From Spirochaetia bacterium (GTDB lineage: Bacteria > Spirochaetota > Spirochaetia > DSM-16054 > Sediminispirochaetaceae), in the NCBI GenBank assembly GCA_034520965.1, contig JAXHMY010000001.1, positions 512,001-576,000 on the forward strand: DNA of 64,000 bases, given 5' to 3'. The notes beneath the pieces are model-generated. The model was not told the origin of the DNA. It saw nothing but the letters and a program-made list of their open reading frames with translations, and did no database searches. Numbering within the stretch: the first letter of the stretch is position 1; the number at the start of each line of letters is the position of its first letter. Positions 1 through 64,000 of this stretch are shown piece after piece. The translations under genes and the position numbers were made by a program.

Positions 1-168
1 TTTCTTTTTAATTTCGAAGCTGACCCCGCGAACGGCAACTACATTTCCGGTTTTTTCAAGTATTTCGGATCTCTCCAGTCCCTTTTCTATTAAAGGGAAG
101 GCCCTCTTCGGGTTCGGTCCAAAAATCTTAAACAGATTATCGACCTTAATTTTTACGTTATCATCCAT
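1..168 (-). CDS. N-terminus of glycine betaine/proline ABC transporter ATP-binding protein (ProV/OpuAA-like), truncated by window edge
   Basis: Not in ORF track. Manual translation from ATG at 168 gives MDDNVKIKVDNLFKIFGPNPKRAFPLIEKGLERSEILEKTGNVVAVRGVSFEIKKK, the characteristic ProV/OpuAA N-terminus; purine-rich RBS AGAGGG upstream. Confidence 0.8.
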   Translation of the reverse strand, partial: MDDNVKIKVDNLFKIFGPNPKRAFPLIEKGLERSEILEKTGNVVAVRGVSFEIKKK

Positions 169-523
169 ATTTATCCCTCTTACAATTACAACTCTATTAG
201 ATTCAATGTTTAATGCTCAAAATGTTTAACAAGTTGCTTTTAATAGTATTAAACTAAAAGGAAAAAGTCAAGTTATATCAATTTTCTAAGTTATTATATC
301 ATATAATTTTATTAAAATATATATTTTTTTTCTATAAATAAAGAAGTTGCATACGATATAATAGAACTATTTACTATTCTAAATAAGTTGCATATTGGAG
401 ATACAGGAATAGTAACAGAAGTAATGAAAGCACACGCAAAAAAGTGAAAAAAAAGAATACACTTTAGATTACAGTAGTTATTGTGCTACAATTTTTGCAA
501 TGTGGCACTTCAAGGAGGATCAA

Positions 524-1353
524 ATGAGCAACGGAAATCTACTCGGTCAAGACTGCACTTCACGGACCTATTATTACTGGGGAACAGACCTACCTGTTAA
601 AGGAGATATTGTCCTGGTTCACGGCTATGCAGAACACGCCGGAAGATATGCCGAGGCGGCAGAGCAATTGAACAGGGCAGGATTCAACGTGTGGGCTATG
701 GACCACTACGGTCACGGACTATCCGACGGCCGGAGGGCGGATGTAAAGGACTTTCGACTATATGCACAGGATTTGAAACTTTTTATACAAACTACCGTCA
801 AAGCACAGCAGCAACAGTCCCTGTTTGTGTATGGCCACAGTATGGGCGGAGCTGTCTCTCTGTTATATGCATTGGAACAACAGTCGGAACTAACCGGTCT
901 TATCTTATCCGGACCAATGGTCCGACCTGGTGCAGTGTCCAGCAAGCTCGAACGAAGGCTAGCCCATTTATTAAGAAAAATTGTACCGAACCTCCCATTT
1001 CGCCCCTTTTCCGCCGAGCTTTTATCCACGATCCTGAGGAGGTAGAGAAATATAAGCAGGATCCTCTCAATTATAACGGCAAGTTAAAGGTAAGGCTGGG
1101 CGATGAGTTCCTGCAAATGGAGGGATATCTTTCAGATATGGCTCTATCCCAACTCACCCTTCCGGTATTGCTGCTGCATGGCGGGGAGGATGCGGTAGTG
1201 CCCCCGGAAAACAGCAAGGTAGTGCTTGACCGGATAAATTCGACAGATAAAACAAGAATAGTATTTCCGGGCATGTACCACGAGATTCACAAAGAGGCTG
1301 ACCGTAAATCGGTATTCTCAACTGTCATTAAATGGCTAGAGGCCAGATGCTGA
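524..1353 (+). CDS. alpha/beta hydrolase, lysophospholipase/monoglyceride lipase family (one frameshift near 1030)
   Basis: VHGYAEH, DHYGHGLSDG and GHSMGG in ORF 500..1045; LLLHGGED and GMYHEI in ORF 691..1353; RBS AAGGAGG before ATG 524. Confidence 0.85.
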
Positions 1354-1376
1354 CGGCGATAAGGAACCAATAGATT

Positions 1377-3969
1377 TTACTTCTTTGAACTCTTTTGATT
1401 CTTTACTATTTTTCTCACTTCCTCGACCGTCAATTTGTCGATTTCTTCTTGTTCACGCTTCTCTTCGGGGAGAGATACATTTTTGGTACCGGCTTTAATG
1501 TAAGGGCCGTACTTGCCATTGTAGATGGCCAGCTTCTTGCCCAGCACCTCATCCTTTCCAAAGTCTCTCAGCACCCGTGAGTTACCTCTTCCCTTTTTCG
1601 GTGTTGCGAGTAATTTCAGAGCCTCATCCAGGGTGATGGAAAACAGCTCGTCCTCCGATTTAATGGAGCGAAACTCTCCATCATGCACCACAAAGGGGCC
1701 AAAGCGGCCTCGATTCGCGGCCACTTCCTTGCCGGTTTCCGGATGAGTCCCCAGGACCCGCGGAAGACTCAGCTGCTTTAGGGCATCTTCCAAGTTGGCT
1801 TCGCTCGGTTTAAGCCCTTTGTTGAGAGCAGCCCGTTTAGGCTTGGGATTTTCCTCGGTCACCTCTCCAAGCTGATAGTAGGGGCCGTAGCGACCGGTTA
1901 GACAATAAATAGCCTGGCCTGTCTTCGGATCATGCCCCAGGGGTTCCGGTCCGTTTTTCTGAATCTCGATTATCTCCCGCACTTCCTCTTCTGTAAGATC
2001 GGCAGGGGCAATATCCTCGGGAATCGAAGCATGAATTGGCCCGTTTTCATCATCCTTATAGACAATATACGGCCCGTATTTGCCTACTTTAATACCGTCT
2101 ACAATATTGATATGGGGCAGTTTAATGGTGCGGGTCTCATCGGGGGAAATTTCCTTCTCCCGCTGCTCTATCTTCTGCTGCAGCCCGTCCTTCCCGGAAT
2201 AAAAGGACTCCAGATATTCTAGACGGTCAACTTTTCCTATCGCGATATCATCCAGGGCAGCCTCCATAGCTGAGGTAAACCCGTACTCGATAAGATAATG
2301 AAAATGGTTTTCCAGCAGCTGTATAACTGCAAAACCGGTAAAAGTCGGCAATAGGGCGCTCCCCTGCTTGCGGACATACTCACGCTCAAATAGAGTATTT
2401 ATAATCGAGGCGTAGGTTGATGGCCGACCAATAGCCATATTCTCAAGAGCCCTTACCAAGGTAGCTTCAGTGTAACGGGCCGGAGCCTTTGTTTCGTGGT
2501 AGAGCTGCTGAATCTCAAGCAGATCAACAGTCTCCCCTTCTTCTAGGGGCGGCAGAAAGCTCTCTTTATCATCCAAGGCAGCCTCGGGGTCATCCTTACC
2601 CTCCACATACACCCGGATAAACCCGGGAAATTCTATGCGGGTACCCGTGGCGCTGCAGACCGTACGGCCGGCACTAATTTTAACTGTATTTGAAACCTTG
2701 CGAGCCTCCGCCATCTGGCTGGCAAGAGTACGCTTCCAGATTAATGCATACAGGGATTGCTCCTTCCCCGACAGACCGGTCTCATCCGGATGTTTAAATA
2801 CTTCCCCCGATGGCCGGATAGCTTCATGCGCTTCTTGCGCTGCTTTTGACTTTGTAGAATACTGGCGCGGCTGTTCAGCTAAATATTCTTCGCCGTAGAG
2901 CCGGCGTACCGCCTGTATAGCACCATTCACCCCCTCCTGGCTAAGGGCAGGAGAGTCGGTACGCATGTAGGTGATAAAGCCTTGCTCATACAGGCGCTGT
3001 GCGGTACGCATCGTCTCACGGGCGGATAAACGCAGCTTACGGTTGCCCTCCTGCTGCAAAGTTGAAGTAATAAAAGGAGGGGCAGGCCGATTTTTACTCT
3101 TTTTCTCGGTCAGCGATGAAACTTTCCACTCGGAAGCCTCGACTTCAGCTTTCAGCTCAGCCGCCGCCTTCTCGTCCAATACTACGACGTCTTTTTCAGG
3201 CAGTATTTTACCGGTCTCCGGATCAAAATCCTTTCCCGGCAACCCGCTTGCCGTCAACCGATTCCAGGGCAGCCTCAAAACTGTAGCCTGCCTCAGCACC
3301 GTTACCTTTAGCGTCCCCGCCGGCACCCTGCTTCTTCAGCTGTGCCTTCAGGTCCCAGTAGACCGATTTCTTAAATTTGATTCGCTCACGCTCACGTTCA
3401 ACAATTAAACGCAGTCCGGGGGACTGCACACGGCCAGCGGAAAGGCCGTAGGCAATTTTCTTCCAAATCAATGGAGAAAGGGTATACCCGTACAGACGGT
3501 CAAGAATACGGCGAGTTTCTTGGGCATTCACCAAATTAGTATCAATATCGCGCTCGTTTTCCAGTGCCTTTTGAATAGCTGTTTTTGTGATCTCGTGGAA
3601 CACCATCCGCTTTACCGGCACCTTCGGATCGAGCACCTTCACCAGATGCCATGAAATACTCTCCCCTTCGCGGTCTTCATCAGTTGCAAGCAGAAGCTGA
3701 TCTACATCTTTAAGCTTCTTTTTAAGCTCCCGAATGATCTTTCCCTTGCCCCGGGGTACAATATAAAGGGGCTTAAACCCGTTCTCTACATCAATACCAA
3801 GCCTGGCCCAGCCGGTCTTTTTTAGGTCCTTCGGGATATCGGACGCCGATTGCGGCAGGTCGCGGACGTGGCCTATACTCGCCTCCACGATGTAATTCTT
3901 GGGGAGAAAGCGTCTAATAGTACGCGCCTTTGTGGGCGATTCGACAATTACAAGTGCAGTGTGTTCCAT
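1377..3969 (-). CDS. topA: DNA topoisomerase I (frameshift near 3235)
   Basis: IVESPTKA Toprim motif, [24 protein letters not shown] active-site Tyr, GRPSTYAS, C-terminal GRYGPY repeats; two ORFs join at ~3235. Confidence 0.95.
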
Positions 3970-4065
3970 AGTAACCCATAACTATACCGATAGCGGGTAT
4001 TCTGTAAAGGGGCATTAGCAGCCTTTAAGTGGCCTTTATAAAAAAATGAGCCGAAATAGCCCTTT

Positions 4066-5127
4066 CTACCGGATAATACCGCCGCCAAGGACATTATCCC
4101 CCTCATAGAGCACCGCAGACTGGCCGGGGGTTATGATATGCGGTTCTTTTAACTCGATCAGAGTTGGCGAGCCGGGAGTAACCCTACAGGGAGTTTCTCC
4201 GGCATTGTAACGGACTCTCACGGTGGCCTCAAACCCCTCTGAAACGGGAATAAACCAATTACAGCGTTCGATACTAAAGCGGGTATCCCCCAACTCTTCC
4301 TTCCTCGCAACAACCACCTTGTTTTCGGCCGCGTTGAGCTTGGCTACATACCAGGGGCCGTCGGATAGGCCCAGACCCTGGCGCTGACCAATGGTGTAAT
4401 GCATATATCCGCGATGCTCTCCCAGAGGCCGTCCCTGCATATCTACAATCCGGCCGGGATTCTGGGTCACCTCGTTTTTAGTGTATTCTTCTATAAAATC
4501 TATATATTTTCCATCCACAAAGCAGACATCCTGACTCTCTTTTATGCTTGAACTGGGAAACTCGTGGGCATGGGCCAGTTCTACTACCTGGGGTTTGGTC
4601 ATGCCGCCTAAGGGAAAGTCACACAGAGGCAGTATGTCCGGATTAATGTGATAGAGCATATAGGACTGGTCTTTTGCAGTATCAATACCTTTCTGTAGAA
4701 GGGTTCTGCCGTTCTGCTTCTGTGTACGGACATAGTGGCCGGTTGCCATATGCAGCGGCTCTTCGGCCGACATGTGGCCCTGCTCTACCAGCAGGGTCTT
4801 GATTCGTTGTGGAAACAGCCCGAAGCGTACAAACTCATTACAGCGGACACAGGGATTTGGAGTTTTCCCATGACGATAGTTTTCTACAAAGTCGTCCACC
4901 ACAAATTTTTGAAATTCATCAACCAGGTTCAGGATATAAAAGGGAATTCCCAGCCGGTCACAAATCTCCCGAGCACGCTGCAGGGTCTCGGTATTGCAGC
5001 AGTTGGAATCTTCCCATATATAATGACTCACCCCAACCACCCGACTCCAGCGCTGGGTAAGCAGATGAGCAGCGACGCTTGAATCAACCCCGCCACTCAT
5101 ACCAATTGCAATTATTCCATCGTTCAT
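4066..5127 (-). CDS. mnmA: tRNA-specific 2-thiouridylase
   Basis: SGGVDSS, TPNPCVRCN, ATGHY, KDQSYML, ESQDVCF, TIGQRQGLG and TPGQSAVLY motifs. Confidence 0.95.
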   Translation of the reverse strand: MNDGIIAIGMSGGVDSSVAAHLLTQRWSRVVGVSHYIWEDSNCCNTETLQRAREICDRLGIPFYILNLVDEFQKFVVDDFVENYRHGKTPNPCVRCNEFVRFGLFPQRIKTLLVEQGHMSAEEPLHMATGHYVRTQKQNGRTLLQKGIDTAKDQSYMLYHINPDILPLCDFPLGGMTKPQVVELAHAHEFPSSSIKESQDVCFVDGKYIDFIEEYTKNEVTQNPGRIVDMQGRPLGEHRGYMHYTIGQRQGLGLSDGPWYVAKLNAAENKVVVARKEELGDTRFSIERCNWFIPVSEGFEATVRVRYNAGETPCRVTPGSPTLIELKEPHIITPGQSAVLYEGDNVLGGGIIR

Positions 5128-5159
5128 AGGGTAAATATAACCAAATTACTCAATTTTTG

Positions 5160-6209
5160 TTAACCGCTTTCACGGTAAATCATAAGAGGTTTTATAACTT
5201 TTTGCATGATCGGACGCATATCCCGGCTGTCGAGCATTTCAATCAACCGCTCACAGGCCAGTCGAGCGTGTTCTTCCCGGGGCTGGTGAACCGTTGTTAG
5301 TTTAGGACGAAAATAGCGGCCAAGCTCTGTATCATCATAACCTACCACCCGGATATCATCCGGAACCTTTACGCCTAGTTCACGCAGTGCTTCTATGGCA
5401 CCTAAAGCAACCAGGTCTGCTTCAGCGAAAATTCCGTCAAAGGAGGTCAGATTATTTTTTCGATCCATTATCGCCTGAAAACCGAAATCGAAGGCACAAT
5501 CACCGGCGACCACCAGTTGGGGGTCGTAGGCGATACCCGCCTCTTGCAGGGCTATTTTGTAGCCCTCGGTTCTCTCGTTAAACTGAATTTCATCGGAGTC
5601 CTCCCGCAAACAGAGGATAGAGCGACAGCCGCCGTCAAGCAGCACTTTAGTGGCCATACGTCCCCCTGTCACATGGTCGGTAAACAGATAATTCATCCAG
5701 CTGTAGTCGAAACTCCGCGGTTTGAAGTGCAGCACCACAAAGGGTATTCCCGATGTGCGGATAAACTCCCAGTCATCCACCGGTATCTCGGGATGAATCA
5801 CCAGCAGTCCGTCAATTTTTTTGCGGCTTATGAGTTTGCGAATGTTACTCTCGGCGGTATAGTGATTACGGGGAAAACTCCCAATACTATCCAGAGAAGC
5901 CTTTTCCAAGCCATGGCGCAGTCCTTGTACCAGAAGTCCCATGTAAAGTGAGTTTCCAAAGGTATCGTACAACTCGGGATATATAATTCCGATAGTACCG
6001 GTACGGCGGGTAGAGAGGCTCTGAGCACTGGAATTAAAGGCAAAATTAAGGTCATCCGCAATTTTTTTTATACGGTTTTTGGTCCTCTCAGAAATAAGAG
6101 GGCTATCATTTAAACTGCGGGATACTGTAGAATGACTTACGCCAGCGATACGGGCAATGTCCTTAATTGTTATAGTTTGCTTGTCGGTTTCATTTTGATT
6201 CATGCACAC
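5160..6209 (-). CDS. LacI family transcriptional regulator
   Basis: TIKDIARIAGVSHSTVSRSLN helix-turn-helix; sugar-binding domain ending VVGYDD...PKLTTVHQP; AGGAGG 9 nt before the GTG at 6209. Confidence 0.95.
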   Translation of the reverse strand: MCMNQNETDKQTITIKDIARIAGVSHSTVSRSLNDSPLISERTKNRIKKIADDLNFAFNSSAQSLSTRRTGTIGIIYPELYDTFGNSLYMGLLVQGLRHGLEKASLDSIGSFPRNHYTAESNIRKLISRKKIDGLLVIHPEIPVDDWEFIRTSGIPFVVLHFKPRSFDYSWMNYLFTDHVTGGRMATKVLLDGGCRSILCLREDSDEIQFNERTEGYKIALQEAGIAYDPQLVVAGDCAFDFGFQAIMDRKNNLTSFDGIFAEADLVALGAIEALRELGVKVPDDIRVVGYDDTELGRYFRPKLTTVHQPREEHARLACERLIEMLDSRDMRPIMQKVIKPLMIYRESG

Positions 6210-6216
6210 GGTTGCA
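6203..6216. promoter_or_regulatory. putative LacI-family operator TGCACACGGTTGCA (copy 1, overlaps regulator start codon)
   Basis: Exact 14-mer repeated at 6272, 11820 and 24038; lies downstream of minus-strand TTGACA (6251-6256) and TATACT (6229-6234). Confidence 0.8.
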
Positions 6217-6271
6217 TACCTCCTTTCCAGTATAGCTCTATTCTACATACTGTCAAGATAAAAAAATGCCT

Positions 6272-6285
6272 TGCACACGGTTGCA
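6272..6285. promoter_or_regulatory. putative LacI-family operator (copy 2, overlaps -35 of GH65 gene promoter)
   Basis: TGCACACGGTTGCA overlapping TTGCAC (6271-6276), 17 bp, TATACT (6294-6299). Confidence 0.8.
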
Positions 6286-6313
6286 TGAACTTTTATACTT
6301 TCCCTGTTCTACC

Positions 6314-6377
6314 AAGAAAATAGCCGGCCCCGGCTATTTTCGTCGTTTCGCTTGTTGCGAAGCGGCAGGCGAAACTA
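6314..6377 (+). repeat. 64-nt two-hairpin leader motif, copy 1
   Basis: AAGAAAATAGCCGgccCCGGCTATTTTCGTCGTTTCGcttgttgcgaaGCGGCAgGCGAAACTA; close homologues at 49262-49325 (-) and 63576-63639 (+). Confidence 0.85.
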
Positions 6378-6397
6378 TATTTGTATGGAGGCACGCC

Positions 6398-8752
6398 ATG
6401 AGCAGCCACGAAAGCCCTATCTATATTGAAAACGAATGGTCTATTAGCGAAAATCGATTCGATCCGGTACAGATAGTGACCACCGGAAGTAATTTTATGA
6501 CGGGAAACGGCTATTTAGGGTATCGGGGAACTTTTCCGGAATGGGAGGCCGATGAGTATGTAGGCTGTATCGTGAGCGACACGTATGATAATGCGGACGG
6601 TAAATGGAAGGAACTGTGTAATGTACCAAACGGACTCTACACCACACTGCAGCTTGGAGCAGCTCCGGTGCATCCCACTCGCAACCCCGAAGAGGTCTCG
6701 GATTACAGACTGTCCCTTAACTACCGCTACGGCCGTACTTCCGGGGGATATACCTGGAAACCACAAGAATCGGGCTTTCAGAAAGCTGCGGAGCTGCAAG
6801 TCTCTTTTGAAAGGTTCGCCTCTTACTCTTCACTGCATCTGCTTGCACAGCGTGTGAGAATTGCCGCGATAACCGGCGGGACCCTTACCCTCTCTACCGG
6901 AGTTGACGGACGAGTGTGGAGTCTAAACGGAGAACACCTTCGAGAGTGCTCAGCTTTTAATGAGAGTGATATAATCGGACTGAACTGTACCACAACTGAA
7001 AAAGGAATAGAGCTAGTGGTAGCCCAGGGAGTACGAATATACGGCGTAACTCCTAAGGAGAAAACGAGCCGAGAGCCAGTTTCACAGCCCCAAGAAAAGC
7101 GCCGAAACCTGCGGCAGCTGCAGTTTGAATTACAGGCCGGCGACGAACTGGTGATAGAGCAAATGATGACCGTCTTTTCCAGCAATGATACTAAAGACCC
7201 CTATACAGCAGCGATAGAATTGGCCCGGGAAGCTACCGAGAATGGCTACGAACGCGAGGCTGGTCAAAGTGCGCGTGTCTGGGATGCCCTATGGAATCGC
7301 TATTTTATTCATATCGACAGTACCGATACTACCCAAGCACTGCTGAATTACAATTTGTACCACAATATTATTGCTACCCCGGCCCATACCGATCATCTTC
7401 CAATCGGTGCCCGGGGTCTTTCCTGTCAGGCCTATCAAGGAGCAGCCTTCTGGGACCAGGAAATATTTAACCTACCGATGTACCTCTATACCTATCCAGA
7501 AGTCGCCCGAAACATACTTATATACCGCTACAAAACCCTGGACGGAGCCCGGCGGAAGGCCCAACGGCTTGGCTATGAAGGGGCTTACTACGCCTGGATT
7601 AGCGGCGACACGGGGGACGAACTTTGTCCGGACTACTTTTTTAAAGACGTCCTTACCGGCCGCAAAATCCGCAACCACTTTAATGACTGGCAAATTCATA
7701 TATCCCCGGATATTTCCTATGCCGTCCAGCACTACTACCAGGCCACGGGAGATTGGGAATTTATAAAAGACTACGGGGCGGAAATGTTGTTTGAAATTGC
7801 CAATTTTTTGGTATCCCACGCCTACTTTAAAAAGAACAAAGACCGGTACGAAATTATTCGTGTACTCGGTCCCGATGAATACCATGAAAATGCCGACAAC
7901 AACACCTTTACCAACTTCCAGGCGAAATGGGCTATAGGAACCGCTTTAGATGTGTATACCCGCTTATCCGCCGCGGATCCGCAAGTTCTACAACAGATAG
8001 CCCAACGCTCCCGCATAGATGCGGAACGGATAGAACTGTGGAAGGAGATGTATGAGTATATGTACATCCCCGCCCCCTTAGCCGACAGCAGTCTCATTGA
8101 GCAGTTCGACGGTTACTTTGGCCTGGAAGATATTATGCCGGATGCACTGGCAGAGCGATTGAAGGATCCCAACGAATACTGGGGCTGGCCAACCGGTATT
8201 GCCTACGAGACCCAGGTTATTAAACAGGCCGATGTAGTGCAGTTGTTCTGTCTCTACCCCGAAAGCTACTCCGTTGAAACCATGAGAAAGAACTACCGTT
8301 ATTACGAACCACGTACCCACCACCGATCATCTCTAAGCCCAGCGGTACACTCAATTGTAGCCGCTCGGATTGGGTTTTATGATCAGGCCTACAGCTACTT
8401 CCAAGAATCATTACGCATTGATCTGTTTAGTACAAACCCGCCGGCCAGCGGAGGTACATTCATTGGAGGAATCCATACGGCCGCCTGCGGGATTGCCTGG
8501 CAGATGGTAGTATTCGGATTTTCCGGAATTGTCTTTACGGACCAGGGAATTCTCTGCAAACCCCATGTACCGCAAGAGTGGAGCGGAGTACAGTTTAGCC
8601 TCCACTACCGCGGGCAGAGCTGCCTCGTCAGCATTACCGCCGATTCGGTGAAGCTTGATGCGGCCCCTTCCAATCAAAAGGCACTGCCCTTTCAGGTTCT
8701 AGAGGAGAAATACCGAGTGCAGCCCGGAGACTCAATTACCCACTCCCTTTAA
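6398..8752 (+). CDS. glycoside hydrolase family 65 alpha-glucoside phosphorylase
   Basis: GNGYLGYRG, ARGLS...FWDQEIF, catalytic GPDEYHE, KQADVV and HRSSLS motifs; GGAGG before ATG 6398. Confidence 0.9.
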   Translation: MSSHESPIYIENEWSISENRFDPVQIVTTGSNFMTGNGYLGYRGTFPEWEADEYVGCIVSDTYDNADGKWKELCNVPNGLYTTLQLGAAPVHPTRNPEEVSDYRLSLNYRYGRTSGGYTWKPQESGFQKAAELQVSFERFASYSSLHLLAQRVRIAAITGGTLTLSTGVDGRVWSLNGEHLRECSAFNESDIIGLNCTTTEKGIELVVAQGVRIYGVTPKEKTSREPVSQPQEKRRNLRQLQFELQAGDELVIEQMMTVFSSNDTKDPYTAAIELAREATENGYEREAGQSARVWDALWNRYFIHIDSTDTTQALLNYNLYHNIIATPAHTDHLPIGARGLSCQAYQGAAFWDQEIFNLPMYLYTYPEVARNILIYRYKTLDGARRKAQRLGYEGAYYAWISGDTGDELCPDYFFKDVLTGRKIRNHFNDWQIHISPDISYAVQHYYQATGDWEFIKDYGAEMLFEIANFLVSHAYFKKNKDRYEIIRVLGPDEYHENADNNTFTNFQAKWAIGTALDVYTRLSAADPQVLQQIAQRSRIDAERIELWKEMYEYMYIPAPLADSSLIEQFDGYFGLEDIMPDALAERLKDPNEYWGWPTGIAYETQVIKQADVVQLFCLYPESYSVETMRKNYRYYEPRTHHRSSLSPAVHSIVAARIGFYDQAYSYFQESLRIDLFSTNPPASGGTFIGGIHTAACGIAWQMVVFGFSGIVFTDQGILCKPHVPQEWSGVQFSLHYRGQSCLVSITADSVKLDAAPSNQKALPFQVLEEKYRVQPGDSITHSL

Positions 8753-8795
8753 ACACTCTATGGCCCCAGGTTCACCTTAGGCTTAATTGCCCGAC

Positions 8796-11700
8796 TTATC
8801 TAGCCTCGAAGCGCCCGTAAAATATCTCTCGAAGCTTTTCCAGCGTAAGCTCCTCGGTGGAGCTGCACTTCCAGTCGGCATTCATCAGATACTCTCCCAC
8901 GCCTACTGAAAAAATCCCGGCCCCGTTAATAGCATCTATCCCGGCCTGGGCATCTTCCACACCCACACAGTTGCGGCTTGGAACCTTCAGCAGCTCGGCG
9001 GCCATAAAAAACTGTTCCGGATCGGGCTTTCCCTTTTTCAACTGCCCAGGATCGGTTATTACATCGAACATATCCTCCACCTGCAGCTGCCGGACGATGG
9101 TACCTGCATTCCGGCTGGCAGAGGCCAGGGCGGCTTTTATACCCGCCGCTTTCAAATCTTTAAGAAGGGTATCGATACCCGGCAACAGATCCTCCGGGGT
9201 GATCTGCTGGATAAGTTTTTTATAGTACTCGTTTTTGCGGCTTGCTAAATGGACCTTCTCCTCTTCGCTAAAGCTGCGCTCCGGCACCTGCGACAGCAGC
9301 AGCTCTAAACTCTCCATCCGACCAACTCCCCGCAACTGGTGGTTGAACTCCCGGTCAAAGGAAATATCCAGCTCATCACAGAGCTTTTTCCAAGCCTGAT
9401 AATGGTACTCCGCAGAATCGGTGATAACTCCATCTAAATCAAAAATAACTGCTTCCATATCCGGGCGATGTGAGAACACCAGGGGCGAGCCGGCATACAC
9501 AGTATGTCTGTCCCCCTCATGCACAAGGGCAAGTGACTCACCCTCTTTTAAGGTATAGGCAACTTCATTATGGGTAATTGCCACTTCCAGAAGAGTATTC
9601 CGGATGTTCAAATTAAAGGTCAACCGGTTCCACTGGGTAGGCAAATGGGGATTGAAAGAAAGTTCTCCCTTGTAGTCACGCATTCCCGCAAAACCGTATA
9701 CGATACTTGTCCATGTGCCGGCCATTGCGGCGGTGTGCAGCCCATCCCGCACATTTCCGTTCACGTTATCCAGGTCGATTCGCGCAGTCCGGGTAAAGTA
9801 ATCGTAGGCCGCCTCATCGTAGCCCACCTCAGCGGCAACGACACTCTGCACGCAGGCGGAGAGAGAAGAATCGCCGGTGGTAAGCCGGTCGTAATAATCA
9901 AAATCACGTTTTTTTTCTGCGATACTAAAACGATCGCCCTGCAGCAGCAGAGCCAGCACGAGGTCAGCCTGCTTTAATATCTGATGTCGATAAATCACTA
10001 ATGGATGATAGTGCAGCAGCAAAGGACGCTTCTCATCCGGAATCTCGCCAAGGGGCCACACTTTCTTGTTCAGAAAGCTGTCATCTTGTGGATGAATCCC
10101 CAGGGGCTCATCATAGGGTAGATACATAAGCTCAGCAGCCCTGCCCCATTCATCCAGCTCTTCCTTTTTTAAACCCGTACGGTACACTACCTGCTCATGT
10201 GCAGCGCTATCTCTGTCATGCAGCATACGAAGCGCCTCTATAGCAAATTCCAAATTGTCCTTGGCCATTACGTTGGTGTAATAATTGTTGTTTACCAAGG
10301 CGGTATACTCATCCGGACCGGTCACTCCGTTGATACAAAAACTGCCGTCCTTTTGAGGGATATACTCGCCAAGATCGGCCCACAATCGGGCAGTTTCAAT
10401 TAAAATTTCCACCGCCCGGGACAAGAACTCTTCATTTCCACTTATTTGGAGATACTTCTTAATTCCATAGGCGATATCTGCATCGATGTGGTACTGGGCG
10501 GTTCCGGCAGGATAATAGGAAGAGGCTTCATGTCCATTGATAGTTCGCCAGGGAAAAAGCGCCCCGGTCTGGCTCAGTTCCTTCGCCCTTGATCTAGCCT
10601 GCTGCAGAATGCTGTAGCGGTACTCCAGGAGCGATTTGGCAATCTCCGGCTGGGTATAGGTAAACAGGGGCAGGACGTATATTTCGGTATCCCAAAAGAA
10701 GTGGCCCTCATACCCTTCTCCCGTCAAGCCTTTGGCGGGAATACTGGTGGTACCGTTTCGCCCTACCGACTGCAGCAAATGGAATAGGTTAAAGCGGATT
10801 CCCTGCTGCAAGGCTAGATCTCCATCGATTTTCACATCAGAATGGTCCCAAAAATAACTCAAATAACTAAACTGCTCGCTCACCAGGGCCTCGAAGCCAT
10901 CATTCGCCGCCGTTTTAAGTTCATTCCGCATTATTTCAATATTCCGAGCCTCTTCTGCTATACCGCGATACGAGTAGGAGAGAAACTTATCGCAGGTAAA
11001 ACTAGTGCCTTCCTCTAGATCCAGGGAAAACCGAATTCCTACTTCACTATGCTCGGAAACCGGCTCTATTAGATCCTGCGGGATATCGGGGCACAGGTGC
11101 ATTACTCCACAGGCCAGGGTAAGGTCCGACTGCCCGGTACGCGCAGCAAGTTCACCCATCTCTGTGGTGGAGCTGCCCTCGTTGTAGACCAATGCGTTTT
11201 TATCCAGATGAGCGCCTACCCGGGGGTCTTCTTCTGCGGCAAGATTAGTTACATTCCCATCGAGGGTACTGACAAAATTCAATCGACCACTGCCCCGGCT
11301 TAGAGTCACTTTGTAACGGATTGCAGCAATGTGACGACGTTCAAATGCAACCAGCCGGTCGCTTACAATATGCAAGATTTTTTCCTTGGGAGATTCCCAG
11401 AGAATCTCTCGCCGTAACACTCCCTCCCGCAGATCTATTTCACGCCGATAGCTGTGAATAGTGCCTGAAGTCAAATCGAACTGCTCATCGTCGATCCATA
11501 CTTCTATTTTTCTCCCATCGGCTACATTCAAAATTGTCTGTCCGTGCTCTGGGAAGCCGTAGGCCTTTTCACCGTAAATAATTGGACGGGACTCATAAAA
11601 CCCATTCAGATAGGTACCGCGGCACCACGCGTAGTTCATCTCCTCCAGGGTGCCGCGAACACCCAGATACCCATTGGCCAAAGCAAAGATTGATTCATTG

Positions 11701-11810
11701 CCATCCATATGTTCAGGTACCGGTTCCGTCTCAGTAATTTTCCACGGATCCTGCGGATAGACCTGTTCTTTACTCATATCCATCTCCACTGTAATGTGAT
11801 CTTCGCTCAC
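8796..11810 (-). CDS. GH65 phosphorylase (trehalose/maltose phosphorylase-like) fused to C-terminal beta-phosphoglucomutase
   Basis: [29 protein letters not shown] and GDSSLS motifs; C-terminal HAD domain [21 protein letters not shown]...KGKPDPE...GVEDAQAGI. Confidence 0.9.
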   Translation of the reverse strand: [1004 protein letters not shown]

Positions 11811-11819
11811 TGCCTATTG

Positions 11820-11833
11820 TGCACACGGTTGCA
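11820..11833. promoter_or_regulatory. putative LacI-family operator (copy 3)
   Basis: TGCACACGGTTGCA just downstream of minus-strand TTGACA (11864-11869), 17 bp, TAGACT (11841-11846). Confidence 0.8.
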
Positions 11834-11886
11834 TCACATTAGTCTAAATAGCCGGATGGCTATTGTCAAGAAAAAGCACCTCTAAT

Positions 11887-12028
11887 CAGCAATTCGCAAT
11901 TTGAAAATTTTTGGAAAATTTTCAAATTGCGAATGCTTACATTTTGTTTAAGATAAGTAGTTTATCTTAAAGATGTTGTGGGAATTCTCATTTTGGAAGT
12001 CTTCTGACTTCCAAAATGAGAATTCCTG
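11887..12028. mobile_element. ~142-bp double-palindrome MITE/REPIN-like element, copy 1
   Basis: Ends CAGCAATTC...GAATTCCTG; two long hairpins; direct repeat ACCTCTAATCAGCAATTC at 11878-11895 and 12029-12046. Confidence 0.7.
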
Positions 12029-12032
12029 ACCT

Positions 12033-12929
12033 CTAATCAGCAATTCTATCCGGAGGGACAGGAGGTTGGCGAAGAGAACTTGCACGGGAATACCCATATA
12101 TGCCGTATAAAATGATACCCGCACCTATCCCGTTAAGAACAGATGGAACCTCTCCAAAGAAAAAGTAGGCCATTATTCCGGCAGCCACCGGTTCTATCAG
12201 TACCGTAACCGACAGGAAGGTCGAGGGGACGTATTTTAGGGCCCAGCTGTAGATACTGTGACCAAGAATAGTACAGACAAAGGCTAAGGCAAAAAACAAC
12301 AGGAACTCACGGGGCGGATACGGATAGAAGCGAGTATCGGCTATAATATTTATCAATAGAAGGGTTACCCCGCTGGTGCCGTAGACAAGAAAAGTATATT
12401 TTGCCACTGCCACCCTGCGGCGGACAATCCGTCCAAGTACCATGTACACTCCCACCGACAAAGCTCCCAGCACAGCCAGAAAATCACCCAACAGTACATT
12501 GTTTCCACGTCCTAGATCTCCCCAGGAGAGAACTGAACTGCCGAGAACCGTTACAAGCACAAACAAGAACTCCCGCCGTGAGCCCCCCTCCCGTAAAATA
12601 AACCGGCTTATTAAATACACCATCACCGGGTGGGTATTTACCAACAGTACTGAACTGGCAACGCTGGTATAATGCAGCGAAGAGATCCAAGTAGCAAAAT
12701 GAATGCCGAGAAAGACCCCGCTCACTAGCGAGAGCAGCAGATCGCGGCGATTTACCTGCTCCGGTTTTGCGAGGCTGTACGGAAGGACCAGCAAAAAAGC
12801 GATGAGCATACGGTAAAAAGCAATAATCAGAGCCGGGGCATTGGACCAGCGAATAAAAATTGCCGAAAAGGAGGCAAAAATCACCGCCAGGGGCAGCACA
12901 ATCCGGCTAAGCCTGTGAATTTCTTTCAT
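12033..12929 (-). CDS. DMT/EamA family transporter
   Basis: About 10 hydrophobic segments; SLHYTSVASSVLLVNTHP and LIEPVAA motifs. Confidence 0.9.
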   Translation of the reverse strand: MKEIHRLSRIVLPLAVIFASFSAIFIRWSNAPALIIAFYRMLIAFLLVLPYSLAKPEQVNRRDLLLSLVSGVFLGIHFATWISSLHYTSVASSVLLVNTHPVMVYLISRFILREGGSRREFLFVLVTVLGSSVLSWGDLGRGNNVLLGDFLAVLGALSVGVYMVLGRIVRRRVAVAKYTFLVYGTSGVTLLLINIIADTRFYPYPPREFLLFFALAFVCTILGHSIYSWALKYVPSTFLSVTVLIEPVAAGIMAYFFFGEVPSVLNGIGAGIILYGIYGYSRASSLRQPPVPPDRIAD

Positions 12930-12999
12930 CTTGACCTTCCAAACCCTGAAGTATAGGCTTTGTATAGGCTACCACCATTCCATTGTAGGGAAAAGAGAA

Positions 13000-13839
13000 A
13001 TGTCATACAGAAAAAATAAAACCCATCCTTTTCTTACGCCTTTTCCGGTTGTCTGTGCCCACCGGGGCGACTCTGCACATTACCCCGAAAACACCCTTCC
13101 CGCCTTTATGTCCTCCGCCCGGCTGGGAGTAGACTGCATAGAGTCGGATGTCCATCTTACTGCCGATGAGACCTGTGTACTTTGGCACGACAGCACGGTG
13201 GACCGCATGACCGACGGGAGCGGAGAAATAGCTGATTATACCCTGCAGGAACTGCAAGGCTTAGATGCGGGCTATGGTTTTACCCTCCCCGGCGATGGGA
13301 GCCATCCATTTCGGGGACAGGGAATTACTATCCCCACCCTCTCCGATACATTGGCAGCGCTTCCGCAGATGCGCTTCAATCTTGATTTGAAGGGAACCTC
13401 ACCTCTTTTAGCCGAACACTTTGTCGAAGTGGTAAACCAACACCATGCACAAGAGAGGATACTTGGAGCCAGTTTTCATTACCTTCAATTGAAGCGGCTT
13501 CGCAGACTGGCTCCCTCCCTTGCTACCAGTTTTTCTTCACCCGAGGTACGTGCTTTGATTATCCTGAAGCGCATCGGTCTGCTCTCCGTACTGTTTCCCT
13601 TCCCCGGCCTCACCCTGCAGGTTCCCGAGACCCATGGCAAGGTTCAAATTGTAACCGCCAAGCTGATCGGTCGGCTTCATCGAAAAGGGGTCCCCATCCA
13701 AGTATGGACCATCAACAACGAGGCGGATATGCATCGCCTTCTGGAAATGGGAGTTGACGGTATTGTGACCGATGATCCCCAACTACTTATGCAGGTAATA
13801 CAGTTACGCCGTTCATCACACCAGTTAAATAAAATTTGA
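13000..13839 (+). CDS. glycerophosphodiester phosphodiesterase
   Basis: AHRG...PENT, ESDVHLT...HD, VWTIN...GVDGIVTDDP; start chosen at ATG 13000 after a purine-rich stretch. Confidence 0.9.
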   Translation: MSYRKNKTHPFLTPFPVVCAHRGDSAHYPENTLPAFMSSARLGVDCIESDVHLTADETCVLWHDSTVDRMTDGSGEIADYTLQELQGLDAGYGFTLPGDGSHPFRGQGITIPTLSDTLAALPQMRFNLDLKGTSPLLAEHFVEVVNQHHAQERILGASFHYLQLKRLRRLAPSLATSFSSPEVRALIILKRIGLLSVLFPFPGLTLQVPETHGKVQIVTAKLIGRLHRKGVPIQVWTINNEADMHRLLEMGVDGIVTDDPQLLMQVIQLRRSSHQLNKI

Positions 13840-13918
13840 CCTCTTAGCCTAGATCCCCTACATTAGAGGTTAAGTGTGTATAATATGTGCACACAAGAGT
13901 ATATGAAAGGGGTTAATT

Positions 13919-14860
13919 ATGAATAAAAAACTCGTATTAGTTACGTCTGTTTTAGCACTGTCCCTCGCAGCTTTTGTTATTCTGACTGGCTGTGAACCGA
14001 AACAGGAAACCAAAGGTAAGGTAGTTATTGCATCAAAGATTGATACTGAAGGGGCATTACTGGGCTCAATGATAGTACAGCTCTTAGACCACCATGGCTA
14101 CGAAGCAGTTGATAAAACAGAATTCGGTACGACCGAGGTAATGAGAAAAGCAATCCGCGCGGAGGAAATAGACATTTACCCTGAATATACCGGTAACGTT
14201 GCTTTTTTTCATAATGATGCCGATAACCCCGTCTGGAAGGATCCGCAGGAGGCGTATGCACGGGCAGTTGAGCTTGATGAAGAGGCCTACGACCTTCGCT
14301 GGCTCCAGCCGGCACCGGCTAACAACACCTGGGCAATTGCAGTACGTCAGGACTTAGCGGAACAGAATTCCCTGTTTACTCTGGCTGATTTGGCTGAGTA
14401 TGTAAACAATGGGGGGAATCTAAAACTCGCCTGCAGCGAAGAGTTTGCCAGCCGCCAAGGGGCTCTGCCCAGCTTTGAAGAGGCATATAACTTCAAGCTT
14501 GAAAAAGATCAGCTGCTGATTTTATCCGGCGGCAACACAGCTACCACGGAGCGTGCAGCGGCAGAACAGACCGACGGTGTGAATGCAGCCATGGCCTATG
14601 GAACTGACGGCGCACTGGCAGCCTTAGGCTTGGTAGTTCTGGAAGATAACCGCAACGTTCAACATGTGTACCAGCCGGCCCCCCTCGTACGGGGAGAGGT
14701 GCTCGATAAATATCCTGAAATCGAAACGATCCTCAACCCGGTCTTTGGAACCCTTGATCTCAAAACCCTGCAATCCTTGAACTCACGCTTAGCGGTACAC
14801 GGCGAGGCAGCCTCCGATGTAGCCCAGGAATACCTGCAGGAAAACGGTTTATTAAAATAG
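13919..14860 (+). CDS. osmoprotectant ABC transporter substrate-binding lipoprotein (OsmF/YehZ-like)
   Basis: Lipobox LTGC; ASKIDTEGALLG, DIYPEYTGN, PANNTWAIAVR and AMAYGTDG motifs. Confidence 0.9.
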   Translation: MNKKLVLVTSVLALSLAAFVILTGCEPKQETKGKVVIASKIDTEGALLGSMIVQLLDHHGYEAVDKTEFGTTEVMRKAIRAEEIDIYPEYTGNVAFFHNDADNPVWKDPQEAYARAVELDEEAYDLRWLQPAPANNTWAIAVRQDLAEQNSLFTLADLAEYVNNGGNLKLACSEEFASRQGALPSFEEAYNFKLEKDQLLILSGGNTATTERAAAEQTDGVNAAMAYGTDGALAALGLVVLEDNRNVQHVYQPAPLVRGEVLDKYPEIETILNPVFGTLDLKTLQSLNSRLAVHGEAASDVAQEYLQENGLLK

Positions 14861-14884
14861 GCCTCGCACTAAGAGTAATACTAT

Positions 14885-16039
14885 ATGCGCTTCAAAATTT
14901 TTACCGGTTTGTGTGCTGTGTGCACCTTTCTTCTGCCGCTTTTCACTGTTAAACCGAACCGTATACAAACCGGAAGTGCAGTGTGGGTATTCGAGCTGCC
15001 GCCCGGCTACTGGGCGGCAGCGGTAATACTCATATTCCTAATAGCATTTATTGTTTTCTCCCGCCGCCATACCGACATTTTATTCCTCTTGTTCTCGCTG
15101 GCCTTTATGACCCTGTTGCTGGCTATTCTCCACTATCTGCAGGGACATTTGTATATGTGGGATGCTCAAGAGTATGGCCGCATAAGCTTCTCCGGGGGGT
15201 TTTGGATTGCTCTATTAACGATCTATCTGCTCTTAAGCTGGGCATATCGAAATACTCGGCATAAACAACTGCTGCTTCCTATAGCGATACTCCTTATGAC
15301 GGCAGGCGTGTTTCTGTTTATTCTAGTGGGCAGTTTTGAACACACAGCTATCCTACTGGAATATCAAAACCGCTCACAAAAATTTCTAATGGAATTGCTG
15401 AATCACATAAACCTTAGCCTGGCGGCTGTCGGTACGGCAACTGTTATCGGGGTACCCGCCGGTATATGGGCCGCCCGTTCCCAGAAATACCGCATCCTGG
15501 TATTTAAGACAGTAAATGGTATTCAGACAATTCCCAGTCTGGCTTTATTCGGTTTGATGATTGCTCCACTAGCCCTATTATCACAGCAGTTCCCTGTACT
15601 TCGATCACTGGGAATTGCCGGAATCGGCACTGCCCCGGCCTTAATTGCACTTACCCTGTATTCACTGCTTCCTATCATTCGCAACACCTTTACAGGCATT
15701 TACTACATCGAAACACAAATTATCTCTGCTGCCCACGGAATGGGTATGAACAGAGCCCAGACTTTTCGCTATATCGAACTGCCGCTGTCAACACCCATGA
15801 TTCTCACCGGAATCAGGATGTCCCTTGTGCAATGTATAGGCAACACTGCTGTGGCCGCTTTGATTGGTGCCGGCGGGCTGGGTACGTTTATTTTTCAAGG
15901 TCTGGGCCAGTCGGTACCGGATTTGATCCTTCTGGGAGTAATACCGGTAATCCTTTTATCCATTCTGTTTGACCGTCTTTTTCACTTGGCAGAACACTGG
16001 GCTACCCCAAGGGGAGTGCGTCTTGCATGGGGTAACTAA
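14885..16039 (+). CDS. osmoprotectant ABC transporter permease (YehY-like)
   Basis: KPNRI N-terminal motif, QTIPSLALFG, EAA-like loop SAAHGMGM, IGAGGLG. Confidence 0.9.
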   Translation: MRFKIFTGLCAVCTFLLPLFTVKPNRIQTGSAVWVFELPPGYWAAAVILIFLIAFIVFSRRHTDILFLLFSLAFMTLLLAILHYLQGHLYMWDAQEYGRISFSGGFWIALLTIYLLLSWAYRNTRHKQLLLPIAILLMTAGVFLFILVGSFEHTAILLEYQNRSQKFLMELLNHINLSLAAVGTATVIGVPAGIWAARSQKYRILVFKTVNGIQTIPSLALFGLMIAPLALLSQQFPVLRSLGIAGIGTAPALIALTLYSLLPIIRNTFTGIYYIETQIISAAHGMGMNRAQTFRYIELPLSTPMILTGIRMSLVQCIGNTAVAALIGAGGLGTFIFQGLGQSVPDLILLGVIPVILLSILFDRLFHLAEHWATPRGVRLAWGN

Positions 16040-16769
16040 AATTCTGAAGCAGCAAAAGTTAGGAGCACTATTTGTACTTGTGTATCTGCTGTATGTAGCT
16101 CTTCCGACACTACAGTACAGCCTTTTATCCCCCCTGTTTCCTCACCTCCAGGAGATTCTGTACCCGCGGGCCAGTCTACTGCGCCTTTTTGGAGAGCACC
16201 TTCTGTTAGTGCTGCTGTCCGGCATAAGCGCTTTTGTCACCGGAATTATTTTGGGCATTGGCGTTACTCGTCCGTGGGGACGTGAATTTCTCCAGTCTGT
16301 ACAAGACTTGACAGCCCTACTACAAACATTTCCGCCGGTTGCAGTATTGACCCTTGCAGTTCCGGCAGTCGGCTTTGGTTTTACGCCGGCCTATTTGGCC
16401 TTGTTCCTCTATAGTATTCTTCCGATTGTACGAAACACAATTACCGGACTCTTATCGGTACCCCAGCCCCTCAAAGAGGCCGCCCGCGGCATGGGAATGA
16501 CCCCCCTGCAAGTTCTTATCAAGGCCGAGTTGCCGCAAGCCTTTCCAGCCATACTGACGGGCACACGTATCTCAATGATTATCAATATCGGTACTGCCAC
16601 TATCGGAGGGGTAATTGGTGCAGGAGGTCTGGGAGTAGCCATTGTGGCCGGACTGGTGCGTGACAACACCGCATTCGTCTTGCAAGGTGCTATAGCTGCC
16701 GCGGGACTGGCCTTTTTAGCCGATTACCTGTTTGAGTTGTGGGAACAGAAAATGAACAGACAGGAATAA
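15969..16769 (+). CDS. osmoprotectant ABC transporter permease (YehW-like); true start probably slightly downstream
   Basis: QTFPPVAVL, EAARGMGMT and IGAGGLG motifs. Confidence 0.85.
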   Translation: MTVFFTWQNTGLPQGECVLHGVTKILKQQKLGALFVLVYLLYVALPTLQYSLLSPLFPHLQEILYPRASLLRLFGEHLLLVLLSGISAFVTGIILGIGVTRPWGREFLQSVQDLTALLQTFPPVAVLTLAVPAVGFGFTPAYLALFLYSILPIVRNTITGLLSVPQPLKEAARGMGMTPLQVLIKAELPQAFPAILTGTRISMIINIGTATIGGVIGAGGLGVAIVAGLVRDNTAFVLQGAIAAAGLAFLADYLFELWEQKMNRQE

Positions 16770-16774
16770 TAAGA

Positions 16775-16805
16775 GAAGGAGCCTGTGCATATGCACGGCC
16801 CCTTC
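16775..16805. terminator. hairpin between convergent transcription units
   Basis: GAAGGAGCCTGTGCA-TA-TGCACGGCCCCTTC imperfect inverted repeat right after the permease stop codon. Confidence 0.6.
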
Positions 16806-16957
16806 AAACCCTATAACCCACTTTTTTTAATTAACCCTAGTAATAACTAAATATCTTTTTGCTTTATAAAACTTTAGCTTATGCATAAAAGTATACAATC
16901 GATTCAGTATAATTTATATAAGGGAATGTCACGATCTTGTGTGAGTTTCTCACGCTT

Positions 16958-17626
16958 TTAGATATCTATTATTCCAAGCCTGGTAGCATAATGAACTAAC
17001 TCTGCAGCGTTTTTCACCTTAAGCTTGCGAAAAATGCTGGTACGGTGATTTTCAACCGTACGGTAACTTATATAAAGGCTTTGAGCAATTTTTTTTACCG
17101 ATAAACCCTCAGCCAAAAGGCGCATAATCTCCTGCTCCCGCGCAGTGAGGGACTCATAGTCGTTGTCCTGTACATCGTAGAATCGCTGGGGATGTTCCAG
17201 GGCCTTTTGAATTATCACCTCTAGGGTAACTTGATCAAAAAAATACTCGCCCCGCAGCACCTGCTTTATGCCGTCAATAAGGCGCACAGGTGAAGTCTCT
17301 TTGGTCATATACCCGCTCACTCCGTTACTGACCGCTTCCAGCACATAATCACTGCGGCTATACATACTAAGTATGATAATTTTGAGCAGCGGATATTGTT
17401 CACGAAGCTGAGAAACAAGCTCAACCCCTGAACCATCGGGCAGCGAAATGTCAAGAACCACCACGTCGATATCGGAATCTCTTAAGATTTCGCGGAGTTC
17501 TTCGACAGTCTCCGCCTCCCCACTAATAACAATGTCCTTATCTCGCTGCAGAGCAACTTTTACACCATCTCTTACAGGGGGGTGATCATCTACCAGTACC
17601 ACACGAATTCCACGTAGAGTAGACAT
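16958..17626 (-). CDS. NarL/FixJ-family response regulator, interrupted by a group II intron (exon 1 = ATGA at 19486-19483; exon 2 = 17613-16958; alternative intron-encoded ATG at 17626)
   Basis: VVLVDDHP, VVLDISLPDGSG receiver motifs; LuxR HTH LTAREQEIMRLLAEG...TVENHR. The spliced junction reads ATG AGT GGA ATT CGT (MSGIRVVLVDD). Confidence 0.92.
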   Translation of the reverse strand: MSTLRGIRVVLVDDHPPVRDGVKVALQRDKDIVISGEAETVEELREILRDSDIDVVVLDISLPDGSGVELVSQLREQYPLLKIIILSMYSRSDYVLEAVSNGVSGYMTKETSPVRLIDGIKQVLRGEYFFDQVTLEVIIQKALEHPQRFYDVQDNDYESLTAREQEIMRLLAEGLSVKKIAQSLYISYRTVENHRTSIFRKLKVKNAAELVHYATRLGIIDI

Positions 17627-19482
17627 ACTATCGCCTTCCTTCATTAAGGGGGTTACGATAGCATGCCCCTCCCAGAACCGTACGTGCGCAACTAACGCAT
17701 ACGGCTCCTAGCACTAAACATTCGACCATTGCCAGATGTCTTTGCAAATTCTCGGTCTTGGTATTAATTTCCATATCTTTTCAAACGTCTCCCAATTTAT
17801 CTTGTGCTTCTGACCTCTCCGCCTTAGAGCCTTATACAGCGTATATCTGATGTATTTATAGAACTTGTACAGCCCTATTAGATTTCCGTTGACCCCATAG
17901 TAATTGTAGTGCCCAACCAGTTTCCGGCTTAGTGCTCTCACAATCTCCATGACAGGTCGATGCATATTCCATCTAATCCACTGTTTTGCGCTCTCGCGTT
18001 TAGCCTTCAGCTTCTTCTTGCTAGTGAGGTGCAGAACTGTGTACTTACCAGTCCTTGTACTGGCATTCACGTGGGTGAATCCAAGAAAATCAAATGTCTC
18101 CTTGGTTCCTTTGTACCTTCCAAATGGAATGATCCTTGTCTTCTCTTCGGCCACCGTTAGCTTGAACTTTGCAAGCCTTTTAAGCATCACCTCGTAGAAT
18201 CTTTTCGCATCATCCTCGTACTGGAACAATACCACATAGTCATCCGCATAACGGTATAAGTATGCCTCACCCCTCAAACACCTTTTCACTACCTTCTCAA
18301 ACCACAAGTCGAGTACGTAATGAAGATAGACGTTAGCCAGCACCGGCGAAATAAGCCCTCCTTGCGGAGTCCCCTTGTCGCTGTCGCTGACGTTCCCATT
18401 CTCCATGATCCCCGCCTTGAGAAATCTTACTACATAACGGATGAAATTCTTGTCCTGTATATCGTTCTCAAGAAACTTCACCAGCCATTCGTGGTCGACA
18501 TTGTCAAAGAACCCTTTGATGTCGGCATCAAGAATATAATTTACCTTCTTAGTCATGATCGTTTGGTTTATCTCCCGTATCACATCATGACAATTCCGAT
18601 TCGGCCTGAACCCGTAGGAACAGTCCAGAAACCTCGGCTCGTATATCTCAGTCAGCACCTTCGCCATTATTCCCTGTACGAGTTTGTCCTCATACGCCGG
18701 GATTCCCAGCGGTCGTACCGTGCCATCCGTCTTGGGTATGTATGTTCTTCTCACCGCCTGCGGTCTGTAGCTGAAGGATTTCATCCGTCCAAGCAATGCA
18801 TCCACATGCTCTTCCAGTCCGGACTCATAGCTCTCCTTCGTCGCTCCGTCTATGCCTGCGGCTTTTCCTCTGACCTGCGCTCGATGCTCCGCCTTCAGGT
18901 TCTCCCTGTTGACGTAGTGCATGAGCGTCTGCATCTTCGCGTGACTCTCCGACAACCTCCTCAATTCCCCATAACTGTTTTCCACTCTTTCAGAACCTCC
19001 AGTGTTCCTGGTGTTGGCCACAAGAAATACGTTTAATGCCCAGACCCCTTCGCTCCACCGACTTTCACCGGTTTCATCGCTACTATGAGTCTGTCCGATT
19101 GCTGATGCCCCATACAGGTTTCTTGACTCCTCGCCTTTACGTCCCCTATTAGTCCAACGGACAGGACATCAGCCCTCCCAGGTACGCTTGATCTACCTTG
19201 TGTGCTCGCCATGCTCTCAGACCCCGTTGGGTTCTCCGCACTCTCGCCTTTTTCCGAGCGCTTCTTGCTGGTTGCTGTCACATGAAAAACATCACCACCC
19301 AATCTTTATACTAACGAGGCTCAATCACGTTCAACCTTTCGGCTTATGGCTCTCACACTCCTTTACCTACGCTTAAACCTCACCTCACGGCTTCGGCTCC
19401 AAGGCTAAGTACCGGCTGTTGGCTAGACTTTACCGGACAGGGTGTCTCACCCTGCTATATATCAAACGCCGAACTGGCGCAC
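17614..19482 (-). mobile_element. complete group II intron (1869 nt, IIB-like)
   Basis: 5' end GTGCG at 19482; domain V GAGCCGTATGCGTTAGTTGCGCACGTACGGTTC at 17707-17675; domain VI with bulged A ending CTACTCTAC at 17614; internal RT ORF; removal restores the host reading frame. Confidence 0.95.
17714..19021 (-). CDS. ltrA: group II intron reverse transcriptase/maturase, no endonuclease domain
   Basis: AAGIDG, RPLGIP, SYGFRP, DADIKGFFD, GTPQGG, RYADD and FDFLGF motifs plus thumb/X domain; ends at 435 aa with no HNH motif. Confidence 0.95.
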   Translation of the reverse strand: MANTRNTGGSERVENSYGELRRLSESHAKMQTLMHYVNRENLKAEHRAQVRGKAAGIDGATKESYESGLEEHVDALLGRMKSFSYRPQAVRRTYIPKTDGTVRPLGIPAYEDKLVQGIMAKVLTEIYEPRFLDCSYGFRPNRNCHDVIREINQTIMTKKVNYILDADIKGFFDNVDHEWLVKFLENDIQDKNFIRYVVRFLKAGIMENGNVSDSDKGTPQGGLISPVLANVYLHYVLDLWFEKVVKRCLRGEAYLYRYADDYVVLFQYEDDAKRFYEVMLKRLAKFKLTVAEEKTRIIPFGRYKGTKETFDFLGFTHVNASTRTGKYTVLHLTSKKKLKAKRESAKQWIRWNMHRPVMEIVRALSRKLVGHYNYYGVNGNLIGLYKFYKYIRYTLYKALRRRGQKHKINWETFEKIWKLIPRPRICKDIWQWSNV

Positions 19483-19531
19483 TCATGCACAAACTATATC
19501 ATATTTTTTTCTTTTATGGTTCACTATTAAT

Positions 19532-20353
19532 ATGAACATCGATAACTTAGACACAGTCCTGCCGTATATTGTACAGTTAGCCCAGTCCGCCGGAAAGCTG
19601 CAGAGGGAATATATAGATTCCTCCGTTACAATGCAGAATAAAAGCAGTCAGGTTGACCTTGTAACCGAGGTAGATCAACGCTGCGAAGAACTGATTTCCT
19701 CGAATTTGCATACTAAGTTTCCCGAGCATCAGATTTTAGGCGAGGAAGGGGGTTCTCAGGCAAGCACAAGTAATTCTCCGTACAAATGGGTTATTGATCC
19801 GCTGGACGGAACCACGAACTACGTGCATCAAGTTCCGGTGTTTGCAACCTCGATTGCGCTGTTAAAAGACACTACACCGATCCTCGGAGTAGTTCATAGC
19901 GAACCCCTTAAGCGAACCTATACAGCTATTGCCGGGCAGGGGGCGTTTCTTAACTCGACTCGGATCCATTGCTCGGAGACCGGGGATATCAATGCTTCTG
20001 TAGTAGCCACGGGCTTTCCCTACGACCGAGCCACCTCAAAGAAAAACAATGTGAACTACGTTGCCCATATGATCCCACGGGTACGCGGAATTCGTCGTTT
20101 AGGTGTGGCAGCTCTAGATGCCTGTTTTGTAGCTGAGGGAGTTTTTGATGCCTACTGGGAACTGAAAGTACGCCTGTGGGATATCGCCGCAGGGGTATTA
20201 ATTGCTCGGGAAGCGGGTGCAGTGGTACACTACCTCGCCGGTAGGCAGCCATACACCTACGATATACTTTGCGCAGCCCCTACTCTCCACGAAGCTCTGC
20301 TCCAGGAACTACTTACAGTGGATACAGATTTTTCCAGTTTAGCGAGCACCTAG
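19532..20353 (+). CDS. inositol monophosphatase family protein (SuhB-like)
   Basis: DLVTEVD, GEEG, WVIDPLDGTTNYVH, ATGFPYD and WDIAAG motifs; start set at ATG 19532, outside the intron. Confidence 0.9.
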   Translation: MNIDNLDTVLPYIVQLAQSAGKLQREYIDSSVTMQNKSSQVDLVTEVDQRCEELISSNLHTKFPEHQILGEEGGSQASTSNSPYKWVIDPLDGTTNYVHQVPVFATSIALLKDTTPILGVVHSEPLKRTYTAIAGQGAFLNSTRIHCSETGDINASVVATGFPYDRATSKKNNVNYVAHMIPRVRGIRRLGVAALDACFVAEGVFDAYWELKVRLWDIAAGVLIAREAGAVVHYLAGRQPYTYDILCAAPTLHEALLQELLTVDTDFSSLAST

Positions 20354-20437
20354 GCCGGCAGCTGCCCTTTATGCAGAATTGCTCTATACAGATTCTCTTC
20401 ACTTGGCAGGCTCAGAAGCAGCAAGAAAAATACGAAC

Positions 20438-20476
20438 AAAGGGCTGCCCAAGAACAATTCTCAGACAGCCCCTTTT
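20438..20476. terminator. probable intrinsic terminator between convergent genes
   Basis: AAAGGGCTG...CAGCCCCTTTT inverted repeat. Confidence 0.55.
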
Positions 20477-20499
20477 ACTTTTGTTTATCTCTTTTAATT

Positions 20500-21408
20500 T
20501 TATCCCTTTACAGATCCGGCCATCATACCGCGAACAAAGTACCTCTGCAGAGTGAAGAAAATGATCAACGGCATAATCATGGTTAAGAAGGCACCGGAGG
20601 TTAGCACGTGCCAGTCCTGGCCGCGCGAGCCGACCATTTCGGCCAGGCGGGTGGTAACCAGGGCATTCTCTTTATTGGTGCCTAGAAAAACCAAGGCTAC
20701 CAGAAGGTCGTTCCATACCCACAAAAACTGGAAAATTGCAAATGAGGCTATTGCAGGTTTTGATAAGGGCAGCACCAGCCGGGTAAAGCACATCCAGGGA
20801 GTGGCGCCGTCGGCGTGGGCGGATTCAATAATCTCCTTGGGTATTCCGGAGATATATCCGAACAGAAGATAAACTGCCAAGGGCAAACCAAAGCCGGTGT
20901 GGGCCAGCCAGATTCCCAGATAGGTTCCGTTCAGCTGATTAGCGGTATACACCTTTAATACCGGAATAAGGGCCATCTGCAGCGGCACTACTAGGAGGCC
21001 GACAATTATTACAAAAATTGCCTCACGGCCGGGAAAATCCATCCAGGCGATTGCGTATGCGGCAAAGGCTGCGATGGTGATAGGTATTACCGTAGAAGGA
21101 ATAGTAACCAGCAAACTATTGAGAAATGCCAGCCCCATAAAGTCTGCATACAGCACGCTTATGTAGTTCTGCAGAGTCCAGCGGGCACTAAAGGGGTGCC
21201 CTATCACCGTCCACCAGCCGGTATTATTAATTGCCTCGGGGGTTCTAAAGGAACTGACCAAGAGGCCTAGAATAGGCACAACCCAAATCAAAATTATTGC
21301 CAAAAGAATCAGGCGCATCGGGACGCTTTTTAATACGCGCTGCACTTTTACAGATGCGGGCGGCTTATTAATCGTAATCTGTCGGGTTTCCATTGTTGTA
21401 TCACTCAT
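20500..21408 (-). CDS. carbohydrate ABC transporter permease (AglG-like)
   Basis: GLLVSSFR, VVPLQMALIP, IWLAHTGFGLPL and FQFLWVWNDLLVAL motifs. Confidence 0.9.
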   Translation of the reverse strand: MSDTTMETRQITINKPPASVKVQRVLKSVPMRLILLAIILIWVVPILGLLVSSFRTPEAINNTGWWTVIGHPFSARWTLQNYISVLYADFMGLAFLNSLLVTIPSTVIPITIAAFAAYAIAWMDFPGREAIFVIIVGLLVVPLQMALIPVLKVYTANQLNGTYLGIWLAHTGFGLPLAVYLLFGYISGIPKEIIESAHADGATPWMCFTRLVLPLSKPAIASFAIFQFLWVWNDLLVALVFLGTNKENALVTTRLAEMVGSRGQDWHVLTSGAFLTMIMPLIIFFTLQRYFVRGMMAGSVKG

Positions 21409-21411
21409 ACT

Positions 21412-22521
21412 CTACCTCCTGTTCTCCCGCATCTGGGTGATGTTTCGTATCATAAACGGTATAACCACTATGAAGAGAAACACCGCTAAGGCACTACCTC
21501 GACCGAAGTTTCGGTAAATAAAGGCCTCCTTGTACATCCGCGTTGCAACAATACCGGTATCGTAGTTTCCGCTGGTCATAACATATACAATATCAAAGAT
21601 TTTCAGCACCATGAACAGAATCGTGGTCATAACCGTCAGGATGGTACCCTTTATATACGGTATTACCACATTGAAGAAAATCCTGATTTCAGTTGCGCCG
21701 TCAATTCTGGCCGCCTCAAGCAAGCTGCTGGGCACCCCCTTTACAGCCGCCGATTGAATTACCATCGCAAATCCGGTCTGCAGCCAAATCATGATGAACA
21801 GCAGAAAGAAGTTGTTCCACGGCCTGATAATGAGCCAGGCAACCGGCTCACCTCCAAAGGCAGTCACGATTGCATTCAACAACCCGATTTGCTCGTATCC
21901 GGCGGGCTGGTAGTAGTATACAAAGCGCCAAATAACACTGGCACCGACAAAGCTGATGGCCATTGGAAGAAAGATCAATGATTTTACAATTTTCTCCCAT
22001 CCCGGCTTTAGTCGGTCGGACATTACCGCAATCAGCAGCCCCATAGCAACAGCAACAAATGGAACAATAACAACCCAAAACAGAGTATTTCGCAGAATAA
22101 TGAGCATTTGCGGGTCGGTAAAGACGAACTCATAATTCCTCAATCCGACAAACTCCGTGCTGGTACGGTTCAGAAAACTCAAGTAGATGGTTCGCAGGGC
22201 GGGGAATACGATGTAAAACAGCAACACCGCCATTGCCGGTCCAACGAATACAAAGGGACGCAGCATATCCCGCATACGGGTAGGCAGCATCGAGACAAGG
22301 TTGTTGGTAGCTGCAAACAGCACCCACACTCCACCCACACCAATGGTAAGGGCTACAATACCTATGAGGAACTTGGATGCTTCGGAGTCCCTCATAAATA
22401 TAAAGCTCCACCGTAAAACAAGAAAGGTAACAACCGGGACTATTAACGACACAGCGATTCTAGTTGGAGTAGCTGCAAAAATCTCAAATAGGCGGTTGTT
22501 TTTGTTAGGTACTTGTGCCAT
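21412..22521 (-). CDS. carbohydrate ABC transporter permease (AglF-like)
   Basis: KSLIFLPMAISFVGASVIW, WLQTGFAMV and EAARIDGA motifs. Confidence 0.9.
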   Translation of the reverse strand: MAQVPNKNNRLFEIFAATPTRIAVSLIVPVVTFLVLRWSFIFMRDSEASKFLIGIVALTIGVGGVWVLFAATNNLVSMLPTRMRDMLRPFVFVGPAMAVLLFYIVFPALRTIYLSFLNRTSTEFVGLRNYEFVFTDPQMLIILRNTLFWVVIVPFVAVAMGLLIAVMSDRLKPGWEKIVKSLIFLPMAISFVGASVIWRFVYYYQPAGYEQIGLLNAIVTAFGGEPVAWLIIRPWNNFFLLFIMIWLQTGFAMVIQSAAVKGVPSSLLEAARIDGATEIRIFFNVVIPYIKGTILTVMTTILFMVLKIFDIVYVMTSGNYDTGIVATRMYKEAFIYRNFGRGSALAVFLFIVVIPFMIRNITQMRENRR

Positions 22522-22548
22522 ATAGAACTCCTTCCGGACTGTAGAAGG

Positions 22549-22574
22549 ATGCAGGCAGAATTATCTGCCTGCAT
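22549..22574. other. intercistronic hairpin after the binding-protein gene (probable mRNA stabiliser or partial terminator)
   Basis: ATGCAGGCAGA-ATTA-TCTGCCTGCAT perfect 11-bp stem. Confidence 0.55.
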
Positions 22575-22629
22575 ACATATTGTTTTTTTCGACTTTTTTA
22601 TATCAGCCGTCTCTCAGCTCACACACTTA

Positions 22630-23982
22630 CTATTCTTCAGGCCAGCTGTTGTCAATATTGGTGAGTACCTTTTCAAGATCTTCTCCACTCACCCAGTCGA
22701 CCATTCCCTTCCAGAAGGAACCGGCGCCAACTTGGCCGGGCATCAGGTCGGAGGCATCAAAGCGGAAGGTGTCGGCATTCATCAGAATCTCGGCATATCC
22801 GCGGTCGATATCGGAGGGATACCACTCGAGGGGAGTGTCTTTGTGGGGAGATACAAAACCGCCGGCCTGCAGCCAGGCTTTAGTAGAAATCCCCTGGGTA
22901 AGATACTTCATCACAGCTTTGGTTTCCGGCTTGTCGGTAAATGCTGATAGGCAGTCACCAGCACCCAGAACAGGCTTGCCCTCTTCTTCGTCGATCCCCG
23001 GCAGATAAAAATAGTCAACATCTTCACCAACCTTCGTGCCATCCGGCAGGAAGCCGAGAATAAAATTGGCCTGACGGTGCATCAGGGCCCGTGGAGGATC
23101 CTGTACAAGGGCAGTGGCGGCATCGCCAAAGGGTACGGTCAGAATGCTGTTGCGCCCGCCGAGGACATAGTCTTTATTGAACCAAATATCCCCTAGAATC
23201 TTGCTGGCACGTTTTACCTCAGGTGAGTTGAAGTCGAGCTCGCCCTTTACCCACTGGTCGTACTTCTCGGGGGGCTGGGTCCGCAGCATGATGTCTTCGA
23301 GCCAGTCGGTAGCCACCCAGCCGGTTGCACCGGAACTTTCAATGCCGATTGACCAGGGAGTATAACCGTCGGCGACCATCTGATCGCTCAGAGCCAGCAG
23401 TTCATCCCAGGTCTCCGGAATTTCATAGCCCTCTTGGTCGAATACCTGCTTTGAATACCATACCAGGCTCTTTACAGTGGCGCGGTACCATACACCGACC
23501 ATCTCGCCTTTGTAAGAACCAAGGTCAAGCCAGCTCTGGTCGTACTGCTGCTTCATGTAATCCTCGCTAAACCAGTCGTTCAAGTCGATGTGGTCCGTAC
23601 GGTTCATCACATCCTGCATAAGACCGGGCTGGGGGAATGCGGCAACGTCGGGGGGATCTCCACCCTCGGTTCGAACGGTAATTAGGGACTCAAAGTCACC
23701 GGAGCCCTCATACTCAACCTCGATACCGGTAGCTTCCTCAAAGGTCACCATACTTTTCTCGAATTTTTCAGCATCCGTATCGACGAATGCACCAAAAATG
23801 TTTACAGTTTTGCCGGAAAGATCCTGTCCATCGGTCCATTCATTGTCGGTATAGTCTCTTCCAGCAGTCTCTTCCGCTTCACCCTCATCGGATTCCTTTG
23901 GCTGACAAGATACAAACAGCATACTTGTCAGAAAGGCAACCACAACAAAAAGGGTAAAGAAAAGTCTTGATCCTTTACGCAT
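22630..23982 (-). CDS. alpha-glucoside ABC transporter substrate-binding lipoprotein (AglE-like)
   Basis: Lipoprotein signal FVSC; PPDVAAFPQPG, KSLVWY, ESSGATGWVATDWLEDIMLR and RFDASDLMP motifs. Confidence 0.9.
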   Translation of the reverse strand: MRKGSRLFFTLFVVVAFLTSMLFVSCQPKESDEGEAEETAGRDYTDNEWTDGQDLSGKTVNIFGAFVDTDAEKFEKSMVTFEEATGIEVEYEGSGDFESLITVRTEGGDPPDVAAFPQPGLMQDVMNRTDHIDLNDWFSEDYMKQQYDQSWLDLGSYKGEMVGVWYRATVKSLVWYSKQVFDQEGYEIPETWDELLALSDQMVADGYTPWSIGIESSGATGWVATDWLEDIMLRTQPPEKYDQWVKGELDFNSPEVKRASKILGDIWFNKDYVLGGRNSILTVPFGDAATALVQDPPRALMHRQANFILGFLPDGTKVGEDVDYFYLPGIDEEEGKPVLGAGDCLSAFTDKPETKAVMKYLTQGISTKAWLQAGGFVSPHKDTPLEWYPSDIDRGYAEILMNADTFRFDASDLMPGQVGAGSFWKGMVDWVSGEDLEKVLTNIDNSWPEE

Positions 23983-24037
23983 AGCACTCTCCTTTTAAAA
24001 CTTGTTTATTTTCCATGTGCATCTCAATAACAGTTCA

Positions 24038-24051
24038 TGCACACGGTTGCA
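24038..24051. promoter_or_regulatory. putative LacI-family operator (copy 4)
   Basis: TGCACACGGTTGCA downstream of minus-strand TTGACA (24086-24091), 17 bp, TACACT (24063-24068). Confidence 0.8.
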
Positions 24052-24108
24052 CTAATAAATTCAGTGTACGTTAGGTCCCATGTACTGTCAAGAAAAAGTT
24101 TTTAAAAG

Positions 24109-24249
24109 TAGTAATTTTAATTTTGGATAGTGCAATGCACTATCCAAAATTAGAATGCCTCCAACCGTTTAGATACACAAATTTTTGCTAAGAAAATAAA
24201 GCAAATTCTAAATTTGGAAGTCGTAAGACTTCCAAATTTAGAATTGCTG
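24109..24249. mobile_element. ~141-bp double-palindrome MITE/REPIN-like element, copy 2
   Basis: Hairpins AATTTTGGATAGTGCA-A-TGCACTATCCAAAATT and AATTCTAAATTTGGAAGTC-GTAA-GACTTCCAAATTTAGAATT; direct repeat TTTTAAAAGTAGTAATT at 24100-24116 and 24250-24266. Confidence 0.7.
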
Positions 24250-24394
24250 TTTTAAAAGTAGTAATTCTTAAGCCCAGCCAGTCATAAAAAAGAGCGCTGC
24301 AGCCCTATTCTTCCAAAATATTGAATTGTGAGTGCCCTTCAGCTTTTATAAGCAGATCTTTTCTGCTACTATATATCACATTATTGGAGAAAAT

Positions 24395-24739
24395 ATGGAA
24401 GTGAAGGACGTTTGTAAAATAGTCGATGCTCAGTTGCACACTCCATCGCGTGAGAAAGAGTGTAAAATTGAAAAGGCCTTTTCTTCAGATTTGATGAGCG
24501 ATGTATTAACACTTCTTACGGATAATCTGCTTTTAATCACTGGTTTGAACAATATTCAAACCGTAAGAACCGCAGAAATGGGCGATATCTGTCATATTTT
24601 GTTTGTGAGGGGTAAGCAACCCAGCGAAAAGATGATTGAACTGGCCGAAGAACAGCACATTGTTCTGATGTCTACTTCGTACTCAATGTTCAAGGCTTCC
24701 GGCTTATTGTGGGCAGCCGGGTTATCACCGGTATACTGA
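24395..24739 (+). CDS. DRTGG-domain protein
   Basis: SDLMSDVL...LLITGL...VRTAEM...FVRGK pattern typical of hydrogenase-associated DRTGG proteins. Confidence 0.8.
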   Translation: MEVKDVCKIVDAQLHTPSREKECKIEKAFSSDLMSDVLTLLTDNLLLITGLNNIQTVRTAEMGDICHILFVRGKQPSEKMIELAEEQHIVLMSTSYSMFKASGLLWAAGLSPVY

Positions 24740-24773
24740 AAAGTCGGCCGGGCAAGAGAGGTTATAAAAAACC

Positions 24774-25238
24774 GTGCATTTTGAATTCGAAATTGAAGCC
24801 GGCGATTTTTCCAACGCCGGATATGCATCCAGCCAAATAAAAAAAATACTCAAACAGCTTAACCTGCCGAACAACGTAGTGAAAAAGGCCGTAGTGGCTC
24901 TGTTTGAATCGGAAGTAAATGTGATCGGCCACAGCTTCGGTGGAACAGTTGCAATCGATATCGAAAACGAACGCTTACACATATTAGTGAGCGACACCGG
25001 ACCTGGTATCGAAGATGTAGATCTGGCAATGTCCGAGGGCTATTCTACCGCCACGAAGGAAATTCAGGAAATGGGTTTTGGAGCAGGTATGGGACTGCCG
25101 AATATCAAGAAAAATACTGACTACCTTGATATACGCAGTCAAGCAGGGGACCACACCGAAATCGAGATGTTAATACACTTTAACCAAGAGTCCGACCAAG
25201 ATCCAGATCTAGGGTCCGCGGAGGACAGGCAATCGTGA
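24774..25238 (+). CDS. anti-sigma-factor-type Ser/Thr kinase (HATPase_c)
   Basis: E...NVIGH, DTGPGI, GYSTA and MGFGAGMGLPNIK motifs. Confidence 0.85.
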   Translation: MHFEFEIEAGDFSNAGYASSQIKKILKQLNLPNNVVKKAVVALFESEVNVIGHSFGGTVAIDIENERLHILVSDTGPGIEDVDLAMSEGYSTATKEIQEMGFGAGMGLPNIKKNTDYLDIRSQAGDHTEIEMLIHFNQESDQDPDLGSAEDRQS

Positions 25239-26581
25239 AACCCCTTCCCTTTCATCACGCCCTAAAAGTGAAGGAAGAGGTGTGCTTCGGCTGCACCCGC
25301 TGCATGATGATCTGTCCTACCGGCGCAATCCGTATCAATCGCGGCAAGGCCCATGTAAACCCCGACCGCTGTGTCGACTGCGGCAACTGTATGGAAGTTT
25401 GTCCGGTTAATGCCATTGTCATTGAGCAAGATGACTTTCAGAAAATATATCGCTATAAATACCGGGTTGCGGTTGTTCCATCGGTGATGATTGGGCAGTT
25501 CAAAGAAGAGATTACCGAAGAACAAATCTACAGTATACTGATGGAACTCGGTTTCACCCATGTCTACGAAGCAGAGTTCGGCAGTGATATTCTCCATGAA
25601 ATCAGCGGCCGGTATACTACCTACGCCGATCGCTCACCGGTTATATCAACCTTCTGCCCGGCGATCGTACGCCTCATACAGGTACGCTTCCCTTCCCTTG
25701 TCCAGCACCTCAACCTGATTAAACCGCCCCTCGATATCACCGCCGCATATGCCACTCAGCAGCTTATCGAGAACGGAGCCAGAGCCCAGGAGATCGGGAT
25801 GTTCTACGTAACTCCCTGTGCGGCCAAGATAGCCGCCATTAAAAGTCCTCAGGGAGAGAGCAAAAGTGGTTTTGACGGGGTCATCAATATGGACTTCCTG
25901 TTCAACCTGGTCCATAAAACCATTGTAAAGCAGAAACACAAGGAAAACGATACTATTCCTCAGCAAAGAAATCTGTCCGGTGAGGCGGTGGTGTGGAGTC
26001 TTACCATGGGAGAAGCACCCCATATGCCGGGCCGCAGCCTGGCGGTCGACGGAATTCACAATGTCATAGAGTTTCTAGAAAAGCTGGAAAATGAAGAGAT
26101 CCACGGAATAGACTTTCTAGAGCTGCGCGCATGCGACGAGGGCTGTGCCGGCGGAATTCTCGGTTCGGGAAACCGCTTTCTTACCGCCGAACGGCTCCGA
26201 CACCGGGGGGAATCAATGGACGAAATCTCCTCTCATGTAAAACAGGAAATCCACGCGCAGGCAGAATACCTTCGTCACAATCTAAAACTGGAACGGATTG
26301 AAGCCCGCTCTATAGTAAAGCTTGATGATAATTTTCAGACTGCCATGGAAAAAATGGAACAGATTCAAGATTTATTGAAAAAACTACCCCATGTCGACTG
26401 CGGTACCTGCGGTTCCCCTTCTTGTGAGGCCCTGGCCCAGGATATTGTGCAGGACAAGGCGGATTTGTCCCGCTGCATATTTTATCAGAGGAGACAGGAG
26501 CTGCTGGACAGCCGTCACGCCAAAACTAATCTAGAACGGATGATCAAAGTATGGGGCCGCGAGAAGCTGGCAGGCAGCTGA
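25235..26581 (+). CDS. atypical [FeFe]-hydrogenase-like Fe-S protein (putative sensory/regulatory)
   Basis: N-terminal 2x[4Fe-4S] motifs; divergent H-cluster motifs STFCPA, TPCAAKIAA, ELRACDEGCAGG; C-terminal DCGTCGSPSC...C. Confidence 0.8.
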   Translation: MKPLPFHHALKVKEEVCFGCTRCMMICPTGAIRINRGKAHVNPDRCVDCGNCMEVCPVNAIVIEQDDFQKIYRYKYRVAVVPSVMIGQFKEEITEEQIYSILMELGFTHVYEAEFGSDILHEISGRYTTYADRSPVISTFCPAIVRLIQVRFPSLVQHLNLIKPPLDITAAYATQQLIENGARAQEIGMFYVTPCAAKIAAIKSPQGESKSGFDGVINMDFLFNLVHKTIVKQKHKENDTIPQQRNLSGEAVVWSLTMGEAPHMPGRSLAVDGIHNVIEFLEKLENEEIHGIDFLELRACDEGCAGGILGSGNRFLTAERLRHRGESMDEISSHVKQEIHAQAEYLRHNLKLERIEARSIVKLDDNFQTAMEKMEQIQDLLKKLPHVDCGTCGSPSCEALAQDIVQDKADLSRCIFYQRRQELLDSRHAKTNLERMIKVWGREKLAGS

Positions 26582-26606
26582 GCTGCCAACCTACCCATCT
26601 ACCTGC

Positions 26607-29594
26607 CTACATCGGCACAATAATACGCTTTTGCCCCTTGCGGCCGAACAGCTGCTCGGCTTTATCCAACACCTTCGATTCGGCCATCGCAACCCGTACA
26701 GCTTTGCCGCTGTTCTCATGCAGAACCGCAGCTTCACGCTTTACATCCGCTACCTTTACCTCAAGCATCTCATGCCGGGCGCTGCGGCGCAGCTCGTCGC
26801 TTATACCGTACAACCGGCGCTTCAACCCAACAACGCTCTTCTCACCAGGAGATTTAGGACGAGTATCTTTACCAACTATCGCAATAATCGCTTTTTCCAG
26901 ATCGTCTTCGGTAACCCCCTCCTGAGCTATATGAGCCAAACCGTCTGCGTACACCTGCAGCGACTTCTCTACGCTCGGGTCGCGGTAAGAGAGAAAAGAA
27001 AAGATACCTTCAAGCCCGTGGGTCGAGGCGGCTGCACCGTAGGCTCCGCCCTGCATACGAATTTTCTGCCATAAGTAATCGGTTTTCAATAGGTGTGCGA
27101 CCAGAATGTAAGCTGCATATCCCGGTTTTCCGTACAACAGACCCGGAAGAGCCATACCACTGTATCCGACTGAGGCCGGGACTTGCAGGCTCTCCCAATT
27201 ATCCTGATAAGGCTCTATCTGCGTACCGTCATCAGAGACAAAATGGTCAAAGCTGCGGGTCGATTTGCTTCCATCAGAGGAAAAATCGACTAAGTGTTTG
27301 GCCATTTGAGTATGAATGCGGCCCAATTGCTGTCCATCTGCACTCATGTTTAACATCAGCCTCTGGCGGGTCATAACCTTATCCCGCAGGGTCTTCAGCT
27401 CCTGTCCAATCGCTTCAACCTCGGCTCCTGCTTGGGTCGGAAGGGTGGTAAGAAAGAGCAGCTGCTCGATCCCGCGCCATTCATCTTCAATCCGAATAGC
27501 CGGCTCCAGGTGAGCTCCCGCCCGCAGGGTAGAGAAGGAGTGTCCCGCCGGAATAACCGCTGAACGCATGTCGTTTCTAAACTCAGTTAAAACCTCCCAT
27601 AGACGCCGGCGGTCTTCTACCTGGGCGTGCTGTAAGAGGTTAAAGGTCAAGTCAAGGGCTTCCTCCAGGGACCCCTCAAGACACTTTAAGCGTAAAAATA
27701 GATAACCTAGATACGAGTCGGCGGCACCGACCATTGGGCTTATATCCAGATAGGGGAAAAGCCCCCCCATTTTAAGGTTTTGACGGCGTGCAACTTCGTC
27801 ATAAGCAACGCCGGGCAGGCCGGTGGAGGTTAGCATCCGTCCCAGCAGAGGCAGCAGCAGCCGCTCTCTCTCTGATAACTCGGTGATATTAAAGGCGAAG
27901 TCGATGTAGATTATTCCATTGGTAAACAAGTCGTGGGTAAAACCTGGAATACCATCTACCTGAGTATCACCAGTCTCAATCACCGAAATATCCTCAGGCA
28001 GATCCTCGCGGGATAAAATAGGAATTGTTTCAAGGGCAGATTGCGGATCGGGGGCATTTTGAAACTGCTCAAAAGCCTCAAGATCGCCCCGCAGCTGCTG
28101 CTCCTCCACCTCATCCATCTGTGAGTGAATTTTGTCGACAGTTTGTTGAATCTCTTTATCCAGATCCTGCAGGTAGTCCCCGTCCGGCTCGACGATAACC
28201 GTACTACGATGGGTGTTATTCAAAAGCGAGCGCTCAATCAGTTCTTCAAAGTAATGGGGATTCGTATCATACTCCTGTTTTAGCCTTTCCATGTGAGGTG
28301 TAAACTCGAGGGTGGTACGGGGTTCCCCGCCATGCAGCCACCCCCGCAGGGCTTTGTTCATCATCCGCAGGCCAAAGGGTGCTCCTCCGCGGATTTCCCG
28401 GTTCTGAAACTCAACCCGGCGCAGGGTTCCCTTGACTACATCAGAGGGAAGCCCCTCCTCGACAAGCCTCTTCAACTCTCCCAACACCAAATCCTCAAAC
28501 TTACCCGCGTTCTCCGGTTCAATACCCCGAATACCAATGGAAAAACTCATATCACGGATATCAGTTTCCAATCCGCTAACCGGAGACATATCCTCACCCA
28601 ATTCAGTATCATTTATCAATTTCTGCAGGGGAGTTCCCGGATGTCCGATCAAAGCACCACTTAACACCTGCATCGAGAGCAGGGTGAGTGGATCGTTGAT
28701 CACACCGGTGCGCCAGTTGATTGTAATGGTGGGCTTCGGCTTTTCCTCCCCCTCGACTGCCGGACCCTTTACTGTAAACAACTTCGGCTCCTGCCAAGAC
28801 GGCTCGTCAGCTATATCGGGTGCCGGCTCTCCAGCCCCAAACTCGGACAAATAGTTTTTCTGCAGAAACTCCAGCTGCTCTTCAGTGGGAATATTGCCGT
28901 ACATAAAAAAACGACAGTTGGCCGGGTGGTAGTACTTTTTATGGAAGTCTACAAACTGCTCATAACTCAACTGCGGAATTGCCTGGGGGCTTCCGCCCGA
29001 TTCATGTCGATACTGTGATTTTTCAAACAGGGAACGGTACGACCAGTCACCGACGATTGAATCATAGCTTGAAAAACTTCCCTTCATTTCATTAAAGACA
29101 ATTCCCTCAACCTTGAGGCTCCCATCCTCCTGTGGCACAAAGCGGCGCCCCTCCTGCAAAAAGAGCTCTCGTTTTAGTAAAGGGAAAAAAACCGCATCCG
29201 CATACACGGACATTATATTATAGTAATCCTTTTTTACCGTACTGGCGGCGGGATACACCGTTTTGTCGGGATAGGTCATGGCATTCAGAAAGGTATTCAC
29301 ACTCCCCTGCATCAGCGCTAAAAAAGGGTCCTTCACCGGATAGTGCCGCGAACCCGAAAGCACGGTATGTTCGAGGATATGGGCAACCCCGGTGTCATCG
29401 GCGGGGGGAGTTTTAAAAGCAAAGGCAAATAAATTCTCCCGGTCCTCATTATAGAGGTGATACACCTCCAAACCGGTAAGGTCGTGCTGCAGATGGATAC
29501 CACTGCCGTGGTACTCCTCGAGAGAGTCAATATTGGTAACGGTAAACCCGTGTAGTTTATCTCCAATTTTTAGTTGAGTCTGTGTTGTGGACAT
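26607..29594 (-). CDS. M16C insulinase-family metallopeptidase (presequence protease-like)
   Basis: HILEH inverted zinc motif, FLNAMTYPDKTVYP, GIVFNEMKG, IRMQGGAYG and SYRDP motifs. Confidence 0.9.
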   Translation of the reverse strand: MSTTQTQLKIGDKLHGFTVTNIDSLEEYHGSGIHLQHDLTGLEVYHLYNEDRENLFAFAFKTPPADDTGVAHILEHTVLSGSRHYPVKDPFLALMQGSVNTFLNAMTYPDKTVYPAASTVKKDYYNIMSVYADAVFFPLLKRELFLQEGRRFVPQEDGSLKVEGIVFNEMKGSFSSYDSIVGDWSYRSLFEKSQYRHESGGSPQAIPQLSYEQFVDFHKKYYHPANCRFFMYGNIPTEEQLEFLQKNYLSEFGAGEPAPDIADEPSWQEPKLFTVKGPAVEGEEKPKPTITINWRTGVINDPLTLLSMQVLSGALIGHPGTPLQKLINDTELGEDMSPVSGLETDIRDMSFSIGIRGIEPENAGKFEDLVLGELKRLVEEGLPSDVVKGTLRRVEFQNREIRGGAPFGLRMMNKALRGWLHGGEPRTTLEFTPHMERLKQEYDTNPHYFEELIERSLLNNTHRSTVIVEPDGDYLQDLDKEIQQTVDKIHSQMDEVEEQQLRGDLEAFEQFQNAPDPQSALETIPILSREDLPEDISVIETGDTQVDGIPGFTHDLFTNGIIYIDFAFNITELSERERLLLPLLGRMLTSTGLPGVAYDEVARRQNLKMGGLFPYLDISPMVGAADSYLGYLFLRLKCLEGSLEEALDLTFNLLQHAQVEDRRRLWEVLTEFRNDMRSAVIPAGHSFSTLRAGAHLEPAIRIEDEWRGIEQLLFLTTLPTQAGAEVEAIGQELKTLRDKVMTRQRLMLNMSADGQQLGRIHTQMAKHLVDFSSDGSKSTRSFDHFVSDDGTQIEPYQDNWESLQVPASVGYSGMALPGLLYGKPGYAAYILVAHLLKTDYLWQKIRMQGGAYGAAASTHGLEGIFSFLSYRDPSVEKSLQVYADGLAHIAQEGVTEDDLEKAIIAIVGKDTRPKSPGEKSVVGLKRRLYGISDELRRSARHEMLEVKVADVKREAAVLHENSGKAVRVAMAESKVLDKAEQLFGRKGQKRIIVPM

Positions 29595-29656
29595 GTAGTT
29601 CTTCTCCTATTTTCTTAATAGTTTATTAAATATAATGATTCCTTTACACTAGTACC

Positions 29657-30631
29657 ATGAATTTCACTCAAATGCACAGCCGTTCACGGATTATTAACGG
29701 GATTAGAAACTTTTTTCATGATCGCAACTACTTAGAAGTGGATACGCCCCTGCTTACACCGGCACTTATTCCGGAAGCGCCGATAGAAATCTTTGAAACG
29801 GTTTTTACCAGCGATGAGTACGGATCTTTTCCGCTGTACCTCATTCCTTCGCCGGAGGTTCATATGAAAAAACTCATTGCTTCCGGAAGCGGAAACATCT
29901 TTCAAATTACCCGCAGCTTCCGCAACTCCGAACAGCTTGGGCCCCACCATAACCCCGAGTTCAGCATGCTCGAATGGTATACCATGGAGGCGGACTACCA
30001 TACCTCAATAGCCACCACCGAAGATCTTATTCAAAGCCTCGCCGGCCCTGACACCCCCGCACATATGCGCCCGCCCTTTAGAAAAATTACTGTCCAGGAG
30101 GCTTTCCTCGATTATGCCGGTTTCGACCTGGCTGAAACCCAAGATAGGCCTGCCCTCGTTCAGGCCGCACGGAAACTGGGCCTTTCGATACAGTCGACGG
30201 ATGACACCTGGGAGCAGATATACCACCGAATCTTTCTCAACTATGTAGAACCGAACCTGCCGAGGGACCAGCCCCTTGTTCTTACGGATTTTCCGCGCCA
30301 AATTACCTGCCTGGCCAAGGAGCTTCCCGGAACGCCCTGGCGGGAGCGGTGGGAACTCTACATCAATGGAATCGAGCTGGCCAACTGCTACTCCGAAGAG
30401 ACTGATTCCACCAAAATTGAGGCCTTTTTTCGCAGGGAGTACGCCCTAAAAGCTGCCGAGAGCAGGGTTGTTCCGGATATAGACGAGGAGTTTATTGATA
30501 TTCACCGTTCCGGCTTTCCCACATGCTCGGGGGTAGCCCTGGGTGTTGACCGCCTGATTATGGCGATGAGCGGGCAAGCCAGTATTGAGGGGGTGATCTT
30601 TTTCCCCCTTTCTGATACTATACGGCCGTAG
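29657..30631 (+). CDS. epmA: EF-P lysine aminoacylase
   Basis: LysRS-II-like catalytic domain only (SPEVHMKKL, FRNSE...HNPEFSMLEWY, GVALGVDRL), immediately upstream of efp. Confidence 0.92.
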   Translation: MNFTQMHSRSRIINGIRNFFHDRNYLEVDTPLLTPALIPEAPIEIFETVFTSDEYGSFPLYLIPSPEVHMKKLIASGSGNIFQITRSFRNSEQLGPHHNPEFSMLEWYTMEADYHTSIATTEDLIQSLAGPDTPAHMRPPFRKITVQEAFLDYAGFDLAETQDRPALVQAARKLGLSIQSTDDTWEQIYHRIFLNYVEPNLPRDQPLVLTDFPRQITCLAKELPGTPWRERWELYINGIELANCYSEETDSTKIEAFFRREYALKAAESRVVPDIDEEFIDIHRSGFPTCSGVALGVDRLIMAMSGQASIEGVIFFPLSDTIRP

Positions 30632-30689
30632 CATTACGCCGCAAACCCAGGTCAACTGAATATAATAACTCAAGCGAGGTTAGATAATT

Positions 30690-31253
30690 ATGATAAGAGC
30701 CGGAGCATTAGAAAAGGGAATGGCAATACTTATAAAGGGAGATCCCTTTGTAGTGGTTGAACGGGAGTTCGTGAAACCCGGAAAAGGGTCCGCCTTTGTA
30801 AGGGCCAAGCTGAAAAACCCCACCAGTGGTCAAGTATTACGCGAAACAATGAAAACCCAGGATCAAGTAGAAGAAATTTTAGTTGAAGATAAAGATAGTC
30901 AGTATCTCTATGCCGATGATACAAGCTACCACTTCATGAATTTGGATACCTACGAACAGTTTGAGATCCCCGCCAAAACCTTTCCCGAATACCGTGAACT
31001 AATGAAAGAGGGAGATACCTACACTCTGATTTTGTGGGAGGATCGCCCCCTGGATATTAAGCTCCCCTTTAAGATAGTGTACACCGTCACCAAAGCAGAG
31101 GATGCAATCAAAGGCGATACGGTAACCGGTGCGACCAAAACCGTTGAAGTGGAGACGGGCCTAAAAGTGAAAGTGCCTATCTTCATTAAAGAGGGCGAAC
31201 GCATTATGGTAAATACCGAAACAAAAGAGTATGTAGAGCGGGTAAATCAGTAG
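30690..31253 (+). CDS. efp: elongation factor P
   Basis: KPGKGSAFVR loop; KGDT and VPIFIKEGE motifs. Confidence 0.97.
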   Translation: MIRAGALEKGMAILIKGDPFVVVEREFVKPGKGSAFVRAKLKNPTSGQVLRETMKTQDQVEEILVEDKDSQYLYADDTSYHFMNLDTYEQFEIPAKTFPEYRELMKEGDTYTLILWEDRPLDIKLPFKIVYTVTKAEDAIKGDTVTGATKTVEVETGLKVKVPIFIKEGERIMVNTETKEYVERVNQ

Positions 31254-31276
31254 ATTCAGATATAGCCGGCCATACG

Positions 31277-32512
31277 ATGGAATCATTAATTTCCCATTAC
31301 AGCAACAAAGAGGTTTCCCTTCGTTGCACCGAAGGAAACCTCTATTTTTTACTCTCCCAGGCGCTCTTCAGCAGTTATGAAATTGATAAGGGCAGCCGGT
31401 TTCTATTAAAGACAGCTCAGCAAAATATTGATTTCAGTTCCATTCAACAAGTGCTGGATATTGGCTGCGGTATCGGTACTCTTGGAGTCTGTCTTCAGAA
31501 AGGTTATCCCCACCTGCGGGTGACAATGCAAGATCGAGATGCGTTAGCCCTTGCGTTCAGCCGGTACAATGCACAGAAAAACTCTGCAGAGGGAGTGCAC
31601 GTAGTCGGAGGGCTGGCCTTTCAGGGCCTGCAGGGGCAGCATTTTGACCTTGTAATTTCAAATATCCCTGCGAAAGTAGGAGAACCGGTGCTGCGACAGC
31701 TGTACAGGAGCATGCTCTTCCATGCTACGCTTTCGGCAATCGTAGTGGTAAATCCCCTGGCCGACTATACCCAACAAACCCTTGCAGAATTAGGCGCCCA
31801 AATACTGTACCGGGCGCAGGGCTCAGGTCATAGTGTGTTCTACTTTACTCCGGTACAGTCTGCCCTAGCCTCGGAGGAAAAGCTGTCAGCAGAAGAGCTG
31901 CCGTCAGAAGAACTGCCGTCGGCCTATTTTAGAACAAGCGCACAATTTGAATATGCAGACCTAAGTTACTGGCTTGATACGGTATGGGGACTTGCCGACT
32001 TCGACTCGATTCCATTCCAAAGCCAGTCCGCATATCGTTGTGTGAAGTCTGCCGACCCATTTAACCGGATATGCATATGGAATCCCGGGCAGGGACACAG
32101 TGTGGCCTTGCTGGCTGCTGCTCAGCTTCACCAGCCCCTCACTGTTGACCTGCTTGGACGGGATATGCTGGCATTGCAGGCAAGTCGCCACAACCTCCGA
32201 GCGCAGCCTCATGTGAGCCTTGGGCAGCTGCTCCATAGCCCTAACCCGATAATCGCTGCCGAAAAACTGAAAAACGAACCAAACTCCCAAGCACCGGACT
32301 TGATGATTGTTGAACTGGAACATCTTGCCGGAGTACCAAGGGCTCAGGAAGTGCTGTCCGCCGCTCGCGTGCTGTTGGAACCGGGAGGGATACTGCTCAT
32401 TACCGGAAAGAGCGCGCATGTCCAGCAGTTTGACCACTCACCTGAAGGATTTTGCTCTGTAACCGTAAAAAAACACAAGGGGTATAAGAGTGTAGCCCTG
32501 AGGCGTGATTAA
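31277..32512 (+). CDS. class I SAM-dependent methyltransferase (RsmC/MTS-like)
   Basis: LFSSYEIDKGSRFLL, LDIGCGIG and ISNIPAKVG motifs. Confidence 0.75.
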   Translation: MESLISHYSNKEVSLRCTEGNLYFLLSQALFSSYEIDKGSRFLLKTAQQNIDFSSIQQVLDIGCGIGTLGVCLQKGYPHLRVTMQDRDALALAFSRYNAQKNSAEGVHVVGGLAFQGLQGQHFDLVISNIPAKVGEPVLRQLYRSMLFHATLSAIVVVNPLADYTQQTLAELGAQILYRAQGSGHSVFYFTPVQSALASEEKLSAEELPSEELPSAYFRTSAQFEYADLSYWLDTVWGLADFDSIPFQSQSAYRCVKSADPFNRICIWNPGQGHSVALLAAAQLHQPLTVDLLGRDMLALQASRHNLRAQPHVSLGQLLHSPNPIIAAEKLKNEPNSQAPDLMIVELEHLAGVPRAQEVLSAARVLLEPGGILLITGKSAHVQQFDHSPEGFCSVTVKKHKGYKSVALRRD

Positions 32513-32605
32513 TTTGGAGAATTTAAGCTGCCGCCCTGCAAATAGATTTTACAATTATTGACCAATAAGGTATATTAATCAGTATATCAAGAATAGGATA
32601 AGGTT

Positions 32606-33055
32606 ATGCGAATAACAACAAAAGGCCGCTATGCACTTCGCGCAGTACTTCAGCTCTCCCAACAGGCTGAAAATAGCCCCGTGTCAATCCGTACACTCTC
32701 GGAACTCGAGGACATTTCTGCAGAATTTTTGGAGCAGATCTTCTTTCGTCTTCGAAAGGCAGGGCTGATTAAGTCTACCCGAGGCCCGGGAGGGGGCTTT
32801 CAGCTGGTAAAGACCCTGAGCGAGATAACTGTTGCCGATATTTTCCAGGCTGTAGGCGAAGAACTGCATTTCTCCCCTTGCACGCTTGACGACGGAAACG
32901 CCTGCGGGCGAGAAGATATCTGCTCTGCCCATGGTTTCTGGGATCATACTTACACCCTTTTTAGAAAGTACTTCGAACAAATTTCCCTGCAGGACATTGT
33001 GGAAGGTCGCTACCCGCAACACGTGTGTGCTGAAGAAAACAGGGTCAACACCTAA
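32606..33055 (+). CDS. Rrf2 family transcriptional regulator (IscR-like, three Cys plus His)
   Basis: TTKGRYALRA, LEQIF...STRGPGGGF; C-x7-C-x5-C-x2-H. Confidence 0.9.
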   Translation: MRITTKGRYALRAVLQLSQQAENSPVSIRTLSELEDISAEFLEQIFFRLRKAGLIKSTRGPGGGFQLVKTLSEITVADIFQAVGEELHFSPCTLDDGNACGREDICSAHGFWDHTYTLFRKYFEQISLQDIVEGRYPQHVCAEENRVNT

Positions 33056-33180
33056 AATACAGCCTCAGAATTATGGTGGGCTGTGAAAATATTTGGTTCA
33101 ACAAGGCATCAATATCCATACCACTACCTGTCTTTCTCTCATTATTGATCATAGATGCAGCAAGGTGCTACAATATAAGT

Positions 33181-33940
33181 ATGCAAGATGAGAATAACGA
33201 ATTTTTGGAACAAGTACAATTAGCAGTTGAAACAATTCGCGCTTCACGACATTGTACCGCTTTCACCGGAGCAGGAATAAGTGTCGAGAGCGGAATCCCC
33301 CCCTTTCGTGGTGATAACGGGCTGTGGTCTAAGTACGATCCGATGGTCCTAGACTTAAGTTACTTCCACCGCAATCCTGAGGAGAGCTGGAAAGTGATTA
33401 AAGAGATCTTTTACTCTTTTTTTGGTAAAGCCGAACCAAATGCAGCCCATACGCTATTAGCCAAAATGGAACAGCAGAAAATGCTGAACGCCGTTATTAC
33501 TCAGAATATTGATACTCTGCACCACCAGGCAGGCAGCCGTAATGTCATTGAATATCACGGAAGTTCAAGAAAACTGGTCTGCACTTCCTGTGGAGGAGAA
33601 ACAGAACCAAGCGATGAGGTATTAAAGGGGTCTCCCCCGCGCTGTGAATGCGGAGGAGTCTGGAAGCCTGACTTTATATTCTTTGGCGAGTCGATTCCCT
33701 CTGAAGCACTCATAAAATCACAGTATGAGGCTGAACATTGCGATTGTATGATCCTGATTGGCACCACCGGAGAGGTCTATCCCGCCGCCTAGGGTGCCTC
33801 AAAAAGCGTCGGATAACAGGGCTACGATTATCGAGATTAACCCGTCTCCATCGCTGTATACCGATCGAATAACGGATGTCTTTATTCAGGCGGAGGCGGT
33901 AAAAGCCGGGAAAGCACTGCAAAAAAAACTTTTTGCTTGA
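33181..33940 (+). CDS. cobB: NAD-dependent protein deacylase, Sir2 family (frameshift near 33790)
   Basis: TGAGISVESGIPPFRG, ITQNID, EYHG, zinc Cys pairs, KPDFIFFGE, GTTGEVYPAA; continues as ATIIEINP in another frame. Confidence 0.85.
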
Positions 33941-33970
33941 CCCAATTGAAGAAAGGATTACACTTATAGT

Positions 33971-35029
33971 GTGAGAAAATACATAAGTGTTGAAGTTGAA
34001 CATACTCGTTATGCCCGTTTTCTTTCGCTCGACCAAGCTGGAGAAAACACTATCTCTTTGACTACTCTGGCAGATTTTCAGAAGCGCGCAGAAGTAAAGG
34101 TGTTCCTAATAAATGAAAATCAGCGCACACTGCTGCACGAGTTTACAATTGATCATCTGCCGCAACGCCGTGCGGGTGAACCCCGGATGGTTTTAAAAGC
34201 TATCTACGACGGCAAAAACAAGCTGACACTGAATATGAGTGTCGACGGACGATTCTACAGCAGCACTACCATTTCTATAAAAAAACACCTTCGCCCCAAA
34301 GCAAAGTGGCCCTGGCTGCTGTTGCTCGCCTTTATCCTTCTGGCAGGGGCCGCCTGGTTCCTGCTGCGGACATGCAGTACTCCCGAAGAAAGTCGTATTC
34401 CCCGGACAGAGCAGACGGAGCCCTCAAAGCACACAGAAAGTCGGTCTTCTGAACCGGCGGAGGCCTCAGAAACAGAGGAACAGTACACAGAGCCTTCTGC
34501 CGAGGCTTCTGCACAAACTGACTCGTCCTCCCCTTCGGGCAGCACCTCAGTAGAAAGTTCAGAGCAAGCTGCGAGCTCAACTAAGTCCGCAGGCGAAACA
34601 GTTAAAACCAATGGGCCTGAAGATCAGACTGAAGAAGAAGCGACGGCACAGCAGGTAGTGCCGCCGGAACTCTCACAGATAGTTTATTTCACGCCCAATT
34701 CATCGCAGCTTACAGAAACGGCCCAACAGAGATTGTCCGAATTTATGCAGGAATTGCGCAAGTATGAAGGAATTCAACTTGTCATTGAGGGGCACTGTGC
34801 CCTCTATGGAACGGAGCAGGGACGAGAGGAGCTCTCCCGCGAACGTGCGCGTAAAGCAGCTCAGTATATTCAAAATCTAGGCTGGTCCCCGGAACAGCCG
34901 CCGGTTATCCGCGGGCTTGCCGCCCAGGATCCCGTAAGCCGGGATAGTGAAAAACAACATCTGAACCGCAGGGTCGAAATTACCGTGCTTCCTCAGGATA
35001 GTAGTACCTCTTCCCGTCGGGACCAATAA
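33971..35029 (+). CDS. membrane-anchored OmpA/MotB-like peptidoglycan-binding protein
   Basis: TM helix WPWLLLLAFILLAGAAWFLL; Ser/Thr/Glu-rich linker; VYFTPNS...IEGH...LSRERA...NRRVEI. Confidence 0.85.
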   Translation: MRKYISVEVEHTRYARFLSLDQAGENTISLTTLADFQKRAEVKVFLINENQRTLLHEFTIDHLPQRRAGEPRMVLKAIYDGKNKLTLNMSVDGRFYSSTTISIKKHLRPKAKWPWLLLLAFILLAGAAWFLLRTCSTPEESRIPRTEQTEPSKHTESRSSEPAEASETEEQYTEPSAEASAQTDSSSPSGSTSVESSEQAASSTKSAGETVKTNGPEDQTEEEATAQQVVPPELSQIVYFTPNSSQLTETAQQRLSEFMQELRKYEGIQLVIEGHCALYGTEQGREELSRERARKAAQYIQNLGWSPEQPPVIRGLAAQDPVSRDSEKQHLNRRVEITVLPQDSSTSSRRDQ

Positions 35030-36053
35030 AAACATACCAGCCCTCCTGCAGTTTCTCAAGATAATTTTCAGTCAGGGGAATTTTGCCTCCCCCCTCCGGA
35101 AGGTCCAGCGCATATACCGGCATCGCTAAACCCGAAATTTGCCCGCGCAGCTTTCGCATTAGGTCAAAACCCTCCGCAAGGGATACCCGGAAGTGGGAGG
35201 TGCCCGCGGCAAGGTCGCCCTGGAACAGATAATAAGGTTTTACCCTCATTTCCAGCAATCCTTGAAAAAGCTCCGCAAGTGTTTCCGCCCGATCATTCAC
35301 CCCTTTTAACAGCACCGCCTGGTTGAGCACAGGAACCCCCGCATCGACAAGCGCAGAGACAGCCTGTCGGCTGGCAGGGGTAATCTCGCGTGAATGATTG
35401 AATTGGCTTATCACAAACAGTGGGGAGTGCTGCGAGAGAATCTTTACCAGCTGCGGGGTTATGCGCTGGGGCATAACAACCGGTATCCGGCTTGCAAGCC
35501 GCAGCACCAAAGTACGGCCAACCTCGTACCGGAGAATATGCAACAGCTCGGAAATCCGGGTGTCTCCCAGCACTAAAGGGTCGCCTCCGCTAAGTATTAC
35601 CTCTTGCACCTCTGTATGGAGTTGCAGGTATTCTACGATTTTTTTGAGCTGACCAGGGCTTATAACACCGCCGCGTCGGGAGGCAAAATACCGACGAAAG
35701 CAGTGTCGGCAGTAGAGAGCACACTCATCTGTTACCAGCAGCAATACCCGATTGGGGTAACGGTGGACCATCCTGGGAACTGGAGAATAAGGCTCTTCCC
35801 ATAGCGGGTCTTGAACCTCATACTTTTTTATTTGAAACTCATCATTACGAGGTATACACTGGGCTCGCAGTGGGTCGTCAGGCGAGTCACCTATAAGGGA
35901 AAAGTAATAAGGGGTAACAGCAAAACCAAACTGAAAATCCTGCTGTCCCTCAGCAGTAAAAAAGGCCTCTTCCTTTTTATGCAAAGAAAACGAGACAGGT
36001 AAATCCTGTCTCGCCCTCATTGTATGTGCTCGTTCTTCTTTCCAGTCGGACAT
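34980..36053 (-). CDS. KamA-family radical SAM protein (lysine 2,3-aminomutase, EpmB-like)
   Basis: HRYPNRVLL, CALYCRHCFRR, LSGGDPL, NQAVLLKGVND and GGGKIP motifs. Confidence 0.88.
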   Translation of the reverse strand: MSDWKEERAHTMRARQDLPVSFSLHKKEEAFFTAEGQQDFQFGFAVTPYYFSLIGDSPDDPLRAQCIPRNDEFQIKKYEVQDPLWEEPYSPVPRMVHRYPNRVLLLVTDECALYCRHCFRRYFASRRGGVISPGQLKKIVEYLQLHTEVQEVILSGGDPLVLGDTRISELLHILRYEVGRTLVLRLASRIPVVMPQRITPQLVKILSQHSPLFVISQFNHSREITPASRQAVSALVDAGVPVLNQAVLLKGVNDRAETLAELFQGLLEMRVKPYYLFQGDLAAGTSHFRVSLAEGFDLMRKLRGQISGLAMPVYALDLPEGGGKIPLTENYLEKLQEGWYVFIGPDGKRYYYPEEAR

Positions 36054-36069
36054 TCAGATTACTGTTCAG

Positions 36070-36804
36070 CTACTGAACTACAGTTTTATTACGATAGACC
36101 TGCGAAATATAACTGCTGCTGAACTGCTCCTTCTCTTTCACCCAGGTAAGGAACTTCTGAGCCTCTTCCTTTTCCTGGTATGGGCCAATCCTCACACGAT
36201 AATAGAGCGTTCCATCCACGTCTTTTGACATAATACGACCGGTTAAACCCTGCCGGTCAAGCTCAGCTTTTATTCTGTCGGCCCTGGTGCGGCTTGTATA
36301 GGAACCGGTCTGAATCCAGTACTCAGTACTACGCACAGTTCGCGTCTCAGGCTCGGACCGGGTTGAGCTCGGCCGGGGAGAAGGCTGAGGCGAAGGCTGC
36401 GATTGTACCTCAGTTTCCTTAGCAGCAGGTGCTTGAGCTGAAGGTGTTTCAGTCCCAGTTGCCCCGTCCTCAGACAGCTCTGGAGATTTCTCAGCTTCCT
36501 CCGATTCGATAGTCGGAAGGTTATTTTCCGCTTCTCCGTTCTCGCCATAGACCACTACAAAGTTTTCATCTTCCCTTGCCGATCCGGGGCGTTCTTCTAA
36601 ACCAGGCGATTTTTTATCGGAGCGGACCCACTCTATAGGGTCGAAATCAGCACCAGCACCCTGGGCTTCAGCCTCGCCTGCAGCAGCAACCGGCTGCTCT
36701 TCCGGCTGCGGATAGAGCCATATAATACCCGCACCAACCACTACTAAAAGAAAGAGTGTTGCGGAAAATATTATCCAGAGAAGTTTTCTTTGTTCCATCT
36801 TCAA
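36070..36804 (-). CDS. SPOR-domain membrane protein
   Basis: N-terminal TM helix, low-complexity linker, YWIQTGSY...YYRVRIGPY. Confidence 0.85.
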   Translation of the reverse strand: MKMEQRKLLWIIFSATLFLLVVVGAGIIWLYPQPEEQPVAAAGEAEAQGAGADFDPIEWVRSDKKSPGLEERPGSAREDENFVVVYGENGEAENNLPTIESEEAEKSPELSEDGATGTETPSAQAPAAKETEVQSQPSPQPSPRPSSTRSEPETRTVRSTEYWIQTGSYTSRTRADRIKAELDRQGLTGRIMSKDVDGTLYYRVRIGPYQEKEEAQKFLTWVKEKEQFSSSYISQVYRNKTVVQ

Positions 36805-37412
36805 CCCTGCCGTTTATTTATAGTTAAGAGCTCCTCAACTGTCTGTTTTACTTTCTGATGCAAAACCTCACGGCTTTTGGAGTTCCATACATTATACATA
36901 TCGACATTCTTTGTCTTTTTTTTAGGAAAGAGTCTTCGCTGCGACCAGAATCTCTGCAGAATTTGCAGGTAAGACCAGCCCTCCCGTTGTATAGCCCGTT
37001 TTATTCGCAGATACAGGGGGGCCCTGATCACTAATACATAATCGCAGATGCGATGCAGGTCCATAGGAAACAGAAGCGCAGCATTTATACACACGTTCTG
37101 TCCCCGTTCTCTGTGATAACGAGTAGTCTGTTCCACGATTTCACGCATGCGCGGATGCAGAATCGCCTCTAGGCTCTTCAATTTGCGGGAATCGGAAAAT
37201 ACAATCTCACCGAGGGCTTTCCGGTTTACCCGTCCATCCGGCTCAAAAATTGTGCTCCCAAATGCAGCTTCCAGGGCAGCCCGCTCTTCCTGCAAGGCCC
37301 TATGCCCGGTTTGATCGACATGAATCACCTTCCACGAATGTTTCTCCAAGTACTCAGCGGCAACATCCTTCCCCACACAGCACTTTCCGGTTAATCCTAA
37401 GACTAAGGCCAT
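36801..37412 (-). CDS. coaE: dephospho-CoA kinase
   Basis: LGLTG...GK P-loop, NRKALGEIVF, LEAILHP; follows polA. Confidence 0.9.
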   Translation of the reverse strand: MALVLGLTGKCCVGKDVAAEYLEKHSWKVIHVDQTGHRALQEERAALEAAFGSTIFEPDGRVNRKALGEIVFSDSRKLKSLEAILHPRMREIVEQTTRYHRERGQNVCINAALLFPMDLHRICDYVLVIRAPLYLRIKRAIQREGWSYLQILQRFWSQRRLFPKKKTKNVDMYNVWNSKSREVLHQKVKQTVEELLTINKRQG

Positions 37413-37418
37413 AGGCGT

Positions 37419-40134
37419 TTAGTGAAGCTCTCCCCAACTGTCACCGATTTCAACACTCACGTGCAAGGGTATGGATAGTTCTATCGCGTTTTCCATTTCT
37501 GTGCGGATGAGTTCGGCATACTCCTCAGCCCTTTCGGCGGGTGCTTCAAAGATAAGCTCATCGTGAATCTGCAGAAGCATACGCAGCGAGAGTTGTTCAG
37601 CTTCCAGTTTTTGATCAATTTTAATCATCGCCAGCTTTACAATATCCGCAGCCGTCCCCTGAATAGGAGTATTTACTGCAATCCGTTCAGCACCGTTTTT
37701 TTCAGTGCGGTTTCGACTGTTGATCCCCGGAATGTAACGGCGGCGACCGAGCATTGTTTCCGAGTAGCCCAACTTTTCAGTCGTCTCAACGGTTTTATGG
37801 ATATACTCCTGAATTTTTGCATAGCGGTTGAAATATGCGGTAATAAACTCATCCGCCCTGGCCCGGGGTATCTTGAGTTCATTGGACAGGCGAAAACCCG
37901 ACATACCGTACATCACCCCAAAATTGATAGTTTTGGCAATCCGCCGCTGCTCCGGGCTCACATCCTGCGGGTCAACGCCGAAAATGAGGGCTCCGGTGCG
38001 GCTGTGCACATCACTGCCGCTGCGGAAAGCTTCCTGCAGTTCCGGGTCACCGGACAGATGGGCCAGTACCACCAGCTCGATCTGGCTGTAGTCGGCGCTG
38101 ATTAGCTTCCAGCCCTGCTGCGGAACAAATGCCTTTCGGATACGCCTTCCGGCCTCCTCGCGAATCGGTATGTTCTGCAAATTTGGATCGCGGCTTGAGA
38201 GCCGTCCGGTAGCGGTACCGGTCTGGATAAAGCGGGAATGAATTCTCCCGGTGCTTTCGTTTATCAATTCGGGAAGGGTATCAACATAGGTTGACTTCAG
38301 TTTTGAAATTCCCCGATGCCGGAGCACAAGCTGGGGCACGATATCCTCTTCAGAGAGCTGCTGCAGTACATTCAAATCGGTTGAATACCCGGTTTTGGTC
38401 TTTTTGACCGGCTTCAATTTTCGCTCTACAAACAAAACCTCCTGGAGCTGCTTGGTCGAGCTGATGTTGAACTCATACCCAACTTCCGAGTAGATTTTGT
38501 GTTGAATCTCATCCAGTTCTCTACTCATCTCTTTAGAATACTGCTGCAGGGGTTCAGCGGCTACACGGATGCCGCACAGCTCCATCCGCAGAGCACAGCG
38601 CTTACGAGGGGCATCTCTACTTCGTTGAAAAGAGAGCTAAATCCCATCTCCTTCAACCGCGGTGCAAATACCTCGTAAAAGCGGAGGGTCACATCGGCGT
38701 CTTCAGCGGCATATTCGGCCGCAGTCATCAACTCCACATCCGAGAAGAGATTCCCCTTCTGTACTACGTCGCTGTAATGGATTGTCTTATATCCAAGATA
38801 CTTCTCAGCGAGACTGTCCATACCATACCCCATACTGGCGGTATCGAGCAGCCAGGCCGCGACCATCGTATCAAAACTGAGGTTTTTCACTTCTACTCCC
38901 CAGCGGGAGAGCACCTTATAATCGTACTTAAAATTATGGCCTATCAGTTCTAATTGGCTGTCTTGCAGTAGACCAGTCAAAACAGACTTTACTTCTTCTT
39001 CCGGCAGCACCTTTCGGCCTCCGGCGGTGAGCGGAATAGGCGGCCTTGCTGTTTTATAGGCAATGCTAAACCCCACCGGGTCTGCGGATCATTTCATTCA
39101 GGCTGGTGGTCTACATCAAAGGCAAAGCGGCCGGCTTTTCGCACCTTCCGGACCAATTCTTTCAGCTCGTCTATCGTACTGATCAGCGCGTAAGGTCTCT
39201 CGCTTGCGCAGCCCGGGGACTGCTGATTCCCCGGCTCCAGCACCTGCTGTTCCTGTTTTTGACTGAGCGCTGCGCCCTGGGCCTGCTCGGCAAGGGATTT
39301 AGCACCGTACTTTAACAGCAGAGGCACCGCCGCCTTCCGATTTATACTCTCCAGAGAAAAATCTTCCAAATTGGTGGGACATTCATCTGCAGTGTGGAGT
39401 ACGACCAACTCACGACTAAGATATGCAGAGTCACGTCCCTCCTCAAGTTTTTTCTGCTCTCCCTTGCTGCACTCTTCCAAATGTTCATAAATGCCGTCCA
39501 GAGTATTATACTTCTGCAGCAGTTTCACCGCCGTTTTAGGACCGATCCCCTTCACTCCAGGGATGTTATCGGCGGAATCACCCATCAAGGATAGGTAGTC
39601 GATTACCTGCTCAGCCTTTATTCCATACTCATTCACTACTTCCTGGGGGCCGATGTTTCGATATTTCCCATTCTCCGGTCGGAGCATACTTACCCGGTTG
39701 TCTACCAGCTGCAGCAGGTCCTTATCGCCTGAGATTATATAACAGTTACGTTCAGCTTCACTGCAGACCCGGGCTAGGGTAGCAATAATATCATCGGCCT
39801 CAACCCCGTCCTGCCGTAAGACCTTTACCTGCATCGACTCCAACACTTCTTCTATAAAAGGTATTTGTGCGTGCAGGTCGTCCGGAGCCTTTTCACGATT
39901 CGCTTTGTAAGGTTCGTACATTTCATGACGAAATGTTGGTACCCGAGAATCCATTACGACTGCAAAATACTGAGGATTGTAATTGTCGAACAATAATAAG
40001 AGGGTACGAAAAAAACCGAAGAGGGCAGATACATTCCGCCCCTCAGGGTCCGTCAGCGGCCTATTGATAAATGCAAAATAGGAACGGTAGATTATACTGT
40101 AACCATCTACTAAGTAGAGAGCGTTTTTTTTCAT
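37419..40134 (-). CDS. polA: DNA polymerase I (frameshifts near 39050-39100 and 38580)
   Basis: 5'-3' exonuclease (LVDG, EADD, GDSADNIPGV), 3'-5' exonuclease (GHNFKYD, YAAEDA) and polymerase motifs (TGRLSS, DYSQIEL, AKTINFGVMYG, QIHDEL) in three consecutive ORFs. Confidence 0.95.
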
Positions 40135-40619
40135 CCTTGAATATCTATGAAGCGAGATTTTGGAGCTGCATCTCCCCGCCCTGTGCGGGTCTGAAATCGA
40201 CGAATATTCGCCAAATTATGGGTGAGAACCCCGAGTTCCGCCGTCAAATTTTCCTGATTTGTGTGGTTCTTTTCCAGTGCAGTTTCGCATTTTTTGTTAA
40301 AGCTCTGAGTCAGCCTCTGCTGAAGTTGCTGTTCTTCCCGCACCTCTTCACGCACTTCACGCACCTCTTCCCGCAACTGCGGGGTATTCTCGACATCAGA
40401 AGAGTCATTGTGTAATGCAGAAATTACTTTCTGCAGCCCCTCCAGGCGATCCACAAGTTCCTGTTCCATCCGGGCATGGATAGTGAGTTTATCGGCATCA
40501 CTGCACGAAATATCTTCGCTCTGCAAATCTAAAACCTTTAGATAGGTATCCATTACACTTTCCCGCAGATGCATATAGGTGAGTAATTTCTTGCGTTCCT
40601 GATTAGATTGCGGAATCAT
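40131..40619 (-). CDS. coiled-coil protein, possibly FlgN-like flagellar chaperone
   Basis: Helical 162-aa ORF coupled to fliS, ending FIDIQG; the assignment is from context. Confidence 0.5.
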   Translation of the reverse strand: MIPQSNQERKKLLTYMHLRESVMDTYLKVLDLQSEDISCSDADKLTIHARMEQELVDRLEGLQKVISALHNDSSDVENTPQLREEVREVREEVREEQQLQQRLTQSFNKKCETALEKNHTNQENLTAELGVLTHNLANIRRFQTRTGRGDAAPKSRFIDIQG

Positions 40620-41038
40620 CCTGCTACGTTAATACCGCCGGAGTTCTGACCGCCGTTCTGAGCTTTGTTGATTACTTGGTCCCAGGCTGTACGTAGCTCA
40701 TTTAGCTGGCCGCGGACGGTGCTCAGCATATCGACATCTTTTTTCATGTTTGCCTGCATCATATGCTGGTTGAAAAACATGTATAGGCTATACAGGCCCT
40801 GCGCAATATCACCGCCCTTTTCAAAGTCAAGGGAGACCATTAGCTCTGTAACCATGTCCTGAGCCCGCAAAATGGCACTGTTGACTTTATCATACTCACG
40901 GGTGTTGTCTTTCAACAGGTGAATCGCAGTATCTAACTGTCGCAAAGACTCATCGTATAACATGATTATGATTTTACCCTGGCTGGCAGTTTTAATGTGG
41001 GTTTCTCTGTATGCATTCAGTTTGTTCTGCATGCTCAC
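40616..41038 (-). CDS. fliS: flagellar export chaperone FliS
   Basis: AYRET...TASQGKIIIMLYD, ELMVSLDFEKGGDIA...LYSLY and ELRTAW motifs. Confidence 0.95.
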   Translation of the reverse strand: MSMQNKLNAYRETHIKTASQGKIIIMLYDESLRQLDTAIHLLKDNTREYDKVNSAILRAQDMVTELMVSLDFEKGGDIAQGLYSLYMFFNQHMMQANMKKDVDMLSTVRGQLNELRTAWDQVINKAQNGGQNSGGINVAG

Positions 41039-41173
41039 AATAACCTCCCCTCCCTATAAATACGTAACTGTCTATTATCATCGGCCTTCAACATGTTTCT
41101 CTTTACCATTTTCCCTCTGCTCTTGCATAATATTATCATAGTTCTGTATCACACATCACCCCTTATAGACTCC

Positions 41174-43503
41174 TCATCGAGCATGTTCTATAAGAGTAGA
41201 CACCGGAACTACCGTATAACCCTTCGAGACAAGACCATCAATCAACAAATCGAGATATTGGAACAGGTAGTCATCTCGGCCGCCCTTTACCGTACCAATT
41301 CTAATTGGAATAATCGATCCGGGTTTCTTTTTCAGCAGGATCCGCTCTACCAGTTCAGGTGAAGCACGATACATTCCATTCTGCTGGTCCTTGGACACCC
41401 AATCCAAGGGGTCTACATCATAACTTATATAAGTATAGTTCATCTCGCTGGAAGCTTCAATAATCTGATTATTCACAAAATAATAAGGAGTGTGCCACAA
41501 TAGGGCCAGTTCATCGCCCCGCCCACCTTCATCGGCAGTGAGGTTGAAGTATTCATCCTCGTTACGGGCCAAGCCCTGTTTGATAAACTCCTTAGAAATC
41601 CGGTAGCGGGCATCGGTCATATCAAAATATGAGTAAAACAGTGAACCAATCTCATGTCCGGACTGTGATAGTTCAATTACCGCTTCGGGATTGCGACGCA
41701 TGAACTCTCCATTTACAAAAAAGGTACTCTCAAGACCGTAATCGTTGAGGGTATTCAATATTTCAGTCAGCCCCTCGATTGAATCGACAGCATTAAACAC
41801 AAGCGCAACCTCCCGGCGGCGGATCCTTGAACCGTGGCTGAAATTCTTAAAGTTAATTGGCTCCTTCTTCTCTGGAAAGGGTTCGTAGGAGTGGCCGGAA
41901 TGGGCTCCAAGTTGGGTGGTTTTATACTCCTGAATGTGCCGTACCATAATCATATTGGCATAACTACGTCCCTCAGGATTCTCATTCAGGTACACCCGGT
42001 AATCCTCATTGGCTATCGATGCCTCTTTAATATCTAGATTATTTGTTTCAGCCCGCTCCCACTTATTTTCTCGATCAAAGCCATAATATTCACCGGCTAT
42101 ACGTGTATAGATCCTCCCGTCGTTTCCATACCCATAACTGCCCGGCTGACTTAAGGTAACCAGCTTATCATCAGCCTCATTGAGTCGATAGCGTTTAATA
42201 TATTTTCGGCCCGATACGATCAGCTCATCTTCCGCTGTCCAGTTAGCGTACATTGGTTCTGCGTCGGCCTGAGGCTGTTTGTTGGTTCTGCCGGCGATCG
42301 TGCTTGCTTTACCCTCCGCCCTATCCGGGTAGATCAGCGCCGCATGGCCTCCACCGGGGGCCAGCACCATATCCTGAATCTGTTCTGCATCTATTTTTTC
42401 GAAGGAAAGAGAGTCAGTCTCCCTGTCCTTCAGAGCATCTAAATCAAGTCTAAAAAGGGAGGAATTACTCTGCCCGCCTTGAATATTTCCGGTAAGCACC
42501 GTTATTATATCATCTTCTGACCACAAGAGGCGCTTCACCCGGGTATTACGCGGCAGGTAAAGATAGGGGAGGGATACTGTAGACCCGGTACTCAAATAAT
42601 CGTCCCGCTTAAGGTAATAAAGTATAAGGTTACGGCCTCCTTTATTAAACAAAAGCTTGGCCCCATCCGGTGACACATAGAAGCTGTCGAAATTAAAATC
42701 GAAATCAAATGGTATCTTACCGACCACCTGGCCTGCATCTAAAAGATCGCTGTAAAAGGAGCGCGTAAAAAATTCCGCACTAAAAATCCGGTACAATACC
42801 GACTCATCAATATAGTAGAGCTGATTCTGCTTTGTCCACTGCACATTTGACAAAGTACCATCACCAATCAATCGCAGCTCTTCATCCATTATTTCATTAC
42901 GCTGCAGCTGATTCATAGAAAAGTAATATAACTTAGCGGCCTTCTCGTACACGAAATAACGGGAATCCGGTGCCCAGAGGGCATTCGGCTCCTCGTAAGA
43001 GACGGTAATTCTATCGGAAATAGTGTGGCTGGTACCGTTATCCACCTCCAACAAGACCAGCTTGCCATAAGCATGGCTTTCAGGACGAATAAAAAGCACA
43101 TAACGGCCGTCCGGTGAACTGCCCACTTGACGTATCTTACCTGAGTAGATTTCCTCGCCATCTGCGAAGGAGGGAAACTTTTTTACCAACTTAGGTGCAG
43201 AAATTCCTTTGTCCCCTCCTAACCTACTGCGGAAAATTCCGAAACGGTTCTGTATCTGCAGCTGTTTTGACTTTTCCAGATAGCTCACCCTTTCAGGGAA
43301 GAAAGAAAGCTGCTGCAGCTCTCCGCTATCCAGATTATGAGAAAACACCGTCCGGTAGGAACCGTAAGCTGGGCTATCTGCTTTTATAGAAAAAAGCAAC
43401 TGGCTTCTCAAGGCGAGAAGCGTAACCCTTGAAAGTCTACCTCAGCGTGTATCAGCAGGTGGAGGTACACGGTAACACCAGGAGAATCAGATAAACGTTT
43501 CAT
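41174..43503 (-). CDS. large protein with beta-propeller-like N-terminus and C-terminal polysaccharide deacetylase-like domain (frameshifts near the 5' end)
   Basis: WAPDS/VSPDG repeats; NodB-like VALVFN...LESTFFVNG...GHEIGS...DPLDW...KGYTVVPVS. Probable start ATG 43503 lies upstream of the listed ORF. Confidence 0.7.
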
Positions 43504-43549
43504 CCTGGTATATATTTCGGCATTAATGCAGTGTAAGTTCAACAAAAAT

Positions 43550-43726
43550 CTAATCCGTTTTCGTTTCTGAGGCTACTGTTTCTAGAAAATCGACCAATTC
43601 CTGCTCCAGTTGTTCCAATTTATGCTCTAAGCTCGATATTCGCTCCAAAGCGTTGCTGGAGACTACCTCTTCTAGCCTTTGAAAAGAGTCTTCAATCATT
43701 ACTTCAAAACCTTCGGTGGTCTCCAT
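43550..43726 (-). CDS. small acidic coiled-coil hypothetical protein (58 aa)
   Basis: METTEGFEVMIEDSFQRLEEVVSSNALERISSLEHKLEQLEQELVDFLETVASETKTD; TATAAT 7 nt upstream of the ATG; below ORF-track cutoff. Confidence 0.6.
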   Translation of the reverse strand: METTEGFEVMIEDSFQRLEEVVSSNALERISSLEHKLEQLEQELVDFLETVASETKTD

Positions 43727-43771
43727 GGCTTTAATTATACGTGTCTCTTATCGCTGCAATCAAGCTCTTAC

Positions 43772-43909
43772 TAGCGGATTTAAATTTTGGAAGTCTTCGA
43801 CTTCCAGATTTAGACTTCGCATCAGTTTCTTTGCAAATCTTTATATATCTCAACCTTTAGGCATTCTCACTTTGGATAGCGTGATTACACTGTTCAAGAC
43901 GAGTAGCTG
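43772..43909 (-). mobile_element. double-palindrome element, degenerate copy 3 (inverted orientation)
   Basis: Reverse complement aligns end to end with copy 2 (CTATCCAAA.T.AGAATGCCT...TCTAAAT.TGGAAGTCG.AGACTTCCAAA). Confidence 0.65.
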
Positions 43910-44661
43910 AGCTCAACTTCCAAGCCGTCACAGGCCGGCTCAATACCCTCCGGAAGCTGGTGTGACAGAATACGGTGTTCCACATTATGGCAAAGATGGG
44001 TCAAAAACGCCCGTCCCGGGGCAATTTGCTGAATCGTCTCTAAGGCCTGATTTATACTGAAGTGGGTTGGATGGGGTCGATAACGAAGTGCATCGATTAT
44101 TAGTACATCCAAACCTTCCAACATCGGGTAACTTGCATCGGGAATGGAACTGCAGTCGGTCAAATAGGCACACGGGCCTATACGATACCCCAAAATAGGC
44201 AGGCTGCCGTGAAGTACCGGTATAGGCTGCACCCTCACATCGGCAAAGTCCACCGCTTCCCGGCCCAGGGTATTCATGTGGATTCTGGGCACTCCCCCTC
44301 CCTGCCCCGGCCGGCTGAATATATAGCTGAACCTTGTTTCTATTTCTTTTCTGGTATCCGGGTCGGCAAAAACTTCAATCGGCTTGTGATGGCTCAATGG
44401 ACGTAAATCGTCGAGCCCATGCACATGGTCGGCATGGGCATGAGTGAAGAATCTGCCTGTCTATCCCTGTATACCGGCCTCGAGGGCCTGTAATCTAAAC
44501 TCGGTGGCTGTATCAATCAACAGACTGCTCTCTGCAGTTTGAATGAGCACTGATGCACGCGTTCGCCGGTTTTTAGGATTGCTGGACGTACAGACCGGAC
44601 AGCTGCATCCAATTACAGGAACGCCGCTGGAGGTACCTGAGCCTAAAACCCTTATTTTCAT
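43894..44661 (-). CDS. MBL-fold metallo-hydrolase (PhnP/YycJ-like; frameshift near 44455)
   Basis: LGSGTSSGVPVIGCSCPVC, LIDT, THAHADH, AYLTD, HPTHF and LTHLCH motifs across two ORFs. Confidence 0.85.
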
Positions 44662-44702
44662 GTACAACTCCTCATTCTAAAAGACTATAGAACCTGTCAA
44701 AC

Positions 44703-45980
44703 CTATAAGACCGGTCGCTGAAAACCTGTTTGCTGGGCGGCAAACAGGGAATCGAGATAAGCCGCACCATGTTCAAAGCTCTCATTGTCCATTCCTAATA
44801 AGGAGAGCCGAAAATAGTTGCGCAATTCCGGAGAAAAGGAAAAGTTCTTACCCTCCGCCCATGGGGGGGCGGATACTTCCATCGGTATTTCGGTTCTAAT
44901 CCACAAGTTGTACCCCCCCTGCTTCCAATCGAGGTGCAGATAAGAGTACTTTGAAAGAATTCCGGTGATTCTTTTCTTACGCTGCTCTAGAACACGCGTA
45001 CAATGCCCTATATGTTGATCTAACCGGCCTGATTGGATAAAGCGGGTCAAAAATTTCTGCATTAGCGCGGTCGTTCCTATATCAGCTGAATACTTTTTAT
45101 ACAACACCTGACTGTATAAATCAGGAGGTACCGTCATAAACCCAAGCCGAATGCCCGGGGCGGTTACCTTAGACAAGCTTTTGATATAGATAGTCCTTTC
45201 AGGTATGAGATCAACAAACCGCACAGGAGTGCGATCGAGATACTCGGATAAATAGTCATCCTCAATGAGAATTAGATCGTGGACCTCGGCAATTTCGGCT
45301 ATTTGTTCAATTTTTTCTTTTGAATAACTGATACCGGTAGGATTATGGACCTCCGGCATAGTATAAAAAAAGCGGGCTCCCTCGGCGGCCAGTTTTTTCA
45401 GCACCTGTAAGTCCGGACCATCCTGCAGCAGAGGTACAAACTTGGTAGGCTTAAAAACCGAAATGGCTCCCGAATAAGTTGGATCCTCGAACACCATCTG
45501 TTCGGATATCTTGAGATTGTAAAGGCTGCTGCATAGGTTAAGACCCTGCTGAGCCCCGCTGATAATCAACGTGGTAGCCGCGGGTACCCGATACCGCTCC
45601 GAGAGAACTTGGACTAATTCGGCCTCGCCGCCAATCGGTCCTGAACCAAACAAACCCTCCTCTTCCCGAAATAGGTCCTGCATAATATCTGCAGCATCCC
45701 GGGTGGGAAAAAGATCCGCTGACACATACGCCGAATGAAAGGGATATATCCGATTACTCTCGGGGGCACTGTGCTCCGGATACCGGACAAAGGAACCGCT
45801 TCCAACTCTATTTTCAATATAGCCATTTGCCTTAAGACGGTCATAAGCTTTTTTCACCGTCAGTTTATTACAACCCCGTTGTTCAGCTATATCGCGAATT
45901 GAAGGTAAACGAGCCCCGGGAGAAAATCGTCCATCCTTTATAGATTGCCTTATTTCGTAGATATCCTCGTACAGGGTCAT
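44703..45980 (-). CDS. MocR-family (GntR-HTH plus PLP aminotransferase-like) regulator
   Basis: RLPSIR...TVKKAY...GSGSFV HTH; GAQQGL, EDPTY, HNPTG, IEDDY and SLSKVTAPGIRLG motifs. Confidence 0.9.
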   Translation of the reverse strand: MTLYEDIYEIRQSIKDGRFSPGARLPSIRDIAEQRGCNKLTVKKAYDRLKANGYIENRVGSGSFVRYPEHSAPESNRIYPFHSAYVSADLFPTRDAADIMQDLFREEEGLFGSGPIGGEAELVQVLSERYRVPAATTLIISGAQQGLNLCSSLYNLKISEQMVFEDPTYSGAISVFKPTKFVPLLQDGPDLQVLKKLAAEGARFFYTMPEVHNPTGISYSKEKIEQIAEIAEVHDLILIEDDYLSEYLDRTPVRFVDLIPERTIYIKSLSKVTAPGIRLGFMTVPPDLYSQVLYKKYSADIGTTALMQKFLTRFIQSGRLDQHIGHCTRVLEQRKKRITGILSKYSYLHLDWKQGGYNLWIRTEIPMEVSAPPWAEGKNFSFSPELRNYFRLSLLGMDNESFEHGAAYLDSLFAAQQTGFQRPVL

Positions 45981-46023
45981 ACTTTCCTCATTGTGATCAA
46001 ATTTCAGTGATCAAATTTCAGGC

Positions 46024-47331
46024 CTAGAGTAGTTCTGCGGCTTGCTCAGCCAATAAGCTGCGCTCTGAATGCTCGAGTACTACATGCCCAAAATTTTTCT
46101 GCCCTTTAAATGCTTCAACCAGATAGCTGAGACCATTCGAGCTGCTGTCAAGATAGGGACTGTCTATTTGATACGGATCGCCGGTTAACACAACTTTCGT
46201 ATCCTCACCGGCCCGACTTACAATAGTCTTGATTTCATGGGAGAAAGGTTTTGAGCTTCGTCAATTATTATGTAGAGGTTGGGCAGCGAACGCCCTCGAA
46301 TATAAGTTAATCGCTTCGATTTCAACCTGGTTGCTTCCAATTATGGAGTCGAGAGTTCTGAGATTCGGTCTTTTATGGACCGCTAAAATATACTCCATAT
46401 TATCGAACAGGGGCTGCATCCAATGGGAGAGTTTTTCCTCCTTAGCTCCGGGCAAATAACCAATATCTTTTCCCAGAGGCATCACCGGACGCGAGATGAG
46501 TACCCGCTTATATGCACTGTCGTCGAAAACTTTTTTCAACCCCGCCGCGATTGCTAAGAGCGTTTTACCGGTACCGGCCTTTCCCATCATTGTAACCAGG
46601 CTTACCGATTCATCAAGCAGCAATTCAAAGGCCATTTCCTGCTGAATATTGAGCGGTTTAACCCCGCTGATACTTCCGGGAATAGGAAAAATTGCCTTTA
46701 GCTCTTTACTGTCGGACTGAAACCGCCCTAAAGAGGGGTTCTCATGTTCTTTATCGTTAAGAATCACAAATTCATTCGGGTGCAGTTCTTCATTCCAGGG
46801 AATCCGCTCTTCCGACTGCAGTTCCTCATAGGTATCAAGAGAGATATCACCGGTCCGAAAACCCTGGTACAGCTGGGCAATATCTACCTTCTGCTTTTCG
46901 TAATCCACTGCCTTCAACCCCAGGGCTGTAGCCTTTACCCGGGCATTGATATCTTTGGACACAAAGAACACTCTACGTCCCCTCCTTTGCAAAGTAAGGG
47001 CGGTGAGCAGAATTTTATTGTCAGGCTTGTCGGCAATCAGGTCCACCTGTATATCGTGGTCATAATCGAGTAACACCTTGAGGGTCGATCCGTTTTCCAT
47101 TTTCACGCCCTGGTGGATATCACCCTGCTTGGCAAGCTGATCTAAAAACCGTATCGCGTGACGAGCATTCCGTCCGCGTTCGGCACTGGAGGTCTTAAGG
47201 TTGTCAAGCTCCTCCAAAACCCACAATGGAACTACTACTTCGTTGTCTTTAAATGAAAGGATTGCATCCGGCTTGTGGATAAACACGTTTGTATCAATAA
47301 CAAAAGTTTTTATGCGGGTATCATTTTTCAT
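46024..47331 (-). CDS. PhoH2-like protein (PIN domain plus PhoH ATPase; frameshifts near the 3' end)
   Basis: VIDTNVF PIN motif, DNKIL, SKDINARVKA, GKAGTGKT and DIGYLPG; the C-terminus continues out of frame to the stop at 46024. Confidence 0.85.
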
Positions 47332-47496
47332 TACAGCCACCTCTCTATCAATGTATAAGTAACTGCAACTATTTTCCAGACTGAAGCTAGAAAATGGTGA
47401 GAATGCGGTATAGTTTTTTAAAAATGAACAGACAAAAAAACAGGAAACAGAAAAATGGCCGTCCCGCATGTCATGTGCAGGACGACCCGCTATTAC

Positions 47497-49249
47497 TTAT
47501 ATTTGATACAGTGGTCGTGGAGTGTACTTTGTGTGCAGCAAATCGTGAGATTTTTTGCTCAGCGGTTCGCCGAGAAATTCTTTATAAATCTGCTGGATCT
47601 CCGGATTCAAGTGGGAAGCCCTAACTTCCGACTTCTCATCATCCTTGTACAAACCGGCGATTCGTTTTGCCCGTATCTCATCGGTAGTACCGTAGGGCTG
47701 GCCGCCACCGGCGATACAGCCACCTCGACAGGCCATTACTTCAATAAAGTGGTATGGGGGCTCTTTCCCCTCCGCTTTAGCCTTCTGTACCTCACGCAGC
47801 ACAGTGCTTACGTTGGCCATTCCGTGGGCTACGGCAACCCGAATTTTCTTACCCTCAATGTCGACTTCGCCGGATCGTACCCCGTCCATTCCGCGTACAG
47901 CTTCGATGTTCATATCCGGAAGCTCTTTTCCGGTTACAAAGTTGTAGGCTGTCCGCAGGGCAGCTTCCATAACTCCACCGGTATTTCCGAAGATGGTACC
48001 GGCACCGGAGTACTTACCAATGGGGCTGTCTGCAGCTTCATCGGGCAACGTGTCAAAATCGATTCCGGCCGATCGAATGAGACGGGCCAGCTCACGGGTA
48101 GTGAGTACTACATCCACATCCTGCTCGCCGGAGGAGTACATCTTCTCACAACGGGTGATTTCATACTTTTTCGCAGTACAGGGCATAATGGCCGCCGAAT
48201 ATATTTCTTTCGGTGATTTTTTTATTTTCTCGGCGTAATAGGTTTTTGTAACAGCACCCTGCATCATCATAGGAGATTTTGCAGTTGAAAAATTGGGGAT
48301 CATATCGGGAAAGTATTTTTCCATATAGTCGGTCCAGGCAGGGCAGCAGCTGGTCAGCTGCGGCATTTCACCGGAACCTTCGGTCAGGCGCTGCACAAAC
48401 TCGGTAGCCTCTTCCATGATAGTCAGGTCGGCTGCAAAGTTGGTATCAAATACCGCGTCCACACCCAAACGGCGCAGGGCGGAATAGATTTTACCGGTAG
48501 AAATTTCACCGGGCTCATAGCCGAAGGCTTCACCTAATGCTACACGAACCGCCGGCGCAATCTGCACTGCAACGTACTTAATTCTCATCCCGGATTGCCC
48601 CTAGCAGTATGCCGGTTTCATCTTTCTCATAAATAGCACCTACCGGGCAATGGGCCGAACACTGTCCACATTTGATACAGGGGCTATCGGCCAGGGCCGC
48701 ATCGGCGGCCGGAGCAATACGGGTGTTTTCTCCACGCCCCACAAACTCAAGTGCCCACACGTCCTGCAGCATCTGACACACATTTGCGCAGCGGCCGCAG
48801 TTTACGCACTTCTCAGGATTCAAAATGATTGATGGTGTCGAATCGTCTTTAGGTAAATCACGCAAACGAACCTCGTAGGGCTGTTCACGAATACCATAGT
48901 TCGCTGCCAGAGACTGGAGCTCACAATTCTGATTCCGTCCGCACATGAGACAATCGTTGGGGTGGGTCGATAAGATGAGTTCAATCACCGTTTTCCGAAT
49001 TTGGTGCAGCTCAGGATCATGGGTAATAATACCCATCCCCTCCGACACAGCAGTAGCACAGGCACGCATCATTTTAGGGGAGTTTTCCAACTTTACCACA
49101 CAGATACCACACGCCGCCCAAGCCGGCAGGTCTGAATGGTAGCAGAGTTTCGGGATATTGATATTCATTTTTTTAGCCGCAGCCAGGATGGTAATACCTG
49201 CTTCCACCTCGACCGGCTCGCCGTTTATTTTTATGTTTACAGTTTTCAA
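47497..49249 (-). CDS. hydA: [FeFe]-hydrogenase catalytic subunit, group A (frameshift near 48580)
   Basis: N-terminal 2Fe-2S, His-ligated and 2x4Fe-4S motifs; intact H-cluster motifs TSCCPAW, MPCTAKKYE and EVMACRGGCIAGGGQP. Confidence 0.93.
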
Positions 49250-49261
49250 CTGGTTCCTCCT

Positions 49262-49325
49262 TAGTTTCGTATGCCGCTTCGCGGCAACCGAAACGATGAA
49301 AATAGCCGGATACGGCTATTTTCTT
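49262..49325 (-). repeat. 64-nt two-hairpin leader motif, copy 2
   Basis: Minus strand AAGAAAATAGCCGtatCCGGCTATTTTCATCGTTTCGgttgccgcgaaGCGGCAtACGAAACTA directly followed by the AGGAGG of hydA. Confidence 0.85.
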
Positions 49326-49340
49326 AATAGTTAAAGGTTC

Positions 49341-51131
49341 TTATCGTACGTACACCGCATCAAACTTACATACGTTGTAACATTCACCGCACTTAATACA
49401 GAGTTCCTGATCAATTGAGTGCAGCTGCCTAATTTCACCGCTAATTGCATTTGTAGGACAGCGGCGGGCACATAAGCCACACCCGATACACTTGTCAGGA
49501 AGGATATGGTAGGTAATCAACTTCTTACAGTGTCCGGCGGGACAGCGTTTATCCTTGATGTGAGCCTTATACTCATCTTCAAAATAGGTGATGGTAGAAA
49601 TAATCGGGTTCGGCGCCGTTTGACCAAGACCACATAATGAGGCCTTCTGGGTGGCGTGGGCGATCGACTTTATTTTGTCAAGATCTTCCATTTCACCTTC
49701 ACCCTCGGTAATGCGCTCAAGTATGTTGTACAGGGTACGTCCGCCGACTCGGCAGGGAGCACACTTACCACAAGACTCATCAACGGTAAATCCGAGGTAG
49801 AATTTAGACACGTCGACCATACAGTCATCCTCGTCCATTACAATCATACCACCGGAGCCCATAATTGAGCCTAGCTTCTGCAGGTGTACATAATCTATAG
49901 GAGTATCGAGATAGTCCTTGGTAATAACCCCACCGGAAGGTCCGCCGGTTTGCACCGCCTTAAACTCCTTCCCGTTGGGAATTCCACCACCGATATCAAA
50001 TACAATTTCACGGAGGGTGGTGCCCATGGGAACTTCCACTAAACCGGAGTTTCTAATTTTTCCGGTAAGAGCAAATACCTTTGTCCCCTTGGAATCCTCC
50101 GTACCAATTTTAGAGAACCACTCTCCACCCTTCATGAGGATAATGGGAATATTCGCCCAGGTCTCTACGTTGTTGATAACCGTAGGCTGGTCAAACACAC
50201 CCTTAGTAGCCGGAAAGGGAGGCCGGGGGGTCGGCATACCGCGCTCACCTTCTATGGAACGGAGAAGAGCTGTCTCTTCACCGCAGACAAAGGCACCGGC
50301 ACCCAAGCGAATCTCAATATCGAAATTAAACCCGGTATCAAGAATGTTGTCACCCAGCAGACCGTATTCACGGGCTTGGGCCATTGCAATTTTCAGCCGA
50401 TTAATGGCCAGAGGATATTCTGCACGTATGTAGATGTAGCCGAAATTAGCACCAACGGTATACCCGGCAATGGTCATGGCTTCAAGAATACTGTGGGGGT
50501 CACCTTCGAGGGTACTGCGGTCCATGTAGGCACCCGGGTCGCCTTCGTCGGCGTTACACACAATGTATTTCTGGTCATTTTCAACCTGTTTGGTAAAATT
50601 CCACTTCATCCAGGTAGGAAAACCCGCCCCTCCGCGTCCGCGCAGACCTGAGGTTTTCAGTTCCTCGATAATATCTTCGGGCTTCATCTCGAAAAGAACC
50701 TTTTCAAGGGCGACATACCCGTCTCGACCAAGGTACTCGTTGATATCCTCGGGGTTTATCACACCACAATTACGCAGCACAACTCGAACCTGTTTCTGAT
50801 AAAAATCCATCTCATCAATTTGAGCCCGTTTCTTGCTCTCGGCTTTATCGTACAACAGGCGGGTAACCTCGCGACCCTTTACAATGTGCTCAGACACAAT
50901 CTCTTTTGCATCCTCGGGTGTTGCCTGAACATAAAAAGACTCTTCGGGGAGCACTTTTATAATTGGTCCTTGTTCGCAGAAACCGAAACATCCGGTTTTC
51001 ACAACCTGAACCTTGTCCCGCACTCCCTGACTCTCACACTCGTGCATCAGATTTTTATAGATTTTGTCCGACTTGGATGATTCACATGCGGTTCCACCAC
51101 AGACAAGAATAAAATTAGTAAATGCCGCCAT
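49341..51131 (-). CDS. hydB: NADH-binding NuoF-like subunit of bifurcating hydrogenase
   Basis: GLRGRGGAGFPT, CNADEGDPGA, GAGAFVCGEETAL, ESCGKCAPCR and C-terminal 2x4Fe-4S motifs. Confidence 0.92.
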   Translation of the reverse strand: MAAFTNFILVCGGTACESSKSDKIYKNLMHECESQGVRDKVQVVKTGCFGFCEQGPIIKVLPEESFYVQATPEDAKEIVSEHIVKGREVTRLLYDKAESKKRAQIDEMDFYQKQVRVVLRNCGVINPEDINEYLGRDGYVALEKVLFEMKPEDIIEELKTSGLRGRGGAGFPTWMKWNFTKQVENDQKYIVCNADEGDPGAYMDRSTLEGDPHSILEAMTIAGYTVGANFGYIYIRAEYPLAINRLKIAMAQAREYGLLGDNILDTGFNFDIEIRLGAGAFVCGEETALLRSIEGERGMPTPRPPFPATKGVFDQPTVINNVETWANIPIILMKGGEWFSKIGTEDSKGTKVFALTGKIRNSGLVEVPMGTTLREIVFDIGGGIPNGKEFKAVQTGGPSGGVITKDYLDTPIDYVHLQKLGSIMGSGGMIVMDEDDCMVDVSKFYLGFTVDESCGKCAPCRVGGRTLYNILERITEGEGEMEDLDKIKSIAHATQKASLCGLGQTAPNPIISTITYFEDEYKAHIKDKRCPAGHCKKLITYHILPDKCIGCGLCARRCPTNAISGEIRQLHSIDQELCIKCGECYNVCKFDAVYVR

Positions 51132-51526
51132 TACTGATTGCCTCCCTCTTCCACAATATCAGCCGCCGGACGGTCAAATACATGCTCATTGACCATCGTT
51201 TTGTGCATAACGTGCTTACGGACAATCTTGCGTGCAACCTCCGGATCGACCTTTCCATAGATCACATCCGGCATTTCCGGCATGACAACTTCGACCGTCG
51301 GTTCCGCATAACACAAGCCCATACAGCCGGTTTGTGTAACCCGAACAGTACTCAATTCATGTTCTTCCAATTCTTGAATAAAAGCCTCTAAGGTATCCTT
51401 TGCACCGGCGGCGATACCACAAGTACCCATTCCCACTATTATTTGAATATCTTTGTTATCCGTGTTGCGACGGGATAGGCTCTGTTTTTGCTCTTCCCGC
51501 AGCTTTCTTAATTCTTCAAGGTTCAT
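51131..51526 (-). CDS. thioredoxin-like [2Fe-2S] ferredoxin subunit (HydD/HndB-like)
   Basis: VGMGTCGIAAGA and TGCMGLCYAEP motifs. Confidence 0.88.
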   Translation of the reverse strand: MNLEELRKLREEQKQSLSRRNTDNKDIQIIVGMGTCGIAAGAKDTLEAFIQELEEHELSTVRVTQTGCMGLCYAEPTVEVVMPEMPDVIYGKVDPEVARKIVRKHVMHKTMVNEHVFDRPAADIVEEGGNQ

Positions 51527-51542
51527 AACTTGCTCCTTTTCA

Positions 51543-52118
51543 CTATTTCTTTCGGCTTACAGCCTGCTCTTCCGAAATACCTTCCTGGGACCGTACATAT
51601 GTCCGCAGCAGCCGTAAAGATCCTGAAGTTTCAAAACCTCCCACTGCCTCGGATAATTCCGACCTGGTGAGGGAGTAGGAATATATATCAGCACCATTGT
51701 TGAACTTCCGGTTGATAACCATCTCATGCTCTCCCGGATAGGTAAGAGCGGCCAAAAAAGTATTTGCCGCACTCCCAACTGGGGGGGTATCGATATTGCT
51801 TTTATCAAACTGGAACTTCACGGAGGTTCCTTGCCCCTCTCGAGAGTCAATCTCGAACTCGCCTCCGGATTGCTCTATTGCCTGGGTGAGAAACGCCAAG
51901 CCCAATCCAACATTACGCTCTGAGTGCTTTATACCATCGGTAAAAAAAGGGTCTTTTGCCTTTTTCAATTGTTCGGTACTCATTCCGGAACCGTTATCCG
52001 CAACAAATACGGTTAAATCTTTCTCGGTTTCGAAAAAATCGAACATCACAAGCGCAGCCTGTGCTTCAATCGAGTTTTGTACCAGATCCAAAGCAAAATC
52101 ACAGATGGTACGGTGCAT
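51543..52118 (-). CDS. histidine-kinase-like ATPase embedded in hydrogenase operon
   Basis: DLVQNSIEA, DNGSGM, DPFFT, GLGL and IDSREGQGT motifs. Confidence 0.85.
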   Translation of the reverse strand: MHRTICDFALDLVQNSIEAQAALVMFDFFETEKDLTVFVADNGSGMSTEQLKKAKDPFFTDGIKHSERNVGLGLAFLTQAIEQSGGEFEIDSREGQGTSVKFQFDKSNIDTPPVGSAANTFLAALTYPGEHEMVINRKFNNGADIYSYSLTRSELSEAVGGFETSGSLRLLRTYVRSQEGISEEQAVSRKK

Positions 52119-52603
52119 TATTTCTCCTGGTATTTCGCAAGTATTTCAGTAAGTCGATCTTTAGTCAGTTTACCGAATACGTCTTCACCGACGATAAGTA
52201 CCGGTGCTAGACCACAGGCGCCTACACAGCGCACCGCTTCGATAGAAAACTGACCGTCTGAAGTTACCTGATTTACACCGATACCTAGAACCGACTCCAA
52301 CTCATTCAGAATATCCTCGCCACCCTTGAGGTAGCATGCAGTACCCATACATACCTGTATATTGTACTTTCCGGGTTTATTGAGTTTGAAGTAGTGATAA
52401 AACGTGATGACTCCGTAAATTTTTGCCAACGGAACATTCATAATTTTGGCCACTTTCTTCGCTGCTTCACGCGGAATAAAACCAAACTCTTCCTGTACTT
52501 TGTGTAGGATCATGATGAGATTGCCCGGTTTCTCACGCCACGTTTCCATGTGATCTAATAGTTCTTGGGAAAACGTAATCTCAGCATCGCTTTTCACAGC
52601 CAT
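52118..52603 (-). CDS. hydC: NuoE-like [2Fe-2S] subunit of bifurcating hydrogenase
   Basis: LHKVQEEFGFIP, VCMGTACYLKG and RCVGACGLAP motifs. Confidence 0.9.
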   Translation of the reverse strand: MAVKSDAEITFSQELLDHMETWREKPGNLIMILHKVQEEFGFIPREAAKKVAKIMNVPLAKIYGVITFYHYFKLNKPGKYNIQVCMGTACYLKGGEDILNELESVLGIGVNQVTSDGQFSIEAVRCVGACGLAPVLIVGEDVFGKLTKDRLTEILAKYQEK

Positions 52604-52938
52604 GGAACCTCCATTTCATGCGGCACCCTGGGGGTGCAGTATTGTTCTGTATTTGTATGTACCAAGATAGTAGAAAATAATTAAAAAAAAATCAATAAAA
52701 AAAGCACTATTAGAATCGGATATTGTGATTTTTTTAAGTTTTAATTGATTTTTCACCGGTTTCCTACTATTATGAAACAAGTTAATGTGAACTCTCGCAC
52801 ATATATAATTAAAACTACATCTTGTAGCTTTATTATATGTGAAACCGGCATATTTAATTTGTATGTCTAAAAGTGATTGACTCACATTTAAAATTATAAC
52901 AGATTTTATCAAGAAATCTACTGCTAACTGGGGATATT

Positions 52939-53630
52939 ATGAATAAAGACTTTATATTACGACTGACAAAGTACAAAAGGCTGCTCTATAAATTAAAAGC
53001 TCTAGGCTTTGAACGTGTCTTTTCCAACAACCTGGGGGATGCTATTGGAGTAACCCCGGCACTTGTCCGAAAAGATTTTTCAACCCTTAGCCTGCCCGGA
53101 AATAAGCGTGGAGGCTACAATGTCGACACTTTACTTGAAAAACTAGCGATAAAATTCTGGGTCGCGACCGAGCTCAGCATGTAGTGGTGGTTGGCTGCGG
53201 CCGTATCGGAACCGCCCTAATGGAGTACAGCGGTTTCAATACCGACGGTATTGAAATTGTAGCCGGATTTGATACACACCCCGAGAATGTCCACAACACC
53301 AGCGGAGTCCCAATTTACGGGATGGACAAACTCAATGAGTACGTTCGAGAGAACGATACAAAGGTCGCCATTATAGCAGTCCCTGATTCTGAGGCCTCTA
53401 AAGTACTGGACCGTCTCATCGATGCCGGTATCCGAGGCATTCTTAACTTTGCGCCGGTCGAACTAAAATGCACACGCCACGATTGTCCCGGCAGCACCAC
53501 CATCCATAACGTGAACATTGCCCTTGAGCTTGAACACCTGTTTTATCAGGTAAACAGCCAGGAAGCCGAAGAAGAGGAAAAGCAAGCGGCTGGAGAGGAA
53601 ACCGCCGAATACCCGGACAGCGACGCATAG
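52939..53630 (+). CDS. rex: redox-sensing transcriptional repressor Rex (frameshift near 53150)
   Basis: RL..Y.R, VRKDFS...GNKRGGYNV; VVGCGRIGTAL and GILNFAP motifs; divergent from the hyd operon. Confidence 0.92.
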
Positions 53631-53638
53631 GACTTGCA

Positions 53639-54490
53639 ATGACAATTTCCCTGAGTATTCCCTTAGTGATCTCCTGGTCAGTAAGCCTTGTTTTGTTGTG
53701 CGCCCTGCTGGTAGTACTCATACTGAGGAAAAGCAACCGCAATGAGCAAAGCAGTCGAGATACAGGTGAACTGCAGGGGCGCTTGAACGAGTTGGAGAAA
53801 ATCTCCAGCCATATTGATGAGCTGCGATCCTTATTTATCCTGCCGCGTACCCGCGGCGATGTAGGCGAAAAACTACTCGGCGAGCTGCTGCATAACTGGC
53901 TGCCCCTGGATGCCTTCAGCCTGCAATATGGATTTAAGGACGGGACCCGCGCCGATGCGGTCATTTTTATGGACCGGTATTTGGTAGCGATTGATGCGAA
54001 ATTCCCATTTCAAAGCGTTCGAGAAGTTTTGACTCAAAGTGCTCAAGAAAAGAAAATACCCGCCCAAGTCCGCCGAACCTTCGTTCAGCACGCCAGAAGC
54101 ATTGCCGAGAAGTATATTCGCCCCGACCAGGGAACCCTCCAATTTGCACTAATGTATGTACCCTCGGAAACCTTATATTACAACTGCTTTGTAGAAGACA
54201 GCGAGCTTTCAGCTGCGGTACTCGCAGAGAAGGTTGTTCCAGTGGGTCCTGCCAATATCTTTTTGTACATCCAGACTATTGCCTACGGCCTACGGGGTTT
54301 TAATTTTCCCCAAGAAGCAGAAGAGGTTATTTCACGTGTAGCAGAAGTACAACAGGAGATGGCGGCCTTTGATAAGGAGATATCTACCGCCTCCACCCAC
54401 CTGAAGAATTTCACCCGCATGTTTGATTCACTGCTGGTCCGCTACCGCAAAATAGACAACCTTGTACGCAGAATAGAACAGAAGAAATAG
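53639..54490 (+). CDS. rmuC: RmuC-family protein
   Basis: N-terminal TM helix; RGDVGE..L, IDAKFP, IAEKYI.P..GT..FALMYVPSE motifs. Confidence 0.85.
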   Translation: MTISLSIPLVISWSVSLVLLCALLVVLILRKSNRNEQSSRDTGELQGRLNELEKISSHIDELRSLFILPRTRGDVGEKLLGELLHNWLPLDAFSLQYGFKDGTRADAVIFMDRYLVAIDAKFPFQSVREVLTQSAQEKKIPAQVRRTFVQHARSIAEKYIRPDQGTLQFALMYVPSETLYYNCFVEDSELSAAVLAEKVVPVGPANIFLYIQTIAYGLRGFNFPQEAEEVISRVAEVQQEMAAFDKEISTASTHLKNFTRMFDSLLVRYRKIDNLVRRIEQKK

Positions 54491-54521
54491 ATAAATTGGG
54501 CGTAGGCTTCCCCGCCCTCCT

Positions 54522-55610
54522 TTATTCCAGAGAACTTTTTAAAAGCAGGGGCAGATGGTCTGAATACCCGCTCTCGAACTGAGATATCCAGCGGTTTGGA
54601 AAACCATCCTCATTAAGCAGCTGTTCACTTTGAATTACCTCAAACTGCTCAAACTCCATTCCACTGTTATCGAATAAAGCAGGACTCAACAAAAAATGAT
54701 CTATTGTCTCCCACTCCGAGCGATAGGCGTAACTGCCTATCGGAGGCCGAGGTTCCATTAACCAGGGGCTCAGCAGAATAAGGGCTTCCGAATCAATACC
54801 TGCATCTTTTTCGATGCCGGTAACTCCAATACAGTCTCTGCGCTGGTCCGCGGAGAGCTTCTTATAGTCCTGCTCCGGTACTAGTGCGGTTGGATATTCA
54901 GACTCTATCCGTTCCTGCTCGTCTATACACTCATTTAAATCACCGGCCACAATAATATTCGCCTGGGGATGCTGCTCTTCAATTTGATGAATACGCCCTG
55001 CAAGGACAGCCGCAGATGCCCGCCGCTGCGGCTCAGTCTCGGCAGCTCCCCCGGATTTCGATTTCCAGTGACAGTTAAAAAGCCGGAGCGTCTTGCCGGC
55101 GGCTTGTATCTTGCATTCAAGAATCGGCCTGCCCGCCGGAATTCCTTCGATAGATACGCTATGAACCTGAATGTCCTCAAGGGGATATCTGCTGAGAATA
55201 GCGGTATTCACCGCTGAATCTTTGGCATCCGATATGCAGTAGTAGCGGTATCCACAGCCCTTAAGGTAGTGTGTAACCAGCATCTCCAGGGCGTTGAGGT
55301 TTTCAACCTCCTGCAGCAGCAGGATATCGGCCCCTCCCTCCGGGTATCTGCTGAGTACATCAGAAATCTGCAGCAGTTTAATATGGTACAGGTCGGCACT
55401 CCAGGAATCCCCACCAGGGTCATAATCAGAATATTCGCTGCCGTCCCGTACATCATCAAATAAATTTTGCACATTGTAACTCAGCAGTGAAAGTTCCTTC
55501 GGCTCGGTGTCCGGGAACACACACATCGAACAGCCACTGCAGGACAACAGAAGCTGTATGCTCATACACACAAAAAGGCCCCACACGGGGGCCTTTACAC
55601 ACTGTTTCAT
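54522..55610 (-). CDS. endonuclease/exonuclease/phosphatase family protein (probable lipoprotein)
   Basis: SYNVQNLFD, LQEVEN, HWKSK, AGDLN, IDHF and YSDHLP motifs. Confidence 0.88.
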   Translation of the reverse strand: MKQCVKAPVWGLFVCMSIQLLLSCSGCSMCVFPDTEPKELSLLSYNVQNLFDDVRDGSEYSDYDPGGDSWSADLYHIKLLQISDVLSRYPEGGADILLLQEVENLNALEMLVTHYLKGCGYRYYCISDAKDSAVNTAILSRYPLEDIQVHSVSIEGIPAGRPILECKIQAAGKTLRLFNCHWKSKSGGAAETEPQRRASAAVLAGRIHQIEEQHPQANIIVAGDLNECIDEQERIESEYPTALVPEQDYKKLSADQRRDCIGVTGIEKDAGIDSEALILLSPWLMEPRPPIGSYAYRSEWETIDHFLLSPALFDNSGMEFEQFEVIQSEQLLNEDGFPNRWISQFESGYSDHLPLLLKSSLE

Positions 55611-55695
55611 CAGGACCTCCTACCCTGTTAGAGGTAGAAACCGATCCTATGCTTCAACTAATTTAAATTTTTATCAAATTATTTTGCCCAGAGTC

Positions 55696-56301
55696 TTACA
55701 CTCCCAGCTCGCTGCGGCTTTTTATCGTACGCGATACCAAACCGTATTCCTTGGCTTCCTCGGCATTCATCCAGAAATCACGGTCGGTTTCCTGCTCAAC
55801 CTTTTCTACCGGCTGGCCGGTTTCATCGCTGATAAGTTTATTTAATTTTGCCCGCAACTTTTCCAGCTCTTTTGCATGGATTTCAATTTCTGTAGCAACA
55901 CCACGGATACCGCTGAGAGGCTGGTGGATGAGATAATGAGAGTTCGGCAGGGCGATCCTCCGCTCTTTTGGTGAAGCCAGTAATACAAGTGCCCCTGCAC
56001 TGGCAACTAAACCCATACCGATGTTGTATACCTCCGGCTTGATAAACCTCATCATATCGTAAATTGCAAAGCCCGCATCGGCATCCCCGCCGGGAGAGTC
56101 TATAAACACCTTAATTGGTTCATCGCTCTTTGATTCAAGCAGTATAAGCTGACGGATAACCCTTTCAGCTAATTCCTTATTGATTTCTCCGGAAAGAAGA
56201 ATCGTTCGAGCCTCCATCATCCGCTCAACTAACATCTCCTGACCGGGCTTTTTCTCCTCATTCTTCTCTTCTTCTTCTAATTCATACTCGCTTCGTATCA
56301 T
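55696..56301 (-). CDS. clpP: ATP-dependent Clp protease proteolytic subunit
   Basis: IDSPGG, GLVASAG, IHQP and DRDFWMNAEEAKEYGLV motifs; GAGG before ATG 56301. Confidence 0.93.
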   Translation of the reverse strand: MIRSEYELEEEEKNEEKKPGQEMLVERMMEARTILLSGEINKELAERVIRQLILLESKSDEPIKVFIDSPGGDADAGFAIYDMMRFIKPEVYNIGMGLVASAGALVLLASPKERRIALPNSHYLIHQPLSGIRGVATEIEIHAKELEKLRAKLNKLISDETGQPVEKVEQETDRDFWMNAEEAKEYGLVSRTIKSRSELGV

Positions 56302-56376
56302 GTTTACCTCAAAAGTTATCAATTTGTACGTATGTAAAAGTATACTAACAAACGGAGAATAAGAAAAGTCCTGGTG

Positions 56377-56438
56377 CAGCATTACTACCCTATAGTTTTA
56401 ATCTCTCCGTCGGAAGACTTTCAAAATTAGAATTGCTG
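56377..56438. repeat. truncated remnant of the double-palindrome element
   Basis: Right end GACTTTCAAAATTAGAATTGCTG matches the end of copy 2. Confidence 0.5.
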
Positions 56439-56484
56439 CGCTGCAGGTGCTTGCACTTCATACACATATCGCTACAATGGGGAC

Positions 56485-57360
56485 ATGAAATCAGGACTAA
56501 TTGCCGTCATCGGCCGACCTTCCTCAGGAAAATCGACTTTAATGAATAAAATCTGCGGGCACAAGGTATCTATTACCGCTCCCTCTCCACAAACCACCCG
56601 TAATACAATCCGTGGTATTTTGTCTGAAGACCGCGGGCAGCTGGTATTTCTGGACACCCCCGGATACCATAATTCAGAAAAAAAATTCAATCGCTATCTT
56701 AAACAGATAGCCCACTCGACACTGGAAGAGAGCGACGCGATTCTCTACGTACTCGATCCGCACCGCCTTCCGGGAGCTGAGGAAATCCAGTTGATGCAGG
56801 TACTCGCAGCCGGCGGCAAACCGGTGATTACCGCAGTGAACAAAACCGACCTCAACCCGCCTCAGCTTAAAGGGGTGCAGCAGAAAATAGCCGAGCAGCT
56901 TCCTCATTCACTCATTTACCCAATTTCAGCACTGAACGGTTTCGGTGTTCGCGACCTGGTAGCCGGTCTGTTTTTACAGGCTCCGGAGGGGGAGCTGATG
57001 TACCCCAAGGACTACTACACCGATCAAGATCCGGAGTTCCGCATTACTGAAATAATCCGCGAGCAGGCCGTAAACCGTACGCGGGAAGAACTTCCCCATG
57101 CCGTGTATGTAGAAATTGCTGATATGGAGATGCAGGAGGAACGCCACCTTTTATGGGCCCGTGCAGTCATTTTCGTTGAAAAGGAATCCCAAAAGGGAAT
57201 GATAGTTGGAAAAGAGGGCAGTATGATCAGAAAGATCAGAGTTTCCGCAGAAAAAGAGCTCAGAGAGCTGTTTCCCTATGCGGTAAAACTTGATCTGCGT
57301 GTAAAGGTTGACCCCAAGTGGCGTACTCGAGACCAACTACTCCAACGACTTATACATTAA
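56485..57360 (+). CDS. era: GTPase Era
   Basis: GRPSSGKSTL, PQTTR, DTPG, NKTD, ISAL motifs and KH domain EELPH...SQKGMIVGK. Confidence 0.95.
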   Translation: MKSGLIAVIGRPSSGKSTLMNKICGHKVSITAPSPQTTRNTIRGILSEDRGQLVFLDTPGYHNSEKKFNRYLKQIAHSTLEESDAILYVLDPHRLPGAEEIQLMQVLAAGGKPVITAVNKTDLNPPQLKGVQQKIAEQLPHSLIYPISALNGFGVRDLVAGLFLQAPEGELMYPKDYYTDQDPEFRITEIIREQAVNRTREELPHAVYVEIADMEMQEERHLLWARAVIFVEKESQKGMIVGKEGSMIRKIRVSAEKELRELFPYAVKLDLRVKVDPKWRTRDQLLQRLIH

Positions 57361-57370
57361 GATCCGACCT

Positions 57371-58940
57371 TTACACGTAGCGAGAGAGGATTTCCAGCAC
57401 TTTCTGTTTACCCACCGTCATGATAAAGCCGGCTAAACGCGGCCCCTTCTCTTTTCCGATAAGCACCATGTATACCAAGCTAAATAGATCTTTCGGCTCC
57501 AGTTCCTCACTGCGGGCAACGTCGTAAATGGCGGTCCCTAAACTTTTTTCGTCATGTACATCAAGCTTTTCGACCTCCCCTTTGAGCCCCCGCAGCATAC
57601 ACTTCTGCTGCTCATCGGTCTCCACCAAGGGGTCTGCGGCTGTCTGCAGGCGAAAGCGAAACTCCTCCGGACTAAAGCGGGTAATCCAGTTCCAGGCACA
57701 CTGGGCTCGGACCCTCATGCGTCGCTGCTGCTCTTCATCCAGCTCAAACATAGAGAGTACCGTTTCTATATCCCCGCCGTTGATCTGCAGCAGGTTGCAC
57801 AGGTGTCTAAACGGCAGCTGTACCGGCATGGTTTCCGGAACACCGTGAACCTGGGAAAGCTCGTAAATCCGGCTTTCCTTCTGGCGCTTCTTCTCGCCGA
57901 CTTCCTGTTCACCAAAATAGATTCGCTCGCACTTATCGTAGTCCTCGTAGATTTTGAGCACATCTAAATCAAAGGAAATTGCAAACTCGCTGTTTGGCCG
58001 GGTACCGGCAAACAGGTAACGGACAATTTCCGGTTGATAAATCTCTAGTACTTCGGACAGGCCAACTACTTCTCCGGAGGAGGATGAGATTTTTCCACCA
58101 CGCCCCTTGATACGGATAAAGTCATATTGGAAGGAAACCGGTTCCTCCGCCGTACACCTCTTTGACGATCTTACGGCCGGTATCGAAGGATCCGCCCTCG
58201 GAGTGGTGGTCCTTGCCGGCCGGTTCAAAGTCGACTCCTTCTTGACGCCAGCGCATCGGCCAGTCTACCCGCCACGGCAGTTTTACCGCGCTTGTTTCAC
58301 GCAGATCAAGGGTTTCCTCATTACCGGTATCTTCACAACGGTAGCGCAGCCCCCACTCTCCGTCCCATCCCAGTACCGTCGTAGTGTCACGGTCGGTAAA
58401 GGTGCTGAATACCGATACGGGCCACCAACCTTCGGGAAGGGGCTCGGTACGGTGTTCGTTTAAGATACTGCGGATGGTGTCCCGCTGTTCCAGAGCAGTC
58501 CGAATCCCTTCGGCATAATAAGAGCTGCGGTAGCGTTGGGCCTGGTAAATATACTCCGGCTCAACCCCCACCTTCGGCAGCAGCTGTTCCAGTGCTTTCT
58601 CGTTCGCCTCTGCATAACTGGAATACCCTGAACTGGTATCCGGTACCAGTGTAATGGGCTTGCGAAGATAACTCTCCAGTAGCTCCGGGTTCGGCATATT
58701 CTTGGGTACTTTGCGAAACACATCATAATCATCCCAAGAGTATATAAAACGAACCTGCTTTCCCTGATCCCGCAGGGCCCTCACGATTAGTTCGACCGAA
58801 ATAATCTCGCGAAAGTTACCAATATGCACAGTGCCTGAGGGAGTGATACCCGATGCACACACATAGGTATCTTTTTCGCCCTTTTGACGTACTATTTTTT
58901 CGGCAGTACTGTCTGCCCAATGAAATGTATTTCCCTTCAT
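57371..58940 (-). CDS. lysS: lysine--tRNA ligase, class I (frameshift near 58140)
   Basis: [43 protein letters not shown] and GPRLAGF motifs. Confidence 0.93.
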
Positions 58941-59064
58941 AGCCGTGCATTATAGAGGTAAATTTAGTATTGTTCAATGGAACCAAAAACTCTCATGTGT
59001 TAAGGTTACAGTTAGGATACAAATGCGCCGAGATAAGAGACATAAAGATGACTATGGGGGAAGA

Positions 59065-59665
59065 GTGAACAAGCTGGTATTAGTTCTGTTAAGTATATTA
59101 CTGCTGCCTACACTCCCGGCATGGGGAGAAACCGGTTATGCATCGTGGTACGGGGGAAAGTTTCAAGGCAGACAAACGGCGAGCGGCGAAGTATTCGATA
59201 CCAACAAATTGACGGCCGCCCACAAAACCCTCCCCTTCGGTACAGTGGTGGAAGTTACCAATTTAGACAATGGAAAGAGCATAGAAGTTCGCATTAACGA
59301 CCGAGGCCCCTTCGTGGAAGGCCGCATCATTGACCTCTCTGAGCCGCCGCCGCGAAGATCGGAATGATGAGCACGGGCATAGCACCGGTAAAAGTAGAAA
59401 TAATCCACAGTGCATCCTCTTCGACCGGAGCTCTCACACTATTCCATTCAAATTGCTTCATTTTCAGCGCGTAAAAACGCTCAACTCCTGCACAGCCGGC
59501 TTTACGACCGTGGTTTGCCGGCGGAGCTTGAAAAGTCGGACAGCGGTCACACTCGAGTGGTGCTTCCGGAAGGTGCAAGAAGCTGAGCTGGATACATTAC
59601 TGACAAAACTGGCGACCATGGGCTTTAATTCGGTGTTGGTCCGACGCCATTTCCCGGCCAATTGA
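59065..59665 (+). CDS. rlpA: RlpA-family lytic transglycosylase with C-terminal SPOR-like domain (frameshifted)
   Basis: GYASWYG...TASGE...[11 protein letters not shown]...VRINDRGPF...IIDLS. Confidence 0.85.
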
Positions 59666-59799
59666 GACCCCCTTTTTGCCTTCCCTTTGGATAAGGCGAT
59701 ACTATCGCTGCAAGTACCGCGGTTATGTGCTTGCTAAGAGTTCAAAGCTGTCGTATCATTCACACATTGAAGTTTGCACAAAGGATTTGAGGCTGGAGT

Positions 59800-60817
59800 A
59801 TGGACCTTCTTTCTTCACTTAAAGAGATACAGGCAGTTCAAAAAAACCGCATCGAGGGTAAAAACGCCCTATTCTATGCTTTGCTTTTTTTGTCAAAAAA
59901 AGAACCCGGTCCACCGGCATTAAATTTCTCTACACCATCTGGTCTCACTTTTTCGCCCCCCAATTGATGACACAATACAAATTTCGACGCCGCCCGGTCG
60001 CCTGGGTAGATCATCCTTTAGATAAAAAATTCCCTTTAAACCACATCATGTTTCAATTTATCTGAGTTTTACAAGTTTATGGCTCAAATCAATAGGCTTT
60101 ATCTACCGTGAATTCGGTACACAGTCCCTAAACGATATAATAAAGTTTGTTGAAACCCTTACTTCTCTTTACCTTGAAAGTTCAAAGGTCTTTCTGCAAT
60201 CCAGTCTACCACCAACCGTCCGCGCTACATCGGGGGGTTTTACTTCCAGGTAATCCATCTATTTGATCCCCATCTGCACTGCATTCCATCGCTTCATGTA
60301 GAGATCGTCTGTCTGAACTACACCTTCATGAGTAATGATAATAGACAATTTTGCCGAAAATCCAGCTGAGTATCAAAGGGAAAAGGACTACCTATGGAGA
60401 CAGGCGGTGCTGATTACCGACAGCATCCTTTTGATTAAGCAGCACAGTGTAAACTGTGTTGCCGCCGGATTATTTACTCTCACTTCCAATGACTTTCCCT
60501 TTGAGGAAAAGGACGCCTATCAAATAATCGATACGCTGTTTACCGGTACGGGGAATACTCTACCGGTCGGAGAGGAGATACGTAGCTATATTCACAAGCT
60601 GTACCAGCATTTCTTAGAGGAACACCGCAGTAAAACCAATGCTAAAGTACTAGTCGATTTTCTGCGCGCCTACCCACAAAAAAAACAGGATACTCCCCGA
60701 GACCCAGTTTTCAAGGTATTTCATAAAAGGCCCCCGCAAGTGGATACTTTACGGAGCCAGAGTCGATGTGAAAACAGTATATTAAGCAGCGTAGCCTGCT
60801 TTAAACTTTTTCGTTAA
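59800..60817 (+). CDS. hypothetical protein (multiple apparent frameshifts; ends uncertain)
   Basis: ATG 59800 after GAGG/GGAG begins MDLLSSLKEIQAVQKNRIEG; the protein-like ORF 60335..60817 probably belongs to the same gene. Confidence 0.45.
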
Positions 60818-61312
60818 CCGAATTGAACTTCCGGTTCCGAGCTGATACCGCCTCTTCCAGCGCTGCAACAGCCGATTCCAGCGAGGCTAATTCCGGCTTT
60901 TGTTTCAGCAGCTTACCGATAACCGCCATATTCGCCGAACGACTCGAACCATTTTCTTCGGCAATATCATTCGCCGCAATATCCACCACTGTGATGTCGG
61001 TCCGGCTTGGTTTTTCGTCAATCAGGGAACTGTTGTAAATTAACAGCCCCCCCGCCTTAACCGTGGTTCAAATTTTCTAAGCGAGGGAGTATTCAAAACT
61101 ATAGCGATATCCGGATGAAAGACTACCGGCGAGGCAACCTCTTCATCAGAAATTATTACCTGACAGTTTGCAGTACCGCCGCGCATTTCAGCTCCGTAAG
61201 AAGGAATATGGGACACATACTTCCCCTCGCGCATACCTGCAATACACAGAAGCTTTCCCGACAGCAACACTCCCTGTCCGCCGAATCCAGCAAATATTAT
61301 TTTTTCAGTCAT
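60782..61312 (-). CDS. 2-oxoacid:ferredoxin oxidoreductase gamma subunit (frameshifted)
   Basis: AGFGGQGV, PSYGAEMRGGTANC; SANM in the following fragment. Confidence 0.85.
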
Positions 61313-61366
61313 AACCTTTCGCTCCTTTTGTTTGTCCTGTTCAATGTCCTGTTCAACTTTCCGGAC

Positions 61367-62121
61367 TTACCGGTCTCGAAAATTTCCCAACGGATAGTAG
61401 GGGACCATAGTGTCTTTTACAAAGGCAACTGCAGTCTGCGAATCTACCCCCCAATTGGTCGGACACATCGAAAGCACCTCAACAAATGAGTATCCCTTTC
61501 CTTCAGCCTGATTTTGAAGGGCTTTTTTGATTGCCTTTTTAGCCTTCATAATGCTCTTTACATCATGGACGGAAGTACGTTCGATAAACACCGGCCGTTC
61601 CAGGGTAGCGATCATTTCACAGGCGCGGATTGGAAACCCTACCATCCGAGGTATCCCTTCCATAGGGGTGGTTTTGGTTACCTGTTTGTCCATCGTTGTT
61701 GGTGCCATCTGCCCGCCGGTCATTCCGTAAATTGCATTATTTACAAAGATAACCGTAATATTTTCCCGCGGTTGGCGGCATGGATGGTTTCTGCGGTACC
61801 AATGGCAAGTAAATCGCCGTCGCCCTGGTATGAGATTACCACTTTATCCGGATGCACCCGCTTAAGGCCGGTAGCCACCGCCGGAGCGCGCCCGTGGGCC
61901 GCCTCACAGCCGTCTGCATCTATATAGTTGTAAGCCAAAACCGAACATCCCACCGGAGCTACCAGAATAGTTTTATCCTGTATTTCCAGCTCGTCCATCG
62001 ACTCTGCAATTAGTTTATGTACAATACCGTGACCGCAGCCGGGACAGTAGTGGGTTTTTACCTCACGAAGCGATTCCGGTTTCTCATAAATATATTCGAA
62101 TTGTGCTCCCTTACTTTCCAT
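61367..62121 (-). CDS. 2-oxoacid:ferredoxin oxidoreductase beta subunit, TPP-binding (frameshifted)
   Basis: [37 protein letters not shown] and CPTNW motifs. Confidence 0.9.
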
Positions 62122-63169
62122 AGTTCTTTACTCTCCTCACAATTTCATCAATATCGGGTAACATGCCGGCAGTGCGGCCATAAAAATCTATATCCGCAGT
62201 GCCGTTTAACGATAGTTTTACATCTTCCAGCATTTGTCCCGCGCTCATTTCAACGGTCAACACCTTTTTCTTCCCCTCAGCCGCCTTCTGCAGTTCTTTT
62301 TCAGGAAAGGGCCACAGGGTAATTGGTCGAAAAAGCCCAACCTTAACCCCCTCTTTCCGCAGAGCACGCAGGGCTGAACGGCAAATTCTAGAGGACATTC
62401 CATACGCAACCAGCAGATAATCCGCATCATCGGTCATATAAGACTCGAACATGGTCTCGCTTCCTTCTATCTGTTGTATAGGTTTGCCTGCAGTTCATCG
62501 TTCAACTTCTCCAGAGCATCCTCGGGGTTTAATCGAAGGGAGGCAATAATGTGAGGTTCCCGGCCTTTCTGCACCCGATAAAGCCCACGGTTTTTCAAAC
62601 TTCATATTGCTGGGCTCGGGCAATGAAACACCCTCCGCCATCTGACCAAGAAATCCGTCACCCATTATCATGACAACCACCCGATATTTATCGGCAATGT
62701 CAAAAGATTTAATTGTCAGGTCGGCCAGCTCCTGTACCGTTGCAGGTGCCAAAGCTACGGTACGGTAATCTCCGTTTCCTCCACCGCGGGTTGCCTGATA
62801 GTAATCGCCCTGGGCACCGGCAATATTACCAAGTCCCGGTCCGCCGCGCATCATATTCACCACCACCGCCGGAAGACGGGCTCCGGAACAGAGTATGAAG
62901 TACCCTCCTGTTTGAAGACTGATGCCCGGTGATGATGAGGAGGTCATAGCCCGCGCACCGCGGCAGACGCGCCAAACACCATGTTTATGGCAGCAATCTC
63001 ACTCTCTGCTTGAAGAAAAGTCCCGTCCACCTGCGGAAGACGCCGTGCCATATAAGCAGGGACCTCATTCTGCGGCGTAATCGGATACCCAAAAGTGGCA
63101 ACGGCACCCGGCAATAATCGCCGCTTCACCAAGCACCTCATTTCCCTTCATCAATATTTTGTCGCTCAT
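62111..63169 (-). CDS. 2-oxoacid:ferredoxin oxidoreductase alpha subunit, VorB-like (several frameshifts)
   Basis: [42 protein letters not shown] and EMSAGQM motifs across three fragments. Confidence 0.88.
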
Positions 63170-63170
63170 A

Positions 63171-63399
63171 CTAACTCTCCCTGAGACGTATTGCACTACT
63201 TTAATTACCATATCGGGACACATCATCGCACAAAACTTGCAGGCGATGCATGCATCTTCATCTGATACAGGTGGCGTACAGAGACGCCCTGCTTGTTAAA
63301 TTATGTCCAACATCTTTAAATATTCACCGGACATGCCTCAATACACAAAGTGCATCCCTTGCATTTTTCATTATCGATTTCAGGCTTTCCACGTGCCAA
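63171..63399 (-). CDS. 2x[4Fe-4S] ferredoxin, oxidoreductase delta subunit (frameshifted; not in ORF track)
   Basis: TTG start after AGGAGAGG; CKGCTLCIEACP and CIACKFCAMMCPD motifs read manually. Confidence 0.8.
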
Positions 63400-63575
63400 G
63401 GTTTTCCTCTCCTTTTACTATAGTAGGATTATGTTCATTATATTATACAATGTTTACTAAAATAAAACAAATATTTTTTCAGATTTTGTTAGTCTATTTA
63501 CTCCATTTAAGATATTTTACTCGAAAGGGCACCCTCATTGGCACAACTACAGCTCTCTGATATTATTTTTCTTTT

Positions 63576-63639
63576 AAGAAAATAGCCGTATCCGACTATT
63601 TTCGTCGTTTCGCCTGCCCCACAGCGGCATGCGAAACCA
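63576..63639 (+). repeat. 64-nt two-hairpin leader motif, copy 3
   Basis: AAGAAAATAGCCGtatCCGACTATTTTCGTCGTTTCGcctgccccacaGCGGCAtGCGAAACCA just before AAGGAG and the metH start. Confidence 0.85.
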
Positions 63640-63654
63640 TTAAGAAGGAGCGGA

Positions 63655-64000
63655 ATGGGATTTCTTTGACCTGATCGAAAACCACATCGTCCTGTTTGAT
63701 GGTGCAATGGGCACAGAAATTCAAAAACTCCATATTCAGGACAGTGAATGGGGCGAGTATCCCGGATGTAACGGAATGCTCACCCTTTCGGCTCCGGATA
63801 AAATCACCGGCATTCACCGCGCCTATTTAGAAGCGGGGGCCGATGTGATAGAAACCAACACCTTCGGTGCCAACCGGATAGTTCTATCAGAATACGGACT
63901 TCGAAGATCGTACAAGAGAGATAAATAAGGCCGCAGGCCGACTGGCGGTGTACGAACGAGATCAATATATCAGCAGAGATCCTTCAAAGGGCCCGGTCCA
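63655..64000 (+). CDS. metH: N-terminus of methionine synthase / homocysteine S-methyltransferase domain (frameshifted, truncated by window edge)
   Basis: VLFDGAMGT, GCN..L and IHRAYLEAGADVIETNTFGAN motifs. Confidence 0.85.

Follow-up and report, generated by a model that had tools for sequence, protein, structure and literature searches.

A group II intron behind the start codon of a spirochaetal response-regulator gene carries an SD-like sequence and an in-phase AUG in domain VI

The window, i.e. the whole 64,000-nt stretch of DNA that was analysed, contains a NarL-type response-regulator (RR) gene on its minus strand, which is split after ATGA by a group II intron of 1,869 nt (19482-17614; GUGCG...CUAC). 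All features described below lie on this strand. The 5' exon ATGA (19486-19483) consists of the start codon and one additional nucleotide; it is at the same time IBS1 and pairs with the UCAU of the EBS1 loop. The 5' junction reads ...tatagtttgtgcATGA|GTGCGCC... (19486-19483|19482). At the 3' junction, GAAGGAAGG (17642-17634) is followed by CGATAGT, ATG (17626-17624) and TCT ACT CTA C (17614), and the second exon continues with GT GGA ATT CGT GTG GTA CTG GTA GAT GAT. Exon 2 (16958-17613) contains all but the first 4 nt of a response regulator gene of the NarL/LuxR type (Response_reg, 85.9 bits; GerE, 75.9 bits). The intron boundaries are independently fixed by the intron-less allele of a sister genome (L178; ...atgaTATAGTttgcacATGA GTGGAATTCGTGTGG..., empty site ATGA+GTGGAATTCG), and the N-terminus of the spliced RR, MSGIRVVLVDD, is that of this allele. 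The position of the intron after ATGA of an RR gene, as stated in the original prediction, is thus borne out by the junction sequence, the Rfam matches and the empty allele. According to the list of open reading frames, the unspliced frame MKEGDSMSTLRGIRVVLVDD... (16958-17644, 228 aa) also contains both Response_reg and GerE.

The hallmarks of the ribozyme are present, namely 5' GUGCG (GUGYG), D1-D4, domain V (DV), a domain VI (DVI) with a bulged A at -7, and 3' CUAC. The Rfam model group-II-D1D4-6 (RF02005) matches 19447-19212 with 116.9 bits (gathering threshold 49), and Intron_gpII (RF00029; DV-DVI) matches 17709-17614 with 48 bits (gathering threshold 40). DV (17675-17707) was assigned by means of the RF00029 alignment and of the fold. 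The intron-encoded protein (IEP; 17714-19021, 435 aa) is a reverse transcriptase/maturase in which no endonuclease domain was detected; RVT_1 is the only Pfam match (134 bits), and NCBIfam TIGR04416 scores 370.5 bits compared to a cut-off of 300. In a search of PDB sequences, the IEP was approximately equidistant from the LtrA, E.r. IIC, R.i., GsI-IIC and TeI4h reverse transcriptases. The EBS1 core UCAU (19282-19285) is located in the terminal loop UUUUCAUGUG of domain I, as deduced from the Rfam alignment and from covariation over 23 aligned introns.

The linker and the enlarged DVI comprise 61 nt (17614-17674) with the bulged branch-point A at 17620; in more distant relatives, DVI measures 38-41 nt. 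The predicted fold is one long helix, GGAG GGGCAUGCUAUCGU / GCGAUAGUAUGUCU (A) CUCU, with the bulged A 7 nt from the 3' end. Its energy of -27.3 kcal/mol (z -4.15) was equalled by none of 200 shuffles. The SD-like sequence GAAGGAAGG (17634-17642) precedes the intron AUG (17624-17626) by 7 nt, and the genome uses SDs at this spacing. This AUG is located 13 nt from the 3' splice site and is in phase 1, which matches the insertion after ATG+1; its frame is open for 218 codons into the RR gene. Sequence and reading frames thus confirm the in-phase ATG that had been proposed, and the fold places it, as also proposed, inside the DVI stem, within a helix of 18 bp. The proposal that the SD-like sequence lies in the DVI loop holds in part: the run is found in DVI and has counterparts in relatives, but it is not wholly looped out: in the predicted fold, a small distal hairpin forms between its first AAGG (17641-17638) and CCUU (17649-17646). 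With AAGGA at best, it is weaker than the SDs of the relatives. The predicted pairing of the AUG and of part of the SD should inhibit initiation. The cassette is located 70-90 nt behind the IEP stop codon. Judged from the reading frame, we infer that the host RR can be translated from unspliced RNA via 17626. A competition between DVI folding and ribosome loading is plausible, because both SD and AUG are paired in the modelled DVI.

The genome contains three copies of the intron with 97-100% identity, in the RR gene, in lepA and at a third site. Each copy follows TATAGT-N6-7-ATGA, all three are inserted behind ATGA, and at two of the sites, those of RR and lepA, the gene start is verified. On unspliced RNA, the 5'-terminal AUG would open a frame of 18 codons into domain I (MSAPVRRLIYSRVRHPVR*, 19430-19486), and this length is the same at all three occupied sites. 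The exact empty site of lepA (ATGA+ATACACC) was found in six genomes of the same genus (L166-L171) and that of the RR gene in one (L178). Among 17 genomes of the order, only G000 contains the 3' 187 nt of the intron. The several copies and the precise empty sites show that this group II intron is mobile. The tail is identical in the lepA and third-site copies and relatives are inserted in many unrelated genes; the cassette is therefore a property of the mobile element and not of the RR gene, and the originally envisaged dedicated switch on an orphan regulator is not supported.

In RNA-library contigs of two studies, the intron 3' end is joined directly to the 5' end. These contigs are only 90-95% alike and thus derive from relatives of the window intron; RNA libraries may also contain DNA. 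Two DNA runs were without a 3'-to-5' intron junction. No ligated-exon joint was seen in the contigs of two RNA runs, which also do not cover 17462-17611 and 19487-19567; being contigs, they are uninformative on absence in both respects.

Upstream of the RR gene, an extended -10-like promoter box TGaTATAGT (19493-19501) is found, and the A of the ATG follows six nt later. Box and spacing are identical at the intron-less allele L178, and L179, L180 and L183 contain TGgTATAGT-N7-ATG; altogether, TGnTATAGT-N6-7-ATG is kept in four of five relatives. For lepA, TATAGT precedes the ATG by 7-8 nt in all 11 intron-less relatives listed, and the relatives of the same genus contain TTGATG 17 nt upstream. 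Neither the RR ATG nor the lepA ATG is preceded by an SD; SD-led starts are the norm in this genome. Genome-wide, TATA[AG]T-N6-7-ATG opens an ORF of at least 100 codons in 23 of 123 cases; for other spacings the values are mostly 4-8 of 80-124, with 9 of 83 at 0-1 nt and 16 of 129 at 8-9 nt. A simple -35/-10 scan gave no call for the RR promoter, which lacks a good -35. Since their starts are promoter-adjacent, conserved and devoid of an SD, the RR and lepA genes are probably leaderless. The box is presumed to be the promoter of a leaderless RR transcript, which would start at the A of the ATG (19486).

Over 23 aligned introns, covariation links the EBS1 loop to the final 4-8 nt of the 5' exon, which in the relatives ends in AUGA, in AUG, or in SD cores such as GAGGUG; in the window intron, EBS1-IBS1 is UCAU/AUGA. 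Of 63 unique flanks, 29 have a -10-like hexamer that ends 9-13 nt before the insertion, the distance being 10 nt in 14 and 11 nt in 11 of them; all other distances from 0 to 39 together yielded only 20 hits. The boxes occur as TATAGT, TATAAT, TAGACT, TATACT, TAAAAT and TACAAT, and 15 of the 29 have a TGn extension. Pairing of the EBS2 loop with the 5' flank includes 9 bp in L035, 7 bp in L015 and 10 bp in L142. The loop is complementary to the box itself in L015 (7 bp), L016 (6 bp), L008 (7 bp) and L019 (6 bp, with a G/U change) and, among further relatives, in L099 (11 bp), L142 (10 bp), L122 (7 bp) and L156 (9 bp). In the window intron, the internal loop UUAGUAUAAAGAU (19302-19314) occupies the place where relatives carry EBS2. 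Only UAUA/UAUA (4 bp) fits TATAGT, and no consistent pairing of at least 5 bp with the three flanks was found. A 7-bp pairing, GUAUAAA/UUUGUGC, was rejected as EBS2 pairing of the window intron, as the match is peculiar to the RR site. Distant relatives (at most 50% identity) seemed to lie behind terminator hairpins in a IIC-like manner; this reading was also discarded, as the hairpin is the intron's own 5' end (GAGCG... start).

Conservation of the cassette was assessed in a survey of about 160 loci of relatives. Intron 3' ends were located with a looser DV pattern, which takes in the DV variant of the GAGGUG-targeting clade. The IEP tree served solely for a rough grouping into sublineages, and rows L002, L013, L018, L029, L095, L021 and L024 represent the host ORF and not the IEP. 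SD and ATG are kept in L005, L086 and L088 (IEP identity 88-91%) and in L139 (54%); the respective SDs are AAAGGAGGAAGG, AAAGGAAGG, AUGGAGGA and GAAGGAG. In L007 (81%), the ATG at -13 is lost and AGGAG plus an ATG at -37 are found in the same phase. In L088, the AUG is kept despite a changed pairing partner (CAUGC to CUUGC). In a sister sublineage (L012, L109, L115, L119, L129), the host ATG is immediately followed by an intron that ends with ATG|. Wherever the flank of a close relative is readable, the insertion site is ATGA|. Both the SD plus ATG and the insertion phase, for which conservation in homologous introns had been suggested as a check, are thus kept in close relatives, and the comparison supports the idea that the intron brings a replacement ribosome-binding site and an in-phase start.

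A wider comparison comprised 21 unique sites with an extended DVI and an assignable host frame; several of them carry one and the same intron type, and the 21 are therefore not independent. As read from the table by the analyst, the DVI start is in frame and open into the host ORF in 15 of these sites. In three sites (L023, L099, L128), a mini-ORF terminates at the junction, leaving 4-8 nt to the host ATG, and the remaining three, which are out of frame, have neither (L007 with respect to a dnaQ-like host, L114, L130). The in-frame hosts are real, unrelated genes. SD-splitting relatives contain a terminal hairpin GUCGAG...CUCGAC, which occurs in 32 of 69 extended and in none of 46 short DVIs. 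Their SD is located 1-4 nt before the hairpin, and if the hairpin is discounted, 24 of 26 cases have 7-12 nt between SD and host start. The enlarged DVI thus appears to rebuild regularly the signal severed by insertion. The cassette is not obligatory, because an in-frame start is missing from the 41-nt DVI of the start-codon-targeting L010, L096, L101 and L103 types and also from the short DVI of L143. Note that an ATG or TTG at -13 is weak evidence alone, because its second and third bases are constrained by pairing.

Taken together, we consider it likely that an endonuclease-less mobile intron, of a lineage specialised on promoter-proximal initiation regions, restores the start of its host gene by means of the SD and AUG in DVI, translation of unspliced RNA included. 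The intron would reverse splice after ATGA, guided by the UCAU of EBS1, at genes in which a TATAGT -10 box precedes the ATG by 6-7 nt. The 5' exon of the RNA would then consist of four bases only (pppAUGA). A leaderless start is expected to function only at the RNA 5' end, and insertion would therefore part the ORF from its sole initiation signal; the retained 5' AUG would open merely the short frame into domain I. The enlarged DVI would compensate for this loss with its SD-like run and AUG in phase 1. Ribosomes loading there would read MSTLR-GIRVV... instead of MS-GIRVV..., and would produce the full regulator from unspliced RNA. Because the branch-point helix is predicted to sequester both SD and AUG, a DVI competent for splicing and the loading of ribosomes would be mutually exclusive. 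An extension of this mechanism to the whole clade is possible but clearly more tentative. EBS2 would read the -10 box and EBS1 the SD core or AUG, and the introns would land about 4 nt into transcripts (5' exon of 3-6 nt). DVI would be a portable initiation cassette, consisting of an in-phase SD plus AUG, an AUG at the very end, or an SD that a hairpin of branch site and 3' splice site connects to the host AUG. If this is true, each invaded gene gains a ribosome-versus-splicing switch on the basis of mutually exclusive conformers.

The SD-like run and the AUG might be mere by-products of DVI structure, i.e. of purine and pyrimidine strands and of UG/CA pairing; they would remain untranslated, and the host would depend wholly on splicing. 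The SD-like strand does have an anti-SD as pairing partner (CCUU, CCUUUC, CUUCUC) in nearly all relatives that were folded, the AUG is part of a stem, short-DVI relatives at ATGA and ATGG cope without a cassette, and the head-to-tail RNA junctions suggest that relatives are excised. However, a pure structure need not retain a GGAG-type sequence 7-10 nt before a start, nor the phase. The start of L007 has moved in the same phase, L088 has kept its AUG opposite a mutated partner, and the ATG-ending sublineage places its ATG exactly at the junction. Moreover, 15+3 of the 21 sites are in frame or coupled, compared to about seven expected for in-frame alone, and the SD-hairpin-start spacing is tight. 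An origin as structural by-product is thus very unlikely. It is similarly improbable that ribosomes are recruited solely for the benefit of the intron, either for protection against RNase E or for averting Rho-dependent termination and polarity behind the IEP stop, such that an in-frame start would merely avoid harmful products. Protection of Ll.LtrB intron RNA by ribosome association is reported in the literature (PMC3851717; discussed in PMC12584367). The short distance of the cassette from the IEP stop codon and the mini-ORFs that stop at the junction would also suit pure ribosome loading. Host phase, the exact rebuilding of start codons and the canonical distance from SD to host start are left unexplained by such a role, which is moreover compatible with host translation and does not exclude it.

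A further alternative concerns the target. The association with -10 boxes could reflect base-pairing specificity only, with EBS2 reading TATAAT-like DNA, no link to promoters or leaderless genes, and a long 5' exon in the RNA. The complementarity of 6-11 bp between the EBS2 loop and the box in several relatives is in agreement with this explanation. In contrast, about half of the boxes (15 of 29) have the TG of an extended -10 followed by a variable third base, which is unneeded for pairing, and the boxes vary in the fashion of promoters. Intron-less relatives retain the lepA and RR boxes together with their distance from the ATG and likewise have no SD, and the window intron fits with 4 bp only. 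Base pairing as the sole cause is therefore unlikely; it is also compatible with the promoter reading, as EBS2 may have evolved to read promoters.

Group IIC (bacterial class C) introns target terminator or attC stem-loops and lack EBS2. The window intron resembles them in that its IEP has no endonuclease domain, its IBS1 is short (4 nt), a generic gene-expression signal is targeted and copies occur in many unrelated loci. It differs in that the signal targeted by its lineage consists of a -10 box together with a start codon or SD, EBS2 pairings of 6-11 bp occur in relatives, and its IEP is no closer to IIC reverse transcriptases than to LtrA; no hairpin abuts its three sites. In SD-sequestering switches, such as RNA thermometers and the expression platforms of riboswitches, one conformer keeps SD and start paired, and another makes them available. 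According to the predicted fold, the same may hold for the window intron; unlike in these switches, the sequestering helix would be the branch-point domain of a ribozyme and the alternative state would be splicing. In gene 38 of phage T4, a hairpin bridges the spacing between SD and start. The SD-splitting relatives resemble this case, as their hairpin between SD and start gives a canonical effective spacing.

The window intron differs from the published IIB1 lineage of start and stop codons (Michel et al. 2007). As described in PMC12584367, this lineage has a CL1-lineage reverse transcriptase, occurs in proteobacteria and always contains a subdomain Ia of 300-700 nt near the 5' end; its groEL introns change UAA to UAG, so that the unspliced ORF is still closed, and a possible interplay of ribosomes and intron folding is discussed. 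Both have in common that a translation signal is the homing site and that a working signal is left behind. Judged by the same text, the window intron lacks subdomain Ia (461 nt precede its ORF, and the Rfam D1 model begins at intron nt 36), and its lineage is distinguished by an IEP without endonuclease domain, by hosts among Spirochaetes and Firmicutes, and by a rebuilt signal that consists of SD and AUG in DVI. In a full-text search, whose scope did not include the start-codon members in Michel et al. 2007 and Simon et al. 2008, no group II intron was found to be described with an SD or AUG in DVI, with a preference for leaderless or promoter-proximal sites, or with a hairpin that bridges SD and start. 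The review by Zimmerly and Semper 2015 (PMC4424553) does not mention start or initiation codons, ATG or Shine, Toro and Martinez-Abarca 2013 (PMC3552965) has no match on the topic, and Waldern et al. 2020 (PMC7306698) contains a single, irrelevant mention of a promoter.

These introns offer natural cases for studying how retroelements choose generic signals (promoters, ribosome-binding sites, start codons), how translation and ribozyme folding interfere on one RNA, and how group II introns splice when the 5' exon comprises some four nucleotides. The survival of group II introns is commonly ascribed either to clean splicing or to hiding outside genes. Landing on a start signal and bringing a replacement would be a third strategy of survival, which frees the host gene from dependence on splicing. 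For annotation, it follows that invaded genes seem intact but are altered at the N-terminus (here MKEGDSMSTLRGIR...), and that such introns are easily missed.

The intron that splits the response-regulator gene of the window runs from 19482 to 17614 on the minus strand. Its 5' junction (19501-19483/19482, the slash marking the intron-exon border here and below) reads ...aTGaTATAGTttgtgcATGA/GTGCGCCAG..., and its 3' junction, between 17614 and 17613, reads ...GAAGGAAGGCGATAGTATGTCTACTCTAC/GTGGAATTCGTGTGGTACTGGTAGATGAT.... On the same strand, Rfam models identify the group II D1-D4 region (RF02005, 19447-19212, 116.9 bits) and domains V and VI (DV-DVI; RF00029, 17709-17614, 48 bits). The 435-aa ORF between them (17714-19021, minus strand) codes for the intron-encoded protein (IEP), a group II RT/maturase (TIGR04416, 370.5 bits); RVT_1 is its sole Pfam match, with no endonuclease domain detected. 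The protein encoded by exon 2 is a response regulator with a receiver and a GerE/LuxR domain. The original prediction placed a Shine-Dalgarno (SD) sequence and, 7 nt further, an ATG 13 nt from the intron 3' end in the phase of the interrupted gene; its coordinates, both distances and the phase agree with the window sequence. The predicted fold of DVI is a helix of 18 bp (-27.3 kcal/mol; equalled by none of 200 shuffles) in which an A bulges out 7 nt from the end, and the AUG lies within this helix, as had been claimed. The proposed location of the SD in the DVI loop holds for part of the run; for its first AAGG, the predicted fold shows pairing to CCUU in a small distal hairpin. Two ABC-type permease-like ORFs (14885-16769) lie on one side of the regulator gene and a divergent inositol-monophosphatase-family gene (19532-20353) on the other, the gap to the latter being only 45 nt. 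No histidine kinase gene was found adjacent to it within 15.5-21.5 kb.

The window intron is real, recently mobile and exactly bounded. The genome (3.35 Mb, 9 contigs) contains three copies: the window copy on JAXHMY010000001.1, a 99% identical one on contig 2 and a 97-98% identical one on contig 3. All three are preceded by ATGA (gaTATAGTttgtgcATGA/, gcTATAGTaaacccaATGA/ and agTATAGTagatcatATGA/). The second copy interrupts lepA (ATGA/ATACACCTAAAGAATTTATCCGCAACTTCTGC..., i.e. MNTPKEFIRNFCIIAHIDHGKST). The empty lepA site ...gcTATAGTaaatccaATGAATACACC... is present in six same-genus genomes, and the empty regulator site ...aTGaTATAGTttgcacATGAGTGGAATTCG... in one genome (91% identity). Among 17 genomes of the order searched, the last 187 nt of the intron occur in one, which is the genome of the window itself. 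An additional independent site was seen in loose ends of the DNA run X5 (...GAGTATAATtattatt(c)ATGA/intron/AATTTTTT...). The third copy is interrupted near intron nt 392-402, where about 3.6 kb are inserted (L003:2980-4479, L004:1-1500; contig 3 about 55877-59458); the inserted DNA encodes IS66-family TnpA, TnpB (IS66 Orf2) and TnpC/transposase pieces. Its host gene may have decayed, because the exon 2 frame comprises only 30 codons. At the related locus L086 (1427-1616), two tandem intron copies are separated by only ATAATGA; the second follows an ATGA located 7 nt into exon 2 of the first.

No SD was found before the ATG of the regulator gene or of lepA. Starts in this genome are normally led by an SD: across 2,121 crude gene starts, GGAG/GAGG is most frequent at 9-14 nt upstream of the ATG, with up to 224 occurrences per position versus a background of about 16. 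In lepA, TATAGT precedes the ATG by 7-8 nt in all 11 intron-less relatives shown (L166-L176) and is found family-wide; same-genus relatives have TTGATG 17 nt upstream of it. In the regulator gene, TGnTATAGT lies 6-7 nt before the ATG in four of the five relatives shown. Genome-wide, 23 of 123 ATGs located 6-7 nt behind TATA[AG]T are the first in an ORF of at least 100 codons; other spacings mostly give 4-8 of 80-124, with 9/83 at 0-1 nt and 16/129 at 8-9 nt. Both invaded genes thus look leaderless, and there seems to be a minority class of leaderless genes in this genome with TATA[AG]T 6-7 nt before the ATG. The lepA gene (G000:C2:355468) keeps this arrangement across its family. Judging from promoter geometry, transcription would start on the A of the ATG, in which case the 5' exon of the RNA would be pppAUGA. 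The AUG left at the 5' end would then open a frame of 18 codons into domain I, and the ORF would be cut off from its sole initiation signal unless the intron is excised or provides a substitute.

The comparison with relatives was based on 80 loci from species genomes (146 found) and 80 from metagenomes (554 found), with IEP identities of 46 to 94% to the query. Domain I of 23 introns was aligned with MAFFT; in this alignment, the terminal loop of the exon-binding site EBS1 (UCAU in the window intron) shows covariation with the final 4-8 nt of the 5' exon. The 5' exon AUGA is accompanied by the loop UCAU, UAUG by CAUA, GAGGUG by CACCUC (the anti-SD sequence), AGAGG by CCUCU, AAGG by CCUU, AGGA by UCCU, UCAUAG by CUAUGA, CACAGA by UCUGUG, CGCUUA by UAAGCG, and AAAAGGA by UCCUUUU. 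Many members therefore pair with a start codon or an SD core. Of 63 unique 5' flanks, 14 have a -10-like hexamer (at most one mismatch to TATAAT, with A2 and T6 unchanged) whose end lies 10 nt before the insertion, and 11 have one at 11 nt. At 9-13 nt there are 29 such hexamers, 15 of them with an extended -10 TG, versus 20 at all remaining distances from 0 to 39. We conclude from these flanks that the clade lands at a fixed short distance downstream of real promoters. Furthermore, the relatives' counterpart of the internal loop at 19314-19302 pairs with their 5' flank, over 9 bp adjoining the 5'-exon site IBS1 in L035 and over 6 bp each in L037 and L006. It pairs with the -10 box itself in L015 (7 bp), L016 (6), L008 (7), L019 (6), L099 (11), L142 (10), L122 (7) and L156 (9); in the window intron, the fit to the flank is only 4 bp. 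EBS2 thus probably helps to read the -10 box in part of the clade. The genome of the window has 18 TATAGT-N6-7-ATGA sites, three of which are occupied. A group with 61-62% IEP identity and a 41-nt DVI (L010, L095-L098, L101-L104, L106) is inserted at ATGG/, ATGA/, AAGG/, GAGG/ or GGAC/, 10 nt downstream of classical TGnTATAAT boxes, and has no in-frame start; the L010 host ORF contains an N-terminal stretch that is presumably IS200-like.

The SD, the ATG and its phase are kept in the DVI of several homologous introns (percentages are IEP identities): L005 (91%; AAAGGAGGAAGG...ATG at -13 from the 3' end), L086 (91%; AAAGGAAGG...ATG), L088 (88%; AUGGAGGA...ATG) and L139 (54%; GAAGGAG...ATG at -13, behind a canonical GGAGGTGaggccATGG/ start). 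In L088 the AUG is retained unpaired, because the partner strand has changed from CAUGC to CUUGC. In L007 (identical to L094; 81%), ACA stands at -13, and ACAGGAG plus ATG occur at -37 with the phase unchanged. The DVI of L007 (1825-1947) carries an insert of about 60 nt (...TTTCAGAGGAAACGGAAAGTAACAGGAGAAAACAAAC...), which recurs nearly unchanged in the DVI of the distant relatives L044 and L055 (47%) and may be a small module moving between introns. Group II introns normally end in AY; an ATG 3' end is unusual. The introns of one sublineage, L012, L109, L115, L119 and L129, terminate in ATG (...ACTTATG/ or ...ACTCATG/). In L012, L109, L119 and L129, for which the 5' flank is known, the intron directly follows an SD-led host ATG. 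With GAAAGGAG located in DVI and the terminal ATG, unspliced RNA encodes the unchanged protein. No in-frame start was found in relatives with a 41-nt DVI at ATGA/ or ATGG/ (L010, L096, L101 and L103 types); the cassette of SD and start codon thus belongs to part of the clade and is not a necessity.

Reading frames were counted for unique sites from L001-L035 and L085-L164 where exon 2 covers at least 90 nt, DVI measures at least 50 nt and a single host phase is clearly open (n = 21); seven rows with an unclear host frame were left out (L003, L009, L017, L040, L086, L108, L131). The DVI start codon is in frame and open into the host ORF at 15 sites (L001, L002, L008, L012, L013, L018, L022, L029, L088, L109, L111, L117, L119, L129, L138; without SD in L018 and L117), where chance predicts about 7 of 21, the rows not being independent events. 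The hosts are unrelated ordinary genes (Fe-ADH-like, 5'-nucleotidase, BNR, alpha/beta hydrolase, U32 peptidase, two RelB antitoxins). At three further sites (L023, L099, L128), an SD-led start opens a mini-ORF that stops at a junction-made TGA 4-8 nt before the host ATG. The last three (L007, L114, L130) have neither; the dnaQ-like host of L007 has its own SD-led start 21 nt downstream.

Introns that split an SD from its start codon display a different design. A looser DV pattern yielded 128 loci with 115 unique 3' ends, 69 with an extended DVI (at least 50 nt) and 46 with a short one. GUCGAG occurs 6-10 nt before a terminal CUCGAC in 32 of the extended versus none of the short DVIs (carriers include L008, L009, L013, L015, L016, L019, L021, L023, L025, L028, L030, L099, L111, L113, L116, L117, L120-L122, L127, L128, L132, L135, L156). 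GUCGAG/CUCGAC is a predicted hairpin formed by the branch-site region and the 3' splice site; it would compete with the basal helix of DVI. These introns separate the host SD from the start codon (GAGGTG/, GGAGG/TGA and similar). Exon 2 is available over at least 60 nt for 29 of them. In 26 of these 29, an SD precedes the hairpin by 1-4 nt, and a start codon that opens an ORF follows the junction at 2-11 nt; if the hairpin is left out of the count, 24 of the 26 have 7-12 nt between SD and start (mode 9-10). Comparison across the relatives thus lends strong support to the proposal of a replacement ribosome-binding site and in-phase start: the tail of the intron would rebuild the initiation signal cut off by the insertion.

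Full-text literature searches found no report of an SD/AUG cassette in DVI, of leaderless or promoter-proximal homing, or of a hairpin-bridged SD in group II introns; the principle of leaving a translation signal behind is known. The precedent invoked in the original prediction exists: according to PMC12584367, a lineage specialised at initiation or termination codons has been described since Michel et al. 2007. As portrayed there, it belongs to subgroup IIB1, occurs in proteobacteria and always has a subdomain Ia of 300-700 nt; its groEL members turn UAA into UAG. The window intron likewise leaves a working translation signal behind, but it lacks subdomain Ia, on which membership was rejected, as well as the endonuclease domain, and its hosts are Spirochaetes and Firmicutes. 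Membership tests also rejected a group IIC identity.

In the most likely mechanism, the intron RNP would locate ATGA behind a TATAGT box and reverse-splice into the sense strand, and transcription from the host promoter would yield pppAUGA-intron-exon 2. On one route, DVI folds, the intron leaves by splicing, and the joined exons form an RNA that is leaderless again and gives MSGIRVV...; on the other, a ribosome loads on GAAGGAAGG-N7-AUG and produces MSTLRGIRVV..., which would be three residues longer, with the extension upstream of the receiver domain. In predicted folds of the window intron and 18 relatives, DVI pairing involves the AUG and part of the SD, and the two routes should exclude each other. 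The suggestion of a dedicated switch on this regulator is not borne out, because the property travels with the mobile element.

Ligated exons were not seen in the RNA-library contigs. A head-to-tail joint of the last to the first intron base was found in one contig from each of two metatranscriptome RNA libraries of different studies (X16, X18). It leads from 19479 back 1,869 nt to 17611 and joins window positions 17611-17812 to 19358-19479; 3 nt are ambiguous, because exon 2 also starts with GTG. The contigs are 90-95% alike to the window and hence stem from related copies. The joint also fits direct tandem DNA copies; it was not seen in two DNA runs. Its full length fits an intron circle rather than lariat read-through, since in the latter the 6-nt tail would be missing. 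In nature, related copies at least are probably excised.

Follow-up and report, generated by a model that had tools for sequence, protein, structure and literature searches.

Group II introns are thought to be promoterless, and to avoid harming their host by splicing or by sitting outside genes. According to the excerpt of PMC12584367, group IIC introns insert after intrinsic terminators or attC hairpins, and a specialised IIB1 lineage (Michel et al. 2007) carries an insertion of 300-700 nt at the base of domain I. The excerpt of Leon et al. 2010 (PMC3001079) concerns group IIC-attC introns that have internal outward-oriented promoters, and that of PMC2691827 describes B.c.I4-type introns, which have a 53/56-nt 3' extension after domain VI. 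Our literature search, outside whose scope lay Michel et al. 2007 and Simon et al. 2008 (PMC2525955), returned no group II intron that is promoter-proximal or associated with a -10 box and none with a start codon in domain VI; the excerpt of Toro and Martinez-Abarca 2013 (PMC3552965) contains nothing on insertion sites, and the supplement of PMC5171806 deals only with other intron classes.

Here, we analysed a 64,000-nt stretch of DNA from a Spirochaetia bacterium (the window; contig JAXHMY010000001.1, positions 512,001 to 576,000). It probably harbours a mobile intron of a lineage inserting next to -10 boxes, which lies at the ATGA of a leaderless-type gene and carries a Shine-Dalgarno (SD) sequence and a start codon in its domain VI.

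Comparison with described group II introns

Similarly to the IIB1 lineage of Michel et al. 2007, which the excerpt of PMC12584367 describes as site-specifically associated with translation signals of housekeeping genes, the intron is found at such signals, here including the lepA start codon, it lies inside the codon region and not in intergenic DNA, and it is inserted in or next to an initiation codon (directly after ATGA in both the response-regulator gene and lepA). Unlike that lineage, it has no 300-700-nt 5'-subterminal insert: 461 nt separate the 5' splice site from the open reading frame, and the Rfam domain I model is contiguous from 35 nt into the intron. Furthermore, the excerpt of PMC12584367 mentions neither a -10 association nor a domain VI SD/AUG for the IIB1 lineage.

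With group IIC introns it shares a reverse transcriptase (RT) without endonuclease domain, a very short core IBS1 and a target that is a generic transcription signal instead of a gene-specific sequence, so that many different loci have been colonised. In contrast to them, it has no upstream stem-loop, its signal is a promoter -10 and not a terminator, and its encoded protein is no closer to the IIC RTs than to LtrA. Like the IIC-attC introns, as far as the excerpt of PMC3001079 describes them, it would give the downstream gene an expression signal, which is a promoter in their case and here a ribosome-binding site plus start codon that lie in domain VI and share the frame of the host ORF. Finally, the intron resembles the B.c.I4-type introns of the PMC2691827 excerpt in having extra sequence at the 3' end of the ribozyme, but theirs is appended after domain VI, whereas ours lies within distal domain VI and precedes both the branch A and the normal 3' strand.

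Anatomy of the intron and of its insertion site

The intron, its parts and its host gene are as follows:
17614..19482, minus strand: group II intron, 1,869 nt, from 5' GTGCG to 3' CTCTAC (RF02005, RF00029, three copies, empty site)
17714..19021, minus strand: intron-encoded reverse transcriptase/maturase of domain IV, longest ORF, 435 aa (Pfam RVT_1; TIGR04416)
17675..17707, minus strand: domain V, 33 nt (RF00029 alignment)
17614..17673, minus strand: domain VI with an enlarged distal part (sequence; Rfam alignment)
16958..17613, minus strand: host response-regulator 3' exon, the rest of the gene, with Response_reg and GerE/LuxR HTH domains (Pfam; orthologues in relatives)
19483..19486, minus strand: ATGA, the host start codon (19486-19484) plus base 1 of codon 2 (sequence, genomic copies)
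19493..19501, minus strand: extended -10 TG-A-TATAGT of the response-regulator gene, hexamer 19498-19493 (sequence; conservation in relatives)

The boundaries were set from the three copies in the genome and from the empty site of a relative. The ribozyme scores 116.9 bits against RF02005 (full model, 1-225), which supplies the domain I-IV fold with the EBS1 loop, and 48 bits against RF00029, whose alignment places the bulged branch A, through its UA bulge, at 17620, 7 nt from the 3' end. The encoded protein reaches 370.5 bits against TIGR04416 (group_II_RT_mat; cut-off 300). Pfam detected RVT_1 only in the intron ORF, and no endonuclease domain. Compared with RT structures in the PDB, the protein is at equal distance from the IIA, IIB and IIC RTs of known structure, both the IIC RTs and LtrA being matched at E of about 1e-43. 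Together, these features describe an active-looking and presumably mobile intron inserted after the ATGA of the response-regulator gene.

The host gene, a NarL-type response regulator, is split by the intron after ATGA, the final four bases of the 5' exon and the core of IBS1. The minus strand reads T19501 G19500 A19499, TATAGT (19498-19493), ttgtgc (19492-19487), ATG (19486-19484) and A 19483, and the GTGCG of the intron starts at 19482, directly after A 19483. Hence, as the sequence-only reading of this DNA had stated, an extended -10 precedes the host ATG with a spacer of 6 nt, and no purine-rich Shine-Dalgarno stands before that ATG on direct reading of the strand. ORF calling sets the start of the response-regulator gene at 17644.

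A leaderless-type target that predates the intron

A two-hexamer sigma-70 scan returned no minus-strand promoter at the site and no good -35, a null result that is uninformative because the promoter would be of the extended -10 kind, without a -35. We call a promoter here because of the extended -10, its spacing and its conservation in relatives. A leaderless gene is marked by a -10 lying about 6-8 nt ahead of its start codon and by the lack of an SD, and the host gene shows these marks. At the scale of the genome, an ORF of at least 100 codons follows TATA[ACG]T-N6-ATG in 39 of 94 cases, against 4-29% for the other spacers from 2 to 16. From the spacing, the missing SD and the conservation, the response-regulator gene seems to be leaderless. 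Since the -10 ends 6 nt before the ATG, its mRNA would probably start at the AUG or within a base or two of it.

The genome carries three copies of the intron, 97-100% identical, in the response-regulator gene, lepA and a short ORF. All three lie at TATAGT-N6/7-ATGA, followed directly by GTGCG, and their homology starts exactly at ATGA. In other genomes, introns with a UCAU EBS1 occupy tgaTATAGT-N6-ATGA, TATAGT-N6-ATGA and tgaTATAAT-N6-ATGA, the last belonging to an IS200-like tnpA. TATA(G/A)T-N6/7-ATGA is thus the site of the three copies here and of three related introns elsewhere, and the suggestion that the intron homes to promoter-ATG junctions agrees with all six UCAU-EBS1 sites that lie in host DNA with upstream sequence. 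One tandem copy lies at an ATGA without -10 box. A metagenome scan for near-identical introns gave three loci, one without upstream DNA and one duplicating L007.

The junctions are also found uninterrupted. The empty response-regulator site of the same-genus relative G002 reads ATGAGTGGAATT and is identical save for the intron, so the insertion in the response-regulator gene is recent. TGaTATAGT-N6-ATGAGT is uninterrupted in one same-genus genome, and TATAGT-N7-ATG in two more. Of the 11 loci of response-regulator orthologues, 6 have a -10-like hexamer upstream of the ATG at 6-8 nt; of the 11 lepA loci, 9 have TATAGT upstream of the ATG at 7-8 nt, and six same-genus loci also have a TTGATG -35. 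As judged from these uninterrupted orthologues, the promoter-ATG junctions predate the insertion, and the earlier view that the target resembles a leaderless promoter-ATG junction holds in relatives as well. Since 15 of the 18 TATAGT-N6/7-ATGA sites of the genome are empty, either other determinants operate or activity is low.

EBS1 reads the start codon

Two elements of domain I are relevant to target recognition:
19280..19285, minus strand: EBS1 UCAUGU in the terminal hairpin loop UUUCAUGU (RF02005 structure; covariation with exon ends)
19302..19314, minus strand: unpaired internal loop UUAGUAUAAAGAU, 13 nt, at the EBS2 position, just 5' of the EBS1 hairpin (Rfam consensus structure)

The identification of UCAUGU (19285-19280) as the EBS1 that pairs with GCAUGA, proposed beforehand from the letters, is borne out by the following lines of evidence. 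First, the RF02005 structure places it in a terminal loop. Second, it complements the end of the 5' exon, i.e. the core AUGA plus, in the window copy, positions -5 and -6; the remaining two genomic copies have UCAUAU as EBS1, and in 4 of the 5 sites the variable fifth base fits the exon at -5. Third, among 53 related introns with distinct sites, the hairpin contains the exact complement of the last four exon bases in 37 of the 53 cognate pairs, as compared to 243 of 2,552 non-cognate EBS1-exon pairs (9.5%). The EBS1-exon match therefore exceeds chance. As the UCAU of EBS1 pairs with AUGA, the start codon itself would be read by the intron, through a loop made of UCAU and two variable bases.

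The loop at the EBS2 position and the -10 box

The sequence-only reading had also drawn attention to AGUAUA (19312-19307), which matches 5 of the 6 bases of TATAGT. This segment lies within the loop UUAGUAUAAAGAU, and is not base-paired in domain I: the RF02005 structure leaves it unpaired at the EBS2 position. The 5/6 match is real, but an internal G-G mismatch leaves just four contiguous pairs, a level that AU-rich sequences reach by chance.

That the loop pairs with the target DNA at its -10 hexamer, as an EBS2 serving mobility only, is in our opinion unlikely. Its unpaired state and its position are as such a role would have them, 5/6 pairs can form at all five TATAGT sites, and most loops of the lineage include a UAUA or UUAUA that can pair with TATA(A). 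Good pairing with the -10 is seen for a few loops (L252, 7 bp; L274, 6 bp), and in L035, a relative without -10 box, loop and exon match over 8 bp at -15 to -8. Besides the G-G mismatch, however, several observations oppose a reading of the -10 box by AGUAUA. First, in L005, an intron 95% identical and inserted at the same kind of site, AUCAUA replaces AGUAUA. Second, the cognate/non-cognate and shuffle tests revealed no clear excess of loop complementarity to exons or -10 boxes: the mean best pairing of loops to their cognate -10 is 4.00 versus 3.48 for shuffled loops (n=27), and the loop-exon score is 4.32 for cognate versus 3.89 for non-cognate pairs (n=44). Third, at the two TACAAT sites for which the loop sequence is at hand, L258 and L275, the loop has no compensating UUGUA. 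Fourth, a search of the intron found ACTATA, the complement of TATAGT, nowhere, and the wobble matches to TATAGT all fall at intron positions 508-1643, inside the ORF span. Fifth, the distance from the -10 to the insertion point varies between 10 and 17 nt. Watson-Crick pairing with the loop AGUAUA thus does not seem to be the way in which the -10 is sensed, and our leading guess is sensing by the protein or via melted promoter DNA.

A -10 bias across the wider lineage

We surveyed related introns with an intron-only DNA pattern, which gave at least 120 loci and, with the three genomic copies, 118 unique sites among the matches listed. A 14-nt intron pattern was rejected, being so short that it yielded chance matches in unrelated GC-rich genomes. 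In the sub-family sharing the same 5' end, a perfect TATAAT ends 10-16 nt upstream of 32 of the 86 sites among the matches listed, for a background of about 0.0006 per position (20,001 positions), and the promoter homing first suggested for the window extends in this sense to the wider lineage. Among the same listed matches, a near-perfect -10 hexamer occurs at 9-17 nt in 58 of the 86 sites, the reverse complement of the hexamer has just two occurrences, and TGn precedes the hexamer in 29 of the 58. A -35-like hexamer with a 17-nt spacer accompanies 10 of these 58 listed sites, compared to 0-3 at each of 11 other spacers. No hairpin was found in the 45 nt upstream of the 86 sites among the matches listed (mean -2.3 kcal/mol, mean z -0.5 versus shuffles), where the folding energy falls below -8 in 3% of the sites, nor is there a terminator-like site at the insertion in the window. 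Outside the ATGA sub-lineage, the 5' exons mostly end in the SD-like GAGG, GGTG or AGGT, not in ATG.

From these data we propose that members of the broad lineage insert at about +4 to +11 of the transcript, 10-17 nt past a sigma-70-type -10 box. Most of them would land on the Shine-Dalgarno core of a very short leader, and the ATGA sub-lineage on the ATGA of leaderless-type genes. Insertion just downstream of the -10 would let the host promoter transcribe the intron behind no more than a few bases of 5' exon.

The same bias could arise with no recognition of promoters, if the intron entered wherever 4-6 nt of IBS1 fit and the copies behind strong promoters were those expressed, spread and retained. 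IBS1 is indeed short, the insertion sites are diverse, 28 of the 86 sites among the matches listed have no recognisable -10 at 9-17 nt, and transcription is a precondition of further spread. Yet selection for expression would permit any transcribed position, whereas the hexamer is found only at distances of 10-17 nt, the lower limit being sharp. Neutral dead-end copies would be expected elsewhere, but 58 of the 86 sites among the matches listed fall in a 9-nt window. In addition, of the 101 TATANT-N6/7-ATGA candidates in the genome, 18 are TATAGT, and the three that are occupied are all TATAGT, with a chance of about 0.006. We consequently give this explanation a low probability.

As to how promoters might be sensed, one can imagine, as a possibility we hold only tentatively, that targets are found via transcription initiation, the ribonucleoprotein (RNP) reverse-splicing into the non-template strand exposed by RNA polymerase. 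An RNP without endonuclease would then use the open or scrunched complexes at strong extended -10 promoters. Such a mechanism would account for an insertion point that is not fixed but ranges over +4 to +11 relative to the predicted start, for TG and -35 elements accompanying the -10, and for the failure to find an RNA element that complements the -10 box.

An intron-borne start codon, and splicing

Domain VI of the window copy holds the SD-like AAGGAAGG (17641-17634) and an ATG (17626-17624), from which ATG TCT ACT CTA C, up to the splice junction, reads in frame into the 3' exon. The proposed intron-supplied start proved to be a feature of the lineage, in which an SD and a start codon at -13 from the 3' splice site are found throughout, with an SD-like sequence in 71 of 75 unique intron 3' ends. 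For 15 of the 21 cases of the ATG type, only one long frame is open and it is that of the intron, a significant in-frame bias (p = 4e-4), which is weak for TTG (7/13) and absent for CTG (4/9). Several of the ATG-type sites come from one genome. We infer that this SD and start codon, 13 nt before the 3' splice site, would allow in-frame translation of the host ORF from unspliced RNA.

The contigs of RNA libraries, which were assembled from relatives 90-99% alike and into which DNA may have been carried as a contaminant, contain in two runs of one study a joint between the two ends of the intron, 3' to 5', with a jump of 1,869, which is the junction of a full-length intron circle. No ligated-exon joint occurs in these RNA-library contigs of relatives, an absence that proves nothing. 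One RNA run also contains a joint of 17263 to 19494, which probably comes from another organism.

It could be argued that the copy no longer splices and has been domesticated as a fixed 5' leader that supplies the SD and start codon. The in-frame domain VI signals are what a leader would need, exon ligation may need a 5' exon longer than 4 nt, and the missing ligated-exon joint points weakly the same way. Against this stand the three copies, 97-100% identical with intact RT ORF, domain V and domain VI, the EBS1 fifth base that follows exon position -5, the intron circle junction, and the absence of the intron from G002 of the same genus. We regard such a loss of splicing as very improbable, and retain a mobile intron with a domain VI start.

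Significance

The lineage appears to solve the problems of transcription and of harm to the host in a manner different from that of other group II introns. Its position beside the -10, at the 5' end of the transcript, would secure transcription of the intron with almost no 5' exon, and the host gene would receive a replacement ribosome-binding site and start codon. For genome annotation, gene callers will place the starts of such host genes at the intron-borne ATG. If the proposal is correct, a third mode of transcription-signal targeting is added to those of terminators and attC sites. One would then have to ask how a ribozyme can splice when the exon measures 4 nt, and a natural tool marking promoters and leaderless starts would be at hand. 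Should the tentative sensing of initiation also be true, these introns would be the promoter counterpart of the IIC introns found at terminators, that is, a retroelement reading promoter activity and not sequence.

The intron and its target site

The group II intron interrupting the response-regulator gene of the window has the following anatomy.

19482-17614, minus strand: complete group II intron (1,869 nt; 5' end GTGCG at 19482, 3' end ...CTCTAC at 17614)
19447-19212, minus strand: domains I-IV (Rfam RF02005, 116.9 bits)
17709-17614, minus strand: domains V/VI (Rfam RF00029, 48 bits)

Domain IV codes for a 435-aa reverse transcriptase/maturase (TIGR04416, 370.5 bits), which stands at roughly the same distance from the IIA, IIB and IIC proteins of solved structure, and in which RVT_1 was the only Pfam match and no endonuclease domain was found. 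The flanks read ...TG-A-TATAGT-ttgtgc-ATGA|intron|GTGGAATTCGT..., and the joined exons (ATG AGT GGA ATT CGT...) encode a NarL/LuxR-type response regulator. As the same-genus genome G002 possesses the identical joined sequence without the intron, with TGaTATAGT six bases ahead of the ATG, the boundaries of the intron and the prior existence of its target are established.

The genome harbors three copies of the intron (97-100% identical), each inserted at TATAGT-N6/7-ATGA|, and similar sites are occupied in other genomes.

Insertion sites of the three copies (C1-C3) and of close introns in other genomes
C1: copy of the window; host, response regulator
C2 (L002): host, lepA; joined reading MNTPKEFIRNFCIIAHIDHGKST
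C3 (G000:C3:55877-59458; locus L436, about 178-3762): precedes a 29-codon ORF; copy broken by an IS66-family element
L005: tgaTATAGT-N6-ATGA
L007: TATAGT-N6-ATGA
L010: tgaTATAAT-N6-ATGA; joined reading presumably akin to an IS200-type transposase

The IS66-family element breaking C3 in domain I-III has 17-bp terminal inverted repeats, and a tandem duplication inside it, about 1.2 kb in size, splits its transposase gene.

The sequence-only reading, whose coordinates were all correct, had proposed that the target is a leaderless promoter. This prediction agrees with the sites of all three copies and with the conservation of the uninterrupted arrangement in relatives. First, lepA lacks the intron in relatives and carries TATAGT 7-8 nt ahead of the ATG at 9 of 11 loci, six same-genus loci also having a TTGATG -35 hexamer; lepA (EF4) thus appears from these sequences to be leaderless throughout this bacterial family. 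The lepA arrangement (L002, L341-L349) is TTGATG, a 17-18-nt gap, TATAGT, N7 and ATG, without a Shine-Dalgarno sequence. Second, a -10-like hexamer 6-8 nt ahead of the ATG, with no Shine-Dalgarno sequence, occurs at 6 of 11 loci of response-regulator orthologues, and at least two of the others have an ordinary Shine-Dalgarno sequence. Third, an ORF of at least 100 codons comes next at 39 of the 94 TATA[ACG]T-N6-ATG occurrences genome-wide, as compared to 4-29% for the remaining spacers from 2 to 16, an excess suggesting that leaderless-type starts occur regularly in this organism. A two-hexamer promoter scan returned no promoter on the minus strand at the target of the window intron, because there is no good -35 hexamer there.

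In a metagenome contig (L327), two intron copies stand in tandem (...CTCTAC|ATAATGA|GTGCG...), the second at another ATGA, 7 nt inside the 3' exon of the first, with no -10 box between them.

EBS1 pairs with the end of the 5' exon

The motif UCAUGU (19285-19280), proposed to recognize the start codon, indeed occupies the EBS1 position, in the terminal loop UUUCAUGU of the Rfam consensus structure. Its pairing with the exon end is confirmed by covariation: among 53 related introns, each with a distinct insertion site, 37 carry within the EBS1 hairpin a sequence exactly complementary to the final four bases of the exon, versus 243 of 2,552 non-cognate intron-exon pairs (9.5%), and several of the 16 misses pair via G-U. 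A hand alignment of 23 sequences gave the EBS1/exon-end couples UCAU/ATGA, CACC/GGTG, CCUC/GAGG, CCUU/AAGG, UAAGCG/CGCTTA and others. The bases following UCAU vary among the copies of the genome (GU in the window copy, AU in the other two), and at 4 of 5 sites occupied by the closest introns exon position -5 pairs with the fifth base of EBS1. Exon position -5 probably lies upstream of the RNA start and, if so, its pairing would serve DNA targeting rather than splicing.

Related introns insert beside -10 boxes

Scanning one-genome-per-species contigs with an intron-only DNA pattern returned at least 120 loci. The matches listed plus the three own copies, after merging near-identical exons and requiring at least 35 nt upstream, gave at least 118 sites; among the matches listed, 86 share the 5'-end type of the window intron and 32 do not, a crude split as at least two of the 32 resemble the first type. 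The expected -10 bias was found: among the matches listed, 32 of the 86 same-5'-end sites have a perfect TATAAT that ends 10-16 nt ahead of the insertion point, against a background of 0.0006 per position 60-299 nt upstream of the same loci (20,001 positions). If one mismatch to TATAAT is allowed outside A2 and T6, 58 of these 86 have a hexamer ending 9-17 nt upstream, and the reverse-complement hexamer occurs in that interval only twice. Among the 32 sites with other 5' ends, TATAAT lies within 30 nt in only 2. Since TGn directly precedes the hexamer at 29 of the 58 sites, and a TTGACA-like hexamer stands ahead of it with a spacer of 17 nt at 10 of the 58 (0-3 at each of 11 other spacers; matches listed), these hexamers look like real promoters.

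The proposed targeting of ATG holds for the sub-lineage with EBS1 UCAU, located on ATGA, but not for most members. The 5' exons in the matches listed end with GAGG (17), GGTG (13), AGGT (6), AAGG (6), TGGA (5), ATGA (4) and others, so most members would sit on the Shine-Dalgarno core of a very short leader. If transcription starts about 7 nt past the hexamer, only 4-11 nt of 5' exon would be transcribed.

The L306 intron, which shares the Rfam family of the window intron but has another 5' end, lies directly after a perfect 18-bp hairpin, an IIC-like behavior; hence, the family may hold more than one targeting habit.

How the -10 box is sensed

The motif AGUAUA (19312-19307), suggested to read the -10 box, does fall in an unpaired 13-nt internal loop just 5' of the EBS1 hairpin, i.e., at the EBS2 position of IIB-like introns, but it does not appear to read the hexamer. 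First, its duplex with TATAGT would be interrupted by a G-G mismatch, and the 95% identical L005 intron has AUCAUA instead at the same kind of site. Second, the longest Watson-Crick run between the loop and the cognate -10 region averages 4.00, versus 3.48 for shuffled loops (27 sites), and the mean loop-exon pairing is 4.32 for cognate and 3.89 for non-cognate pairs (44 sites). Third, no compensating loop change exists at either of the two TACAAT sites with known loops, and no complement of TATAGT in the ribozyme parts of the window intron. Fourth, the spacing from the -10 box to the insertion floats even inside one EBS1 type.

Some read-out of the hexamer is nevertheless likely, because the three occupied sites are all TATAGT, although only 18 of the 101 TATANT-N6/7-ATGA sites in the genome are (chance about 0.006); the two closest foreign insertion sites are TATAGT as well. 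This argument is weakened by TATAGT being common at leaderless genes of this clade. As candidates, we rank sensing by the intron-encoded protein, or via promoter DNA melted by RNA polymerase, above base pairing.

Intron joints in RNA libraries

We inspected assembled metatranscriptome contigs that are 90-99% alike to the window and derive from four runs in three studies, a material that cannot show 5' ends. In two runs of one study, relatives about 96% alike possess a joint from the last to the first intron base (17614/19482), in which the jump is exactly 1,869, no letters are inserted and each side extends over 114-122 nt. This joint is that of a full-length intron circle, for which DNA in the RNA libraries is a possible source; less plausibly, it stems from introns arranged head-to-tail in tandem. 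No ligated-exon joint was seen in the contigs of the four runs. Another run contains a relative in which both exons differ, the 5' exon reading ...TATACT-N10|.

A putative start codon in domain VI

Domain VI of the window intron is enlarged. Its distal loop contains AAGGAAGG (17641-17634), followed seven bases later by an ATG (17626-17624) in the 3' strand of the stem. Since every insertion follows ATGA, the resulting reading (ATG TCT ACT CTA C|) is in frame with the exon at all three sites of the genome, and we infer that the host protein would be translated from this AUG.

The predicted intron-borne start extends to the lineage. Scanning with another intron-only pattern, this one directed at the 3' end, yielded 84 loci, from which 75 3' exons were unique and at least 90 nt long; an SD-like motif lies 16-32 nt ahead of the 3' splice site in 71 of the 75, and the codon at -13 is ATG in 27, TTG in 17, CTG in 22 and another in 9. 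When exactly one frame is open for at least 90 codons, it is that of the intron in 15 of 21 ATG cases (p = 4e-4; two related assemblies contribute eight of the ATG cases, so these are not fully independent), 7 of 13 TTG cases and 4 of 9 CTG cases.

Domain VI is plain in the relatives L010 and L020, and the L012 intron ends with ...TTATG|, exactly rebuilding the host ATG. The EBS1 CAUA sub-lineage (L012, L229, L231) sits directly after ...TATG of an SD-led gene and ends with ...GAAAGGAG-N14-TTATG|, its last three bases rebuilding the host start codon. In one Chitinispirillales assembly, a related intron that has ATG at -13 is present in seven or more copies (L366, L380, L388, L392, L395, L421, L422), six of which have the intron frame open through the entire available 3' exon, suggesting that insertions on start codons occurred in a burst.

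Comparison with known introns and genome annotation

According to PMC12584367, the defining feature of the specialized IIB1 lineage inserting at start and stop codons is an extra 300-700 nt in domain I, which the window intron lacks. Like the present introns, IIC introns have a reverse transcriptase without endonuclease and a short IBS1, and read a transcription signal, but theirs is a terminator hairpin. A folding test of the 86 same-5'-end sites among the matches listed found no upstream hairpin, so their targeting is not of the IIC type. In the literature covered, Michel et al. 2007 and Simon et al. 2008 aside, we found no published account of introns that target sites near -10 boxes or carry a start codon in domain VI.

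Mechanical ORF calling (minus strand, 16958-17644) places the start of the response regulator at 17644, on an ATG that belongs to the intron. Consequently, automated annotation likely masks the intron 3' end and the true start of such loci.
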